This document shows, piece by piece, positions 1-64,000 of a DNA stretch of 64,000 bases; position 1 is the stretch's first letter; every line of letters starts with the position of its first letter. This DNA is from Phaeosaccion multiseriatum. Lineage: Eukaryota > Protista > Ochrophyta, other classes. The stretch is taken from positions 124,001-188,000 of the forward strand of contig OZ218955.1 of NCBI GenBank assembly GCA_965112735.1, in the 5' to 3' direction. Both the position numbers and the translations under genes were made by a program. Below the pieces are notes generated by a model. That model did not search any database, was not told where the DNA came from, and saw nothing but the letters and a program-made list of their open reading frames with translations.

Positions 1-30
1 CACACGCACCCACGCACGCGCCCACGCACC

Positions 31-2843
31 TGTTCTGGCGCAGTTGGTAGTACAGCACCCCCAAGGAGCACCACACGTTGGGGTTATCGGGGTCACACGT
101 CACAGCTTGGTCGTATGCCTGAGGGGAGGGGGGCAGATTGGCGTGGGTGCGTGCGTGAGAGGGCAGGGCACCGCAAAGGCAGGAGAGGAGAGGACAAAGC
201 CAGGGCAGGACCAAGACAGTCTGTCTACAGTCTGTCTACAGTCTGTCCACAATCTGTCTACAGTCTGTCCACAGTCTGTCTACAGTCTGTCCACAATCTG
301 TCTACAGTCTGTCCACAGTCTGCCTACAGTCTGTCTACAGTCTGTCTACAGTCTGTCCACAGTCTGTCCACAGTTTGTCTACAGTCTGCCTACAGTCTGT
401 CTACAGTCTGTCCACAGTCTGTCTACAGTCTGTCTACAGTCTGTCTACAGTCTGTCTACAGTCTGTCCACAGTCTGCCTACAGTCTGTCCACAGTCTGTC
501 CACAGTCTGTCTACAGTCTGCCTACAGTCTGTCTACAGTCAGTCCACAATCTGTCTACAGTCTGTCCACAGGCTGTCTCCAGTCTGTCTACAGTCTGTCC
601 ACAGTCTGCCTACAGTCTGTCTACAGTCTGTCTAGCACTACAGAGCGACGAAAAGAGTCTTGACTGACTGTGCATCTATCCAGCGGTACACACGTGAGGA
701 AGGTGCAGTTCCCAGTGGCTGGCGGCTCTCCACACAACAAAGCCACCCATCAGCTGCCATCCATCCTCCCTCCTTCCATCAGCTGCCGTCTGTAACTACA
801 CACACATACATGATAGGCGAGCTCGTGCTGCTGCCCCGCCATGTAGCAGCGCCCCAGCAGGTACCAGCCCAGCCCGCCCTGCGGATCTGGGGGATGGCAG
901 TGAATGGGCAGGGGTGGCAGTGGATGAGCAGGAGGTGTCAGGGCACAGGGTGTCAGGACAGAGAGAGGGGGTGCGCGGACAGGGTGTGACAGAGCAGGAG
1001 AGGGTGTCAGGACAGCAGGAGTTGATGATGCAGGGTGTCAGGACAGCAGGAGTTAGAAGTGAATGATACAGCAGCAGAGGGACACAGTGTGTGGGGCGGA
1101 GAGGAGGTGCGGTGTGCAGTGTAGGAGCAATGACCAACGCACGCATCCATCACCGTGCCCCTAAGGCGGCCCTACGGACTTGCCCTAAGGCCCTACGGTG
1201 CTGCCCTCAGGAGGTAGGGGGTATCCGACAGGAGGTAGGTATCAGGAGGTAGGAGGAGGAGGAACTGACACCCCCCACCCGCCTCACACACAGAGACACA
1301 CATTACACTACACACATACAATACGCACACACATGCACAGATAGACAGACAGAAAGGCAGACAGACACGCTCAACTCTCCCCCCATACATCAGTGCACAC
1401 ACCGATCTCCGTGGCTCTCTTGAGGTACCCCACCGCAGAGTTGAAGTCGTTCTGATCCTTGTAATGGAGCCACCCGAGCTGCTGCAGGGCCTTGACATGC
1501 TTGGCGTTGCACTGCAGAGCGCGTCGGTATGCTCCGGTGGCGCTGGCCACGTCATCACTTGTCTCGTACACGTGACCGATCTGGGCCCACACGTCCCCCT
1601 GGATGGTGCGGTCCTCGACACGCTAGAGGGGGGGGTAGGAAGGGAGAGGGGGGGAGAGGGAGGGAGGGAGGGAGGGAGGGAGTCAGGGAGTGAGTGAGTG
1701 AGTGAGTCAGCGAGGGAGTGAGACCATCCCCTGCCCTTCACCCCCCTCTATCCTCTGCCATCCCCTGCCATCTGTGACTGCTGACCTGAAGCACCATGTG
1801 GAACATGTCTAGAGCTTCCTCGAGCTTGCCCTGCTGCTTGGCGATGACGGCCATGTGGAAGCGCACCTCGTGCTCCAGCTCGAATTCGGGGTCCACCTTA
1901 TCCATTGTTAAGTAAGGGTATGTATGTATCCAATGGTAAGTAAGGGCATACAGTGAGGACATCCATCCACTGCCATCCGCAGAGGAGACGCAAGCCCTAC
2001 CCCACCCCGGCCTGGCCTGCCTTACCCTCCTTACCCCTCCCCCCCATCCCTCCCGTCCGTACCTGCAGACAGACGGTGAAGGCCTCGAAGGCCCTGGTGG
2101 AGGTGCCGAAGCGATCGTAAAGCAGCCCCAGACCGTACCTGTGTGTGTGTGGGTGGACAGAGAGAAGATGAAGAGGGTCCAAGTGGTTTAAGTGGTGCAA
2201 GCAAGGGTGTGGGAGGGGGCGAGGGCAGAGCAGAAGGGGCAGAGAGGAGTATGTGAGTGAGCCAATATGAACACCGCCCGGGTGTGTGCGTGTGTGTGTG
2301 TGTGTGTATGAGGGAGAGAGAAAGTGTGTGTGAGAGAGAGAGGGAGTGCGTGTGTGACAGAAAGAGGGCGTGTGCGTGCGTACCAGAGGTGTGGCTCTTT
2401 GAAGGTGTGTGCGTGGTAGCAGGCGTGCTGGAACGGCGTGACGGAGAGCTGCACGTTGGACATCATGAGGTAGCAGAACGCCATCTCGGCCCAGGCCTAG
2501 GCAAGGCACAGCGGCAAGAGGGGGGGGGGGAGGAAGGAGGGAATGAGAGAGTGAGAGTGAGGGCGGAGTAGAGGAGAGGATGAATACGATAAGAGTTAGA
2601 GAGACGTCCGCTAAGTGAAGAGGATGAGTAAGAAAGGGGTAGAGACATGTCCGCTCGGTGAAAGAGGGAGGATGTGACGGGCAAGACTGCCCCGATCGGA
2701 GCGAATGCTTTGACTCAAGTAAGCGGATGGAACGCCGCCACCCACCCACGCACGCACGCACCCACACTCCCACGTACGCACCTGTCCGTTTCCTTCGTCC
2801 AAGTTGATGGCCCTCCCCAGCAGCTCCAGCGCCTGTGCAGAGC

Positions 2844-2894
<51 letters not shown>

Positions 2895-4265
2895 GATTGA
2901 GTCATGCACGGGACACGCACACACACGCGCGGCATTTAGTCACGCAGAGGACACACACATACAGACGGGATGGAGTAAGACTCACAGACGGGATGGAGTA
3001 AGACTCACAGACGGGATGGAGTCACGCAAGGTACACTTGCACAAACACCAACGCCACCATTTGAACAAGGCCGTAGCCTGGACGGGAGACACGGCGCTTC
3101 TCGTCCGTTCTCCACCCTTCACCCCTCCACATCCTTCACACCGCGTCCTCTCCGCCCTCCCCCCTCCCACCACTCCCTCCCTCCCTCCTCCTTCCCTACC
3201 TTAGGGTAGCTGTTCTGCTGGCGGTACCAGGAGCCGAGGCCCGTGTTGCTCTCGCTGGACCAGGGGTTGTGCGCTAGGGCCCGCTCGAAGTACTCCATCG
3301 CTGCCATAGGGGCACGGCAGAGGGCGGGGAAAGGGTGTAGGAGAAAGGGTAGGGTAGGGTAGGGTATAGGGCATATGGGTATAGGGCATATGGGTATATG
3401 GGCATGTGGGTATAGGGCATATGGGTATAGGGCATATGGGTATATGGGCATGTGGGTATATGGGCATGTGGGTATAGGGCATATGGGTATAGGGCATATG
3501 GGCATAGGGCATATGGGTACAGGGCATATGGGTATATGGGCATGTGGGTATAGGGCATATGGGTATATGGGTATAGGGCATATGGGTATAGGGCATATGG
3601 GTATAGGGCATATGGGTATATGGGCATGTGGGTATAGGGTATATGGGTATATGGGCATATGGGCATATGGGCATGTGGGTATAGGGCATGAGGGTATAGG
3701 GCATATGGGTATAGGGCATATGGGTATATGGGCATATGGGTATATGGGCATATGGGTATAGGGCATATGGGTGTAGGGCATATGGGTGTAGGGCATATGG
3801 GTATAGGGTATATGGGTATATGGGCATGTGGGTATAGGGCATATGGGTATAGGGCATATGGGTATATGGGCATGTGGGTATAGGGCATACGGGTATAGGG
3901 CATATGGGTAAAGGGCATATGGGTATAGGGCATATCTCTTGCTCCCTTACCCTCCCACCTTTCTCTCTCGTTCTCTCTTACCCCCCCAAACCCCCCCCCA
4001 CACACACCCGCTGACACACAACATCCACCCATTGACTTACTACCCACCTAGGCTGTCGCTGTCCTGCGCCTGTGCGATGCATCCGAGTGAGTGCCACGCC
4101 CTCCCATTGGCCTCCGACAGTTTCGTTAGCACGCCCTCCACGCCCTCCCCGCCCCTCCGACTCTAAGGATTGTTAAAGATGGGGTGGGGAGGGGGTGGAC
4201 GCGGATCGGCGCAGCAAAGACACAGATCGAGAGAGGGACAGAGACAGATAGAGAGAGAGGGAGAT

Positions 4266-4296
<31 letters not shown>

Positions 4297-5515
4297 GGGG
4301 GGGGTGAGAGAGAGCGTGAGGGAGCGAATCTATGGCAGAGAAAGGATGAGAGGGAGAGACAGAGCGCGAGAGGAAGCAGAGAGAGACAGAAAGGAGGAGA
4401 GCTGGACACAAGTCCTCCCTCTCCCAGCCAAGCTCGTCACTGCTTAGCACCGCCGCACAGCGGTGTAAGCACACGCACTCTGCTCTCTCTCTGTCTGTCT
4501 CTCACCTCAGCGCCGGGCTGGGAGCGCCTGCGTAAGGCTCCTCCTCCTCCCTCTCGGCCCGGGAAGCCTCCTGCTTGGTCCGCAATAGACCTGTCTGTGG
4601 GCCTGTCTGCTGACCTGCCCGCGCCTGGAAGGGCAGAGGGGGTGGCCCGCCGCCCCTCGTCTCTAGTTGAACCCTCTTCGGAGCCTCGACGCGGAGCCGG
4701 CCCCCCTTCCTCTGCCCCTCCTCTCCCCCCCGCTGGCCCCGACCCCTTACCTCCGCCGTCTCCCCCCTGCCCGCTGCTGCCAGTTACCGCATCGCCACCG
4801 TTGCCGCCTCTTATCCGGCCTTCTATCCGCCCTTCTCTCCCCCCCGCCCCCCCCATGCCTGAGCCCTCTTCACCACCTCGACTCGGACCCCCTCCTCCCC
4901 CTCCTCCGTTCGCCCCGCTACCGTTGCTGCTGTTGTTACCCACGCCAACTCTCATGCCGAAGCCCCCCGCGCCTGGTGCCGGTGGCTCCGAGGTGGGGTG
5001 TTGAGGAGGATGGGCATGGCGGTGGTGAGGGCTGGGCTGCCCCCCGCCCTGCCCCCCGCCCTGCCCCCCCGCCCCTCCTACGTCAGCGGGAGGGGCTTCG
5101 AGCGGGGGTGGAGGCCCCCCTCCCCCACCCGGTCTTCCTCCCCCCCTTCCCACCCCCACATGGCGTTGCTGACCCTGACCTGGACCCTGACTCCCCGCAC
5201 CACGTCCCCAGTGACCACGCCCGCCACTCCCTCCTGCGCCACCTCCTGCTGCCCCAGGCGGGGGAGGGCCTTGGTACTCCCCGCCTTGGCCCTGGGGGGC
5301 ATAACCCCCACCCACTCCGCCCCCCATCCCGTTCTCCCTCGGCGCTCCGGAACGGAACCCTGTACCTACATGCTGCCCCCCTGCGGCACGAGGCGTGATG
5401 TGAGGGTGGGGACCTGGATGGGGCCCTGGGTGGGGACCTGGATGGGGCCCTGGGTGGGGCGGGCCTCCTCCGCTCCAGGACGCTCCACCTCCACTGTGAT
5501 GCAGGCCCCCCACGT
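31..5515 (-). CDS. Ssn6/Cyc8-like TPR transcriptional corepressor, multi-exon; runs off the left edge, start exon unresolved
   Basis: Spliced TPR exons: AMEYFERALAHNPW (3200-3300), ALELLGRAINLDEGNGQ, AWAEMAFCYLMM..EPHLW, YGLGLLYDRFG, VDPEFELEHEVRFHMAVIAKQQGK, DVWAQIGHVYE..KALQQLGWLHY, GWYLLGRCYM, AYDQAVTCDPDNPNVWCSLGVLYYQ. These match the Ssn6 motif series (WYLLGRCYM; P.FWCSIGVLYYQ). Gly/Pro-rich N-terminal exon at about 4507-5515. Confidence 0.85.
216..634. repeat. 11-bp tandem minisatellite ACAGTCTGT(C/T)/CAGTCTGTCTA, intronic
   Basis: About 38 units of cagtctgtcta/cagtctgtcca/cagtctgccta, seen directly. Confidence 0.95.
3363..3934. repeat. Intronic satellite (GGGTATAGGGCATAT)n with variants, copy 1
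   Basis: Units gggtata and gggcatat/gggcatgt; same family as 36605-37153. Confidence 0.95.
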
Positions 5516-6283
5516 CTGTGTAGGGCAAGGGCAGGGGGCAAGGGGTGGCAGGGGGAAGAAAATAAAGAGGAACAAAAAAAGGGAGGGAGGGAGAGAGCAT
5601 GAGGGAGAGGGGAGAGACGAGGCTTATCGTGGGATGCGGGAGGGCGAAGTGGAGCGACTGCACATGGAGCGCTTTACATGACGCAGAGGGCTCGCCAACT
5701 GCTCAAAGTAACAAGGGCGAATCCTTCTCCTACGCCCCCCCTTCCCCAAACAAGCCACAGGAGCCACGATATACTACCCTCCACTCGAATCTAGACAGCT
5801 TGAGAGACAGTCTGTCTGGCAAGCAGCTGAGCCGCAACAGCATCGCAGCAGCAGCAGGATGCAGTACCATAGCCTTCCCCTTTGCTCAACCCCGAGTTTT
5901 CCACCTACGTGTGTTGGGGGTGTGATCCATCACACAGTGGCCTACTGCCTGCTGCTAGCTACTAGATTGCTGAGGCTTTTACTGTGGAGCAAAGCCCCTG
6001 CCCGCTGCCCGTGCACCTGCTCGTCAACATTTGTTGGGACGTGCCAAGGGACTGACTGACCGCTGAGTTTCAGCTCGTCGGGAGGGATTTTGGGGGCGGA
6101 TTTTAAATTGTTGCAAAGAGTTGCAGACGTCAAAGGACATAAGGCTGGGCTGCAAGGGGAGCAAGAAGAGGAAAGGAAGGGCAAAGACTACGAGATATCA
6201 GCGTCACCTTCTTGGGAGGTTTGCAGGAGAGGCGTCTTCACCGGAAGGCAGGGGGGATTTCATTTCAACAAAGGCAGAGAGAG

Positions 6284-9200
6284 CATGAGGACGAGAGGCA
6301 CGGGCGTCGGACACGGAGACCGAGAGGAGGGAGGCGCGGTGGAGTCCAGTGCAGATGGAGCTACGGGGGGCAGGGGGAAGAGGCGGAGGACTTCTCTGAC
6401 AGAGGTAGGAGGAGGAGGTCCGGGGAGAGGAGGGGAGGAGAGTGAAGATGTGTGCGTTTGCCCTCCCTCTGGGGCGGCTTCAATGCGCCTTGCTATCGGC
6501 CTGTCAAGTCAAACCAACAGCCCCATGCCTTTCAAAATCGTGCACAATTGTGCTTCTCTGGCCCCGTCGTCTGTGATACCCTCTGTTCTCTCCGAACGCT
6601 CCCAGCAGCGGCCAGAGGACGATGACGAAGAGGAGGGGGAGGACCAACAAGAGGGGGAGGGGGAGGAGAGCGAGAGAAGGCACCGACACAGAGACAGCGG
6701 CGCACAGTCCCGCAGGAAGGCAAGGGCCCGCGTCCTTGCGCGGTCTGGAGTGCCGCAAAGCACTTTGGAGACCTCGCCGGGCGGGGGCGGGGGGAGGGCG
6801 CCGGGGAGGGGGAGGAGGGGGAGAGGGGCGAGGAGGGGGAAGCAGCAGGAGGATGAGGATGGTGATGACGAAGACGAGGAGGAAGAGAATGAGGATGAGG
6901 AGACTCCTGCGAGAAGGCGAAGCAAGAGGAGTGGGGCGGGAGTGAATAGGAGGGTCAGGCAAGACGAGGAGGAGGAGGAGGAGGAGGAGGAGGAGGAGGA
7001 GGAGGAGGAGGAGGAGGAGGAGCAGGAGGAGCAGAGCACTACAAGGCCGCGAAGGCGGAGTGGCGGGCGGAAACCCAAGAGAAAGAGTGGAACGGGCAAA
7101 AGGAGAAACAGCAGCAGACATTCCACTGCGAGTGCTGCTGCTCTCGCCGCCGCTGAGGAGGAGGAGGAGGAGGAGGAGGAGGAGGGAGAGGGAGGGAGGA
7201 GGCGGGATCTGAAACTGCGGCGATCGAGCAGGGGGCAGGCGAAAGCTGTGTATGGGGAGTTGGAGGAGGAAGAGGAAGAGGAGAGGGAGGAGGAGGAGGA
7301 GGAGGAGGAGGATGAGGTGGAGGAGGAGGGAGAGCCAGAGGAGGAGGAGGAGGAGGAGGAGGAGGAGGAGGAGGAGGAGGAGGGAGACGACGACGAAGAT
7401 GGCGGAGCCTCCAAGGTAAGCAGATGGATGGCAGTGGATGGTCTTTCCGTTGAGGGCTGTGCCGTGGTGCGTGTGTTTGTTTCCCTCCAGCTCTGATCCA
7501 CCGATCAGTACATTAATATACTGAATTCAAATAATCCCCTCTCCTCACCCCCTCAGCGGTCGGCGCGATCACGAAGGCGGCGCAAGAGGGGCACGAACAC
7601 GGAGCTCCGCAACCTCCTGGGCCTTTCCAGTCAGGAGCAGGCAGCGAAAGACCGACGGAGGCGCACCCTGGGGCAGCTCGAATGGCGCCTCAAGTACAAG
7701 GAGGAGGGAGAGGGGGAGGAGGGGGGGGAGGGAGGAGGGGAGGGCAAGGGGGTGGAGGAGGGGAGGGGGCGCAGCTTGAGGAGCAGGGGAAGCATCAAGG
7801 CGCCGGACGTGCTGAACTACAGCGAAGCCAACAACAACAACGACGAGGAGCAGTACCAGGTGGGTCTCCTTTCTCCTCCCTCCCCTCCCCTCCCCTCTCT
7901 CTCCTCGCGTCTCCTCTCTCCTCTTCCCTCTCTTTTCCTCTCTTCTCTCCGCTGTCCCTGTCCCTGTCTTCTCTCCCTCCACGGGCATCAATGACATCAA
8001 TGACATCAATGACATCAATGACATCAATGATACCAATGACATCAATGGCATCGTGTCACTCACCTCGCCGGCCTTTTCTTCTTCATTTCTTACTATGACT
8101 AACTGACTTACTGCGACTTCCGACTGTGACTTTCTGTGAGTGTTGTCTCGCCGAGAGAGGGAGAGAGCTCATCTGCCCCCCCCTTGCCCCTGTCTCAAGC
8201 AGTACTCCCTTGCCCCTGCCTCAAGCAGTACTCCCTTGCTCCTGCCCCTGTCTCAAGCAGTACTCCCTTGCCCCTGCCCCTGTCTCAAGCAGTACTCCCT
8301 CCGGCGCCGCAAGCGCAGTGAGGGGCGTAACCCCCGCTTCAACATCTCCAGCACGGGGGGCACCACGTATCAGGAGGGGCCATCCCGGGGGGGCGCAGAC
8401 AGCCGCCGCCCCCCGGGGTCCGCCTACGCCGATCTGGAGCGCCGGGCCGCCGCCAACAGCCGCCGGACAACCAACGCGGGAGGGGGAGGGGGGGGCAGCA
8501 GCCACTACTCCAGGAGGGGCGGGGGGGGCAGGGGGGCGAGGCGGCGTAGGCACTATGACTCGAGCAGCGAGAGCAGCGAAGGAGACAGGGGGAGGGCCAT
8601 GGAGTTTGGAGGAGGCATGAGCGGCAGGCAGAGGGACGAAGACGAGGACTTTGCGGGCTATGTGCACAGGAACGCTGCCAAGGAGCTTGCGTCAGTCACG
8701 CCCATCAACGGGATTGACCACGGGAGGGGGGGAGGTGGAGGGGAGGGCGAGGCGGCGGGCGGGGGGGGTAAGAGCAAGACAGGCAGCAGCGGAAGTATCC
8801 GCGACCGGGCCGATCAGCGGGACATTCTGCGGGCAGATGCCAACCCCGTGGATGTGGACTCGAGCATCGGGTGGGAGAGCGTGGGGGGGCTGAGCGGGCA
8901 CGTGAGGCAGCTCAAGGAGATGGTCATGTTGCCCCTCGTGTACCCTGAGGTGTTTAGCAAGTTCAACTCGCAGCCGCCAAGAGGTGCGTGACGAAGAGGG
9001 GGGCTTATGCCACTCAGCTCACCCATTGACTGCCATCCGACCCCCTCACACCAATCCACTGCCTTCTCATCCACTCAGCAATTCATTCACTTGCCGGATC
9101 ACCCACCCATCCACTGCCATCCCCACCCACCCACCCACGCATCCCAGGCATTCTCTTCTCCGGCCCACCCGGGACAGGCAAGACTTTGACGGCGCGTGCC

Positions 9201-9342
9201 CTCGCCAACGCGTGCGGACAGGGCAGCGGACAGGACGGGCTTGGGCACGGGCAGAAGGTGGCCTTCTTCATGCGCAAGGGGGCAGACTGCCTCTCCAAGT
9301 GGGTGGGGGAGGCGGAGAGGCAGCTCAGGCTTCTCTTCGAAC

Positions 9343-9379
<37 letters not shown>

Positions 9380-10914
9380 TGTGTTTGTGTGGCTGTGTGT
9401 GTACCCATCACCCCCTCGCTCAATCGCTCGCTCAGTGCTCTTCACGCACGCTTGCACACACGCACGCACACGAGAACCACCCCTTCTTTCTTTATCCCTC
9501 TTTTCCTTCCTTACTTACTTCCTTACTTACTTACGTACTTACTTACGTACTTACTTACGTGAGCCCTTCCCTTCCCCTCCACCGCCCCCTCAGGCCCGCA
9601 AGTTCGCCCCCTCAATCATCTTCTTCGACGAGATCGACGGCCTCGCCCCCGTGAGGAGCGCCAAGCAGGACCAGATACACGCCAGCATTGTCAGCACGCT
9701 TCTGGCCCTCATGGATGGTCTCGATGACAGGGGACAGGTCGTCGTCATTGGGGCCACCAATCGCCCGGATGCGGTGGACCCGGCCTTGAGGCGGCCGGTG
9801 AGTTGATGGGTCGGTGGGTGGATATGTGTGTGGGTGGGTGGTTGGGTGGGTGGTTGGGTGGGTGGGTGGATGGTGGGTGGGTAAGTGGGTGGGTGGGTGG
9901 GTGGGTGAGTGGGTGAGTGAGTGGGTGGGTGAGTTGGTGGGTGGGTGGGTGGGTGGGTAAGTGAGAGGGTGGGTGGTGGGTTGGATGGTTGGTTGTTTGC
10001 TGTTTTGATTCAGTCCGTCTGTGTATAGATCCGCTCCGTCCAACTGCACTCACTCACTCCAGGTCTAACGCTCTGCTCTGCCCTTATACCTCCAACACTC
10101 ACCCACGCACCCACCCACCCACCCACCCCCACCCATTGCTTGTTCCAGGGCCGCTTCGACCGCGAGCTTGCCTTCAAGCTGCCTGACGTCAAGGCCCGGC
10201 GTCGCATATTAGCCATCCACACTTCCAAATGGCAGCCATCGCCTGCCAAGCCGCTCCTGGGGGAGCTCGCTAAGCGCACGGTGGGGTACTGCGGAGCGGA
10301 CATCAAGGCTCTGTGCGCAGAGGCCACGCTGTGCGCCTTTAGACGCCTCTTCCCGCAGGTAACGGGCGGTGGGGGTGGGGGGTCAGGGTACAGGGCCAGG
10401 TGTGAGAGGCGTGCCAGTGTCAGTTTCAGTGTCAGTTTCAGTGTCAGTTTCAGTGTCAGTTTCAGTGTCTGTCCCGTCCTATGAGGGCCTCGCACGACGG
10501 CAGCCCGCCGCCCCCCCTCAATCCTCTCGTCGTGCCTTCTCTCTTCTTCCCGGACTTGGGCCTCCCCCCCCCCCAACCAGGTGTACACCTCCTCCCGCAA
10601 GCTGCTGCTAGACCACTCCTTGATCCAAGTGTCTCGAGTGGACTTTGCTCAGGCCATGCGTCACATCACTCCTGCCGCACATCGGGCGGTCTTCTCTCCG
10701 GCGGCTGCTCTACCGACGGCACTTGGGCCTCTGTTGGGGCCCAAGCTGCAGGAGGTGCTGGCGGGGGTGGAGGGGCAGATGCCTGCGGCCTTCGCTATGA
10801 GTCATCAGGAAGAGGAAGAGGAAGCGGCCCATGAGAAGGAAGAGGGGCAGGAGGGGGGGCCGTCTACTGTTACTGCTGCTGCTGGATCACCGAGTGGTGC
10901 ATGTGATGACGAAG

Positions 10915-10959
<45 letters not shown>

Positions 10960-12762
10960 GAGGAGGCTTGGGCATGGCGGGCGTGGTGATGATGGAGGTG
11001 GGGCAGGGAGGCGCGGACGGGCGGAGCCAACAGGAGGACAAGGACAAGGACAAGGACAAGGACACGGAGGACGAAGGAGAAGCGGACGACGATGACGACG
11101 AAGACGACGAGGATGGCAGTGGACGGGACGAGGAGGGCTGCTTGGGCTTGGGCTGGGGCATGGACGCGTGGAAGAGGGCAGACGGGGTGCACAGACCAAG
11201 GCTCGTGCTCAGGGGCCGTCCGGGAGGGGGACAAGACGCCCTAGCTGCGGCGGCTCTGCACCGGCTTGAAGGTCTGTGTGTGCGTGTGTGCGTGTGTGTG
11301 TATGTGTGTATGTGTGTGTGTGTATGTGTGTGTGTCCTTCCCTTGTGTGGCAAATCACAAACGGAATCGCAGCGAAACATGAAGCTCATCTCATCCCCCC
11401 ATCTCTCCCTTCTTCCCTCGAACAACCAACAGGCGTACCAGTCTTCTCCCTGGACCTGTCCTCCCTTGTCTCCGACCCCCACTGCGGGCCCGAGGCTGCC
11501 ATCGTCTCGCGCTTCAGCGAGGCGCGTCGCTCTGCCCCGTGCATCCTCTTCCTCCCCGGGGTGGAACGCTGGTGGGGAGACGAAACTGTCCACCACCCCC
11601 TCCTACGCACCTCTCTTGTGAGCCTGCTCAACGGATTGCCCGACACCATGCCCATCCTTGTGATGAGTACGTGGACCTTGGCGGGGGACAGGATGGCAGT
11701 GGATGGGGAGGGGGCGGAGTCGGGGGTGGGAGGAGGAGGAGGAGCTGGTGTCGGGACTTACCGCGAGCCCCCGGGGGACCTGCTGAGCGCGCTGCTGGGG
11801 GGGCTACCTCTCACAGATAGCGACTACGACCCTTGCTCCTGTGATGCTGAGATGGGGGAGGAGGATGACGCGTGGAGGGGGGTGTACACGGTGGGACCGC
11901 CCGACCACAAGGGGCGGAGGAGCTTTGTGAAGGAGATGCTGCAGCACCTCAAGGCCATTGTGGAGGGACGCTTCGGACCGAGTGAGGCGCTGCTGATTCC
12001 AGAGCCCGCGGAGGGGGAGGAGGGGGAGGAGGAGGAGGAGAAGAACCTCTATTGGGGCGATGAGCATGTTCTCGCGAGCTTGGTGAGTCTTGATGAAGAG
12101 GACAAGGGGCCGGGGGAGGGGGAGGAGGAGGGGGAAGAGGGCGACGGGGAAGGCGCAGCAGCAGCATCAACGGGAGGAGGAGGAGGAGGAGGAGGAGGAG
12201 GAGGAGGAGGAGGAGGAGGAGGAGGAGGAGGAGGAGACGCGTCTTCTGTCGAGGGGGGGGCGGCAGCGGTGGCGGCGAAGATGGTGGCCACTTCCGCAGC
12301 CGCCACAGATGGCGACACTGCAGAGGCCGAATTACCAGCGGTTGCAGCTGGAGCTGAGCAAGGGGGCGCTGCTTGTAATGGCTCGCCCTGTGCCCCTGCC
12401 TCTACCGCCTCTGGCCACCGGGATGAAGGAAGCAGCAGCATCAGCAGCAGCAACAGCAGCAGCAGCAGCAGGCAGATTGGCGCCGGCATTGGCAGATTCA
12501 GTAGTGAGGTGGTTGCTTCGCCTCCTCCTTCTTCGCTGCTTGCGATTGCAGAGCTGGCGAAGCAGCAGCTGCGGCAGCTGCAGGAGAGGCGTAAGGCCAA
12601 GGACAAGAGCAGGGGCAGGCATATGGGCAGGGGAGGGGGTGTGTTCTTCCGAGCTGGGACGCGCAAGAGGGCCCTGGAGGTGCTTCCCTTCGCGCCAGAG
12701 GAGGAGGACCCCGTGAACCGCAGAATGGCCGAGGAGGAGCAGTCACAGAAAGAGGTGTGTGT

Positions 12763-12852
<90 letters not shown>

Positions 12853-14672
12853 CTTGCCATTCTCTTGCCCTCCACGGCCATCTGATGCTCGTGATGAATG
12901 ACGATCACTCACACGATCACTCACTCGCTCTCGCTCTTGACGGCTCCCCCTCCCTCCTTCCCTCTCCCTCCCTCCCTCCCTCCCTCCCTCCTATCCACTC
13001 TCATCCACGGCCATCCACTGCCATCTAGGCCTTCGAGGAGGAGCACTGTGTGCGTGAGCTTCGCATCTTCCTTCGAATGGTGCTGCACGAGCTGCGCAAA
13101 GATCGCAAGTTCGCAGCCTTCGCCAGGCGGGTCGACCCGGAGGAGGTGAGAGAAGGGAGTAAGGGGGGCAACGGGGACAGGGCAGAAGGGAGGAGAGCTT
13201 ACCTAAGCTTACCTAAGCTTACCTAAGCTTACCTAAGATTACCTAAGCTTACATGCCCTCCTGGACTGTAACGATTTCATCATCTCTCTCTCTGTGTGTG
13301 TGTACTTGGTGCCAGGCGCTGGACTATTACGACATCATCAAGCACCCGATGGACCTCGAGACCATGCTGCTCAAAGTCGACGCTGGAGACTACCGCTGCC
13401 TCAGCCAATTCCAGCGCGACATGCGCCTTATCAGGGACAACGCCAGCCAATACAATCCCTGCACCGGTAAAGACACAAGAGGCAGGGCCATCGTCAGCGC
13501 CGCCGCCAATATGATTGACAACGTGGACTCCATGTGAGTGCAATCTGTGAGTGCAATCTTTCCGTTCTTCCTTCCGAGTCTGACTCTCTCTCTTATTTAC
13601 ACCCCTCCTCCTTCTCCTCCTCCTCCTCCTCCTCCCTTGTCAGGGTGCACCGCTTCAGAGACCGCTTAGGCTATGACTTGTTCAAGCGCTGCGAGGACAT
13701 GGCGGCCAAGCAGCAAAGGCATACGGGCACGCAGCGCAGGCAAACGGGGGGCGGGGCGCGGGAGCGCAGAGGCAGCAGGGGACGCCCCCGGGGTAGTGCA
13801 AAGAGGGCTAGATACGGGGGGCAGGGGGGAGGGCAGGAGGAGGAGGAGGGGGGGGAGGAGGAGGAGGAGGAGGGGCTGGTAGAACTCGGGGCGAGTGGCA
13901 AGCCTGTGAGGCAACAACGACGCGCTGGAGGGGAGGGGGTGGACACTATGGAGGTGGAAGGAGAGGGAAAGGGAAAGGGAGAGGGAGAGGGAGAGGGAGA
14001 GGGAGAGGGAAAGGGAAAGGTGGTGGAAGAGGTTGTGATAGAGGAGGTGGAGGAGGAGGAGCAGGAGGAGGAGCAGGAGGAGGAGCAGGAGGAGGAGCAG
14101 GAGGATGAGGACACGGGCACCGGCAAGGGCAAGAGCAAGAGCAGCGCCACAGGGGCGGAGATACAGGGGGGGACGGACGCAGCGGCGGAAGGTGAGGTGG
14201 ATGGTGATGCAGCAGCGCGGGAGGGACTTGTCGCCGCCAGCAAGATTACCACCTCGCAAAGCAGCAGCATCAGCAGCAGCATCAGCAGCAGCACCACCAG
14301 CACCAGCACCAGCAACGGCACCAGCAACGGCCACAGCCACATGGGCACCAGCAGCAATAAAGAGGCAGGGGCAGTGCCGAATGAAGCGGAGGCGATGGCA
14401 GTGGATGCCATGGCCTCTGCTTCTGTATCACCAACTGCTAAGGCCGCTGTCCCTGTCCCTGCTCCGACAGCAGAGGTCGAAGTGGGTCTCGGGAAGGGAG
14501 AGAGAGAGGGAGACGCCCCCCACCTGAATGGCCACAGCCGCAACCGCAGCCCCAGCCGCGGTATCGGAGGGGGGGGTGCAGGGGGGGGTACAGGGGGGGG
14601 TGGTGGTGGTATTGCCGCTCCTGCCGCTGGCGTAGCACATTCCGTGCCAAAGGGCTACTCGCCTCCATCCCT

Positions 14673-14703
<31 letters not shown>

Positions 14704-16394
14704 GAGAAGCAGCAGCCTTCGCGAAGGGTCCAAAAGGGAGACCATATTGCAACCACCACCACCTCTCCCACGCCCACGCACGCGCCCACAGGCACTCCAG
14801 GGGGGGGCAAGGGCGATGTACACGCGCCCACGGGCACGCCGGAAGCAACCCCTATTGGTGATGCTGTTGATGCAGCAGGGGCGACGGCCAAGGCGGCGAC
14901 TGAGGAGGGGATGGCAGTGGAGAGCAAGGCCGGAGCGGAGCAAGGAGGGCCGCGAGCAGTCTCTTTCGCGGTCTCGCCGGAGAAGGAGCACGGCGAGGGG
15001 TCCGTATCACCAACTGATGAAGGTGTAGAAGAGTGTAAGGGGCAAGACGGCAGCCATAAGGATAGGGATGGCAGCAGACGGCAGGGGGCAGCAGGAGACG
15101 CGGAAGAGGGGGGAGGGCAGGAGGAGGGGGACAAAGAGGAGGACAAGGAGGAGGACAAGGAGAGAAGGGCCAGGGAGAGGGAGGAGGTGCGAGCTAGGCA
15201 ACGCAGGCAGCGCCAAGAGGAGAAGGAGAAGAGGGCACAGAAGCAGAGGCTGCGGCAGAGGGTGAAAAAGGTGAGTGACGAGGAAAGGAGGGAGGGGGGT
15301 GCGACTTCCAACACGAATCTTGTAGTGTGAAAGTGGGAGGGGAGAGGGGAGAGGGGAGAGGGGAGAGGGGAGAGGGGAGAGTGGAGAGGGGGGAGGGGGG
15401 AGGGGAGAGGGGAGACGGGAGAGGGGAGACGGGAGAGGGGAGACGGGAGAGGGGAGAGGGGAGAGGGGAGAGGGGAGAGGGGAGAGGGGAGAGGGGAGAG
15501 GGGAGAGGGGAGAGGGGAGAGGGGAGAGGGCCGATTGGGCGAGATGGCGCTCGCTTACGGCAAAGTCATGGATGAGGTTCACTCACACTGTCCCTGCTGG
15601 TGTTTGTGGTGTGTGTGTGTGTGTGTCCTCCTGTCCCGGAACGGAAACTTTCATCTGCGGAACATTGCCCGACGAGCACAGGCCCGGGCTTTGGTTCGGT
15701 GCGAGCGGCGCCGGCTGCAGAGGGAGGCGTGGAGAGAGGAGGAGGAGGAGCGGGCCAGAGGGGTGGGGGGCGCGCTGGACCTGCTGCTCGGCCAAGAGGC
15801 CAGACTGGTAGAGCTCACAAGGGGGTGGACTGTGGAGCGCTTGTTGGGACTCCGAGCGTCGATCATTCGAGTGCTGACGCTGCACCTTGCCACCGCCGCT
15901 GCCAAGAGCAGGCGCTTGGGGAAGGTGAGGAGGAAGGAGGAAGGAGGAAGGAGGGGTGGGGGAGGGGTTAGGGGGGAGGGAGGAGGGCGGGGCGAGGAGG
16001 AAGGAGGAAGGAGGGGTGGGGGAGGGAAATGGCGCATCATCTTGGTTCTTGTTGCTGTCCTCAACAATCCGTCGTGCGTGTAGCGTTGTAGGGGGGCGGG
16101 CAGGGAAGCGGCCTCTGGCAGGGAAGCGGCCTCTGCTCTCCCCCATGGCCTTGTGCCCCCCCCTCGCCTGAGCTCCCCTAAGCGCTGCTACCATCCGCTA
16201 CCATCCGCTACCATCCCGCCCCTCTCTCTCCTTGCACTCTCCACGCTCGGTACCGGGCGGACACGCGTTACCCTTACGTTGCTCTTACGTACGTATGCCC
16301 ATGGCGATTCCGATGGCAGCCCATGGCGCCAATGTCCGGCGTGGAGCAAGTGGTGCGTTTCGTGGGGGCGACGCAGCGCAGCAACACGAGATAG
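6284..16394 (+). CDS. ATAD2: ATAD2/Yta7-like AAA+ ATPase with bromodomain, about 13 exons
   Basis: WESVGGLSGHVRQLKEMVMLPLVYPEVF; Walker A GPPGTGKT; FFMRKGADCLSKWVGEAERQLRLLFEQ; Walker B [31 protein letters not shown]; degenerate second AAA domain (HRPRLVLRG..PCILFLP); bromodomain DYYDIIKHPMDL..DNASQYNP. Start codon and last exon are less certain. Confidence 0.95.
15341..15530. repeat. (GGGGAGA)n heptamer array, intronic
   Basis: Direct inspection. Confidence 0.9.
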
Positions 16395-16424
16395 AACATC
16401 GAACATCGACATAGAAAGGGGGGA

Positions 16425-16826
16425 AATCGAGGTATTCGAGGGGATAAAATCGAGGTATTCGAGGGGATAAATCGAGGTACTCGAGGCGATAAAAATCCAG
16501 GCATTCGAGGTAGTCGATTGCCTTTACGAATGGAGGGACAGAGAGGCCAAGTGGTGTGTGTGTGTGTGTTGGGGGGGAGGTTGTTTTGAGGCCAGGGGGG
16601 CATGAGGGTATGAGGGCATGAGGGCGGGGAAGAGAGAAATGTGTGCTTTGATTGAAGTGGCGAAGGGGGCGGGGAGAGGAGTGGTGAGAGGAGGGCATCG
16701 CGAGGGGGTGTAGAGGACATCTAAAGGTGGTGTAGAGGATATCGAACGGGGATGTAGAGGACATCGAACGGGGATGTAGAGGACATCGAACGGGGATGTA
16801 GAGGACATCGAACGGGGATGTAGAGG
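16425..16826. repeat. Two short intergenic 22-bp tandem arrays (aaatcgaggtattcgaggggat; tgtagaggacatcgaacgggga)
   Basis: About 3-4 copies at 16425-16510 and about 4 copies at 16730-16826. Confidence 0.85.
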
Positions 16827-17122
16827 TGGAAACACGGTGTCGGAGGGGCTCTTTAGTTGCTCGTGAATAGAGGCCAACCGAGCCAAGGCAAGCGCTCCTT
16901 CCAAGAACATGTGCCAGGTGAAAGGATGCAGTGTAGACATATGTGTATGCATGCCGCGTAAACATCCTTTCTTCTGTCTCTCTATCCTCTACGCTCTTCT
17001 GTCTCTCTCTCTGTTTGTGCGTGTGTGTGTGTGTGTGTGCGTCGTCCAAAATGACGAGAAGCGTATCCTTGTACTGCAGTGCAGTGCAGTGCAGTGCCTC
17101 TAAAAGCTGCCGTCCCTCTGCT

Positions 17123-18616
17123 CTACAGCAGTAAGTCAGAGAAACCGTCGTCCTCTTCCTCCTCCTCCCCCGCGTCCCGCCCTTCGTGGGAGTACTCAGT
17201 GCCAGTGCTGCGAGGAGAGCACTCCCTCCTCCCGTGCGTCCTTTGAGTCCTTTGAGTCCTGTGAGTCCTGTGAGTGCCGTGAGTGCCGGGAGTGCTGTGA
17301 GAGGCAGTACCGAGTGACCCTCCCCTGCCGGAGCTCTTCCTCCTGCTCCTGCTCTTGCTCCTGCTCCTGCTCCTACTTCTGCTGCTCCTTCTGCTGGCGT
17401 AGCTCTTGGCAATGGTCTGTGGTTGCTTTGTTGTGTGCTGTGAGTGCTGTGAGTGCTGTGAGTGCCGGATCTGTGGGCTACTGCGGCCTCCCTCCCTTCG
17501 TCTCTTCCACTTACGCAATACCGTCTCGTCACCACCCCTTTCCCCCCTCTCCGCCGACCGCCCCACCGGCACCGCCACAAGCACTGGCACTTGCCCTGCT
17601 GGCCGGATCACGTTCTCCTCCCCTGCCTCCCCCTCCATGCCCACGCGGCGCCTTCCTCCTCCTCCTCCTTCTCCTCCTCCTCCTCCTCCTCCTCCTCCTC
17701 CTCCTCCTCCTCCTCCTCCTCCTCCTCCTCCTCCTCCTCCTCCTCCTCCTCCTCCTCCTCCTCCTCCTCCTCCTCCTCCTCCTCCTCCTCCTCCTCCTCC
17801 TCCTCCTCCTTCACCTCTTGGAGCCTCGGCCTCTCGGCGCGCCTCCTCCTCCTCCTCCTCCCCCTCCTCCTCTTCCTCATGCTGCTTCTGGAGAGGCTCG
17901 TCGAGGGAGCCCATCTCCTGCTGGAGCGAGTACTTGAGCTCCTCAAGCAACATACCGCGCATCACCCTGTGCAGCCGACGTACCTCCCTCCTCGGCACCG
18001 CCACCACCGCCCTCTGCCCACAGAGGAGCCCTTCGTGTTTGTCGTCACCCTCGTCTGATGATCGTGTCTTTGCTCCCTCCCCCAAGCCTGTCCCTGCTGC
18101 GCCAGGCGATGATCCCCCCTCCTCTTGCGGCCCTCCCCGCCGGGGTGTGGAGAGGGAGGCGGAGGAGGCGGCGTCTCTTCCGCTTGGGCGTTGCGAATGG
18201 GGCTGTGACTGTGCCAAGGCCAAGGCGGCGTTGAGAGTGGCCAGTACCGACACCAGGTTGCTGGCACTCTCTTCTCCCCCCTCCCCTCCTCCTCCTCCTC
18301 CTCCTCCTCCTGCGGCTGCTGTTCCTGGACTTGCTTGATCCGGCGCTGCGGCAGCCGCTGGTGCGAGCACTGTGGGATCGGAGCTCGGAGCAGGTGGGGG
18401 CGCTAGGGGCGGTAGCTGTTCCCTCTCCAGGTCCCACCAAGCAGGCATGGGCAAGGCTGTGCCTCCTGTCCTCTGCTGCCTCGGTGCTAGTTCGGCACTC
18501 GTCGAGTCCGCGGGAATCGAAGCTCTGGCAGGAAGACTTTGCAGCTGCTGCTGCCGCTGCTGCTCGCTGCTTCTCGTGCCATCTCCTCCCAGTGCGGTTT
18601 TCAGCCACCGTATCAT
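17123..18616 (-). CDS. Hypothetical low-complexity protein with a long poly-Gly tract and RS-rich tail
   Basis: Open frame from MIRWLKTALGG, with an amphipathic segment RREVRRLHRVMRGMLLEELKYSLQQEM. No recognisable domain. The (GGA)~50 tract makes the downstream frame uncertain. Confidence 0.45.
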   Translation of the reverse strand: MIRWLKTALGGDGTRSSEQQRQQQLQSLPARASIPADSTSAELAPRQQRTGGTALPMPAWWDLEREQLPPLAPPPAPSSDPTVLAPAAAAAPDQASPGTAAAGGGGGGGGGEGGEESASNLVSVLATLNAALALAQSQPHSQRPSGRDAASSASLSTPRRGGPQEEGGSSPGAAGTGLGEGAKTRSSDEGDDKHEGLLCGQRAVVAVPRREVRRLHRVMRGMLLEELKYSLQQEMGSLDEPLQKQHEEEEEGEEEEEEARREAEAPRGEGGGGGGGGGGGGGGGGGGGGGGGGGGGGGGGGGGGGGGGGGGGGGGEGGGGGRRRVGMEGEAGEENVIRPAGQVPVLVAVPVGRSAERGERGGDETVLRKWKRRREGGRSSPQIRHSQHSQHSQHTTKQPQTIAKSYASRRSSRSRSRSRSKSRSRRKSSGRGGSLGTASHSTPGTHGTHRTHRTQRTQRTHGRRECSPRSTGTEYSHEGRDAGEEEEEDDGFSDLLL

Positions 18617-18813
18617 GGTGGTCTTGCAGAGACAGCGTGAGAACAAGAGGGGGGGCGGAGGAGGAGATTTGATCGAGAGTTGGAGATGGAGAGAAAAAAG
18701 AAAAAGGTTCGAAGCGGATGGCAGCAAAAGGCGCCGATTGATAGGTACGCCGATTGATCCTCCGCGCGCCCTGGCCTCTGCGGCGCAACGCTGGCAGTGG
18801 CAGCAGCGGCAGC

Positions 18814-19174
18814 ATGTCGCCTGCCCCCATACTGCTGGCACTGCATCCACCTCGCTGCTCGAGTACCACCTCGCCGTCCCTCCTTCTCTTCTTCCCGGCA
18901 ACTCTGCCAGCGTTGGACTGGGAACAAGTCCTGACGAGCACGAAAGGCGCCGGAGCCCCCCCCCCCCGGTTGCTGCTGCTGCTGCTGCTGCAGCTTGCCG
19001 CTGCTGCCGCTGCTGCAACCGGGGGGGGGGGGCTCCGGCGCCTTTCGTGCTCGTCAGGACTTGTTCCCAGTCCAACGCTGGCAGGGTTGCCGGGAAGAAG
19101 AGAAGGAGGGACGGCGAGGTGGTACTCGAGCAGCGAGGTGGATGCAGTGCCAGCAGTATGGGGGCAGGCGACAT
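18814..19174. repeat. Inverted repeat A: 160-bp arms, 41-bp CTG-rich spacer
   Basis: 18814-18973 is the reverse complement of 19015-19174, with one mismatch seen (ggcaactctg vs cagggttgcc). Confidence 0.95.
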
Positions 19175-19215
19175 TGGACTGGAGGGTCCTTGAGAAGCAA
19201 ACACACACCCCTCAA

Positions 19216-22200
19216 ATGGGGCCTCAAAGGTGAGGGACGGTGGGAGAGGCGATCGCTGCATGTCGCTATCCTCATCATCGCTGATGACGATAGTCTCCCT
19301 GTCGTCTGCCATTCTCGTCAGTTTCTTGGAGGGCCTGTAACGATGGAAGTGGGGAGGGACCGTCAGGGCAAGCCCTTCGATAACACACACGCCGACACGC
19401 AGATTGACGTCGGCGTGTGTGTTATCGAAGGGCTTGCCCTGACGGTCCCTCCCCACTTCCATCGTTACAGGCCCTCCAAGAAACTGACGAGAATGGCAGA
19501 CGACAGGGAGACTATCGTCATCAGCGATGATGAGGATAGCGACATGCAGCGATCGCCTCTCCGGGCGGGAGAAGGCGGCAGCAGCCGCTCGGGGGCTGCA
19601 TCTGCCAGGTGAGGCAAGAAATGGGGTCTACTTCTCATCTTGCCCTTGCCCTCTGTTGTCTCTTCGATCGATATGCCCCAATTGCCAAAGCCACGTACAA
19701 TTTTGTGATTTTCTCTCTCTCCCTGTCTCTTCTCTCCTTCTGCCCCTCCCCAGCAGCAGCGATGTTGGAGGCACCCCTCCAGCCGGCAAGTGTGGCGAGT
19801 GGAAGCCATCGAACGCCCGTATCGTCTCCAAGGTGCTCTCCATTGGCCCCGGCAAGCTCTTGTCAAACGGCACCCGGTGCTACCCCTTGGTCCTGGGGCG
19901 TCCACTGCGTGCGAACCCGGGAGCAAGCCCTGGGCCCACACGACGGTGCAGGGGGCGGAGCAGCTCGAGGAATGGGGTCGCAACAACCCCGCGGCGAGCG
20001 GCGAGGCCAAGGGGGACAAGTACGCTGAGCTTGTCGTGGGCCCCACCCTGATGGCTTCCCCTGGCATCCCCACGCCGTGTGGACCGACGGATGAGGCCCT
20101 ACTCTTTGTTGGCCACCTCGGCGACTGGGGGAGTGTCACCTGGTGTCGGACTACGTATCGCACCTGTCGTGGGACGAGGGCGAGACTGTCTTCCATGACT
20201 GGCGCCGCGTGAATGATGTTGACAAGGATGTGGTGGTGAACCTCATTCCCGTGCCCGTCTGCGGCGTGGAGGAGAGAAATGACAGAGAGGGAGGGGTTGA
20301 GTACAGGGTGGCTCGACGCAACACCAACCACCTGCCAGAAGACCTGGTAGCCCTTGGCGGCAGGATGCTGCGGCACTTGCTGGCCCTTCTCCAGCTTCAG
20401 GTGGTTGTGGCGCTGGGCCGCACGGCGTTCGTTCGCGAGGCCATCCGCGTGGCAGCGGATGGCCTGCTCCTCCTCCTAACCATCAACCCCTCGGGTTGGT
20501 GGCGCTGGCTCTTGTTGGCTGCTCTGGAGGCTGTGGCGGTGATGCGGCTGGCGCAGCTTCTCAACGAGGCTAATCAAGAGGCCGTCGGGCATGTCGTCCA
20601 AGCACTGGCGGTCACCGCGGGCGCGGAGCAGGCTCTCCAGTTCCAACCCCGCATGCTTCAGAACCGCATCAATCCCATCCCTGAGCCGATGCGCCACCTC
20701 ACCGTCTCCGCCTGCATCAACAGCCTATGCGAGGCAGGACACGTGGACAAGGCCGTCGACCTTCTGTGCGCCCTCTCCGCCGACCAGGTGCCACAGCATC
20801 TCGTCATCTTTTCGAGGCGTTCCTCCGACTGTCAGCTGACACCCCGTCTCATGGAGAAAGTGCTCGGAGTGGTGCACTCGAACGGACGCGTTCACTCGCT
20901 CACCTTCTCCGGCTTGGACCCGCTTGCCTGGTGGAGACTTCTTACCTGGCGGCAAGCCCTCCTCCGCGTGACAAGCCTCTTCATCAGCAAGGGACCAGGA
21001 AGAGTTGGGCACCTCGACTTTGCCCGCCTCAAGACCATTCTTGGCGTCTTGCCCAACCTCACCGACTTGACTGCCCCACTGGACCTTGTTGGGGACCCGC
21101 AACACCAGGTCACCGGGCACGTCAAGGCGGTGTGCAGCGACGAAGGCGATAAGCATGCCCGGCGGGACGCGCTGCTGGCCCTCGTTCCCAATGCTTCCTC
21201 AGTGAGTGTGTGGTCAACCGCAGAGGAGAAGTGTCAGTACGAGCCCCCCTGCGAAGCTGGTGAGTAAAACATGCGTCCACCTTTGGTGTGTGAAGTGTGT
21301 GTGGGTGTGTATGTAGCTGTTTAAGTAGGTGTGTGGGTGGGTGGGTGGGTGGGTGGGTGGGTGGGTGGGTGTGTGTAGCTGTGTAGCCGTGTGTGTGGCT
21401 GTGTGGGTAGGTGTGTGGGTGGGTGGGTGGGTGTGTGTGGGTGGGTGTGTGGGTGGGTGTGTGTGTGTGGGTGGGTGGGTGTGTGTGTGTGGGTGGGTGT
21501 GTGTGTGGGTGGGTGTTTTGTAGGTGTGTTGTGTGACTTTCAGACCATCGTGTCCATTGCTCTTCAAGAAAGAGGGATGTCACCGCCCGGCTGCTGCTCT
21601 TTCTTCCCACTTCTAGTCCCTCATTTCTTTGTAAACTCTTTCTTTCTTACTTCAACTAACTGCTGCACGCCCCACCCCCCCTCGGCCCCTGAACATACGC
21701 CTGGACGCAGTGGCCAGCAAGGGCTACATTTGCGGGACAAACCCGGAGGGGTGCCCGGCAAAGCAGGACCTCCTCAAGGCGAGGAGCAGGGAGGCGGCAA
21801 AGGAAGCACACAGGCAGTGGCCATGTGGCTGCGAGGACGTCGTGTCCATTTATACGCAAGAGCAATGTACGTCAGTCACCGCCCAGCTGCTGCTCTTATT
21901 CTCACTTCGACACACACACACACACACGCGCGCCCACACACACACACATAGCTCTTTCTTTCTTACTTCAACTAACTGCTGCACGCCCCACCCCCCCTCG
22001 GCCCCTGAACGCAGACGGGAAGGCAGCGGCCAGCAAGGGCTACATTTGCCGGACAAACCCGGAGGGGTGCCCGGCAAAGCAGGACCTCCTGCAGGCGAGG
22101 AGCAGGGAGGCGGCAAAGGAAGCACACAGGCAGTGGCCATGCGGCTGCGAGCCACATGGCCACTGCCTGTGTGCATCCTTTGCCGCCTCCCTGCTCCTCG

Positions 22201-22659
22201 CCTTGAGGAGGTCCTGCTTTGCCGGGCATGGACGTCGTGTCCATTTATACGCAAGAGCAATGTACGTCAGTCACCGCCCAGCTGCTGCTCTTTCTTCCCA
22301 CTCCTAGCCCCCCCCCCCCTTTGTTTGTAGCTCTTTCTTACTTCAACTCCTACCTTTTCCTCCCTCTCATGTGCCTTGTTCTTTGCTTGCCAGATCTATC
22401 AGCATCGCGACGACGGAGCCCGATTATCAAACGTGAAACTTTCCTCAGTCTTTCACTCAACGCGCCACAGTTGAAGCGCTTCCGCGTTCGGCTGCTTGGC
22501 CTGATCGGGGCGGCTTCCGATGACGAGGAGACGCGCGCCATACTCGCCAACCAGCATAACCAGCTGCAGGAACGACAGAATGCTGGTACCGTGTTGTCTC
22601 CGCAAGACGAGAGTGACTTCTTCGCTTTGGAGTTAGTTTTCGCGGTCCTGGAGACGTAG
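19216..22659 (+). pseudogene. Frameshifted, rearranged gene: SIM-like N-terminus, UDG-superfamily-like domain, helical/LRR-like region, Cys-rich exon
   Basis: Predicted exons 19216-19229, 19471-19608, 19753-21260, a duplicated Cys-rich exon (~21711-21867 and ~22015-22261) and 22394-22659, all phase-compatible. Two single-G deficits in G-runs (~19895, ~20127) restore LLFVGHLGDWGE..VVVNLIPVP..LQVVVALGRTAF..TINPS. Confidence 0.6.
19243..19562. repeat. Inverted repeat B: 154-bp arms, 12-bp spacer
   Basis: 19243-19396 is the reverse complement of 19409-19562; spacer acgcagattgac; no mismatch found by eye. Confidence 0.95.
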
Positions 22660-22857
22660 GTGACGACCGATCGGCGTCATGCAAGTCGATATCGCGGATC
22701 GTCATTTGAATTGAACAGAACTCTCCTCCTGCCCATCTCAAAGTCACCACTAATAAGGGGAACACATTCAGTATGGCGAAGAAATTGTCCATCCGCTGCC
22801 ATCCTCTCATTCAGCAAATGTGGCTCCGGAAATAGGGCCCCGGAGACACAGCGACAC

Positions 22858-22897
<40 letters not shown>

Positions 22898-22987
22898 TCA
22901 CACTTTCAGTTTCTTAGGTAATTCCTATTAAGTCAATAAAGTCGCAAATCGCCCGTGGTGGCTCCCCAAGTATTATTAGCGCAAAAG

Positions 22988-25624
22988 ATGACGACGAAGC
23001 TACTGCACTGGCGGCAAGGTCTTTGCAGGATACACAGCACCTTCGGCCTGAGTAGTAGTCTCCGCAGTAGCAGCAGCAGTGGGGGATCCAGTGGCGCGTC
23101 TGGCTGTGTAGGGGCCTTGCCGCAATGCCAGCACTATCGAAAAAGAGGCCGGGCGAGCGAGACAACCCAGCGGCGGCACTTGGCAGCAGCAGCAGCCGCA
23201 GCAGCAGCAGTCAAACGGGCAACCGCCGGAGGCACCAAGACCTTCGCGGCACGGCACTCGCAGGGCAGGAACAACAAGATGAGATACGTGGGCATGAAGA
23301 ATCTTTGGGGAGAAGAGCTTTCCATTGCCTCAGTGGGGTACGGGTCGCATTGGCCAGGGCAGCCCGACGACCACAATCGTGAGGTGACTCTAGCCATCAC
23401 GCACGGCTGCAACTTGATAGAGCTTCCCCCTCCCCCCTCTCCACATACTTCCCCCCCTCTCTTGGAAGGAGGGGAAGGAGGCGGGACGGGACTGGAAGGA
23501 GAAGGAGGAGGAGAAAGGGAAGCGCCTTCGTCCGTACAAGACGCCGTGCAGCAGGCCCAGCAGTCGGGGGCAGCTCGTCTGAGCCAGCAGTACCCCGACA
23601 CCAGCCGGAGTGCCGCGGACTTGTGTAGCGAAGTGTCGAGCTGCAACTACCTCATGCAAGCGCCGGAGGGGACGGGGATGGGGGAGGACGAGCAGATTGG
23701 GAGGGAGGAGATGGTGTTCTTTAGTAAGCTCAGCTGCCGAAGAGATGTTGGCAGCAGCAGTGCAGAGCCAGGAGGAGGGGAGGGGGTGCGTCTTCTCAGC
23801 GTGACAGAGGCCCTGTCCCCGGAGCGAATGCAGAGCTATCTGAAGGAGCTACGGGCATGTCACGGCACCGAAATAGACGCCATCTTTGTAGAGGTGCCTC
23901 CCCCGCCGGGTCCTGACGCTACTGCTGGGGGGGAGGGAGGAGTGGAGGCCTATCGTGAGGACCTACGCACAGCAGTGGAGGTGCTGCTTCGCTCGGAGAG
24001 AGACCGGGTCACAGGCGGGGCAGCGGCAGCGGCAGCGGCAGGGGAGGGGCAAGGGGCAGGCACGGGCAGCGTGGGGCTCTACTGGGAGGGGGGAAGTCCA
24101 CACGTTCCGTACAGCGCCGGACATGGAGGAGGAGGAGAGGGAGCGGCGCCTATTCACGACGTCCTCGCCGGGCGGGACAGCGTGCACTCAGGTGGGTACA
24201 GGGGGTATAGGGGCGTGGGGTGGGGTAGGGACATACATAGGGGTATAGGGACATAGGCCGACTCTCTCTTGCGAGAGAGGGGCTCAGGCCTGTGGACAGC
24301 ACGTGCTCCCTTCGGGGATGAGGATGAGGGCCCTCTTGGCGTTGGCGTGTCTCGCTGCCCATATGCCTCACGCCTCTTACGGCCTCTCTTAACTCTTCTT
24401 GCCTGTCCCGCTGCCTATATGCCTCTCATATTCATTCGGAGGGCAGAGTTTCCCTTGGCGCTGATGTTCCCGGTCAACCTGGCGGCGTTCCAAGGCTGCG
24501 GGGCCTCCAAGGTGCTCGGCAGCAGCCACGATGACCTTGGCAGCAGCAGTGGCCTTAGCAGTGGCCTTAGCAGTGGCCTTAGCAGTGGCCTTAGCAGTGG
24601 CCTTAGCAGTGGCCTTAGCAGTGGCCTTAGCAGTGGCCTTAGCAGTGGCCTTAGCAGTGGCCTTAGCAGTGGCCTTAGCAGTGGCCTTAGCAGTGGCCTT
24701 AGCAGTGGCCGCAGTAGTGGAGCGGATGCATCCCTCCCCCCCGGGACTCTTCACGTGTTGCAGATCGGCAGCCGCTGCCTGCACACGGCCTCACCCTCGG
24801 GCCTGCCGTTTCGGTTCGTTGACGTACCGCACTTTGAGGTGACACAGGAGGTCGTGACGAGCCTCAGCCACTGGTTCAACAAGGCCATTCATCTAGAGGT
24901 AAGCGGGTTGTCAGAGGGGGTAGGGGGTTAAGAGATGCTTCGTAGTACTACGTAAGAGGGTTGGGTGGTCGATTGCTCTGCTTTGAGGAGGAGGGATGTT
25001 CGGCTGAAGCGTAACTTGCTCTTCTCTCTTCTGTCTTCTTTCTTCTCTCTCTCTGTATGTATGTATGTATGTATGTATGTATGTATGTGTGTTTGTGTAT
25101 CCCTCTCCACCCCTCTCCCTGCATCCTTACAACAACCCCATCACCCCAGCACGAGTATCTCCACCGCTTCGGTAACCGCCGCGGCGTGCCCCCCCCCTCC
25201 GAGCTTCGCTTCGGTCAGGAGCTTGCGGCCGCCTTGAGCACTCTCGAGGGGCTTGACCACTTCGTCATGCAGAGACACCTCGAGACGGAGCCCGCCATGC
25301 TCACGCTGGAGAAGCAGCTCAGAAGGGACAAGGACACCTCCGAGTGGTTGTCGCTGTACCGCATGATTCTCAAGGAGACGCTCGACGCCTACAATGAGAC
25401 GCTGTACACGCACAAGGGGCATCTGCTTGGGGAGGTTAGTAAGTCACTGAGGGGGTCAGTAAGTCACTGAGGGTGGGTAGTGCCGTGGTCGTGTCCCCTG
25501 TCCTCTGAGGGCAGATGGAGGCGATGTGGGGCTTGTGCTTTGAGTGTGCCCCCACCCCCCGTGTTATTCACTCGCTCATACACTCACTCACGCCCCTCTT
25601 CCCTCACTACTTCCATTCTTCCTT

Positions 25625-25656
<32 letters not shown>

Positions 25657-26545
25657 TACACCCGCCCCCCTTCCCTCACTACTTCCTTCCATCCGTCCCT
25701 CACTCACCCACCCACTCCCCCCCTCCGTCCCTCCCTCCGTCCCTCCCTCCCTCCGTCCCTCCCTCCGTCCCTTCCACCTCACCCCCTTCCTTGTCCTAAC
25801 CTCAGCTCAAGAAGGCGATGGAAGCACTTGCCCCTTCTCTGAGGGACGTGCAAGGGGGTGTCATGGGCCGCACGGTCACCACCGCTCTCAGCACAGGTCA
25901 GTGCCTCAGTCACGGCCTCAAAACCTCACTACCGCACTGCCTCACTGCAGCACTGCCCCAGTGCCGCACTGCCTCAGTGCCTCAGTGCCGGGGGGGGCGG
26001 GGGGCGGGTCTTCTCTCTCTCACCATCGGGGACGGAGGGACGGAGGGACGGAGGAGCAACTTGCTTAGGACAGGGGAGCAACTTGCTTAGGATAGGGGAG
26101 CAACTTGCTTAGGACAGGGGAGCAACTTGCTTAGGACAGGGGAGCAACTTGCTCAGGTTGACAGAGTGCGTGTTCTTTCTGTAACAGCAGGTTGTGTGTT
26201 GTTTCTCTATGGAGTTGTTGATTTAGTTGCTCGGTAGCTTGTTTTGCCTGTCACTCTCTGTAGCTTAGCTCATGTACTTACTGGCCGAAGAGGAAAGATG
26301 ACAGAAATTCGTTCCACTGACTTACTTGACTGCCTTTCCCTCCCCCAGGTGTGGACGCCGTGCTGGCCCCCGAGTATGCAGCCCTTGGGCAGGGGCCCGT
26401 GGCGGCAGGAAAGGTGCCCCCGGGGGAGGTGGATAGGCTGTACAGACACCTCAACCTGCCGGCAGACCCTGCAGCCCAGGGGGGTGGAGCCCAGGGGGGT
26501 GGTCAGCAGCAGCTCGAAGGTGCGAAGGAGAGCAAGAACGAATGA
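22988..26545 (+). CDS. Divergent aldo/keto-reductase-like protein with a possible mitochondrial presequence, 5 exons
   Basis: SIASVGYGSHW..HNREVTLAITHGCNLIE; REEMVFFSKL; LSPERMQSYLKELRACHGTEIDAIFVE; LMFPVNL; C-terminal GVDAVL. Arg/Ser-rich, acid-poor N-terminus. Catalytic Asp/Tyr positions look degenerate. Confidence 0.65.
24545..24710 (+). repeat. Exonic 12-bp perfect tandem repeat encoding (SSGL)13
   Basis: agcagtggcctt x13 plus a partial copy, inside the predicted exon of about 24446-24898. Confidence 0.9.
26053..26156. repeat. 22-bp intronic tandem repeat (ggagcaacttgcttaggacagg)
   Basis: About 4.7 copies. Confidence 0.9.
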
Positions 26546-27257
26546 CAATGGCAATCGCCCACGACCAATGTCTAGAATGGTGGCAGTAAAACGAAGGAGT
26601 GAAGCAGCGAACAAGTGACATATACACGACTTGAGTGCCTATGGGATGGCAGCAGAGGGGCGAATGTCGTGGCTGTATCATCCACCAAAGAATGCCACAG
26701 CAGCTTGGCTCTTACCGCACACAGAGGCATCTGTTGAAGGGAGCCCTTGCAGCCCGAGGGTGAAGCACACGCTCTTCTCGTGGGGTGTGGAGGAGGAGGT
26801 TCTGTTACTATTAGGCAGCCCGGATGGCACTAGACGGCACCAGATGGCCCTAGAGAGGGTATAGAAAAGGGGGGGGTGGGGCCTTTTAATTAACTGTCAA
26901 CTGTTTAAATATGATGGTATTATTAACTGTGTGAATGGCAATGGCAAGTAGAGATCGACGATAGCGACCTCTGTACCGTACCGTGCTGTACTCATCGGGG
27001 TGGGGGTTACATCTCCCTCCCGCCGGCCCCTCACAGCGAGTGAGGGAGGGAGTGAGTGAGTGAGTAAGTCAGTGAGTGAGTGAGTGAGTGAGTGAGTGAG
27101 TGAATGAATGAGTGAGGCACCCCTCGCCCTCCAATGGAACGCCGTTTGCGCTATCTACTCACTCACTCACTCACTCACTCATTCACCAACGCTCGCTCCC
27201 ATGTAACTGTCTGTCTAACTGTCTAACTGTCTAACTGGCACTGCACACTCCGTGCCC

Positions 27258-30200
27258 TCAGCCGCCCACCCCCCCGGAGTCTCCTTCGGCGCCGCTCAAC
27301 ATGCCCACCCTGGAGGGGCTGCCGGACAGCGTGGGGGGTAAAGTTGGGGTCGAGCCGGGCCCAACCTGGCCCACACTGCCCCCTGCTGCGGGTGAAGGAC
27401 CGAACCCCGCGGTTCCGCTGCCGCCGCCGCTGCCGCTGCTGTTGGCTCCTGGGCCTGCTGTGAGGGGGTGCGGTTGGTGCTTCACTGCACCTTCTGTGAT
27501 ACCGTGGAGGGGGGCAGAGGGAGGGGCGGGGCTCGGGCTACCGGGCACGCTCGAGCCGTTATTGTTGTTGTTGTTGGCGACGACCCCCTGTTGTTGGTGG
27601 TGCTGTTGCTGCTGCTGAGGAGGCGGTGCTGTGGCGTGACCCCTGCCCAAGAGGAGGTCTATACACTGCCGAGACACCACCTCGGCATACTCCATCTTCT
27701 CCACCACCTACAGCAAGCAAGTGCAGAGAGCGGAGTGAGTGAGTGAGCAAGTCATTGAATCGACCAACGCCAGCAGCCAAGAGGGGATGGTAGTGGAAGG
27801 TCATTGAATCGGCCAACGCCAGCAGCCAAGAGGGGATGGTGGTGGAAGGTCATTGAATCGACCAACGCTCTCGAAAGGCTCGTCGGTGTGGAGTCACCAA
27901 AGTAGCGCTACCACTCATTTTCAAAGTAGCGCTACCAAACAAAAGCGTCTCAACCTTCAACTGGGGCGCCTCTCGCTCTTCCCCGAGGACACCCATCCCC
28001 TTCCCTCACCACAGATTGCCATCCCCTTCCCTCACCATAGACTGCCATCCCCTTCCCTCACCACAGATTGCCATCCCCTTCCCTCACCACAGACTGCCAT
28101 CCCCTTCCCTCACTACAGACTGCCATCCCCTTCCCTCACCACAGACTGCCATCCCCTTCCCTCACCACAGACTGCCATCCCCTTTCCTCACCTCGTCGGC
28201 GAGGTCATCGCTGACCCCAAGGTTCTGTTCGTCGAGCAACAGGCGCCGAGTGTCCGCAAACATGCCGAAGCAGCGGCTGAGGCGCGCCACGGCCTGCTGC
28301 ACGGGTGGCAGTGCCAGCACCGGCAACATGCCCCCCTCCCCAACGACGCCTCCATCACCCTCTCCTTGGCGCACATGGCCTGCATGCTGCTGCAATTGCC
28401 TGGCTCTCTGGCTGTGAATGGCCTTTCTGTGCGCCTCCGTGACGGGAAGGCGAGACAGGCCCCACACACGGGACGGACGCGTGGGCAGCACTTGTTCCAG
28501 CCGATGCCGGTCCAAGGAACATGCTTCATCCCCGGGGGCGGGGGCGGTAACATTCCCTGGGGTCCCTTCCCCGGGGTTGGGGCGTTTGCCGCCCGCCTTC
28601 GGAGTGGCCAGCAGACGCATCACCGCACTGCAGCGCGGCTTGAAGCTCCTTCTGTGCCCCCCTGCCCCTCCTGTGCCCCCCTCCGCGGATGCTCCCCCAT
28701 GGCGCACAGGTCCGTGACTTTGACTATAGCGCACAGGTCCGTGACTTTGACTGTGCTCCGGCGGCGGCCTGTGCCCGTCATGCCCTGCGCCCTTCGCCCA
28801 CAGGGAGGCCCCCGTGCCCCCCGGGGTCTTTTTGTGTGTGTTGTGCGCCCCCCCCTGAGGGCCGTACATGGACTGTTTCCTCAGGACAGGGCGGCGACTT
28901 GTGTCCCCTCCTCCTCCTCCTCCTCCTCCTCCTCCTCCTCCTCCTCCTCCCTGCCTCCGACCGTCGTACCCCCACAAGCCGCTGCTGCTGCTTCGGTTCG
29001 TCAATGTGCCCCCCCCCGCCTTGCCATTGCCGCCTTCCGTCGACGTGTAGGGCTGCGGCTTCCTCCTCCCCGCGCCTCCAATGCCCATATCGCTAGCTCC
29101 CCTGCCCCTGCCTGGCGCAAAGGGATCTCGCCCCAAGTGTCTCCCCTTGGAATGGCCGCCCCCGTCATCGCCCCCGTCATCGCCCCCGTCATCGCCTTTC
29201 CCTGCCACGGGCGATGAAGCCTGCTGCTGCTGCTGACTCGGTGGGTCTGCTCTGACGGCTCCGGTCATGCCCCTCTGGAGCACCCTCGGTTTGAGTTTGG
29301 CCTTGCGTTGGTAAGCACTCTCCTCGGCTTGATGCTCGAGGGTGATGCGTGGCTTCGCTTCGTGGCGCAGTTTCTTTGGGGGGGTGGAGGGAGGGGAAGA
29401 GGGTCGCTGGGGGGGTGAGGAGTCTCGCGTGTAGACGACGCATATACGCATACGCACACGCGCGCACACACACATTCACACACACGCACACACACGCATA
29501 TACACACACAAACGCACCCTTACGGCGTCGATGTTGCTTGTCTGTGAGGTGAGCACTCCCCTCCTGGCGGCGTCTCTCCTCCTGAAGGACCACCATGTCT
29601 TGGGGAGGGCGAAGATGTCGAGCCCAGGGTCCACGCCCACCTACACAAGGAAAGGCGTGGCCGCGGATGGCGATGGATGGCAATGGATGGCAATGGATGG
29701 CAGCGGATGGCAGTGGGTGGCGTTGGAGGGGTAAGGTGATGCTTCGGCACGTGAAGAGGAGAACATTCGACATAGGGCCCCCCTCGTCACTGACTTACTG
29801 ACCTGCTCCATAGTAGTGTTGTCCAGCGGCAGCTCCACCCCCCTGTATATGAACACGGTGCTGCTGAAGCGCAGGTGCAAGCGCAAACTCACGCGCTCCA
29901 GCACGGGGCCGAGCGGCGCCTGAGCAGGGCAGTAAGTCAGTGGGGTCAGCAAGTCAGTGGGGGAGGGGTGATGTGGTGAATGCTAATTCGTGTATAAATC
30001 CCATTCGATTGTTAGAGCGGCCTCTGACACCTGACACCTAGTACCTCTGACACCTGACACCTGACACCTGACACATCGTAGCGCTAGAGTAGCGAGTGAA
30101 GTCATGGGTGTCAGGCGCCTCCGGTGGTGTCCATCAGTCAATCCGTCAATCAGTCAGTCAGTCAATCAATCAATCAGTCAGTCAGTCAATCAGTCAGTCA

Positions 30201-33200
30201 ATCAATCAGTCAATCAGTCAGTCAATCAGTCAGTCAATCAATCAGTCAATCAGTCAATCAGTCAACCAGTCAATCAATCAATCAATCAGTCAATCAATCA
30301 ATCAGTCAATCAGTCAAGCTCTCATCCCCTCGCTCGTCCACCCTCCACCGACCTTGAGCGGAATGACGAAGAGTTTGGCTGCCAGTGTGGTGGCTCCGTC
30401 CTGATTCCTCACGTAGATCTCCGCCGTGGGGCCGTGGTCCCCGGGGGGCAGCACCGCACGGGGGTTGACTCCTCCATTGCCCATCACCTCTCCGGTGTCG
30501 AGGATGTTGTCGGAGAAGTCCAGCACAGCTGCGGCAGTTGGTGATACGGCAGCAGAGCAGAGGTATATGGGCACAGAGGAGGAGAGAAGAGAAGAGAAGA
30601 GGAGAGAGGGAGAGCCGGGCAGAGGTGTCAGGTTCGAATAAGGTTCGCTACCAGGGGGATATCTTGGAAGATGTTGCGTACCTTCCTTCCTTCCTTCCTC
30701 CCTCCCTCCCTCCCTCCCTCCCTCCCTCCCTCCCTCCCTCCCTCCCTCCCTCCCTCCCTCCCTCCCTCCCTCCCTCCCTCCCTCCCTCCCTCCCTCCCTC
30801 CCTCCCTCCCTCCCTCCCTCCCTCCCTCCCTCCCTCCCTCCCTCCCTCCCTCCCTCCCTCCCTCCCTCCCTCCCTCCCTCCCTCCCTCCCTCCCTCCCTC
30901 CCTCCCTCCCTCCCTCCCTCCCTCCCTCCCTCCCTCCCTCCCTCCCTCCCTCCCTCCCTCCCTTCCTTCCTCCCTCCCTCCCTCCCTCCCTCCCTCTCTC
31001 CCTCTCTCCCTCCCTTCCCTGCTTGCTTACCATCGGCCAGATCTGGGGGCAGATACTCGTCGAGCTCATCCCGGACGTCTTCCGCGGTCGCCCGAGTGGG
31101 CCCACTGGGGGCGGCGGCAGGCGCCCCCCCCTCGGGCTGCTCCGGCTGCTGCTGGGCGGTGGCGGTGGCGGCTGCTGTTCGCTGGGCAGGACCGAGTCTG
31201 GCATCCAATCGCAGACAGATCTGCAGCACCCAGGGGTGGGGAGCGGGTGAAGGGAGTCAGGCACACAACACAACCACAACCGAGTGCCCTCTTGCTGCCA
31301 TCTGTTGCCATCTGTTGCGATCTCAGGCCATCTGAACTCAGGAGTGAAATGCTCACTATTTGACCCGCCTTCTCCTCCTCCATGCGCAGCTTCCGTCCCC
31401 TCCCTTGCTTGCTTCCCCCCTCCCCTTCTCCCTCCCTCCCTCCTCCTCTCCCCCTCCCTCCCTCCCTCCCTCCGTCCGTCCGTCTCTCGCTCCCTCCCTT
31501 CCTACCTGCTTAAGCAGAGACCTGGACAGCGCCTCGAGAAAGGCCGGCGCCTCATGAGAGAGAATGAACACGGGGTGTAGCGCCGATGCCAAGCGGCTCA
31601 GCTGAGCGATGGTCGTCACGCGGCCGAGTTGCTGTATCACCAACTGTTGCTGCTGCTGCTGCTGTGGGTGCGAGTGCGGGTGGGGGCTGTTGTGGTGCTG
31701 CTGCGGGCTGTTCTCCAGCACGCCCCCCCGGGAGAAGAGCCCCGCCAAATACTCCGTGAGGCGATGATAGGCATCGTACTGTGCCAGCTCCGCCTGGAAA
31801 GGAGGGGCAGTTACAGTTTCAGTTTCAGTTGAAGGGGTATTGTTAGTTTGCCGCCTTCGAAGAGACACCAAATAGGAGGACAGGCAGCGCCGCTCCACCA
31901 CTCGCGCATGGAGGGGCCACAAGCGGGAGGCATATGGGCCGCCATCGGTAGGCATACGGCCACAAACGGTAGGCACATGGGCCCCTCCAAGTGGGGACTC
32001 CTTCGTGTACGATTAGTGCTGGATGCTAATCACCAACTGCCTGTACGACTGCTCTGTGATCCTGCATCACCAACTGCTTGTACAAATGCTGCTGTGAGCC
32101 TGTATCACCAACTGCTTGTACAAATGCTGCTGTGATACTGTATCACCAACTGCCCGCTTACCTTGTTGTGAATGGGCAGGGCCATTCCCTTGAAGGTGGC
32201 CTCGTCTTGACGACTGAGGAAGTACGACAGCGTCACCTGAGGAGAGAGAGGAGCGAGAGGAAGAGAGAGGGAAGAGAAAGGAGAGAGAGGAGAGAGAGGA
32301 GAGAGGGAAGAGAGAGAGAGGACAGAGGGGAGAGAGGGGAGAGGAGGGAAGACAGCGGGAAGAGAGGACAGAGAGAGGGCAATGAGAGGTAAGAGAGGGA
32401 AGAGAGAGAGAAGAGAGAGAGCAGAGAGGGACGAGAGAGGGACGAGGGAGAGTAGAGGAAGACAGAGTGGGCAGAGAGAGCACAGAGGGGAGCCACGCAC
32501 GCACCCACGCCATTGCTTACGGACCTGCATGTCGAAGCTGGTGTTGAACACATGCCACAAGTGGGCATTGGTGCGGATGGCGTACTGCATATACTTGGGC
32601 CCCACCTTCTCCTCGGGCTTCTTCACCTTCCAACGCTGGGTATCGCAGGCGCTGTCTATCCCCTTGGCGACTACCTCCCTCAGCACGTATTCGAGTGCCG
32701 ATGCCAGCACCACCGCGCCCTCCTCGCCGACCATCACGCCCATTTCCTCGTGAGTGATCACACGGACCTCTTCTGCCGACAGGTGCAGACGCTCACGCGC
32801 CCACGCCAAGCAGCCTGGAGAGGCCAAGGGTCGAGGGGCGTCCTCCCCTCCCCCCGCCCCTCCCTGCTGCTGCATCATCAATTGGTGCTGCTCCTGCTGC
32901 TGCGTCAGCTCGGGCGGCTGCCTGGGCTGCATGTAGGCCCCGTCCTGCATGATGTTGGCCAAGCTCGAGTTTTGCATCAACACTAGAGCATGGGCCTTGT
33001 GACCTTCCCTACTTGCCTTGCTGCCCTTCTCGCCACCATCTCTACCGCCGCTTCCCTTGCGCTCCCGCTGCCCCCCGTCCGCGTGTTGCCGTACCACCGA
33101 TTGCTGCGCGTGCCGCTGCTCCGGCTCTGACTCTTCTCTATTCTGCTTCAAGATTTGATCCAAGTTCAGCCTCACTCCGTCCCCCCCATTTCCCCCTTCC

Positions 33201-34438
33201 TCGTCCCCCGGCTGCCGCGTCTGCGCGTGTGGCAGCAGTTGGTGCTGTTGGTGCTGTTGGTGCTGTTGGTGCTGTTGGTGCTGTTGGTGCTGTTGGTGCT
33301 GATGCTCCTGGTGCAGCTGGTGTTGTCGTTGTTGTGGCTGGTGCTGGTGCTGTGGCTGTGGTTGTGGTTGTGGTTGTGGCTGCAGTTGGTATTGTTGAGC
33401 CTGCTGGTACTGTGGATGTTGTTGTTGGTGCTGTTGATGATGCTCTAAGGGGGGGGGGTGCTGATTATGCGGACTATTCTGGTGCTGCTGGTGCTGCTGT
33501 TGTTGTTGTTGTTGTGGTTGTTGTTGATATTGTGGCTGTTGCTGCGGCTCCTGCTGCTGCTGTATCACCAACTGCTGCTCCTGCTGCTGCTGCTGCGGGT
33601 CGTGTGGCCCTTGCCCGGGGCCATGCGCCTGGGTAGTGCTACCCTCCCCCCCGTTGTCTTGCCGTAGCCCCAACAGCTGGCTGCTGCGGTGCCCACTCAC
33701 CTGCTCCGGCGGCAGCAGCAGCTGCTGCTGCTGCTGATAGTCGGAGCCGAGCCCGAGAGGGTGCAGAGGCTCCTCTCGCACCTCCTGAGACCGAAGACTG
33801 GACAACGTCCCGAAGGGGCCCGGTGATGCCCCCCCGCGGGGAGAGGAGGAGGAGGTGGAGGCGGAGGAGACTGAGCGGCTGGATAGAGCGCCTGGTGGCT
33901 GCCCTGCTCTGTGCCTTGCCCCATCCTCTTCTTCCTCGCGGTGGGTCGGTGGACTCTCATCGTGGATCACCTCTGAAGCGGTCGTGCTCTCCTTTCGCGG
34001 ATCATGATGCCGTGGGTGCTGCTGCTGCTGTGCGTGCCCAACCCTCTTCAGAAAGTCGTCCTCTTCAATGTTGCCTTGCAAAGGTGGGGAGGGGTGATGG
34101 TGATGGTGGTCGTGCTCGTGGTCTGAGTCATCCGAGTAGTGCTCGTGCTCGTGGTTGCCATCATCGTCATCATCATCATCATCATCGTCATCACCATCAT
34201 CGTGATGTGTATGGCCATGCTCCTCCTCCTGCTGCTCCTGGTACTGGTGCCTTGCGCCATGCTGCTCGGCAAAGCCAGGGTCGGCATGATCTTCCCCGCG
34301 CGGGGTCTCCGTCAAGCCAAAGAACCTCTGTCCGCCTTCATCTCCCAGCAGGGCCTGAGGCAGAGAGAGTGGAGGGCCAGCAGCAGGCCCAGCTTGCTGT
34401 TGGTGCTGGCGCTGCTGTTGGTGCTGCTGCCCCTGCAT
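27258..34438 (-). CDS. Q/H-rich protein with H2A-like and H2B-like histone folds and a SUMO/ubiquitin-like domain, 9 predicted exons
   Basis: Approximate exons 34438-32525, 32237-32162, 31793-31507, 31220-31031, 30528-30353, 29919-29804, 29641-29518, 29406-28192 and 27707-27258 join in frame. Motifs: VGEEGAVVLASALEYVLREV..VGPKYMQYAIRTN; ASALHPVFILSHEAPAFLEALSRSLLKQIC..TAEDVRDELDEYLPPDLA; IYVRNQDG..APLGPVLERV..FIYRGVELP..TMEQVGVDPGLDIFA. Confidence 0.75.
27993..28190. repeat. 26-bp intronic tandem repeat (catccccttccctcaccacagactgc)
   Basis: About 7.5 copies abutting the donor site at 28191. Confidence 0.9.
30698..31017. repeat. (CCCT)n microsatellite, intronic
   Basis: About 75-80 units. 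Confidence 0.95.
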
Positions 34439-34971
34439 TGTATGCTCTAGGACCCCAGTGCTTCCTCATCTCCGGCCCGCGGACCCATTCCCGCCGCAGA
34501 TATACCCACCACTCCACTCTGCGGACCGTGGGTTAAGAAGATGACGACGATGCTTCGAAGGTGGAAGGTGCCTGTGTGTTGATCTCAACGTGACGTGATG
34601 CCCGCTCACTGGCATGTCATTTCTATCGCTCGTGTCACGTCTGTATAAGTGCTGCTTCTGTAGAGAGGACAGTGATGGGCAGGCTGCTGCAATGGGCAGG
34701 CTGCTGCGCCACACCCCCTCACTCCTAGTGTTGCTTGGGGGGGCTTCTGTAACTATATTTTTCTCGAGGTGGTCGATTTTTTTCCTTTTGAAACTGGGTC
34801 ACCTTCGATCCGATTCCCCCTTCTCCATCCCCTTCCACACCCCCTTGTTGGCCCAGAGGTCAGTACGTGAGGCAAGACAGCCACAGCACGACGGACCTTT
34901 CCCTGTTAACTCAAGGATGAGCGGCGTTGCGACGAAGCTGCTTTGAGGCGAGCAAGCGGTGCCCTCTGAAG

Positions 34972-37900
34972 ATGAGCAACAAGCCGCTAGAGTCTCTGGA
35001 CCCTCTGAGTCTTTTTGCGCTGCAAGAAGAGGGCGCTGAAGGAGGAGGGGGGGCTGACAGCTCAACAGATACGACGGACGCACCAGTGTCCGCCACAGCT
35101 GGCGCTGCTGCAGCAGGTAGAGCTTTGGCAGCGGAATCTTCTTCCGAGGGGCGTGGAAGGGAAGGGGACGAGAACCCCTTCGCCCAAGCCCCCGCGAGGC
35201 ATGCAACGTCGGGCAACTCTGCGCAAGGGAGCCTCGATCTGCCAAGGCAGCAGCACCAGCAGCAGTCGGTGATACAGCAGCAGCAGCAGCAGCAGCAGCA
35301 GCGGCATGGTTCCCCCCAGGCTCCACCTCTGCACCAGAGACTGCGACCGAGAGCGCAACAGCCGTCCGAGGCCCACCGGCGCCCCCCCCAACAGGTGCAG
35401 CCGCGCCACGAGGACTATCCAGGACGATATGCCGTGTCTAGTCAGCAGCAGCAGCAGCAGCAGAATGGTCAACCGCAACACCGAGGCCACAGTCAGCCCC
35501 TGCCCATCCACCACCAGCCGCAGTGGCGCTACCAGCAGCAGCAGCAGCGACAGCAGCAGGAGCACCACCAGCGGCAGCAGCAGCACCTTTTCCAGACGCC
35601 CGCAGCCCATCGAGCGGCCAATCGAGGCTCCACCAGAGGCGGGGGCGGGGGCGGGGGCGGGCGAGGAGGCGGGCTGCTGCACGGCATGACGAAGCTGCGC
35701 GACCAAGGCATGGCGCTGCTCAAGGAAACGCTCGACAAGAGTACCACAGGCCTGGACTACGCCTCGGGATACGCCTTCGGTGCGGGTGACGGGGGGAGGG
35801 GCGGGAGGGAGAGAGGAGGGGAGGACGTCGCGTGGCTGACAAACTCTATGTCTCTCTGTCTGTCTTGCGATGCACTCGGCCATTAACTAGCTGACTTTGT
35901 GCATCTGTGATGCTCTTTGTACTCGCGCTTGGGCGTGTTTGGGCGTGTGGTCTCTTGAGGTGGAAACTTTGGTGGGTTATAGAGCAGGCAATCTGCAATC
36001 TCATTTCTCTCCCTCGCTCACTCGATCATGGCCACTCCTTTGCGCGAATGGTTCACAGATGGCTCGGAGATGGATGTGCCCAGCCTCAGCAGCGGGGGGG
36101 GAGACTCTCCAACTAGGAGTATGGGAGGTAGGAGCAGCAGCCACAGCAGTAGCAGTAGCAATGGCAGCGACTCTACGCGCCCCCTCGGGGAAGTCAGCAG
36201 AGGGAGAGCAGCAGGCCCCCGGGGCAGGCAGGAGAGCTTCGGACCTTCGGATCGCCTCACAGGAGAGCAAGTGGTGATGAACCTCCGCAACGCCTATCTA
36301 CAGGTCAGTCAGCGCTTGCTCTACTTGGGCCCCCTAAGTGGCCCAATTTGTTGGCAGCTAGGGCCCAATTTGTTGGTAGCTCGATGAAAAAGAGAAGGGG
36401 AAATGGCTTGGCCCTCGCCTATCCGTCCGTCCTCCTGCGGTGCATGCACAATAGTTGTCAGTTCCAGCTTTCCCCATTCCCGCATGGCCTACCTACTCAC
36501 CCTCACTCACACACACACACACACTCACACTCACACGCACACACTCTCTCAAGTTCGCTCTTTCGCCCCACGGTTGTCCCACCTCCCCTCCCTCCTTTTG
36601 CCCGTATGCCCTATACCCATATACCCTATGCCCATATGCCCTATACCCATATGCCCTATACCCATATGCCCTATACCCATATGCCCTATACCCATATGCC
36701 CATATGCCCTATACCCGTATGCCCTATACCCATATGCCCTATGCCCATATGCCCTGTACCCATATGCCCTATGCCCATATGCCCTATACCCATATGCCCT
36801 ATGCCCATATACCCATATACCCTATGCCCATATGCCCTATACCCATATGCCCTTTACCCATATGCCCTTTACCCATATGCCCTATACCCATATACCCTAT
36901 ACCCACATGCCCTTTACCCATATGCCCTTTACCCATATGCCCTATACCCATATGCCCTATACCCATATGCCCATATGCCCATATGCCCTTTACCCATATG
37001 CCCTATACCCATATGCCCTATACCCATATGCCCTATCCCCACATGCCCTATACCCATGTACCCTATACCCATATGCCCTATACCCATATGCCCTATACCC
37101 ACATGCCCTATACCCATATGCCCTATACCCACGTGCCCTATACCCACATGCCCTCCGTGTGCCCCCTCCTCCCCTGTGTGGACTGTATGTATTCCCTGTC
37201 GACAGGCCCCGAGTGGACACAAGATCGTGGGGGAGTTGGTCATGACGACTTACCAGATCGTCTTCGTCCCGAGGACAGACCGCGGCAGGAGGTGAGGTGA
37301 ACAGGAAGCAAGGGGAGGATGGGTATGAGGAGGAGGAGGAGGAGGAGGAGGAGGAGGAGGAGGAGGAGGAGGAGGAGGAGGAGGAGGAGGTGGTGGTGAG
37401 GTAAAGGGTGAGGGGAGGGGAGGAGGGGGGCGAGGGTTGGGCTGAGGGAGACTCGTGAGAGTCGTGCTTTGGTTCCTTCCTTCCTTCCTTCCTTCCAGCA
37501 TATGCAGCAGCAAAGTCACACCTCACACTTGCCTTCCTTCCCCCCTTCCTTCCTGCCTTCCTTCCTTTCTTCCTTCCCCCCTTCCTTCCTGCCTTCCTTC
37601 CTTTCTTCCTTCTTTCCTTCCTTCCTTCCTTCCTTCCTTCCTTCCTTCCTTCCTTCCTTCCTGCCTACCTACCTTCCTTCCTTTTTTCCTTCCTTCCTTC
37701 CTGCCTTCCTGCCTTCCTTTCTCCATTCCTTCCTTCCTTCCTTCCTTCCTTCCTCCATTCCTTCCTTCCTTCCGTCCTTCCTTTCTGTCTACCTTCCTTC
37801 TTTCCTTCCTTCCTTCCTCCATCCCCCCCTTCCTTCCTTCCTTCCTTCCTCCTTGCCCCCCCCCTTACCAACCACGAACGACGACAAATTCTGTATGTAT

Positions 37901-40900
37901 GTACACGTGTGTGTGTGCGCGCGTGTGTGCTGATGCCTGTACCCGTGTGTGTTGATGCCTGTACCCGTGTGTGTGTATATATATGTGTGTGTGCGCGCGT
38001 TACAGCTGTTCGGAGCTGTCGCAAGGCTTCGGCCACTTCCCCGCGGGGTATTTCCGCCTCCCTCTAGGCTGTATAGACCGCCTTGAGAGGCAGAGGAAGG
38101 ACGGAAGCAGCTTGAGCAGCAGCGGCAGCGGAGGGGGGGGAGGGGGGGGGGAAGGCGATGTCGGAGCGGCCATTGGGCTGTACAGTAAGGTAAGAGGGGG
38201 AGGGAGGGACGGAGGGACGGAGGGAGGGAGGGGGAGACGGAGGAAGGGAGAGACGGAGGGAGGGAGGAAGGGAGGAGGGAGGGAGGGAGGGAGGGACGGA
38301 GGGACGGAGGGAGGCTTGCTTTTGCTTTGCGTAGCGGGCTTTGGATTCATCTCGGGGGGGCACTGATTGATTTGTTTCTTTCTTTCTCTCCCATCTCAAG
38401 TATACTCCCTCTTCACCCTCTTTTTCCTTCCCGATGGCACCTGACGGCAGGACATGCGGCACCTGAGACTGTTGCTGGAGAAGGCCGAGGACACAGAGAG
38501 AGTACTCAGCGCTCTCCTCGCGTGCACCTTCCCGGGGCAGCTCCGCTTCCTCTTCGCCTTTATGCACGGCAAGGCTTCTTCCTCCTCCTCCTCCTCCTCT
38601 TCGGCCGCCAAGGGAGGCGAAGGATCAGGGCCAGGGTCAGGGTCAGGGTCACAAGGCTGTGCTCCGGATCCCGGGTGGAGCATCCACGATTCGGCGTCGG
38701 AGTACATGCGGCAGGGGGTCACACTGCCCAGGCCCGGGGGGGCGGCCAGTCCGTGGAAGTGAGTGGGTGTGACGGGGGGAGGGAAGTTCTCCCTAGGGGA
38801 CCCTAGGGGAGGGGAGTCCTCCCTCACTCTCGACTGCTTGCGCCAATCTCAAACTCAAACTGCCTGCCTGCCTCCTGCTTCTGGTCCCTCCCCCCCTGCC
38901 CATACGCCTCTACCAGGTTCATGTACAGCAACACGCACTTCGCGCTGTGCAGCTCCTACCCCAAGACGTTGGTCATGCCCAGCGCCATCTGTGAACAGGA
39001 CATGCGTGCATCTGCTGCCTTCCGCTCCGAGGGCCGTATGCCCACCCTCTGCTGGGGCCGCAGGAGGGACTCCGCCTCCATATGGAGGTCCAGTCAGCCC
39101 AAGGGGGGCCTGGGAGGCGCCAGCTGTGAACCGGATGAAAGGTTGCTGCACCTTGTGGCGCTGCAGGCGATGCACCCTTCCCCCGGGGCGGCGCCTCTGT
39201 TGCGTATTCTCGACTGCCGCCCCCGGACCAGCGCCATGGCCAATATGGTGCGTTACGTAAGGGGCTGCGTAAAAGAGCGTATGGACAGTGAATGAGAGAG
39301 CTGAGTGTATATATATCAGGATGGGGAAGTCCTAAGTCCAAAGCTTCGCCTTTGTGTTTTGTTTGCACACTCATTTCACTTCCCACTCAGGCGGCGGGCT
39401 ACGGTTACGAGAGCTCCGGCAATTACCCGTCCTCCCGTATCGCCTTCATGAACATTGGTAACATACACGTCATGAGGGACAGCCTCGCCCGCCTAGAGGG
39501 CCTTGTACTCTCCAGCTCCGTGCAGGTGGGGCGGTTGGTTGTTCGCTTGGCTAACTGATTCACTCACTCACTGATTCACTCACTCACTCACTCACTCACT
39601 CGCTGACCGACCGACCGACTCACACCTGGCGCAGGACAACCAATGGCTGACCTTGGTGGAGAAGACGGGGTGGCTCTCACACGTGCGCACCGTCCTCGCA
39701 GCTGCCTGGGAGTGCGCCTCTTACGTGCATCGTAAGGAAGCTCCTGTCCTCGTCCACTGCAGCCACGGCTGGGACCGTACGGCACAAGTGAGCTCTCTGG
39801 CGCAGCTGCTGCTCGACCCCTTCTATCGCACCTTCGACGGCTTTCAGACCCTCATCGAGAAGGAATGGCTGGACTTCGGCCACCCTTTTCAGCTGAGGCA
39901 TGCACACGGCCTGCAGAGAGGGACAGACGGGGAAGGGGGGGGCGGGGGTGGAGGGGGTGCAGGGGGAGGGGGGGGGAAGGACGACAGTCAACGCAGTCCA
40001 ATCTTCTTGCAGTTTCTGGACTGTGTGTGGCAGATTCAGTCGCAGTGCCCGAGCGCGTTTGAGTTTTCGGGGCGGTATTTGCTGTGCATTGCGGATCACA
40101 TCTTCTCGTGCAGATTCGGGACACTGCTTTGCAATAGCGTTAAGGAGAGGGAGGAGAGCAGGTGAGCAGGGGAGGGGAGGGGAGGGGAGGGGACGGGAGA
40201 GGAGGTGGGGAGGGAAGGGGAGGAGAGAAGGAGGGGAGGGGTGAGGAGGGAGGGAAGGGGAGTGAGGAAAGAGGGGAACTCCAGGCCCCTCCCACTGACG
40301 TGATACAGCCCGCCACTAACTCACTGACTTACTGACTTACTGACTTACTAAATTACCCCCCCCCCCCCCAGGCTGGCGTCCCGCACTGCGTCTCTGTGGA
40401 CGTACCTGGTGGCCAACAAGGAGGCCTTTCTGAGCCCCTTCTATGTGGGCCTCAGGGACGAGCTCAATGGAGACGACCAGCACCAGGCGGGTAAGTCAAT
40501 GAGGCAGTAAGGCAGTGAGTGAGTCAGTCAGTGACTCAGTGAGTGGTCGAACCCCCCCTCCCCCCACACCCTCCCTCCCCCCCTTTCCCTCACCCTCCCT
40601 CTCCCCCCTCTCCCCTCCCCATACACATTCACAGACAAAGTACGAGCGGCCGCCTCCACCGGCCACGGCGTGCTGCTGCCCCCCCTGTCATGCCTGCTCC
40701 GCCGCACCACTCTATGGGCCGACTATTACCTCAGGTGGAGCCCTAAGCCGTCCTTCCCGGGGGTGCCCAGGTGAGTGGGTGGGTGAGTGGGTGGGTGGGT
40801 GCTCTTGGGGGGTGCAGAGTGGGCATCGCAGGGCATGGCATTGAAGTGGGGGCTCGTGTCCGCTCAGTGAGGGTGTGGTGGGAGGAGAGGGGAGGGGAGG

Positions 40901-41207
40901 GGAGGGGAGGGGAGGGGAGGAGAGGAGAGGAGAGGGGAGGAGACGTGAGAGGAGAGGGGAAGGGGAGGAGAGGGGAGGGGAGGAGAGGAGAGGGGAGGAG
41001 ACGTGAGAGGAGAGGGGGAGGGGAGGGGAGGGGGCTCGAGATTTTATCTGAAGAGACTCGGAGTGTGCTTTGCTGTTCTGTGCTGTGCTGTGCTCCCTTC
41101 GCACTCTCACGCCCTCCCTCCCTCCGTCCGTCCGTCCGTCCCTCCCTCCCTCCCTCCAGGCCCCTCATGGAAGCCCTGGCCCTCGCCGAGAGAGAGACCC
41201 TCGCCAG

Positions 41208-41247
<40 letters not shown>

Positions 41248-41901
41248 CATACGACCACCTGTGATGGGTCCGCCGAAGAGACGCGCGGTACCTTACTCGG
41301 AGAGGCAGACGCCGCACTTGGCACGTACGTGTGCGTGGGGGACGAGCAAGAGGCTTGGCTCAGGAGAGAGCAGCAGCGGGCGGCGCTCTGGCAAGCAAGG
41401 GCAACGGCACTGGAACGCAAACTCTGGAAGGGGCACGGCCCGGTGTCAGGACTGGGGATGGGGACAGGCTTGCCGCCGAGGCTGACGGAGGAGGGGGGCG
41501 GCACGGCGGTGGACAGGGAGGGAGGGGACAGGGAGGAGTGGCCGCTGCCCAGGGGGGAGTCTGATGCCCCTCCTCCTCCTCCTCCGCCTCCTCCGCATAG
41601 AGTGCCATCCTCCCCGTCCTCTCCCTTGCCTGCCTCCTTGTCTGCGGCCCAACGATTGGAGAGAGCTCTGGCACAAGTGGCGGCGTTGAGGGAGGAAGTG
41701 GCGCAGGAGCGAAGGGACCAGGAGGCAAGGCAGAAGGGGGAGGGAGGGGGCGAGGAAGGGGGGGGGGAGGAGGAGGAGGAGGAGGAGCAGGAGGAGGCGA
41801 TGGCCCGGCTGCAGTCGCTGGGTCTCCATCTGGACACTCCTGGTCACCCCCTCCCTGCCCCTGCCCGATGCACTGCCCCTGCTGCTGTGGTGGACGTGTA
41901 A
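34972..41901 (+). CDS. Myotubularin-family phosphoinositide 3-phosphatase, about 11 exons
   Basis: GRAM-like GELVMTTYQIVF..LPLGCIDRLE; FALCSSYPKTLVMP..AAFRSEGRMPTLCW; WRSSQP; ILDCRP..AMANMAAGYGYE; IGNIHVMRDSL; VLVHCSHGWDRTAQVSSLAQLLLDPFYRTFDGFQTLIEKEWLDFGHPF; SPIFLQFLDCVWQ; FGTLLCNS; LWADYYLRW. Confidence 0.95.
36605..37153. repeat. Intronic satellite (ATATGCCCTATACCC)n, copy 2
   Basis: Reverse-complement family match to 3363-3934. Confidence 0.95.
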
Positions 41902-42554
41902 GTACAGTTACACTTGACAGTTACACCTCACAGTTTACACCTCACAGCCCCCCTTACGACCCTTTTTGGTTGGAGGGGAACAATTTTGTACAGGAATAGT
42001 CGAACCAACATCCGTTCTCACAAAACGTAACAATCTCAATGGTAACTGTTGGAGTCAAGTGGAGGTGGAGTGGAGGCGCGCAAAGCGAAAAGCGACTGCC
42101 CCGCTGTGGGCCCCGCAGTCATCATGACAGTCACTGCTGCTGCCAGGGAGAGAGACACATAAGGGGATGGCAGTGGACTGCCGGGCTCCTCTGTCCTCCG
42201 CTCGCCCCGTATGTAATGTCATGTAATGTCGATGGTCGACACAACCCCCCAACCCACGGGATGGTGTGATGGTGTATGTTGGGCATGGAGCCCAAGCGCA
42301 AGCAATTCCGCTCCTCTCTCTCCGATTCAAAGCCCCCAAAAAGGGAGGGGGGGTGCGTTCTTGCGCTCTTGGCTTCGAATACCTTCGAACGCACGTGTAC
42401 GAATACTTTTTTAACAGGTTCCCCCCTTCAATCGAGAAACAAATACCCCCCCCCCCCCCCCTGGACACGAAACAACACCTCAACAAGGAGGAGCCCCGCC
42501 CCTCACAAAATGCCATCTGGCGCCATCTGCTGCCATCGGCTTCCCTCTCCCCCC

Positions 42555-45247
42555 TCAGTCCCGGTCTGATTCTGCGAACGACGACATGCTCCTCACACTC
42601 GCACTCAGCGGTGACAGCGGACCCGCCCCCCCCTGCGCGTGAGGGTGATAGAGGCCAGTTGATGTGGCACCAGACGACCTCCGCTCCATATCAGGCTCAC
42701 TAAAAATCTCATTCTCCCTCGGGCCGTCGCTAAACAAGCCGCTCTCCTTGATGCTCTCCCTCTCGCTAAATAGCATCTCGCTCTCCCTCCCGCTCTCCAT
42801 CCCACTCTCCATCCCACTCTGTCTCTCGCTGTGCTTTTCGCTCTCCATCTCTGACGCCTCCCCCTCCTCGTAGCTGGAAGAGGAAGACGAGGAAGACGAG
42901 GAGGACGAGGACGAGGACGAGGACGAGCTACCGAGGTCCCCCCCCCCGGCTTTGGAGTTGTAAAGCTCCTCCCTAGACGCGCTGGTCATGCTGCATCCCG
43001 CTGGCTCGTTGGGTCCGTTCGGCCCCTCCCTCAAGGCATCGAAGAGGTGTTCGTTGTACAGCTTCGATGCCCCAGGCCCTCCAGGCCCTCCCCCTGTTTG
43101 CCCTGCCTGCCCTGACCGCTGCGACAGCTGAGATCGCTGTGACTGCTGTGACTGCTGCGACTGCTGCGACTGCTGCGACTGCTTTGACTGCTTTGACTGC
43201 TGAGAGAGCCCGGACTGCTGCGTTCGGTACGCGTACTCGGCGACTCTTAGCCCGCTGCCCTCTGCTGGCCTGCCGCCCCTCTGGCCACTGCCCCTCTCTT
43301 CTGCTGCCATTCGATCCTCGTCCAGACGGCTGTGGAACCATCCCTGCCCTCTCGCCTCTGAAGATCTTGCATCAGACACTCTGGAGTTTGTTTCGGAGCG
43401 AGGATGATGCTTCACCACCTCGTACTTTGGGGTCGAGGCGGTACCCAAGTTCACCATGGCCACCTCATATTTGGGTGCCGTGCCGGTACCCAATAACTCC
43501 AAGGAGTCTCCTCCTCCTCCTCCCGTTGAGCTGAAGCGGCTCGATGACTCATAGCAGGCCTTTGACTCACCCCCCTCCGCCACGTCAGCAAGGTCAGCGA
43601 GGTTGATCGTGCCCGTGCTCGGATCGACGGATTCACGCCCCATGGTCCCTCCTGCCCTGTTGCCCGAGTTGGCCCCGTGCTGCGCTCCTCGCATGCCTAT
43701 CTCTGAGCCCGTTCCCACCGCTGTCTCTGCAGTGGCATTGTTCTTCTTTCTCTGGGCGAAGAAAGGCGCACAGAAGCGCTGGTAGCTGTGGGGGGGGGGG
43801 GGTGGATGTAGCACGGGAACAGAAAGAGGCGGGGCATACAGTTAAGGCAAGGCAAGGCAAGGCAGGGTTAGGTAAGGTTAGGTAAGAGGAGAGCGGGGCC
43901 GCCCAAGCGTCTCACTCTGACGGATGACAAGCATGACAGGTCGGAAACAGTGCTCCCCTTCCATGTGCAGGTATGATGTACGTACATGTGCACAACGAGG
44001 GCCACGGAAAACGCCATGACAATGGCCAGGATGCTGCAGGGTGTCAGGACACACACACAGAGAGAGAGAGAGAGAGAAGAGAGACGGCGAAAGAGGGGGG
44101 GCAGGCGGGCAGAGACGCAGAGAAGGAAGTCAGTGAGTCAGTGAGTCAGTGAGTCAGTGAGTCAGTGAGTCAGTAAGTCAGTGAGTCAGGAAGGGCAACG
44201 CCTCCCTCCCTCCCTCCCCTTGTCTCAAGGGGCAAGGGCACGGCCAGTCAGCAAGTCAGTAGGGCAGTGTCTAGTAAGTCAGCAGGGCAGTGTCTAGTAA
44301 GTCAGCAGGGCAGTGTCTAGTAAGTCAGCAGGGCAGTGTCTAGTAAGTCAGCAGGGCAGTGTCTAGTAAGTCAGCAGGGCAGTGTCTAGTAAGTCAGTAG
44401 GGCAGTGTCTAGTAAGTCAGCAGGGCAGTGTCTAGTAAGTCAGCAGGGCAGTGTCTAGTAAGTCAGCAAGGCGCAAGGGCAGTACCGCACACAGCGGACC
44501 GCCATCATCATCATCAGGCAAGGGCAACACTCTCTCTCCACCTCCCCCCCTCTCGCCTTCCCTCTTGCTTTCTCGCTCTCTCTTCCCCTTTTATCTCCCT
44601 CTCTTCCCGTCTTCCTCCCATCTTCCTCCTTCCTTCCCTCCGTCCCCCCCCCCCTCCCTCCCTCGCCACCTCTCCCTTCCTCCCTCTCTCCTCTCTCTCT
44701 CTCTCTCTCTCTCACCCGTACTCGGTGACCAGTTGGATATCCTTGTCGCCCTTTGTGAGGGCGCTCTGACGAATTCCAAACACCCCCCACAGCACCGCCG
44801 CCGTCAGCAGCCAATCCAGCTTGGTGATGAGACAGAAGCTCACAAAGGCAAGCAGCATCACCAAGATGGCCACACACACGGTGTAAGTCGGCCCAGATAT
44901 GGCCGCAGCGATGCCAACACACAGCGCCACGGAAACCCACCCCAGATACAGAGAGACCATAGCATGGAGGGTGACGAAGGAGATGAAGGGGTTGTGGGAG
45001 GGGGCGCCTGACGGGTCGGGGTGGAGGTATGAGACCGTCTCCTGCTCGGGGTGGAACTTGAGGCGGTACCACATGTAGAGTAGCGTTAGCCACAGTAAGC
45101 CCAGCGCGCCTGCCGCCACCTGATGAGGAGATGAGGAGGGCGAGGAGGGCGAGGAGGGCGAGGAGGGCGAGGAGGAGGGGGTGGTGGCGGGCCTTGAGAT
45201 ACGGCGTCGCGGTGGATGGAAAGGATAGGAGACAGCCCGGCCTCGTC

Positions 45248-45293
<46 letters not shown>

Positions 45294-47253
45294 CCGCTCC
45301 CTCTCCCCAAATGCATCTCAGTACACTTTTTCCTCCAATCACGTCAATGCTCTCTACATTCACTTCATCCCTCGTACTCTCTACATTCACTTCATCACCT
45401 CAATACTCTCTACATTCACTTCATCACCTCAATACTCTATACATTCACTTCATCACCTCAATACTCTCTACACTCACTTCATCACCTCTACATTCACTTT
45501 ATCACCTCAATACTCTCTACATTCACTTTATCACCTCAATACTCTATACACTCACTTTATCACGTCAATGCTCTCTACATTCACTTCATCACCTCAATAC
45601 TCTCTACACTCACTTCATCACCTCTACATTCACTTTCTCCCTCATACTCTCTACATTCACTTTATCACCTCAATACTCTCTACACTCACTTCATCACCTC
45701 TACATTCACTTTAATTCACCTCAATACTCTCTACATTCACTTTATCACCTCAATACTCTCTACACTCACTTTCTCCCTCAATTTCTCTACATTCACTTCA
45801 TCACCTCCAACTCTATACATTCACTTTATCACCTCAATACTCTCTACACTTCGTTGTCCTCCTCTCACCTTGATATACTTATATACCCAAAGCACGACCC
45901 ACGCCACATTCCAGCAACACGCTTCCACGAACGCCGCCTCCACGTCCTTCCGCGGCTGAGCAGAGCATCGCCAGGGGTGAGCACACCCCGGGGTGATGTG
46001 ATGTGATGGGTGATGTGAGGTGAGGTGAGCATCGCTTGGGGCTGGGGCAGGGCAGGGCAGGGGGACGGGGCCGACAGGCAAAGCAAGAAAATAGCAAGCA
46101 AGCCCAGACAACAAGCCTCCACCCACTCACCTGCTGGCAGAGCAGCGGCCTGAGCACGTAGAGCAGCTGCAGGACGTACAGCAGCCCCCAAATGGCAAAC
46201 ACCCAGTCCTTCGGGGTGATTCGAGTGTCGTTGTCGTCGGTTACAGAGCGCACCCCCCGGGGGAAGACGTCGGAGGACGTGGCGAGGATGTTGACAAAGA
46301 CTTGTTGTTGGGAGGTGGGGGGTGGAGAGAGGGGGGGGGAGGGAGGGAAGGAGGGAGCGCGAGGGGGGGGGAGAGAGAAGACGGAGGAAGGAGGGAGGGG
46401 TGAGATGGAGACAGAAGAAAGAGAGACGGGAAGAGGGGTCGAGAGAGATCCACACGGTCATTGGGGTGGGGTGGTGTGAGAGGGGTGGCAGTGGCGGGTA
46501 GGTAGTCCGGGAGGGGGGTGCAAGAGGGTGGGTGGGATGACGAAGGCTTCCTCTTCTTCTGGGGGAGATAAAGCCTATGCTCGAGTGTCCTGCCAAGAGC
46601 TGCCGGCAGCCTTGCCTCACCAGCTACCGTCACCAGTCACATCGATATGGGCAGACAGATAGATAGACAGACAATGAAAGCCCCGACGGATGCCTTCCTT
46701 CCTGCTCCACTCACTTTGGCCCACGAAAGCTGTGGGGGTGATCACTGTCCAGAAGGAGAGGGGCGCTGCAGGGGGGGGGGGATACAGATACACGTACAAG
46801 TGTGGTCCAGGGGAGCAGGGCAGCGGGGCAGAGGGACGGAGGATGGGGTATATGTGAGGAGGCAAAAGGCCAAAGAGAGGGGCAGAACCGGAGGCAGAGG
46901 CAACATGCAATCAGGAGCAGCAGAAGGGCATGCATCTGCCATGAGACAGCGGCGGTCCGTGCAGCGGGCACTTTGAGCCGATCACCCGTCCTCGCAAGTG
47001 ACACCCAGTAAATAGGGGGGAATCGCAGCTGCAGGGAGTGTACGAAGTAGTTTCATCACTCTACGCAGCAAAGGTGCCCCACGATGCCCCACCAGGGCCA
47101 GAAAAGAGTAAGGGGCCTGCCTACATTGGCTAGAACCCCTCGACGGCGGTTGGACATAAAGCTGGGCAACAAATACTTTTTTCCCAAGGGATCCTGGCGC
47201 TCCCCAGCCAGCCCCAGTCCAGCCCAGCCGTGCGTATTCTTCTTCTTACCCAT
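42555..47253 (-). CDS. Multi-pass membrane protein related to TspO/MBR (tryptophan-rich sensory)-like families, with a long disordered C-terminus; 5' end tentative
   Basis: Exons: FVNILA..SVTDDNDTRITPKDWVFAIWGLLY (46300-46131), WNVAWVVLWVY, MVSLYLGWVSVA..LTAAVLWGVFGI, ILAIVMAFSVALVVH and a last exon 43786-42555. Resembles the TPA.YAFSIWGLIY / SLYLGW.TVA motif pair. Confidence 0.7.
44253..44468. repeat. 23-bp intronic tandem repeat (aagtcagcagggcagtgtctagt)
   Basis: About 9 copies; (agtcagtg)n lies nearby at 44128-44188. Confidence 0.95.
45345..45850. repeat. About 29-bp intronic minisatellite (ctctacattcacttcatcacctcaatact)
   Basis: Degenerate tandem array of about 17-19 units. Confidence 0.9.
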
Positions 47254-47669
47254 GACTGCCTTTCCTCAGCGGCGAAGGCGCCCTGTGCTGTCCAAACGAA
47301 TGTTGGCCCCCCCAAGATAGTTCTTCTGTTCCGATGATCCAAACTTTAACCCCACCAAGTCATCTCCCTCCTTTCCACCCGGCAGGCACGCCCCGCAGCT
47401 AGTACGAGATTCACTCGAAGCAGGGAGCAGAGCTAGTCTGTGCGGCGTTGGTTCCTTTTACTTTGTTGAACGTCAGGGCCCAAGAAGTTTACCCCCGGCC
47501 TCCGTCTCTCACTGCCTTACTATAAACTCACGGCCCATCGATCCGACCCCCTCCTCCACCCCCCAAAAAACACACACGTCTTGTGTAAGGGCAAAGGGAT
47601 CAGAAGCCCAGCCTGCCAGGGGATAGTCCCTCTGCTTTAAGCTGGCAAGGAAGGACTACGATCCCAGCG

Positions 47670-49676
47670 ATGGGGAGGAAGAAGATGGGGCAGGGACGGG
47701 AGAGCGAGGAGGGAGCCACTGGCGAGCAGGACCACAGTCCCTCCCCTCAAGCTGAAGATACAAGACAAGAGGAGAAGGAGAAGAAGGAGAAGAAGAGGGA
47801 GAAGAAGGAGAAGAAGGCGAAAAAGGGGAAGGGCGGCGGGACAGAGGACGAAGGCGAGGAGAGTTCAAAGGGTGATGAAGCTGTGGTGGCGATGGAAGAG
47901 AGCAAGAAGGCGAAGAAGGAGAAGAAGTCCCTCAAGAGGCCCCGGGAAGCAGGAGCAGCAGAAGAACAGAGTCAAGTGGAGGGAGCAGGTGAAGGAGGGG
48001 AGAGCCAGGAGGAGGAGGAGGAGGAGGGGGGGGGTGGCAAGGAAGCCGAGGGGGGGGGGGAGGAGGGGGGCGAGGCAGAAGGCAAGAAGAAGCGGAAAAG
48101 GAAGCGCAAGAGGAAGGGAGCGTCCACGGACGGAAAAGAAGGAGAAGCAGGGGCAGACGGGGGGTCCTGTGCTTCTGGTGGAAACAGCGACAACAAGACG
48201 ACGACGCCCCTTGCGCCGGTGCCGAGCAGCGAGCCCCTCGAAGTGTACATCGAGGGTATCCCCTACAGCGCCAACGAGGACGACATGGCCGCCTTCTTCG
48301 CGCCAGTGGGCAAGGTGGTGGAGGTGCGCATGCCGCGCTATCAAGACTCCGGCAAGCCCAGGGGCTACGGCCACGTTGTCTTTGAAACAGGTGGGTGGGT
48401 GCATCGGGGGGCGGAGGGGGGCGGAGAGCGAGAGGAAAGGCGGCAGCTTTGAGGCGACATCACTGCGTCGTCTTCAACCTTCTTTGATCGGCGAGCGTGA
48501 CTTGTTGTCCTCTCTCGCTTTCCCTCTCTTTCTACCACTCTCTCTCTCTCTCTCTCGCATTCCCTCTGCGGCTCTCTGTCTCTCTCTCTCCCTTTCCCCA
48601 CCCTCTCTCTCCCTCACTCCTACCTCCCCCCTTCCCCTTCCCTCTCTCCCCGACCCTCCTCTGGCCCTGGCTACTGCTGCCCACACGACTCATGTCCATC
48701 CGTGTTGGTGCTCCCCTCCCCTCAGTGGAGGGCGCTAAGCGAGCCTTCGAGCTAGACGGGAAGGACTGCCGGGGGCGTTACATAACCGTAAGGAAGGCGC
48801 AGGCTGCCAAGGCCCTTCAGACTCAGGTTCGTACCCACGGGATAGACTCATGCATCCATCTCTCTCTCTCTCTCTCGGTCGATCGATCCATCGACTTCTG
48901 GTTTGCTTTCTTGCTACAGTGGTATCGTGTTGAAAGAGCGATGGCACTTGACGGCGATGCATGCCCTCCCGTCCGGCTCTGCTCTAAGCAGCGCGCTAAG
49001 TCCCCTCCCCCACCCACCTGCTCGCCCCTTGTCCTTTGCCCCTGCTGGCAGGCGAGTAACATGAAGCTGACGGCCCCCGGGGGCTGCAAGACGGTGTTCG
49101 TCAAGAACCTTCCCTACACAACCAACGAAGACGCCGTGTCGCAGATCTTCCGCGTCTTTGGAAAGGTTAGTGGAGAAACGCTTGGTTAGGCTGGTACTTC
49201 TTACGTACCCACGAGAGGAGGAGGGGAGGGCGGCGAGAAGATTGCTGCTTACGTCACCTTGGCTCCTCTCGCCACCTCAAGCCTTACGACTTGCTCTCCA
49301 CTACCTCCACTTTTCCATCTCCCTCCCTCCCTCCCTCCCTCCCTCCCTTCGCTCTCTCTATCCATCTCGCTTCCTCTCCCTCTCTCTCCCTCTCTCCATG
49401 TCTCTTTCGCTCTCGCTCTCCCTTCCTCTCCCCCCAAACTCCCCCCAGATTGCCAACGTCCGGCTGGCCAAGTGGAACCACACCAACACTCTGAAAGGCT
49501 TCGGATACGTGGACTTTGTGGCTGAGAGCGGTGCCGCCCTGGCCGTCAAGAAGCAGGCAGACATCAAGGTTGGGGGGCGGCCCATTGTGGTGGACTTCGA
49601 AGTAGAGGGGCCCAAAAACTCCTTCAGAGCGCAGGACGGGAAGCTGTGGGGCAAGACCCATAGGCCTACTCGCTGA
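47670..49676 (+). CDS. Two-RRM nucleolar-type RNA-binding protein (nucleolin/Nsr1/RBM34-like), 4 exons
   Basis: K/E-rich N-terminus; RNP2 VYIEGI with RNP1 PRGYGHVVF; RNP2 VFVKNL with RNP1 KGFGYVDF. Confidence 0.9.
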
Positions 49677-50264
49677 TGTCATTATTGACTTACTGCAAGT
49701 GATTACTGACTTGCTGATGGTACGCACTGCGTTATTATGATTGTACGTAAACGAAAAACTTCGGCAGATCTCTAACCCTAACCGCAAAAGTTGTGTGCAG
49801 TGAGCCATGTCATGAGCGGCGCCGCCTTGGCCGCACACCACTGTCATACACCACTCAGCAGCTCTCCTCTCGGCGGGCTGCGACTAATCCATCCACTGCC
49901 ATCCCATGGCTTTCCATCCCATGCCCCCAAGGCCCTTTTCTCCAAATTTACACTCATATTTTATACGCATGTGCCCTCCACCTCCGCGCCCCACACACCC
50001 CAGCCCAGCCACGCCCCCCCTGGCACTTGGGGGGGCAAAGTGACAGTTACAAAGTGACAGTTACAAAATGACTCCCCGGAAGCTTGTCTCGCCAAGCTCG
50101 CCAAAGCTCCTCCTCCGCCACTACAAAACTCCTCCCTCCAAGTCCCTCCCTCCAAGCTCCTCACTCAAGGCGCCCTTTGAAGGCGGTGCCCCAGTGCCCG
50201 TCTACAATGTAGTAGTCCTAATCGTGCTTTGAAGGCGGTGCCCCAGGGCCCGTCTACAATGTAG

Positions 50265-50945
50265 TTAGTCCTCATCGTGCGCTGAGCTCAGCAGCGCTGC
50301 CCTCCCCTCGAGGGCCTGACCAGTGACGGGATGACCAGTGACGGGATGACCAGTGACGGGATGACCAGTGACGGGATGACCAGTGACGGGATCACGTCTC
50401 AGCGTCTGCGTCTCCCCGAGCACGCCGCGCCACTGCTCCACGCCTTCCTCCCTGGGCGAGGTGTACCTGGTCACATCCACCACGTGGGCATGGCAGCGCT
50501 CCTCCTCTTGGCGGTAGTCCATCTGGAAGGCGTAGGAGGGGGTGGTGGTGTAGACAGAGGCCCACCCCCCGGGGGAGCTGTACGGGTCGCGGTACATGGC
50601 GCTTGTGGGCCAACCACTCCTCGCACTGCGCGCGGTCCTCCATCCCGTGCAGACGCGCCTCGATCAGGTCCAGGGCACGGAAATCGCTGTTGAGGCTCGT
50701 CGAGTCGACGCCAGTTACGGTTACGGGACTGAGTCGACGCTGCCCCTGCCGTAGACACACATCAACTGCTCCGGCTCCTGCTGCGTCTCCTCCCCCTTCG
50801 CCTCCTGCTGGCGAAGGAGCGTCTCCTCCTCCTTGAGGCGGTACTCCACATGACTGTCGCGCTTGGTCTGGCAGGGCCCGAAGGAGTTGAAGGCCCACAC
50901 CGAGCCGTGGCCGCTGTCTCCGAGGGCGTACTCGCCCGGGTGAGT
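50265..50945 (-). pseudogene. Disrupted, 5'-truncated coding fragment of unknown family
   Basis: Three consecutive frames join after removing a 29-bp insertion (50712-50740) and one G in a G-run (~50565): YALGDSGHGSVWAFNSFGPC..VYGRGSVDSTSLNSDFRALDLIEARL..WASVYTTTPSYAFQMDY. A 15-bp x5 repeat (HPVTG) lies near the 3' end, and there is no start codon. Confidence 0.55.
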
Positions 50946-51053
50946 GATGGTCTCGCCATTGAGGACAATCTCTTGAGAGCCCTCTCCATTGAGGACAATC
51001 TCTTGAGAGCCCTCTCCAAGACAGGTGTCACTCTCTCCACCGGGGCATCCGTA

Positions 51054-51262
51054 GGCACCAGAAGGCACCAGAAGGCACCAGAAGGCACCAGAAGGCACCA
51101 GAAGGTACCAGAAGGTACCAGAAGGTACCAGAAGGGATCAGATTCACCAGAAGGCGTCAGAAGGCGTCAGAAGGCACCAGAAGGCACCAGAAGGCACCAG
51201 AAGGCACCAGAAGGCACCAGAAGGCACCAGAAGGGATCAGATTCACCAGAAGGCGTCAGAAG
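51054..51262. repeat. 10-bp tandem repeat (caccagaagg)n at the 3' end of epsilon-tubulin
   Basis: About 18 units in two higher-order blocks; the array overlaps the tubulin stop codon. Confidence 0.9.
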
Positions 51263-54062
51263 GCCGGCCGCAGCCTCGGTGGCATCTGATCGGGAGGACG
51301 CGGCGTGGCCGTCGCGAAGGCTTCGTAGTCCGAAATGAGCTCACTCAAGCTCTCACGGGCCTCGTCAAACACAGCCCCCTCCACGAAGTGCGTGTAGTGA
51401 TGCACCATGGCCTTGCGAGAGTAGAGCTTGTCGAAGCGAGAGCGCAAACCACGGAATGTGTCGCTGATGCAGCATGAGTTGGAGAGCGCGAGCAGGGAAG
51501 TGGGCACTCCGACGGCAGGGGTGCCGCACATGCCAATCTTGAAACCCTCGGTGTTCCAGTGGATGAGGTCGAGCTCGCCGCGAAGGCGGGCCACATTGGC
51601 GTTGATGTCGGACACACGCACGTTGCCGCGGAGAAGGAGAGCGCAGGCGAGGAAGCGGCCGCTGTTGGAGGAGGTGAGGCGCGTGAGGTGGTGAGGTGCG
51701 TGAGGTGGTGAGGTGCAGGGGAGGGAAGGGGGGTTGGGCGGGTTGGGCGGGTTGGTGACGAGGGTGGACAGAGTAGACGGCGGAGCGAGCAAAACACGGG
51801 TGGGTGTGGTGATGAAGTTGAGGGTAGAGGAGACAGGTGGGAGGAGGAGGAGGAGGAGGATATGCCTCTGTGTGCCTCTGTTTACCCGTATGCCTCTCTC
51901 GTACCTCTTGGGATCTGCCTGCACAAGCTGGTGCGACGCTGCGAAACCGTCGCTGAACATTTGCCGCACACTCCGCATCTCCCGCCCTGCCCCCGCCCCT
52001 CCCCATCCGCTGCCATCCCCCCCCGAGCCTCTGCGCCCCCCTCGAGCGGCGCTGCCCTGCGGACAGACGCAGCGAGAGACGAGAAGAGAAGAGAGAGGTG
52101 GGGCAAGCACATGTGGTGCGTGTGGGTGTGTGAGTGTGAGTGTGAGTGTGAGTGTGAGTGTGAGTGTGAGTGTGTCGCACACACGCCAGAGAAAAGAAAA
52201 GAAGACTTGGAAGGGCGAATGTGGGGGGGAGGGAAGGAGACTTGCTTGAAACAGCGAAAGTGGGAGGAGGGGGAGGAGGGGGAGGGTTGTCAGGGCGAAG
52301 AGGGCGTCATCACACGTGTGCACACAAGAGAGTAACCGTAAAAGGCGTATCGCGCACAATGGCGCGACAGAGTGACAGAGTGCTGAGTGACAAATGATTG
52401 ATAGCGACAAAAGAAAAACAACGAACAACGAACCAGCGGGGCATGCATGTGGGTTACTGAGCTGCCCCACCAATCTTATCTTACCACCTACCTGATTCGA
52501 GGCTAGGGGCGGCAGCGGACTGAGTCCCGACACCAAGTAGTGCATACGCGGGAAGGGCACGAGGTTGGTGGTGATTTCGTTGAGGTCCACATTCAGCTCT
52601 CCAGGGAAGCGCATCGACGCCGTCAGGTCAGTGAGCAGCGAGGCCACAAGACCGTTCATGGCATCGAAGCCCTCCTCCTTCTGCCGCTGCTGTTGCTTCT
52701 GCCCCACGCCCCTCTCCTTCTGCCTCCGGTCATCATCACTTCCCACCCCCGCTCCCACTCCCCCCCTCTGGCGGGTCGGGAGGGTCTCCGAGTCTGCTCT
52801 GGCCACAAGGTCGATCAGGGAGGCGTTGTCCACGGGCAGCACGCAGTCGGCGTGGTCAGTGAGCTCCTTGAGGGCAAGCAGGCTGTTGTAAGGGCTTGTG
52901 ATGACGTCATCGTCCTCGGAGGGAAACACCACCGTGCTGAATCTGGGGGGGGGGGGGGGGGCAAGACACACGCACAAAGCATAGCACGGGGGTGGATGCA
53001 GGTGGGTAAGTGGGTGGTTGGGTAGCTTGTCTTCAGATCTGCTTTCACCGACGAGAGATAGAAAAGAGAGGGAGAGGTACAGATCAGAAAGTAGTGGGAA
53101 GAGAGAGAAAGGAAAATAGAAAGGGGTAGAGAGAGACTGGGGGAAGGAGAGAGGGAGAGAAAGGGGGAAGGAGAGAGAGGGTGAGAAGGAGAGAAGGAGA
53201 GCAAGGGAGAAAGGGGGACGGACAGAGAAAGGGAGAACGAGAGAGAGGGAGAGTAAGAGAAGATAAAAGAAAGGAGGCTGGGTAGACACGTGCCTTTCAG
53301 CCCCGCGTGTGCCACTCACTCACTCACGCACGCACCTGTAGACGTTGGGGTACTCGTCCTCGAGCATGGAGAGTATGTACGTGCCCAGGCCACTGCCCGT
53401 GCCACCCCCCATGGAGTGCATGAGGAAGAAGCTCTGCAGGCTTTCGCACTTCTCGGCCGCCTGACGGGACACCTCCAGCAGCTCGTCTCTGAGGGGGGGG
53501 AGGGAGGGAGGGATGGAGAGAAGAGAGAAGAGATAAGAGTGGCTCGTATATAGGCAGGGGGAGAGGATGGAAAAGAGATAACCCGGGCAGCCGCGAGAAA
53601 GAGGGGCCTTGGAGCGGTGTGGCCCGGAAAATGCCCGCCTCTCCCTCTCTCTCTCTCTCTCCCTCTCCAGAATGCACACTCTCACCTATACTTGGGCCCG
53701 TACATGGCGTAGCCGTGCGCCCAATTGTTTCCCGCCCCGGAGACGTCCGTGACGAGCTGCCGGTGATTGAACAAGTCCCCCAGTGGCCCACTCAGGGTCT
53801 GATTCACAGGGCCGTCGTCCATGTCCACCAGGACGGCCCGCGCCCTCAGATTGGAGATGGGAGTAGTGCCGTCTCCGATGGGGATGTCGCGGTCGTCGTC
53901 TCGGTAGCGAGCGTCCACGTTCCGGAAGAAGCTGCTCATGCATTCGTCGAAGCAGCCGCTGCTGTTGCTCGCGGCGTGCTCGGCCAGGGCCTTCTCCCAG
54001 AAGCGGCGTCCGATCTGATTGCCGCATTGCCCGACCTGCACCGTGATGAGCTCGCGAGGCAT
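51256..54062 (-). CDS. TUBE1: Epsilon-tubulin, 5 exons
   Basis: MPRELITVQVGQCGNQIGRRFWEKALAEH; DVSGAGNNWAHG; HSMGGGTGSGLG; FPSEDDDVITSPYNS; LNVDLNEITTNLVPFPRMHY; WNTEGFKIG. Exons 54062-53686, 53488-53336, 52942-52492, 52056-51905, 51661-51256. Confidence 0.97.
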
Positions 54063-54362
54063 GGTCCCTCCCCCCTTCCCCTCCTCATCAGCGAGACCGA
54101 TAGAGTCGATGCATGTAACAAGGCGATTCGCCCAGCTCGGGGGGGCCGGATCCGATCCAAAGCTCTTCGTAAGCTAACAAAATCGACGTTTCAAATGATC
54201 TCGGGGGTCGGCGAAAGACCAAACTCATTCCATAGGGAGAACAGAGCAATATGCAGAGAGGGACGGCGGGGGGAGGCCTGGAAGGCCAACAGCGTGGACC
54301 GTGCTGCCAGCGCTTAAGGCCTTAAGCTGGGGGATTGGCTGCCCCTCCTGCTGCTTCTCAGC

Positions 54363-56408
54363 ATGGGGGCCTTCGCCTCAAGGAAGGACAATTACACGTT
54401 CGAGTACGCCACCCTGACAGCAGAGGAGTCGGGAGATACCCACCTGGTCGACCCGCTAGTGGTGTCGGTAGCGGGCAAGGGCGCCAAGGCTGAACGATCC
54501 GAGGAGGGAGGGCGAACGTCCATGAGCTCCATCAATGGGAGCTTCTCGGAGACGACAACTCTTACCAGTCCACTGCAAAGAGCAATGTCTTCAAAGAAGG
54601 TGGTACCTGTGTGCCATGCGACCAAGAACACTCCAAGATCAAGTGCCAGCGGAGCAGCTGCTGTTGGTGGCAAGAAGAAGAGCATACGTGGAAATAGCCA
54701 TAGCGAGCCCGCGGTGCAGATGGGGGACGCGGTCGACGGTCTTGCCTCGACAGGTGGCAAGAAGAAGAGGTCTCCTTCGGCAGATCACCGCGGCGCCCAG
54801 GCAAGAGAGAGATTCAAGAGGGTCGCTCGAGCGACGAAAGCCGTGCATGCCCTCGAATCCAGCCCGAGCAAGGGGCAGAAAAGAACGCGGGTGGAGCGGC
54901 CCAACACCACCAGCCAGGTTGGGTGGATTAGCACAGACTTGATTATCGGACCCGCCTCGGACATGCGCCGTTTCGAGTGCAAGCTTGTGGTAGGGACGGG
55001 GCTCATGGGAACCATCCGACTCGCCAAGATTAAGGCGGATGGGAAGTACTGCGCTCTCAAGTGCGTGAGGAAGGACTACGTGACCAAGCACAACGCCGTG
55101 CGGCACCTCACGCGAGAGAAGGAGACACTCGCCATGTTGGAGCACCCCTTCGTCATTGACTTCTTCGGCACCTTCCAGCAGCCGCGCTGGCTCGTCTTTG
55201 TTGTCGAGTTCGTGCCTGGCGGGGAGCTTTTCCGCCGCCTCACCAAGACAAAGGGCTTCAGTCCAGACAGCGCCAAGTTCTATGCTGCAGAGGTGTTCTC
55301 AGCGCTTGAGTACATCCACTCCAAGGGCCTGGTGTTCAGGGACCTCAAGCCCGAGAACATCCTCATCGACGAGTTCGGACACGTCAAGCTCTGCGACTTC
55401 GGCTTCTGCACCTCGGTAGGTAAAAGGAATTGCGTGTGTGTGCGTGTGTGTGCGTGTGTGTACGTGCCTGTGTGTGTGCGTACGTGTGTGCGTGCGTGCT
55501 TGCGTGCTTGCGTGCGTGTGTATCTCTCTGGCAGAACCAAGTCCAACCTCTGAGTGTGAGCAGTCCAAACCAAGCTCATGCCGTGCGTGCCGCCCACTCA
55601 CTCGCTCGCTTGTGCTTCCCTCCTCACGCCATGCCCTGTCTACGCAGCCAGGAAAGGATGGCAAATGCCGCAGCAATGTCGGCACTCCCTGTTACCTCAG
55701 CCCAGAGCAGCTCAATAGCCATCGTACTGACGGGTATCAGGCCTGTCTGGTAGATTGGTGGGCCTTTGGATGTTTAGTGTACGAGTTGGTGTGCGGGAGG
55801 ACTCCGTTTGAGTCTACGGAGGGGCGCCACACAGGAGACGAGTCGCGTTATGAGATTTACTTAAGGGTGCTCAAGGGGAAGATCACCTGGCCGGTGCAGG
55901 TAAGGGAGGGAGAGAAAAGAGGGTGGAGGGAGAGGGAGAGGGAGAGGGAGAGGAGAGAGGAGGGGCGAGGGGGAGGGGAAGAGGGAGAGGGAGGAGGGGG
56001 CAGAGGACAGAGAACAGAAAACAAGAGGAGAGAGGAGAGAGGGACCTCTTGTAGGTATACATACCAAGCAAACTGCCCCATGGCAACACCAAACACCCCT
56101 ACCCCCTCCAATCCCTCAACTCACCCCCCTCCTTCACCTGTCAGGCCCCCTCCGCCCTGAAGGCGGTGGTGAGCCAACTGCTGAACCCCAAGGTGGACAA
56201 ACGGCTGTTCGGAGCAGATAAGGTGAAGCGTTGCGCCTGGCTGGAGGGAGTAGCCTGGGAGAGGGTGCTGAAGCGAGAGCTGCGACCTCCGTGGTCTCCC
56301 GAGCTGCAGGGGGCGGGGGACTGCTCTCACTTCGCGGAGCACAGCGACACTCTGGACAAGGACATTGACGTTGCCAGCATCGATAACTCGCTCTTCCTGG
56401 GCTTTTGA
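54363..56408 (+). CDS. AGC-group, PKA-catalytic-like Ser/Thr kinase, 3 exons
   Basis: GTGLMG, ALK, FVPGGELF, FRDLKPENILID, LCDFG, GTPCYLSPE, VDWWAFG, PPWSP..GDCSHF, terminal FLGF*; N-terminus MGAFAS. Confidence 0.92.
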
Positions 56409-57087
56409 AGCGAGTGCCAGTTTCAGTGTGCTAGAATGGGCATGGCGTAGAGGAGAGAAGAGAGGAGACTCTCGTCTCAGCGAAGGAATGGAGGACGGAG
56501 ACTCAGCCAGAAGAGAAGAGAAGAGAAGGTCTGAGCTCTCCTCACGGATGAAGAGGGCGCGAAGGGCGTGCATGGGCTGCGAAGGACACAAGTGAACTGC
56601 CCCGTCGTGGACAAAGAGGAAGAGGAGAGAGGCAGAGAGGAGCTCGATGGGCCCCAAAGGCGGATCACAAGCAAGCTCGCCTTTCTTCACACTCTGTTCA
56701 ATGAATCAACAGTCGGTACGCTTCCTCCTCTCTCTCCAAGAGGGGTCCTCTCTCCCCAAGAGGGGTGATGGATGGCAAAACTCCGACCTCTTCGCTCGCC
56801 TTAAGCGCGCTAAGCCCACCAAGGCCGTTGGAGGGAGATACAGTGGTGAGGTGCCCCTGCTCTGCTGCTCTGCTGCTCTGCCTGCCGCAGCGGCGCTGAG
56901 CGGCGAATCGTGGCGGACGGGAGAGGTGAGGTGGTGCCCGAGGGCGCGATGGATCGACGGAAGGAAGGCCTACTTACCATACAACCCTATTATGATACGA
57001 AACGAAGCGATATTTAATTCATCAGAGCAACGAGGCGGGCTTTGTGGCGTGTGATCTCGTTTCTTTGGCCTTGGTGCCTTTGTAGAG

Positions 57088-57197
57088 TCGACCCCTGACA
57101 CACTATCGCCCACATTCTCGATAGCGCGCTATCGGCCCCCGGGGGGGCCGATAGCGCGCTATCGATAGCGGATAGCGGATAGTGTGTCAGGGGTCGA
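57088..57197. mobile_element. 110-bp MITE-like element with 20-bp TIRs and a flanking 6-bp direct repeat
   Basis: tcgacccctgacacactatc (57088-57107) and gatagtgtgtcaggggtcga (57178-57197); GTAGAG at 57082-57087 and 57198-57203. Confidence 0.65.
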
Positions 57198-57783
57198 GTA
57201 GAGCAGTGTTATATGCCTGCCCCTTTCCCTGTCCATATGCCTGCCCCTTTCCCTGTCCATATGCCTGCCCCTTTCCCTGTCCATATGCCTGTATGCCTGC
57301 CCCTGCCCCTGCCCGTCCCCACATGTGCGCCTCTCTGCTGCACAAGGTATGGTATGTACACTCCTCGCCTCCTCCGTTGCTCTCTTAGTTCTCTGCCTCC
57401 CGAAAATAGTCCCAAATACAGTATCAACTTGCGTGTGTGCGTGTGTGCGTGTGTGTGTGTGCGCGCGTGTGTGAGTGCGTGTGTGTGTGCGCGCGTGTCC
57501 AAGGCCTGGAGATATACTCCGTCTCCTCTGCCCCTTAGCGCACCCCCCTTCAAAGTGCACTGATCCATGCCCCACCCGCCCGTCCTGGTGGTCCCGACAC
57601 CCCCCGTGAGACAGCCCACCCCCCTCTCAGCTGCGAGGCCAGAGGCCGAGGGAGGCAGCAGGAGCCAGCGAGTTGGCAATCTACCCACCCACTCACCCAC
57701 CCACCAACCCATGCACCCCCCCTGTCCTCTGCTTCGCTCCTGCAATGCCATCCTCCGGTGGCTCCTGACACGCAGCAGCCCGC

Positions 57784-57918
57784 CTACACAGGGCCCAACG
57801 CCGTCCTGACACCCTCTGGCCATGCGATTTTCACCACCTCCGTGCCGATGGCCCGCTGCACATCCAGCATCGCTTGGGCGATGTCCATGAGAGCGCTCTC
57901 TCTCACTGACATAGCGGG

Positions 57919-57954
<36 letters not shown>

Positions 57955-59398
57955 CATATGGGTAGGCAAACAAATGAGTGGGGGTTAGCAGGCCGTGTGA
58001 GCAGCAGCGCAGAAGCTCGCTAGAGCGACAGGGCTCCAGTCCATCCTCTCCTTCCAGCGCCTATTCCCTATCTCACACTACTCTACGTGGAATCTCGCAC
58101 CACTCTACATGCTAATGCTAAGTAGAAGTATCACACTAAGTCACTACTCACGTGGGTGGAGCACCATGTGCTTTCTGTAGCTCACAAAGCCCAACCCCTC
58201 GAAGAGTTTGCGCATGCCCTCGACGAGGTATACATTGGATGAGAAGTAGTGGTTGCTCTGCTTCAGTACCCGCCTGCGCTCGTCCTGAGGCTTCGTGAGG
58301 ATGGCGTTGAGGTACTTCATTCCGTAGCTGACGTCGAGTCCTTCATGGCGCTGCACGGACTGGCGGATGAGAGACACGGCCTCGCTGATCTTGTCGTGAT
58401 TGGGCAGCGGAGATACCACTTGCGACAGATCGACCTCCGCAGAGGCATCGGCGCCCGCAGCAGCGGCAGACCCAGCGGCATGAGGAACAGCAGCATCCGC
58501 AGGAGGAGCAGCCGTAGCGGCAGACGGAGGTGGAGGAGCAGCAGCCGGGACAGCATGAGTGGCGACGTGGCAAGTGTCCGTGGCCTGATGGGCCTTGTGC
58601 GGGATGAGCACCATTGATGACCCCTGCAGAAGGGGGTACAAGGGGGAAGTACACGAGCAGGAAGAGGGGAGGAAGAGGGGGGGAAAGGGGGTGGGGGGGC
58701 AGCTTCTTCGGCCTGCTGTCCAAAGTGATGTGTGTTCCGAAAGACAGAGGCGACCAAGCCCTTCACAACGCTCTCCTTCCTCACTGACTCTCACCTTGTG
58801 GGCGCAGCAAAACTTCGGCTCGTCGCCGGGAAAGCCATAGGAGGGTTTCTGCCGGGGAGCAAGCAGCTTAACGTCAAATATGAAACACATGTGTAGTCCT
58901 TGTTGGATGTCTCACCTTGGTGCAGCCACGGTGGACGCAGTGAGGCCCTCCCCCGTGGTGGACTGAGCGATTGGAGTCGAGGTGGGGTGCGTAGTCGAGG
59001 CCTTTTGGCACGTGGTCTAGACTTGCTCTGATATCTCCCTTTTCGGCCTTCAAGTACTCTTGTCCTGATGAAGGGGGAGGGGGGGCAGCACATTAAGCGA
59101 CTTGCTTGAAGTTCGTAACAGGGCGGCCGGCCGGGTCAGAAATAAGCGCCAGCAGCTCATACGCGCAGGCCCACGACAAGACAGATTGATAAAACCTATG
59201 ACTCTCCCTTCCACGACCAAAAGCAGGGCATTGGCCTACAAGCCTGCTTCCAATCAGGAAGTGTGGTGCCCCGACGCTCGAGTCTTTATTCTTTCTCTCC
59301 GCACCTGCTCTCTTGTGCGCTCCACAGTAGCTCCGTACCCCTTGTGAAGCCCAGCCATAGCTCGCTGCCTTCTCGCATCCGAGCTTCTTGCACTTCAT
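57784..59398 (-). CDS. Protein with two EsV-1-7-like Cys-rich repeats and a C-terminal PUB domain, 5 exons
   Basis: Exons 59398-59305, 59064-58916, 58848-58795, 58623-58152 and 57905-57784 join in frame. Repeats: CKKLGCEKAASYG..YCGAHK and CVHRGCTKKPSYGFPGDEPKFCCAHK..MV. PUB-like: KYLNAILTKPQDERRRVLKQSNHYF..GMRKLFEGLGF. Confidence 0.85.
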
Positions 59399-59717
59399 TG
59401 TTTTTTTATCCCTATGAAGAGCCGGTGTGGGAGGAGCAGGCACCTTCGCGTGTTGGTGCTCCGATATTTTTTTGAATTCACAGGGCGTTTTGGCTTCGGC
59501 TTTCTGGAACGATTACCCTCAATCAATGGGGATAGCAGCCGACGAGATGGAGGGAGGGGTAGGGTGTGTGGATAGCTTGGAGGGAAAGGTTCAGCCGTAG
59601 GGTGTGTGGCGGTTGGTCCATCGAGTATTAGAAGAAAAGGGGAGAAAAAAAAAAAGCCTTGCGTGGGTGGTAGGTCTTGCAGTTCTTTCAATTCTCTTTG
59701 GATCTTCTTTGTGGACA

Positions 59718-62057
59718 ATGGTGGCGATCCTTCGTCCCCCAGCAGGCGGCAGCTGTGCAGGCAGAGAGCGCTTGTCGATTGACCATCATCACGCGTTGCT
59801 GGCTCCTTCCCTTGCGATTTTCGAGAAAGAGAGACAAGAAGCGCTGGAAAAGAAAATTCAGGACAGCAGATACGCGACGTCCGTGTTCAAGCTCGTGCTC
59901 GAGGAGAACGAGGAGCAGGAGAGGTGGGCCGCGAGGAGAAGGAGGAAGGGCCTCAAAGGCTCTCTCTACGACCCGGCCATCCCCAGCCCTCCTCCTGAAA
60001 CGGCATCACCAACTACTGCGCCGTGCTTGGGTGTCCTTTCTCAACCGATAAACGGGGCCACCAACGCCACGAAGAGGGCAAGTGGCACGGATAGATTCAA
60101 AGGTAGAAACAGCGCTGGGAGCATTAGGAATGGCAGGAGTGGTAGTGGTGGCAGCGGTAGCCATGGGGGTTGGGAGGGAGACAGGGCTTGTGAGAAGAGT
60201 CTGAATCAGGAAGCAGCGTCGCCGCGGTTGCCAGGACCCATCTCAGCTGTGTACGACGGGGGAGGGGGGGGAAGGAACCAAAAGCAGCTCCGAGGCGGGG
60301 AGGGTAGACCTTCCACCTCGCCCTCGAGGGTCGGAGGAGGCAGGAACAATAGGCCGTCACTCAGGAGTGCGCAAGAGTGGGAGGGAAACAAGCCCACAGC
60401 CAATCAGCACAGAGCGCAAACAGCGCCCTCGCAGGTCAGGGGCAGGGGCGGCGTCTCTGCGGGAGGGCTGTGCCAAAGTGGGAACGAGGGTCGGCGAGTA
60501 AGCAGCGGCCGCTGCAGTAGCAGTAGTAGTGGTAGCAGGAAGAGGGCGGGGGGGGCTCTGTCGGGCTCGAGGCCTGCAACGAGCAGCTCGGGTAGGCAGC
60601 GTCCATTCTCCTCGCAGAGCTTGCTCAGCGGCACTGGCAGCAGTAAGGCCAGCAGTGGGCCTGGCAGCATCAGCAAGAAGGCAGCCGCGAGGGCAGCGAG
60701 GGCGGAGGCCGCACAGATCCACCAAGCGGTCGTGAAGCACATCGTCGGCACCATGCGAGTCGGGGGGGGAGACTCATGTGTGGGCAGCTGCGTGACCAAG
60801 GCGAGCCTGCCCCCGGATATGCTGGAGGAGGTGGAGGAGGAGGAGCGCCTCGTCGGGTGTATGAGGGACTCGCTGCAGGCTGGGCAGGAGATGATGATTC
60901 TCAAGGACGCAGCCTCCTCCGCCGACTGCAAGGACCCGGGGCAAGCCGCTCTGGGCGTGGGGCGCTTACTGGTCTCGCTGCATCAGTATCAGGAGGCCCT
61001 GCACTACCTCAGGCTGGCCACTCGACCCACTCCAGTCCATAGGTTGAGTTTGCTCACACCGGAAGAGGTGAAGGAGCAAGAGATTCTCAGGCGAAAGCTG
61101 CTGGTCATGAACGAGAGGGCGAGGGAGGAGTTGCTGGCCAAGCTGGAAGTGGAGAAGGAGCTTCGGGAGAGGAAGCGCAGGAGGAGGGAGAAGCAGCGGA
61201 TCAAGGGGGCACGCACGGGGCTGTACTGCGTGCTCATGGCTCTGAAGCAGCCGGAGCGAGCATCGGAGGAGGTACGTGAGCGCTTGGGCCTATGCGATGC
61301 TGTGACAGGGAGCGTAGTGCCTCCGGGGCCTTGTGCTCACGGAGGGGGGCGTGCTGATGGTGGTGGTGGTGGTGATAGTGGGGCTAAGGAGGAGGAGAAG
61401 GAGGAGGGGGGGGGAGAGAGGGGAGAGGAGGAGAAGGAGGAGCAGGGGAAAGAGGAGGAGGGAGGGGGAGATAAGTATGGGGAGAAGGAGGAGGAGGAGG
61501 AGGAGGAGGAGGAGGAGGAGGAGGAGGATGACGAAGAGGAGGGGGAGGAGCAGGAGGACTGTGCACCGTCAGTGGAGCAGCTGATGGAGGGTGGTGGGCA
61601 AGCACTGACCGAGGAACGAGCCAGGCAAGGGGAAGGAGAACAAGGAGACGAAAGCCAAACACAAGAGAAGGGACAGGAGAAGCCAGAGCTGCAGCAGGAG
61701 GAGCACGAGGCACAGAGAGGGGTTTCTTCTCTCGAGGAGAGCGGCGACTCTGTGAGCAGTAGCGGTGACAGCATTAGTCCTAGCAGGGCCAGCAGCGCCA
61801 GTAGGGCGAGTGGCACAAGTTGCAGTCGGAGCGGCAGTGCGAGTAGCGGCAGTGACGACGGCGGAGGGCCGGACCAAGAGCGCAGGGAGCTCCTCGTGCG
61901 GCTGCAGAGGCTGCTGCTCGCCGTGCAGGACTACCTCGTGGAGGAGGGTATCACCAACTCAGGTATCTGGCTCACAGAGTGCGGAGGGGTGCTTGTGGAC
62001 CTGCACTTGGAGATTGTGGACGAGCTGCTGCTGCACACACCCAACAGCATAGGTGAG

Positions 62058-62103
<46 letters not shown>

Positions 62104-62186
62104 AGTGGGGGGTGGGGGAGTGCGTGGGCGCGTGGGTGTGGGAGGGAGGCACTGCGAAACAGGCGCGGAGCAAGCAGACACACACG

Positions 62187-62226
<40 letters not shown>

Positions 62227-62902
62227 CAGATTGGATCTGTTCTATTTATGAAAGCGGCCCATTGCTCGCTGCGGGGGGGGGGGGGGCGTGAGCGGTACTG
62301 CCGTTTTGTCATGGACTGCTCCTCCTCGCATATCCTATTACTCCTCCTCTTCCGTCTTGTTCTTGGTCTTTGAGTTCGCCCCCTTTGTCTCTTCTACTTT
62401 CCCTTCTCTCGTCCGTTGACGTCTGCTGCACCTGCCCCGCCCTCCAGCCTGGATGCAAGCCAAGGCCGGCTGCCACATGCGCAAGCGCCAGTTCGGGCCC
62501 TGTCAAGAGGTGCTGTACAACCAACTGGTGCACCTGGACCCCGTGCCCCCCCCGGTCATCGCCATGTACATTCGTGCCATCGAACGTGCGCGTGTGCGGC
62601 GTGACTCGGCCGGCTTCCCTCTCTCACAGAGCGTGGACTGCGCCTCGCACTGGAGCGTGCAAGTGGAGCGGGATGCCGCGAACCGCCGAGCCGTGCGGGA
62701 CACTTCCATGTTCAACGGATGCCACATGGGTGGCGAAACCCTCATCATGAGCCGGCCGCTGACGGGCTGGCTCGACGACAAGGGCTTCCTGAATAGGGTG
62801 GCTCGCTCGCGCATGCCGCGCAATGTCCGTACTGACATGGGAAACACGATCCGGATGCTCGGCCACCGCGTGCAGAACAAGGGGAAGCTCATCAAGGGGT
62901 AG
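59718..62902 (+). CDS. Hypothetical helical/TPR-like and coiled-coil protein, 2 exons
   Basis: Long open exon 59718-62052, phase-1 splice to 62448-62902. TPR-like segments ALGVGRLLVSLHQYQEALHYLRLA and PNSIAWMQAKAGCHMRKRQF. Confidence 0.7.
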
Positions 62903-63174
62903 CACGGAGAAAAGCGTTGTGTGCCTTTCTTTGCCTGCCCTGCCGCTTGTTTGCCCCTCTTTTGTATGCTTTTGTGCCGCAGTGGTTTGGCCGGCACACC
63001 CCCCGCCCACCCTAAAAGAGAACAAATAAAAGACTCTTGCACACAGGCGCTCCCGCTCCTGCTCTACTGCCGCTCTACTGCCGCCACTCTCTCCCCTCAT
63101 CCGGACACGCTGATTCGCAAAGCATCGCCAGTGATCCCTGTCACTGCATCGCTGCCACTGACCACTGTCATGTG

Positions 63175-64000
63175 TCATCTTTTCCGGGCGGAGAAGCTCT
63201 TGTTGGACAGGTGCAGCACTCCATCGCGCATGCGGCCCGGAGAGTACACGTCCCCCTCCCTCGTGCTCGCGCTGCCCGCCTTGCTCTTCCTACTCTTGTT
63301 GTGGCCCGTCACGATGCCCGACTCCTTCTCCTCATCCTCCTGCTGGGCCGATCGCATCTGGTAATTGCCATTGGAAGCGGCAGGTACAGCAGAGCAAGAA
63401 CAACAAGAGGGCCAAAATGGATCGCATCAATACCCCCCTCCCACGAATATGCCCTCCTTTCCTCTCTCTGCGTGTTGTATGCTCCTCTCCCTCGTAAAAG
63501 TGATTCACTGTCCCCTGAAGAACGAGACGCCTTTCCTTTTCTGTCGCCCTCCCCACCGCTTCTCGTGACGCCCTTGCTCACCTTCTGCTTGGCCTTCATG
63601 CCCTGCAGCATCTTATACGGGACCTTCTGCATCTTCGCCTTGCGCCCGCCCAGGGCCTCAATCTTCTTCTGGTCGTGCATCCTCTTGAGCCGCCCCGTGA
63701 ACTGCTCCGATCCCAAGTCTGTCACGCTCTTCCAAATGGCCTGGTGCTCAGCTTCCCACGACGAGGACCGAGGACGTTTGTTCCCGACCCTTTCTCTAGA
63801 CTTCATCTCAGTACGACCGGGTCCCGTTGTTCTTTTACCACCACCTACTCCTCTTGTCATCCTTTGGGCCGAGGAGTAGGCACCCGAAGCCTCCACCACC
63901 ACCACTGGGCCCCGGGTAGGGGGAGGCGAAGGACCGCCAGTCGCCGCAGCAGAGGCGGGTTTCGCTTTGGGCGCCAGCCCATCGCCTTTTCTCTTCGAAC
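63175..64000 (-). CDS. Faf1/C1orf131 (DUF4602)-like 40S biogenesis factor; 5' end lies outside the window
   Basis: KSVTDLGSEQFTG..KKIEALGGRKAKMQKVPYKMLQGM, intron about 63358-63582, then GRMRDGVLHLS. Confidence 0.8.

Follow-up and report, generated by a model that had tools for sequence, protein, structure and literature searches.

A young intronic palindrome in a decaying gene duplicate, probably a scar of snap-back repair

A perfect palindrome with arms of 154 nt spans part of the first intron and the beginning of the second exon of a duplicated gene in the window, i.e. the whole 64-kb stretch of Phaeosaccion multiseriatum DNA that was analysed. We consider it likely that the left arm arose recently as a mutational scar, namely a fold-back (snap-back) templated insertion made during repair in intron 1 of a decaying duplicate, and that the hairpin has no selected function. 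A fresh repair scar is favoured over a self-silencing device because this copy of the gene is dead already and the sister copy, on another chromosome (contig C1), does not carry the insert.

Results

A repeat search of the window located the two arms at 19243-19396 and 19409-19562, each 154 nt long, 100% complementary and separated by a spacer of 12 nt (19397-19408). The former segment is thus an exact inverted copy of the latter, as the original prediction had it. Perfect arms of this length cannot have arisen by chance. They contain two CGATCG sites in symmetric positions, and the stretch around them (19100-19700) corresponds to C6:143,100-143,700. The left arm (19243-19396), an inserted inverted copy of 19409-19562, lies within intron 1. 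The right arm (19409-19562, + strand) is the template; it is collinear with, and 99% identical to, C1:6461228-6461000, and comprises the terminal 62 nt of intron 1 together with the initial 92 nt of exon 2. Its intronic part includes the pyrimidine tract and the AG at 19469-19470, whereas its exonic part includes the ATG at 19494 and, in translation, the SIM-like ETIVISDDEDSD; the content ascribed earlier to the arm (pyrimidine tract, AG and 92 nt of exon) was therefore accurate. According to the C1 alignment, the last 9 nt of the spacer are ancestral intron that is also present in C1, while the 2-3 nt at its left end (AC or ACG) have no assigned source and constitute filler at the loop.

The host gene copy is read on the + strand. 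Its exon 1 remnant (19163-19229), alignable to the paralogues in C1 and C16, ends at a donor (AAG/GTGAGG) conserved in all three copies and is followed by intron 1 (19230-19470), which the fold-back insertion has enlarged from ~100 nt, the C1 state, to 241 nt; the locus is ~145 bp longer than it would be with a single arm. Exon 2 (19471-19608) was delimited by its frame and translation, with an acceptor (TTACAG/G) conserved in C1 and a donor at 19609 conserved in C1 and C16; from 19472 onwards it translates to PSKKLTRMADDRETIVISDDEDSD.... Intron 2 (19609-19753), whose conservation across the three decaying paralogues is unusually high, leads into exon 3 (19754-21267), encoding an orphan conserved domain and a helical tail and broken by two deletions. 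The fusion of ATG GGG CCT CAA AG to the AG/G acceptor, from which a protein starting with MGPQR had been deduced, is in frame by inspection, the exons having been translated separately. This N-terminus is nevertheless questionable: it depends on an ATG at 19216 that is present in the window copy alone and reads ACG in C1 and CTG in C16 in the paralogue alignment. Because this ATG is restricted to the window copy, exon 1 is probably 5'UTR, with translation starting at the ATG at 19494.

The host protein yielded no match in a Pfam search, no homologue in a word-based search and no relative in a viral contig collection. Its sole matches to PDB sequences were to one PPR-like motif, and an atlas search provided weak F-box/LRR-like leads with scores of 0.82 or lower. 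An AlphaFold2 model computed on a 3-sequence alignment (pLDDT 37.6) was too poor for fold comparison with the uracil-DNA-glycosylase superfamily.

Within the 67-Mb genome, the arm sequence occurs at two places only, the window locus (C6) and the C1 paralogue, where it is single-copy. The comparison with a copy lacking the additional arm, as proposed with the original prediction, could thus be made: the C1 paralogue, 99% identical at the locus, has one arm and an ordinary intron 1 of ~100 nt, with the G-rich 5' end and C-rich 3' end of a typical short intron, and holds ~15 nt of its own sequence at the position of the arm's insertion. At the positions mirroring 19424 and 19447, the left arm shows the two bases specific to the window and not those of C1; it was therefore copied locally and recently, after the C6/C1 split. 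The inserted arm and its adjacent template show 0 differences, which makes the insertion very young. At the outer junction (19242/19243), we found a 2-nt GG microhomology (19243-19244) and the loss of ~12 nt of C1-type intron sequence. No target-site duplication was found at the palindrome junctions. At the loop, a priming microhomology of 0-2 nt, at most GT/AC, can be proposed. A foldback transposon or MITE was rejected as the source of the arm, which is present at C6 and C1 only, is the gene's own sequence and has junctions without duplication.

A tract near-identical to C1 (19399-19820; 5 differences in 421 nt) begins exactly at the palindrome spacer. By change-point analysis of the C1 alignment, the difference is 1.2% in 19399-19820 versus 7.8% beyond (2×dlnL = 32.7), and to the left of the palindrome 56/107 columns are identical to C1. 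That the C1-identical tract starts at the palindrome centre suggests break repair with snap-back synthesis.

Relative to C1, exon 3 has two frame breaks, caused by deletions of 1 nt at 19895 and 4 nt at 20143, neither of which is a homopolymer-length change. Owing to these deletions, the starting frame of exon 3 stops at 20049-20051. The codon differences between the window copy and C1 comprise 35 non-synonymous versus 5 synonymous changes with no third-position excess, and this comparison gave no sign of purifying selection on the window copy. In addition, ~70-85 nt of 5' flank common to C1 and C16 are missing from the window copy. Judged by its sequence, the C6 copy is a pseudogene. A functional coding gene with a regulated intron was rejected in view of the frame breaks, the stop and the codon differences. 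Among the relatives, the C1 paralogue carries a frameshift of its own and evolves without constraint, the C16 paralogue is decayed and devoid of the segment that carries the palindrome, and the intact relatives in C12 and C3 show 37% amino-acid identity.

Within 3.4 kb of the palindrome there are two more fold-backs that are likewise young and share its topology, neither of them mentioned in the original prediction. The first, I1 (18814-18992/18996-19174), has 179-nt arms (96% identity) and a 3-nt spacer; in this case the left arm (18814-18992) was inserted, and the window segments 18765-18814 and 18990-19171 are collinear with a single copy at C1:6464852-6464631. Its arms have 1 differing site outside a central CTG/CAG run, and both keep a 12-nt G run alike. 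The second, I4 (22068-22146/22150-22228), has 79-nt arms (95% identity) and likewise a 3-nt spacer; here the insertion is the right arm (22150-22228), which matches the repeat unit 21752-21830 further upstream at 99% identity. No additional fold-backs of such topology were detected in the rest of the 64-kb window. The C16 paralogue displays an independent fold-back centred on the same donor, which has aged, since its arms are only 95% identical. All three neighbouring fold-backs are single-copy in C1. The comparison of fold-back frequency covers the 64-kb window and 48 kb of paralogue loci.

The predicted RNA fold of 19216-19620 is a full-length stem of -382.4 kcal/mol, compared with -155.6 +/- 6.7 kcal/mol for shuffles of the same segment (native z = -34). 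By this prediction, a transcript running through intron 1 would hide the branch region, the pyrimidine tract, the AG, the start codon and the SIM-like motif in a 154-bp stem. An Rfam search returned only sub-threshold matches of miRNA-precursor shape, e.g. MIR439 with 33 bits versus a threshold of 90; as these matches reflect the hairpin shape, assignment of the hairpin to a known RNA family was rejected.

Discussion

The locus combines an inverted copy of adjacent sequence, a pre-insertion state preserved in C1, and a junction with microhomology and a deletion but without duplication. Local foldback inversions at double-strand breaks (PMC11724301) and snap-back SD-MMEJ (PMC5728401) produce identical topology. 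The event may go back to a break in intron 1, or to synthesis that stalled there; a 3' end running leftward would then have folded back on its own strand, copied 154 nt of it, unwound and been joined to the other end. Beforehand, C1 may have served as the template of this 3' end, because the ~420-nt tract of C1 identity stops precisely at the loop. Conversion and snap-back may have occurred as a single event, or the palindrome may have come first and a later gene conversion been halted at the heterology; either order fits the alignment. If the locus is still transcribed, the 154-bp duplex would hide the acceptor of intron 1 and could feed the RNAi machinery as a by-product.

With the local foldback inversions and snap-back MMEJ events described in yeast (PMC11724301) and Drosophila (PMC5728401, PMC2943611), the palindrome shares the inverted copy beside the junction, the short loop, the microhomology or small deletion at the rejoining and the absence of a target-site duplication. 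The arm is longer, at 154 nt (64-179 nt in the sister events) versus mostly 5-34 bp in the yeast assay, and, unlike the products of break-repair assays, the window palindrome is fixed in the germline of a natural genome and borders a ~420-nt tract of sequence identity with an ectopic paralogue. Chromosome-scale foldback inversions, as found in yeast sae2/mre11 mutants and in cancers (PMC7467729, PMC10622511), likewise involve a 3' end that primes on itself through a hairpin, but these events extend as far as the chromosome end or a second rearrangement, at the cost of the distal arm, whereas in the window synthesis ended at 154 nt and the original flank was rejoined. The palindrome belongs to an already known kind of repair scar, of which it is an ordinary member. 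As a single locus, and a lesion in a pseudogene, it has little weight; as a fully reconstructable natural fold-back insertion, with the states before (C1) and after (C6) present in one genome, it offers a useful case for studying how genomes are shaped by break repair with snap-back synthesis.

It is unlikely that the palindrome is an artefact of assembly or library preparation, in which a chimeric read (an ONT fold-back, a read with a missing SMRTbell adapter or an inverted chimera from MDA) would have entered the consensus while the chromosome has the right arm only, a possibility already raised with the original prediction. Such an artefact would give arms that are 100% identical, as observed here, and the locus is a segmental duplicate beside tandem repeats, hence hard for assemblers. 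Palindromes from fold-back reads and from whole-genome amplification (PMC12870357, PMC6218980) resemble the one in the window in that their inverted arms are perfectly identical and separated by a short spacer or none. However, the fold-back artefacts described in the literature span whole reads, with the axis of the palindrome at the read midpoint, and make up ~0.6% of ONT genomic reads, being nearly absent from HiFi (PMC12870357). Reads of this type turn back once, whereas the window palindrome is internal, measures 154 nt and has collinear sequence on both flanks, the upstream flank being regained after the arm; moreover, its outer junction, with a small deletion and microhomology, is like biological joints. 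The fold-backs of the same shape at the locus and in C16 have aged, given the substitutions that separate their arms, which speaks against an artefact, and the 12-nt G run shared by the I1 arms suggests an accurate consensus. Taken from the assembled sequence, the geometry of the palindrome argues against an assembly chimera.

A functional role in trans appears quite improbable. The dead C6 copy would be transcribed and its 154-bp stem diced to siRNAs that silence C1. The predicted stem is long and perfect, and the arm and C1 agree at every base of 19448-19562 (115 nt, 100% identity), a segment holding the acceptor, the start codon and the SIM-like motif. The genome encodes Piwi/Argonaute (C13), RNase III (C1, C2 and C4) and RdRP (C1); genes of a diatom have been silenced by inverted-repeat constructs (PMC2724275), and brown-algal miRNAs have been proposed to come from intronic hairpins (PMC4513859). 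A gene-derived origin was not seen for the miRNAs of Ectocarpus (PMC4513859). Given the RNAi genes and the 115-nt match to C1, siRNAs may arise from the hairpin. Against this role, the sole possible target, C1, is itself frameshifted and unconstrained, the intact C12 and C3 relatives are far too diverged for targeting, and the Rfam matches are sub-threshold and hairpin-shaped. Transcription of the C6 copy is doubtful owing to the lost 5' flank, selection on the hairpin is not demonstrable because its age is zero, and covariation in the stem is impossible with zero differences between the arms. In intron-spliced hairpin RNA transgenes, reportedly those of Smith et al. 2000 and Wesley et al. 2001, the intron is said to form the loop and to be spliced out. 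Hairpin and intron likewise share a single transcript here, but one arm of the window palindrome is intronic and the stem would bury the acceptor itself. Closer parallels are the hpRNA, endo-siRNA and proto-miRNA loci (Drosophila hpRNAs, PMC10317233; rice pseudogene siRNAs, PMC2708354; plant inverted duplications, PMC3237417), which have in common with the window locus a gene-derived inverted duplication, a long perfect stem, a location in a pseudogene and a near-identical paralogue as candidate target. In contrast to these loci, the window hairpin is a predicted structure of zero evolutionary age, and its candidate target is decaying. We accordingly give little credence to the idea that the C6 copy has become, or is turning into, a hairpin-RNA gene and that fold-backs in dead duplicates provide the alga with siRNA or miRNA genes directed at paralogues. 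Should small RNAs map to the arms, the locus would be a newborn hairpin-RNA gene with an origin known to the base.

Highly improbable is an ancestral palindrome, of which C1 would have lost one arm by centre-deletion while intra-palindrome gene conversion kept the arms in the window identical. Long palindromes are known to undergo both deletion and homogenisation (reviewed in PMC7999016), and C16 is unusable as an outgroup because it does not have the segment. However, intron 1 of C1 has the make-up of a typical short intron with sequence of its own at the arm site, and the single-copy C1 state at three fold-backs would demand three independent precise losses.

Returning to the snap-back scar as the preferred reading, a cis-acting function can hardly be entertained. 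The original prediction had combined a self-silencing, splice-masking structure with a SIM-like start donated to a minus-strand neighbour; the acceptor would indeed be sequestered in the predicted stem and a minus-strand frame is open from 19462 to 17123, but the conserved domain of the gene copy is broken, the insertion is missing from the paralogue and too young to reveal selection, the ATG at 19216 is specific to the window copy, and the minus-strand ORF has neither a coding GC1/2/3 pattern beyond the inverted exon nor a family match. The masking stem stands as a prediction, whereas a silencing function is unsupported, since a cis-silencing device has nothing to regulate in a pseudogene and C1 lacks the arm.

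The minus-strand open frame down to 17123 does exist (17123-19462, 779 aa, containing MADDRETIVISDDEDSD), but the proposed grafting of a SIM-like peptide onto a neighbouring gene found no support. The coding signature of the genome (low GC2, high GC3) is confined to the inverted exon of this ORF, a Pfam search with it gave no match, and the ORF lies in DNA of low complexity, where both strands have several open frames. A real minus-strand neighbour gene gaining a SIM was rejected on these grounds of composition and family. For annotation, the palindrome calls for caution, as it yields both a false N-terminal extension and a false antisense ORF of 779 codons.

The palindrome and its single-armed paralogue

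In the source assembly (67 Mb in 22 contigs, GC roughly 60%), the palindrome in the window copy of the gene (contig C6) consists of two arms of 154 nt each (19243-19396 and 19409-19562), which are 100% complementary and separated by 12 nt. The right arm comprises the final 62 nt of intron 1, with its pyrimidine tract and AG, and the initial 92 nt of exon 2, so that intron 1 holds an exact inverted copy of the acceptor and of the exon start, as the original prediction had stated. The in-frame join of exon 2 to ATG GGG CCT CAA AG was likewise correct by inspection. Exons were translated and searched one by one, exon 2 reading PSKKLTRMADDRETIVISDDEDSD... from 19472.

Elsewhere in the genome the arm sequence was found at one site only (C1:6461064-6461228), where it is single-copy; window 18765-22662 is a segmental duplicate of this C1 region. 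The C1 paralogue has an ordinary intron 1 of ~100 nt, composed of the donor GTGAGGGAC, ~15 nt of G-rich sequence, 9 nt equivalent to the right-hand portion of the spacer in the window, and the single arm. Compared with it, the window lacks ~12-13 nt, which are replaced by the 154-nt inverted copy and 2-3 unexplained bases. The outer junction displays GG microhomology, and no target-site duplication was found at the palindrome junctions. Over the 229 nt rightward from the spacer, C6 and C1 share 99.1% identity, with 19424 and 19447 as the sole differences. At the counterparts of both positions the left arm has the bases of the window and not those of C1, which shows that it was templated by the right arm in the window itself, after C6 and C1 had separated. 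In terms of sequence, the junction anatomy is that of a fold-back (snap-back) templated insertion.

C6 and C1 do not diverge evenly along their length: between the spacer and about 19820 there are 5 differences over 421 nt, whereas the next 1461 nt contain 114 difference columns (2*dlnL = 32.7). To the left of the palindrome, the two copies agree at only 56 of 107 columns. This distribution points to a gene-conversion-like tract beginning exactly at the loop. It would fit a single event, with the C1 paralogue serving as template for the repair of a break in intron 1 and the new strand then snapping back over 154 nt of its own sequence before it was end-joined. It would equally be compatible with two events, the palindrome arising first and a later conversion between C6 and C1 being halted by heterology. 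Under either reading the topology is the same as in local foldback inversions at breaks (PMC11724301) and in snap-back SD-MMEJ (PMC5728401), although the arm is several-fold longer than in these. Most probably, the palindrome is a very young scar that fold-back repair left in a pseudogene, an event of a kind already known, and its main use is as a specimen whose formation can be fully reconstructed.

Decay of the host gene copy

Exon 3 (19754-21267) encodes a conserved domain of ~270 residues and a helical tail. In C1 a single frame spans the domain. In the window copy the domain is spread over three frames by two deletions, one of 1 nt at 19895 and one of 4 nt at 20143, neither of which merely alters the length of a homopolymer. 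The starting frame of window exon 3 meets a stop at 20049-20051, and the C1 tail has its own +1 shift. Codons differing between C6 and C1 comprised 35 non-synonymous and 5 synonymous changes, with no third-position excess. The window copy lacks the 5' flank of 70-85 nt common to C1 and C16, a further decaying copy; leftward from about 19163 it is fused to a unit sitting 3.4 kb further upstream on C1, and its promoter is probably missing. The window copy is thus a dead gene, a pseudogene. C1 has ACG and C16 has CTG in place of ATG 19216, while the donor AAG|GTGAGG is conserved in all three copies, so that exon 1 is probably untranslated, with translation starting at ATG 19494.

Exon 3 substitutions between C6 and C1 are tightly clustered at 19848-19850, 19890-19891 and 19908-19913: at one site three consecutive bases are changed, and at another a 6-nt stretch holds four changes. 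This pattern suggests that several nucleotides were altered at once, by error-prone synthesis or micro-template switches, and not by separate point mutations. A 12-nt in-frame difference was also seen between window 20097 and C1:6460517-6460528, the unit being directly tandem-duplicated in C1 and single in the window.

Alternative explanations

The palindrome could be a source of hairpin RNA, as a by-product or in a nascent role. A basic RNAi toolkit is present in the genome, with one Piwi-domain gene (C13:419594-420865), three RNase III-domain loci (C1:4947333-4947887, C2:3563452-3563787 and C4:3820038-3820199) and one RdRP gene (C1:3767137-3770084), and a 115-nt stretch of the arm is a perfect match to C1. 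Diatom genes have been silenced by inverted repeats (PMC2724275), and intronic hairpins have been proposed as raw material for brown-algal miRNAs (PMC4513859). However, a hairpin-RNA source is a prediction from sequence, and its sole possible target, C1, is itself decaying.

An assembly or read artefact is improbable. Known fold-back artefacts of long reads take up the whole read as a palindrome mirrored at its midpoint; their share is about 0.6% among ONT genomic reads, and they are almost absent from HiFi (PMC12870357). A return to the flank of origin after 154 nt, through a joint with microhomology and a small deletion, is not a feature of these artefacts, and sister fold-backs with diverged arms show that such events have a biological origin in this genome.

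The palindrome belongs to a cluster of fold-backs. Fold-back I1 (18814-18992/18996-19174) lies 68 nt upstream of the palindrome. Its left arm is the inserted copy, as shown by collinearity with C1, and outside a central CTG/CAG run its arms differ at one site, versus about 7% divergence from C1. Both I1 arms contain the opening bases of what remains of the gene's 5' part; the 3.4-kb fusion therefore predates I1. In fold-back I4 (22068-22146/22150-22228), located in the 3' tandem repeat, the inserted arm is the right one, which has 99% identity to the preceding repeat unit. An independent fold-back in C16 (64-nt arms, 95% identical, 18-nt loop) is centred on the same conserved donor and has an inverted exon 1 copy in place of intron 1 and most of exon 2. 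No other non-microsatellite short-spacer palindromes of at least 40 nt were found in the rest of the 64-kb window.

A minus-strand frame (17123..19462), which in the original prediction could graft a SIM-like peptide onto the neighbouring gene, is indeed open, but the coding signature of the genome (GC2 about 0.4-0.5, GC3 about 0.7-0.75) is confined to the inverted exon and no family match was obtained; the surrounding DNA is of low complexity, with several overlapping open frames on both strands. The structural side of the original prediction is sound, RNA folding of the palindrome segment yielding a full stem (-382.4 kcal/mol versus -155.6 +/- 6.7 for shuffles), but its functional side is unsupported: cis self-silencing has no object in a gene copy that is broken and probably without a promoter.

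Gene family and neighbouring repeats

The family comprises five loci in the genome, the decaying trio C1, C6 and C16 and two intact members on C12 (extracted locus L016, 4014-6482, plus strand) and C3 (L017, 4088-6556, minus strand). The 822-codon ORFs of the latter two are 97% identical to one another and 37% to C1, and their proteins contain a duplicated SIM-like acidic motif, IEVCDSADDDE, within a repeated N-terminal region; an NPSGW motif is conserved in the C12, C3, C1 and C6 copies. The family protein had no Pfam domain above threshold and a single PPR-like motif in a PDB sequence search, while an atlas search gave weak leads only and the AlphaFold model was of unusable quality. No homologues outside the genome were detected by word search, nor any relatives in viral contigs.

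The tandem repeat downstream of the gene (window 21579-22300; C1:6455458-6458991; unit ~295-316 nt) has about 2 units in the window versus about 12 on C1, every one of which matches the inverted arm of I4. Window 57088-57197 matches C1:6465395-6465496 in both orientations (87-89%), a further small palindromic element common to the C6 and C1 neighbourhoods. A (TGGG/TG)n-type block (21285-21550), 75-85% identical to blocks on at least 10 other contigs, belongs to a common dispersed simple-repeat family of the genome.

Intron 2 (window 19609-19753; about 8880-9020, minus strand, of the C1 locus piece L013; about 5550-5700, minus strand, of the C16 piece L015) is neither a dispersed repeat nor matched by an Rfam family. 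Among C1, C6 and C16 it is more conserved than the adjoining exon 3 coding sequence (74% to C16), and almost no variation is seen in its opening ~70 nt and closing ~40 nt, C16 included; this conservation could reflect gene conversion or an intronic functional element.

Follow-up and report, generated by a model that had tools for sequence, protein, structure and literature searches.

A probable double-histone-fold protein with H2A-like, H2B-like and SUMO-like modules in a single chain in the ochrophyte Phaeosaccion multiseriatum

The minus strand of the window (i.e., the whole stretch of 64,000 nucleotides of Phaeosaccion multiseriatum DNA that was analysed) carries, from position 34438 to 27258, a gene of nine exons with a predicted product of 1513 amino acids (aa). 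The joined exons amount to 4542 nt without a single internal stop, and all eight introns have GT..AG borders and preserve the frame. A nine-exon chain with three modules had been proposed by the sequence-only reading, and every peptide quoted in that reading was recovered in the 1513-aa product. The locus comprises the following features:

34438-32525, 32236-32162, 31793-31506, 31220-31031, 30528-30353, 29919-29803, 29640-29524, 29406-28192 and 27707-27258, minus strand: exons 1 to 9, respectively
32789..34438, minus strand: Q/H/D-rich low-complexity N-terminal region, aa 1-550, part of exon 1 (open frame of 638 codons)
32534..32788, minus strand: H2A-like histone fold from alpha1 to alphaC, aa 551-635, at the end of exon 1 (from profile A2 against the PDB, and hhalign)
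31620..32533, minus strand: linker between the folds, aa 636-721, made up of the end of exon 1, exon 2 (32162-32236) and the start of exon 3, with introns 1 and 2
30500..31619, minus strand: H2B-like histone fold, aa 722-832, with alpha1-alpha2 in exons 3/4, alpha3-alphaC in exons 4/5, and introns 3 and 4 inside the fold
29602..30427, minus strand: SUMO-like beta-grasp (borderline similarity), aa 857-933, in exons 5, 6 and 7, with introns 5 and 6 (from profile A6 against the PDB)
29557..29601, minus strand: conserved Trp-rich basic segment, K-x-W-W..R-R-D, in place of a di-glycine tail (aligned in all three species compared)
27258..29406, minus strand: G/P/S/R-rich tail, aa 960-1513, exons 8 and 9 (in frame, with GT-AG introns; membership of the gene uncertain)

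The two ends of this gene are less certain than its core. A stop codon lies 8 codons upstream of the exon-1 ATG, and the GC3 of the N-terminal region in exon 1 is 0.53-0.80, compared with 0.80 in the core. Since the homologues P0002 and P0004 both begin at the H2A-like fold, the real start could be a downstream methionine (aa 487-522), and it is uncertain whether the N-terminal stretch of about 540 aa is a true part of the protein. Within the tail encoded by exons 8 and 9, which is overlapped by further open frames, one stretch is non-repetitive (aa 1319-1387); its similarity to the tail of P0002 was weak and not significant (tblastn E 0.1; Smith-Waterman score equalled in 50 of 1000 shuffles). 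The region as a whole is rich in repeats, among them one at 30697-30963, and has open frames on both strands. Four sequencing runs from one study contain a fraction of 0.90-0.96 of the words of the locus and, since the intron words are present too, these runs are probably DNA.

The core of the product (aa 540-970) aligned colinearly over 415 columns with P0002 (pairwise E 8e-30), a protein of 446 aa whose coding sequence is a single uninterrupted ORF without introns on a metagenome contig from an uncultured relative, and this alignment spans each junction from exon 1 through exon 7. The architecture, for which the sequence-only reading had suggested a search of stramenopiles, was also found in Ectocarpus sp. 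12 (L002), with the same three modules in the same order. Moreover, a phase-0 intron immediately past the H2A-like alphaC is common to the genes of Ectocarpus sp. 12 and Phaeosaccion multiseriatum. Because exons 1-7 match the intron-free P0002 and Ectocarpus has all three modules, the single three-module chain is, judged from these sequence comparisons, real and conserved. Exhaustive phmmer searching of 1.84 billion representatives yielded only two true relatives, both deposited records carrying nothing but 'hypothetical' or 'unnamed' as a label; P0001 and P0003 were rejected as repetitive false matches. A further search for homologous proteins gave no new relative and one sub-threshold match of 69 aa. 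The conserved I-R-T..W..N..F motif, searched for as a degenerate DNA pattern, gave eight matches in metagenomes, all of which were chance matches according to tblastn, and none in the viral collection, in which the algal family was not found. Module profiles and alignments were built from the three species (Phaeosaccion multiseriatum, Ectocarpus and the metagenome P0002), and the alignments were curated because MAFFT misplaced short exon pieces.

When the profile of the first module (A2) was compared with the PDB, it gave 205 matches at E<=10, the best 60 of which were all H2A, H2A.Z or H2A-containing fusions (E 1.4e-5 to 1e-3). The histone domain of Son of sevenless (SOS; PDB 1Q9C) was among the weak matches of this fold, with E 1.5 in a single-sequence search vs. 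1.4e-5 for true H2A in the profile search. Using hhalign, with the giant-virus doublets L011, L016, L018 and L020 as H2A and H2B reference alignments, the fold matched H2A with a P of 3.8e-8 and H2B, H3 and H4 at background level, so that both methods bear out the earlier assignment of this module as H2A-type. The linker that follows (55-86 residues between the folds) is partly conserved, and consists of a conserved 48-aa part and then a Q-rich species-specific insert. All three species have the block Q-V-x-L..L-D-x-A-T-E..L-G-L-P-[IV]-H; equating this conserved linker with the H2A docking domain was rejected, as the comparison produced zero-confidence columns only. The Q-rich insert holds one copy of a dispersed 13-mer.

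The second fold, which has a 31-aa A/Q-rich insert in its L2 loop, proved specific for H2B in a four-way hhalign test, in agreement with its earlier assignment as H2B-type. Its match to the H2B alignment reached a P of 1.9e-5 over 73 columns when anchored by hand on a Pro motif, and of 5.5e-4 to 5.7e-3 over 67-69 columns in three automatic MAFFT modes, while H2A, H3 and H4 scored as background. The fold scored 24.5-31.8 against H2B. Genuine core histones of any two different classes scored 7-22 against each other, and 200 shuffles of the columns gave at most 16.7. Each half of the fold also matched the cognate half of H2B. Moreover, the nearest language-model feature clusters of this domain in the Atlas are all histone-fold clusters, with an 'SOS-like' one first. 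Since the profile consists of three sequences, and single sequences of the region gave a P of only 0.005-0.24 vs. H2B, we grade the H2B match as moderate. By these profile comparisons, two histone folds are present in one polypeptide.

A Pfam scan of every exon, of P0002 and P0004, and of their parts recognised no module above cut-off. Specifically, the Histone family (PF00125) had no match in the window exons, P0002, P0004 or parts, the sole match being that of TAF (PF02969) at E 0.21, and DH, PH, RasGEF, ankyrin and BTB were all absent from the Pfam results. Two AlphaFold2 runs on P0002 were of low confidence (pLDDT 42.9 and 46.4); helix lengths in both of these low-confidence runs fit a helix-loop-long helix-loop-helix arrangement twice, and Foldseek against the PDB and VIA-align returned noise only. 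An Atlas search on residues 1-325 gave no usable match.

For the third module, the sequence-only reading had claimed a SUMO/Rad60-SLD-like beta-grasp without di-glycine. Profile A6 against the PDB gave SUMO chains as the best matches (E 1e-3 to 3e-3). Among its 59 matches, nearly all were SUMO, other ubiquitin-like proteins or SUMO-fusion constructs. The Pfam cut-offs were not reached, either for ubiquitin (E 0.03) or for Rad60-SLD. The named Atlas clusters of the domain all belong to the ubiquitin/Rad60-SLD clan (feature scores 0.81-0.84), which serves as a lead only. The SUMO-like character of this module is thus borderline at E 1e-3, and the lack of the di-glycine was confirmed: in all three species no GG follows the last beta strand, and the chain continues into the K-x-W-W..R-R-D segment and a long tail. 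Lacking a GG, the domain cannot act as a modifier that is conjugated to other proteins.

We consider it probable that the locus encodes a non-nucleosomal double-histone-fold protein with an integral SUMO-like domain, representing a small undescribed family so far seen only in ochrophyte stramenopiles. It is very improbable that separate genes (two or more) or a decayed pseudogene have been stitched together into this gene model. The four runs holding the locus are probably DNA, the region is full of repeats and of open frames on both strands, and neither the N-terminal 540 aa nor exons 8-9 have comparative support; nevertheless, exons 1-7 match one uninterrupted ORF of another organism over every junction, and the introns are uniformly GT-AG and in frame, with one position common with Ectocarpus. 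An unlikely alternative is that the histone fold is confined to the first module, in which case the second helical region would be unrelated and the H2A-like fold would pair in trans (with free H2B or another copy) in a macroH2A-like protein with a long appendage. While this would fit the weak single-sequence H2B signal, the low-confidence models without a structural match for the second fold, and a phmmer search of P0002:143-232 against the PDB that returned no histone, the H2B profile match is colinear across the whole fold and its cognate halves, class-specific and above all shuffles, and the language-model neighbours of the second region are exclusively histone-fold clusters.

That the protein is instead a true chromatin histone, i.e., a single-chain H2A-H2B variant that takes the place of a dimer in special nucleosomes and displays the SUMO-like domain on their face, appears highly unlikely. 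Such a role would be in line with the class-specific relationship of the two folds to H2A and H2B, both alphaC helices included, and with viral single-chain doublets, which build nucleosomes (PMC8357426). However, the H2A-like fold carries a net charge of -2 to -5 (pI 5.4-5.8) and the H2B-like fold one of 0 to -9 (pI 4.2-6.7), vs. a pI of 8.9-10.9 for the viral H2A/H2B reference folds (one truncated fold excepted). In addition, the homologues begin at alpha1 and so have no basic tails, the algal folds are only about 11-25% identical to histones, and their L2 loops bear long insertions. The acidity of both folds (pI 4.2-6.7) makes a function in nucleosomes unlikely and weakens the earlier suggestion of a 'non-canonical nucleosome component'.

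Since the protein is acidic, the non-nucleosomal double-histone-fold protein would probably act as a protein-binding scaffold rather than in DNA packaging. Histone folds are obligate dimers, and for this reason the H2A-like and H2B-like folds most likely clasp each other intramolecularly, by analogy with the SOS histone domain. The clasped folds would form a stable H2A-H2B-shaped platform which, being acidic and without basic tails, would bind proteins and not wrap DNA. Rad60/Esc2-type SUMO-like domains recruit partners non-covalently, and the SUMO-like domain just past the H2B-like alphaC may similarly recruit SIM-bearing partners or an enzyme of the SUMO/ubiquitin pathway. The long Q/H-rich and G/P-rich flanks would be expansions specific to Phaeosaccion multiseriatum. 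A more particular and quite unlikely possibility is a hard-wired mimic of an H2A-H2B dimer carrying ubiquitin or SUMO. Such a mimic could be a soluble decoy, or an adaptor, for those readers, chaperones or deubiquitinases that recognise the modified dimer. This idea follows from the beta-grasp domain, which starts 8-25 residues past the H2B-like alphaC and would thereby be tethered close to the position of ubiquitin on H2B (K120/K123), and from an acidic dimer that would be unable to bind DNA.

Like the algal protein, the SOS histone domain has two H2A/H2B-type folds of low identity within a single chain and is non-chromatin, its intramolecular pseudo-dimer serving protein and membrane contacts (PMC13088155). 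In SOS, however, the H2B-like fold precedes the H2A-like one, and the domain is fused to DH-PH-REM-Cdc25 in animals and Capsaspora, whereas the reversed algal pair is joined to a SUMO-like beta-grasp in stramenopile algae. Marseilleviridae giant-virus doublets (L011, L016, L018 and L020) likewise fuse H2A- and H2B-type folds, but do so in the order H2B then H2A, are mostly basic (pI 8.9-10.9) and form nucleosome-like particles, in contrast to the acidic algal family with its reversed order. The earlier claim that the algal order is opposite to that of known doublets therefore holds for SOS and the viral proteins; it is not unprecedented, since some animal HSIH-DHF proteins run H2A then H2B (PMC13088155, a 2026 review). 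The animal HSIH-DHF and ABTB2/Cca3-type proteins are also eukaryotic single-chain H2A/H2B-type pseudo-dimers, and both have been reported from animals only (PMC13088155). HSIH-DHF proteins are at least 60% identical to nucleosomal histones and single-domain, unlike the acidic algal family (about 11-25%) with its SUMO-like domain, and ABTB2, in which the H2B-like fold comes first as in SOS, has added ankyrin and BTB domains, which the Pfam scan did not find in the algal family.

As for the third module, the SLDs of Rad60/Esc2/NIP45 are integral SUMO-type beta-grasps without a C-terminal di-glycine that act only non-covalently, which would equally apply to the algal domain. The Rad60 family nevertheless has two tandem C-terminal SLDs and no histone fold, whereas the algal protein has one such domain, followed by the conserved W-W basic segment. 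Histone repeats have been described as rare in eukaryotes (PMC11222145), and the 2026 catalogue of double histone folds includes neither an algal family nor a fusion to a ubiquitin-like domain (PMC13088155). The family would provide a natural test case for the reuse of the H2A-H2B shape outside chromatin, may show how a ubiquitin-family domain beside the H2B alphaC is read, and would represent an independent H2A/H2B-fold fusion in the brown-algal lineage, coupled to a SUMO-like module and opposite in order to SOS and the viral doublets.

The nine segments of the minus-strand gene are joined by introns that all follow the GT..AG rule (8/8) and splice to 4542 nt with a sole stop at the end. The 1513-aa product holds all of the peptides quoted for the nine-exon chain with three modules that was put forward by the sequence-only reading.

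Exons of the gene (in-frame splicing) and modules of its product
34438-32525, minus strand, exon 1
32236-32162, minus strand, exon 2
31793-31506, minus strand, exon 3
31220-31031, minus strand, exon 4
30528-30353, minus strand, exon 5
29919-29803, minus strand, exon 6
29640-29524, minus strand, exon 7
29406-28192, minus strand, exon 8
27707-27258, minus strand, exon 9
aa 551-635, H2A-like fold (PDB profile search and alignment comparison)
aa 722-832, H2B-like fold (hhalign profile comparison)
aa 857-933, SUMO-like beta-grasp (profile search of the PDB)

Residues 1-550 consist mostly of Q, H, G, P, E and D, and the C-terminal 554 residues mostly of G, P, S, A and R. Four public sequencing runs containing the locus look like DNA, because the introns are present in them as well (0.90-0.96 of sampled words). 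Simple repeats crowd these introns, and the 13-mer CAGTTGGTGATAC occurs five times within the gene. Two of its copies lie in coding exons, in frame and translated as Q-L-V-I-Q (one of them within a species-specific Q-rich insert separating the two histone folds), and two more lie inside intron 2.

Repeats within the gene
32240-32500, intron 1, CT-rich
31412-31465, intron 3, GGGAGG-rich
30697-30963, intron 4, GGGA-type run of ~270 nt
about 30150-30335, intron 5, TGATTGAC-type run
about 27990-28190, intron 8, minisatellite with a unit of ~27 nt
33562-33574, 31634-31646, 32102-32114 and 32140-32152, gene strand, CAGTTGGTGATAC
30535-30547, opposite strand, CAGTTGGTGATAC, 7 nt upstream of the acceptor of exon 5

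When aa 540-637 were compared exhaustively by phmmer with 1.84 billion protein representatives, two true relatives emerged, i.e., P0002 (446 aa, encoded on a JGI metagenome contig, with an identical protein, P0006, in a second sample) and P0004 (a partial 178-aa product of Ectocarpus sp. 12 AP-2014). P0002 is encoded by a single unbroken ORF (contig L001, 4247-5587), with which the spliced core of the window gene is colinear over 415 columns (E 8e-30), spanning all junctions between exons 1 and 7. In Ectocarpus (contig L002), the remainder of the gene lies outside the deposited gene call and encodes a second helical domain and then a beta-grasp, in the same order as in the window. Moreover, both genes have a phase-0 intron (32525/32236 in the window, about 4950/5141 on L002) at F-x-[MF]-Q|V, directly past the H2A-like alphaC, while the remaining intron positions differ. 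Because of the colinear ORF, the module order and the common intron, exons 1-7 are one conserved coding unit, in line with the earlier proposal that the three modules share one chain. No comparative support was found for the long N-terminus, as P0002 and P0004 both begin at the H2A-like fold, and the similarity of the C-terminal tail (exons 8-9) to the homologue was not significant (50/1000 shuffles reach its score).

The gene directly downstream of that for P0002 (L001 6121-6513) encodes a 130-aa Rad60-SLD_2 protein, followed 4.5 kb further by a zf-UBP protein gene (10147-11766); as eukaryotic genomes go this one is compact, and the proximity might have arisen by chance.

For the first module, a single sequence gave 55 weak PDB matches, 54 of which were H2A, H2A-containing doublets or SOS, and a three-species profile (window alga, P0002 source and Ectocarpus) gave 205 at E<=10, the best 60 all being H2A, H2A.Z or H2A-containing fusions (E 1.4e-5 to 1e-3), with the alignment spanning alpha1 through the H2A-specific alphaC. 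When curated three-species alignments were compared with H2A, H2B, H3 and H4 alignments (from giant-virus and other contigs, retrieved with degenerate DNA patterns), this module scored 48.5 vs. H2A (P 3.8e-8) and 12-14 vs. the other classes.

For the second module, phmmer of a single sequence against the PDB returned no histone, and single sequences in hhalign yielded P 0.005-0.24. Its three-species alignment scored 31.8 vs. H2B (P 1.9e-5; 73 columns, alpha1 to alphaC) when alpha3-alphaC was anchored by hand on the common Pro-x-x-[LM]-Ala motif, and 20.2-24.5 (P 5.5e-4 to 5.7e-3; 67-69 columns) in three fully automatic MAFFT alignments, vs. 9-14 for H2A, H3 and H4. Column shuffles (n = 200) averaged 9.0 with a maximum of 16.7, and different real core-histone classes scored 7-22 against each other. 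Each half of the module matched its cognate H2B half in register (P 0.014 and 1.3e-4). Among protein-language-model feature clusters, the only named neighbours of P0002 residues 143-232 were histone-fold clusters (SOS-like, NFYB/HMF, Histone, CENP-S), at scores of 0.80-0.85 that constitute a lead, not proof. Helices at 150-164, 168-192 and 199-222 of P0002 had histone-fold lengths in both low-confidence AlphaFold runs. The module is thus probably of the H2B type, as originally suggested.

With the three-species profile of the third module, SUMO chains ranked top in the PDB (E 1e-3 to 3e-3), and nearly all of the 59 matches were SUMO, other ubiquitin-like proteins or SUMO-tagged constructs. Its match to Pfam ubiquitin stayed under the cut-off (E 0.03), and its named cluster neighbours all belonged to the ubiquitin/Rad60-SLD clan. 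Past the last strand, a conserved K-x-W-W..R-R-D stands in place of the di-glycine in 3/3 species, which agrees with the SUMO-like domain without terminal diglycine initially described. Because of this replacement, the domain is integral to the protein, as opposed to a modifier that can be conjugated.

AlphaFold2 models built from three sequences only reached pLDDT 42.9 (full P0002) and 46.4 (residues 1-232), and Foldseek and VIA-align returned noise with them. In the three species, the H2A-like (pI 5.4-5.8) and H2B-like (pI 4.2-6.7) folds are acidic, with net charges of 0 to -9, vs. pI 8.9-10.9 for reference viral H2A/H2B folds (one truncated fold excepted). Since basic tails are also absent from the homologues, these features argue against DNA wrapping and disfavour the non-canonical nucleosome component envisaged in the sequence-only reading. 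Histone folds do not fold alone, so the simplest reading would be that both folds form, through a putative intramolecular handshake, a self-contained H2A-H2B-shaped platform for protein contacts, much like the SOS histone domain, and the SUMO-like domain beside the H2B-like alphaC might act as a non-covalent recruiting surface. The beta-grasp lies ~8 (P0002) to ~25 (window) residues past alphaC, and ubiquitin is attached to H2B near the region where it is tethered; imitation of a modified H2A-H2B dimer, suggested by this tether, seems unlikely.

Among the giant-virus reference contigs, L016, from a MAG, carries a natural ubiquitin-histone fusion (5246-5791, plus strand), in which a complete ubiquitin with R-G-G at its end is joined in frame to an H4-like histone; the ORF extends to the contig end and adjoins an H2B-H2A doublet gene (4510-5232, minus strand). 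At least three folds (unknown, then H2B, then an acidic H2A) share one ORF on L011 (1-717), and L020 (325-1107) has an H2B-H2A doublet bearing a ~100-aa tail.

Histone repeats have been called rare in eukaryotes (PMC11222145). A 2026 review of double histone fold (DHF) proteins covers archaeal doublets, SOS, ABTB2-type, SPT3, bacterial DHF and animal 'HSIH-DHF' proteins, without mention of alga, stramenopile, ubiquitin or SUMO (PMC13088155). A full-text literature search on architectures that combine a histone fold with a ubiquitin-like domain gave no relevant result, and a paper on algal H2A variants mentions no such protein. Since the reviewed DHF proteins include no alga and no ubiquitin/SUMO partner, the gene would represent a new DHF family that has a new domain partner and a putative function, and that is known to date from three ochrophyte genomes. 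Its H2A-then-H2B order, earlier singled out as the opposite of that in SOS and Marseillevirus, is already reported for some animal HSIH-DHF proteins (PMC13088155), so that this earlier point holds only in part.
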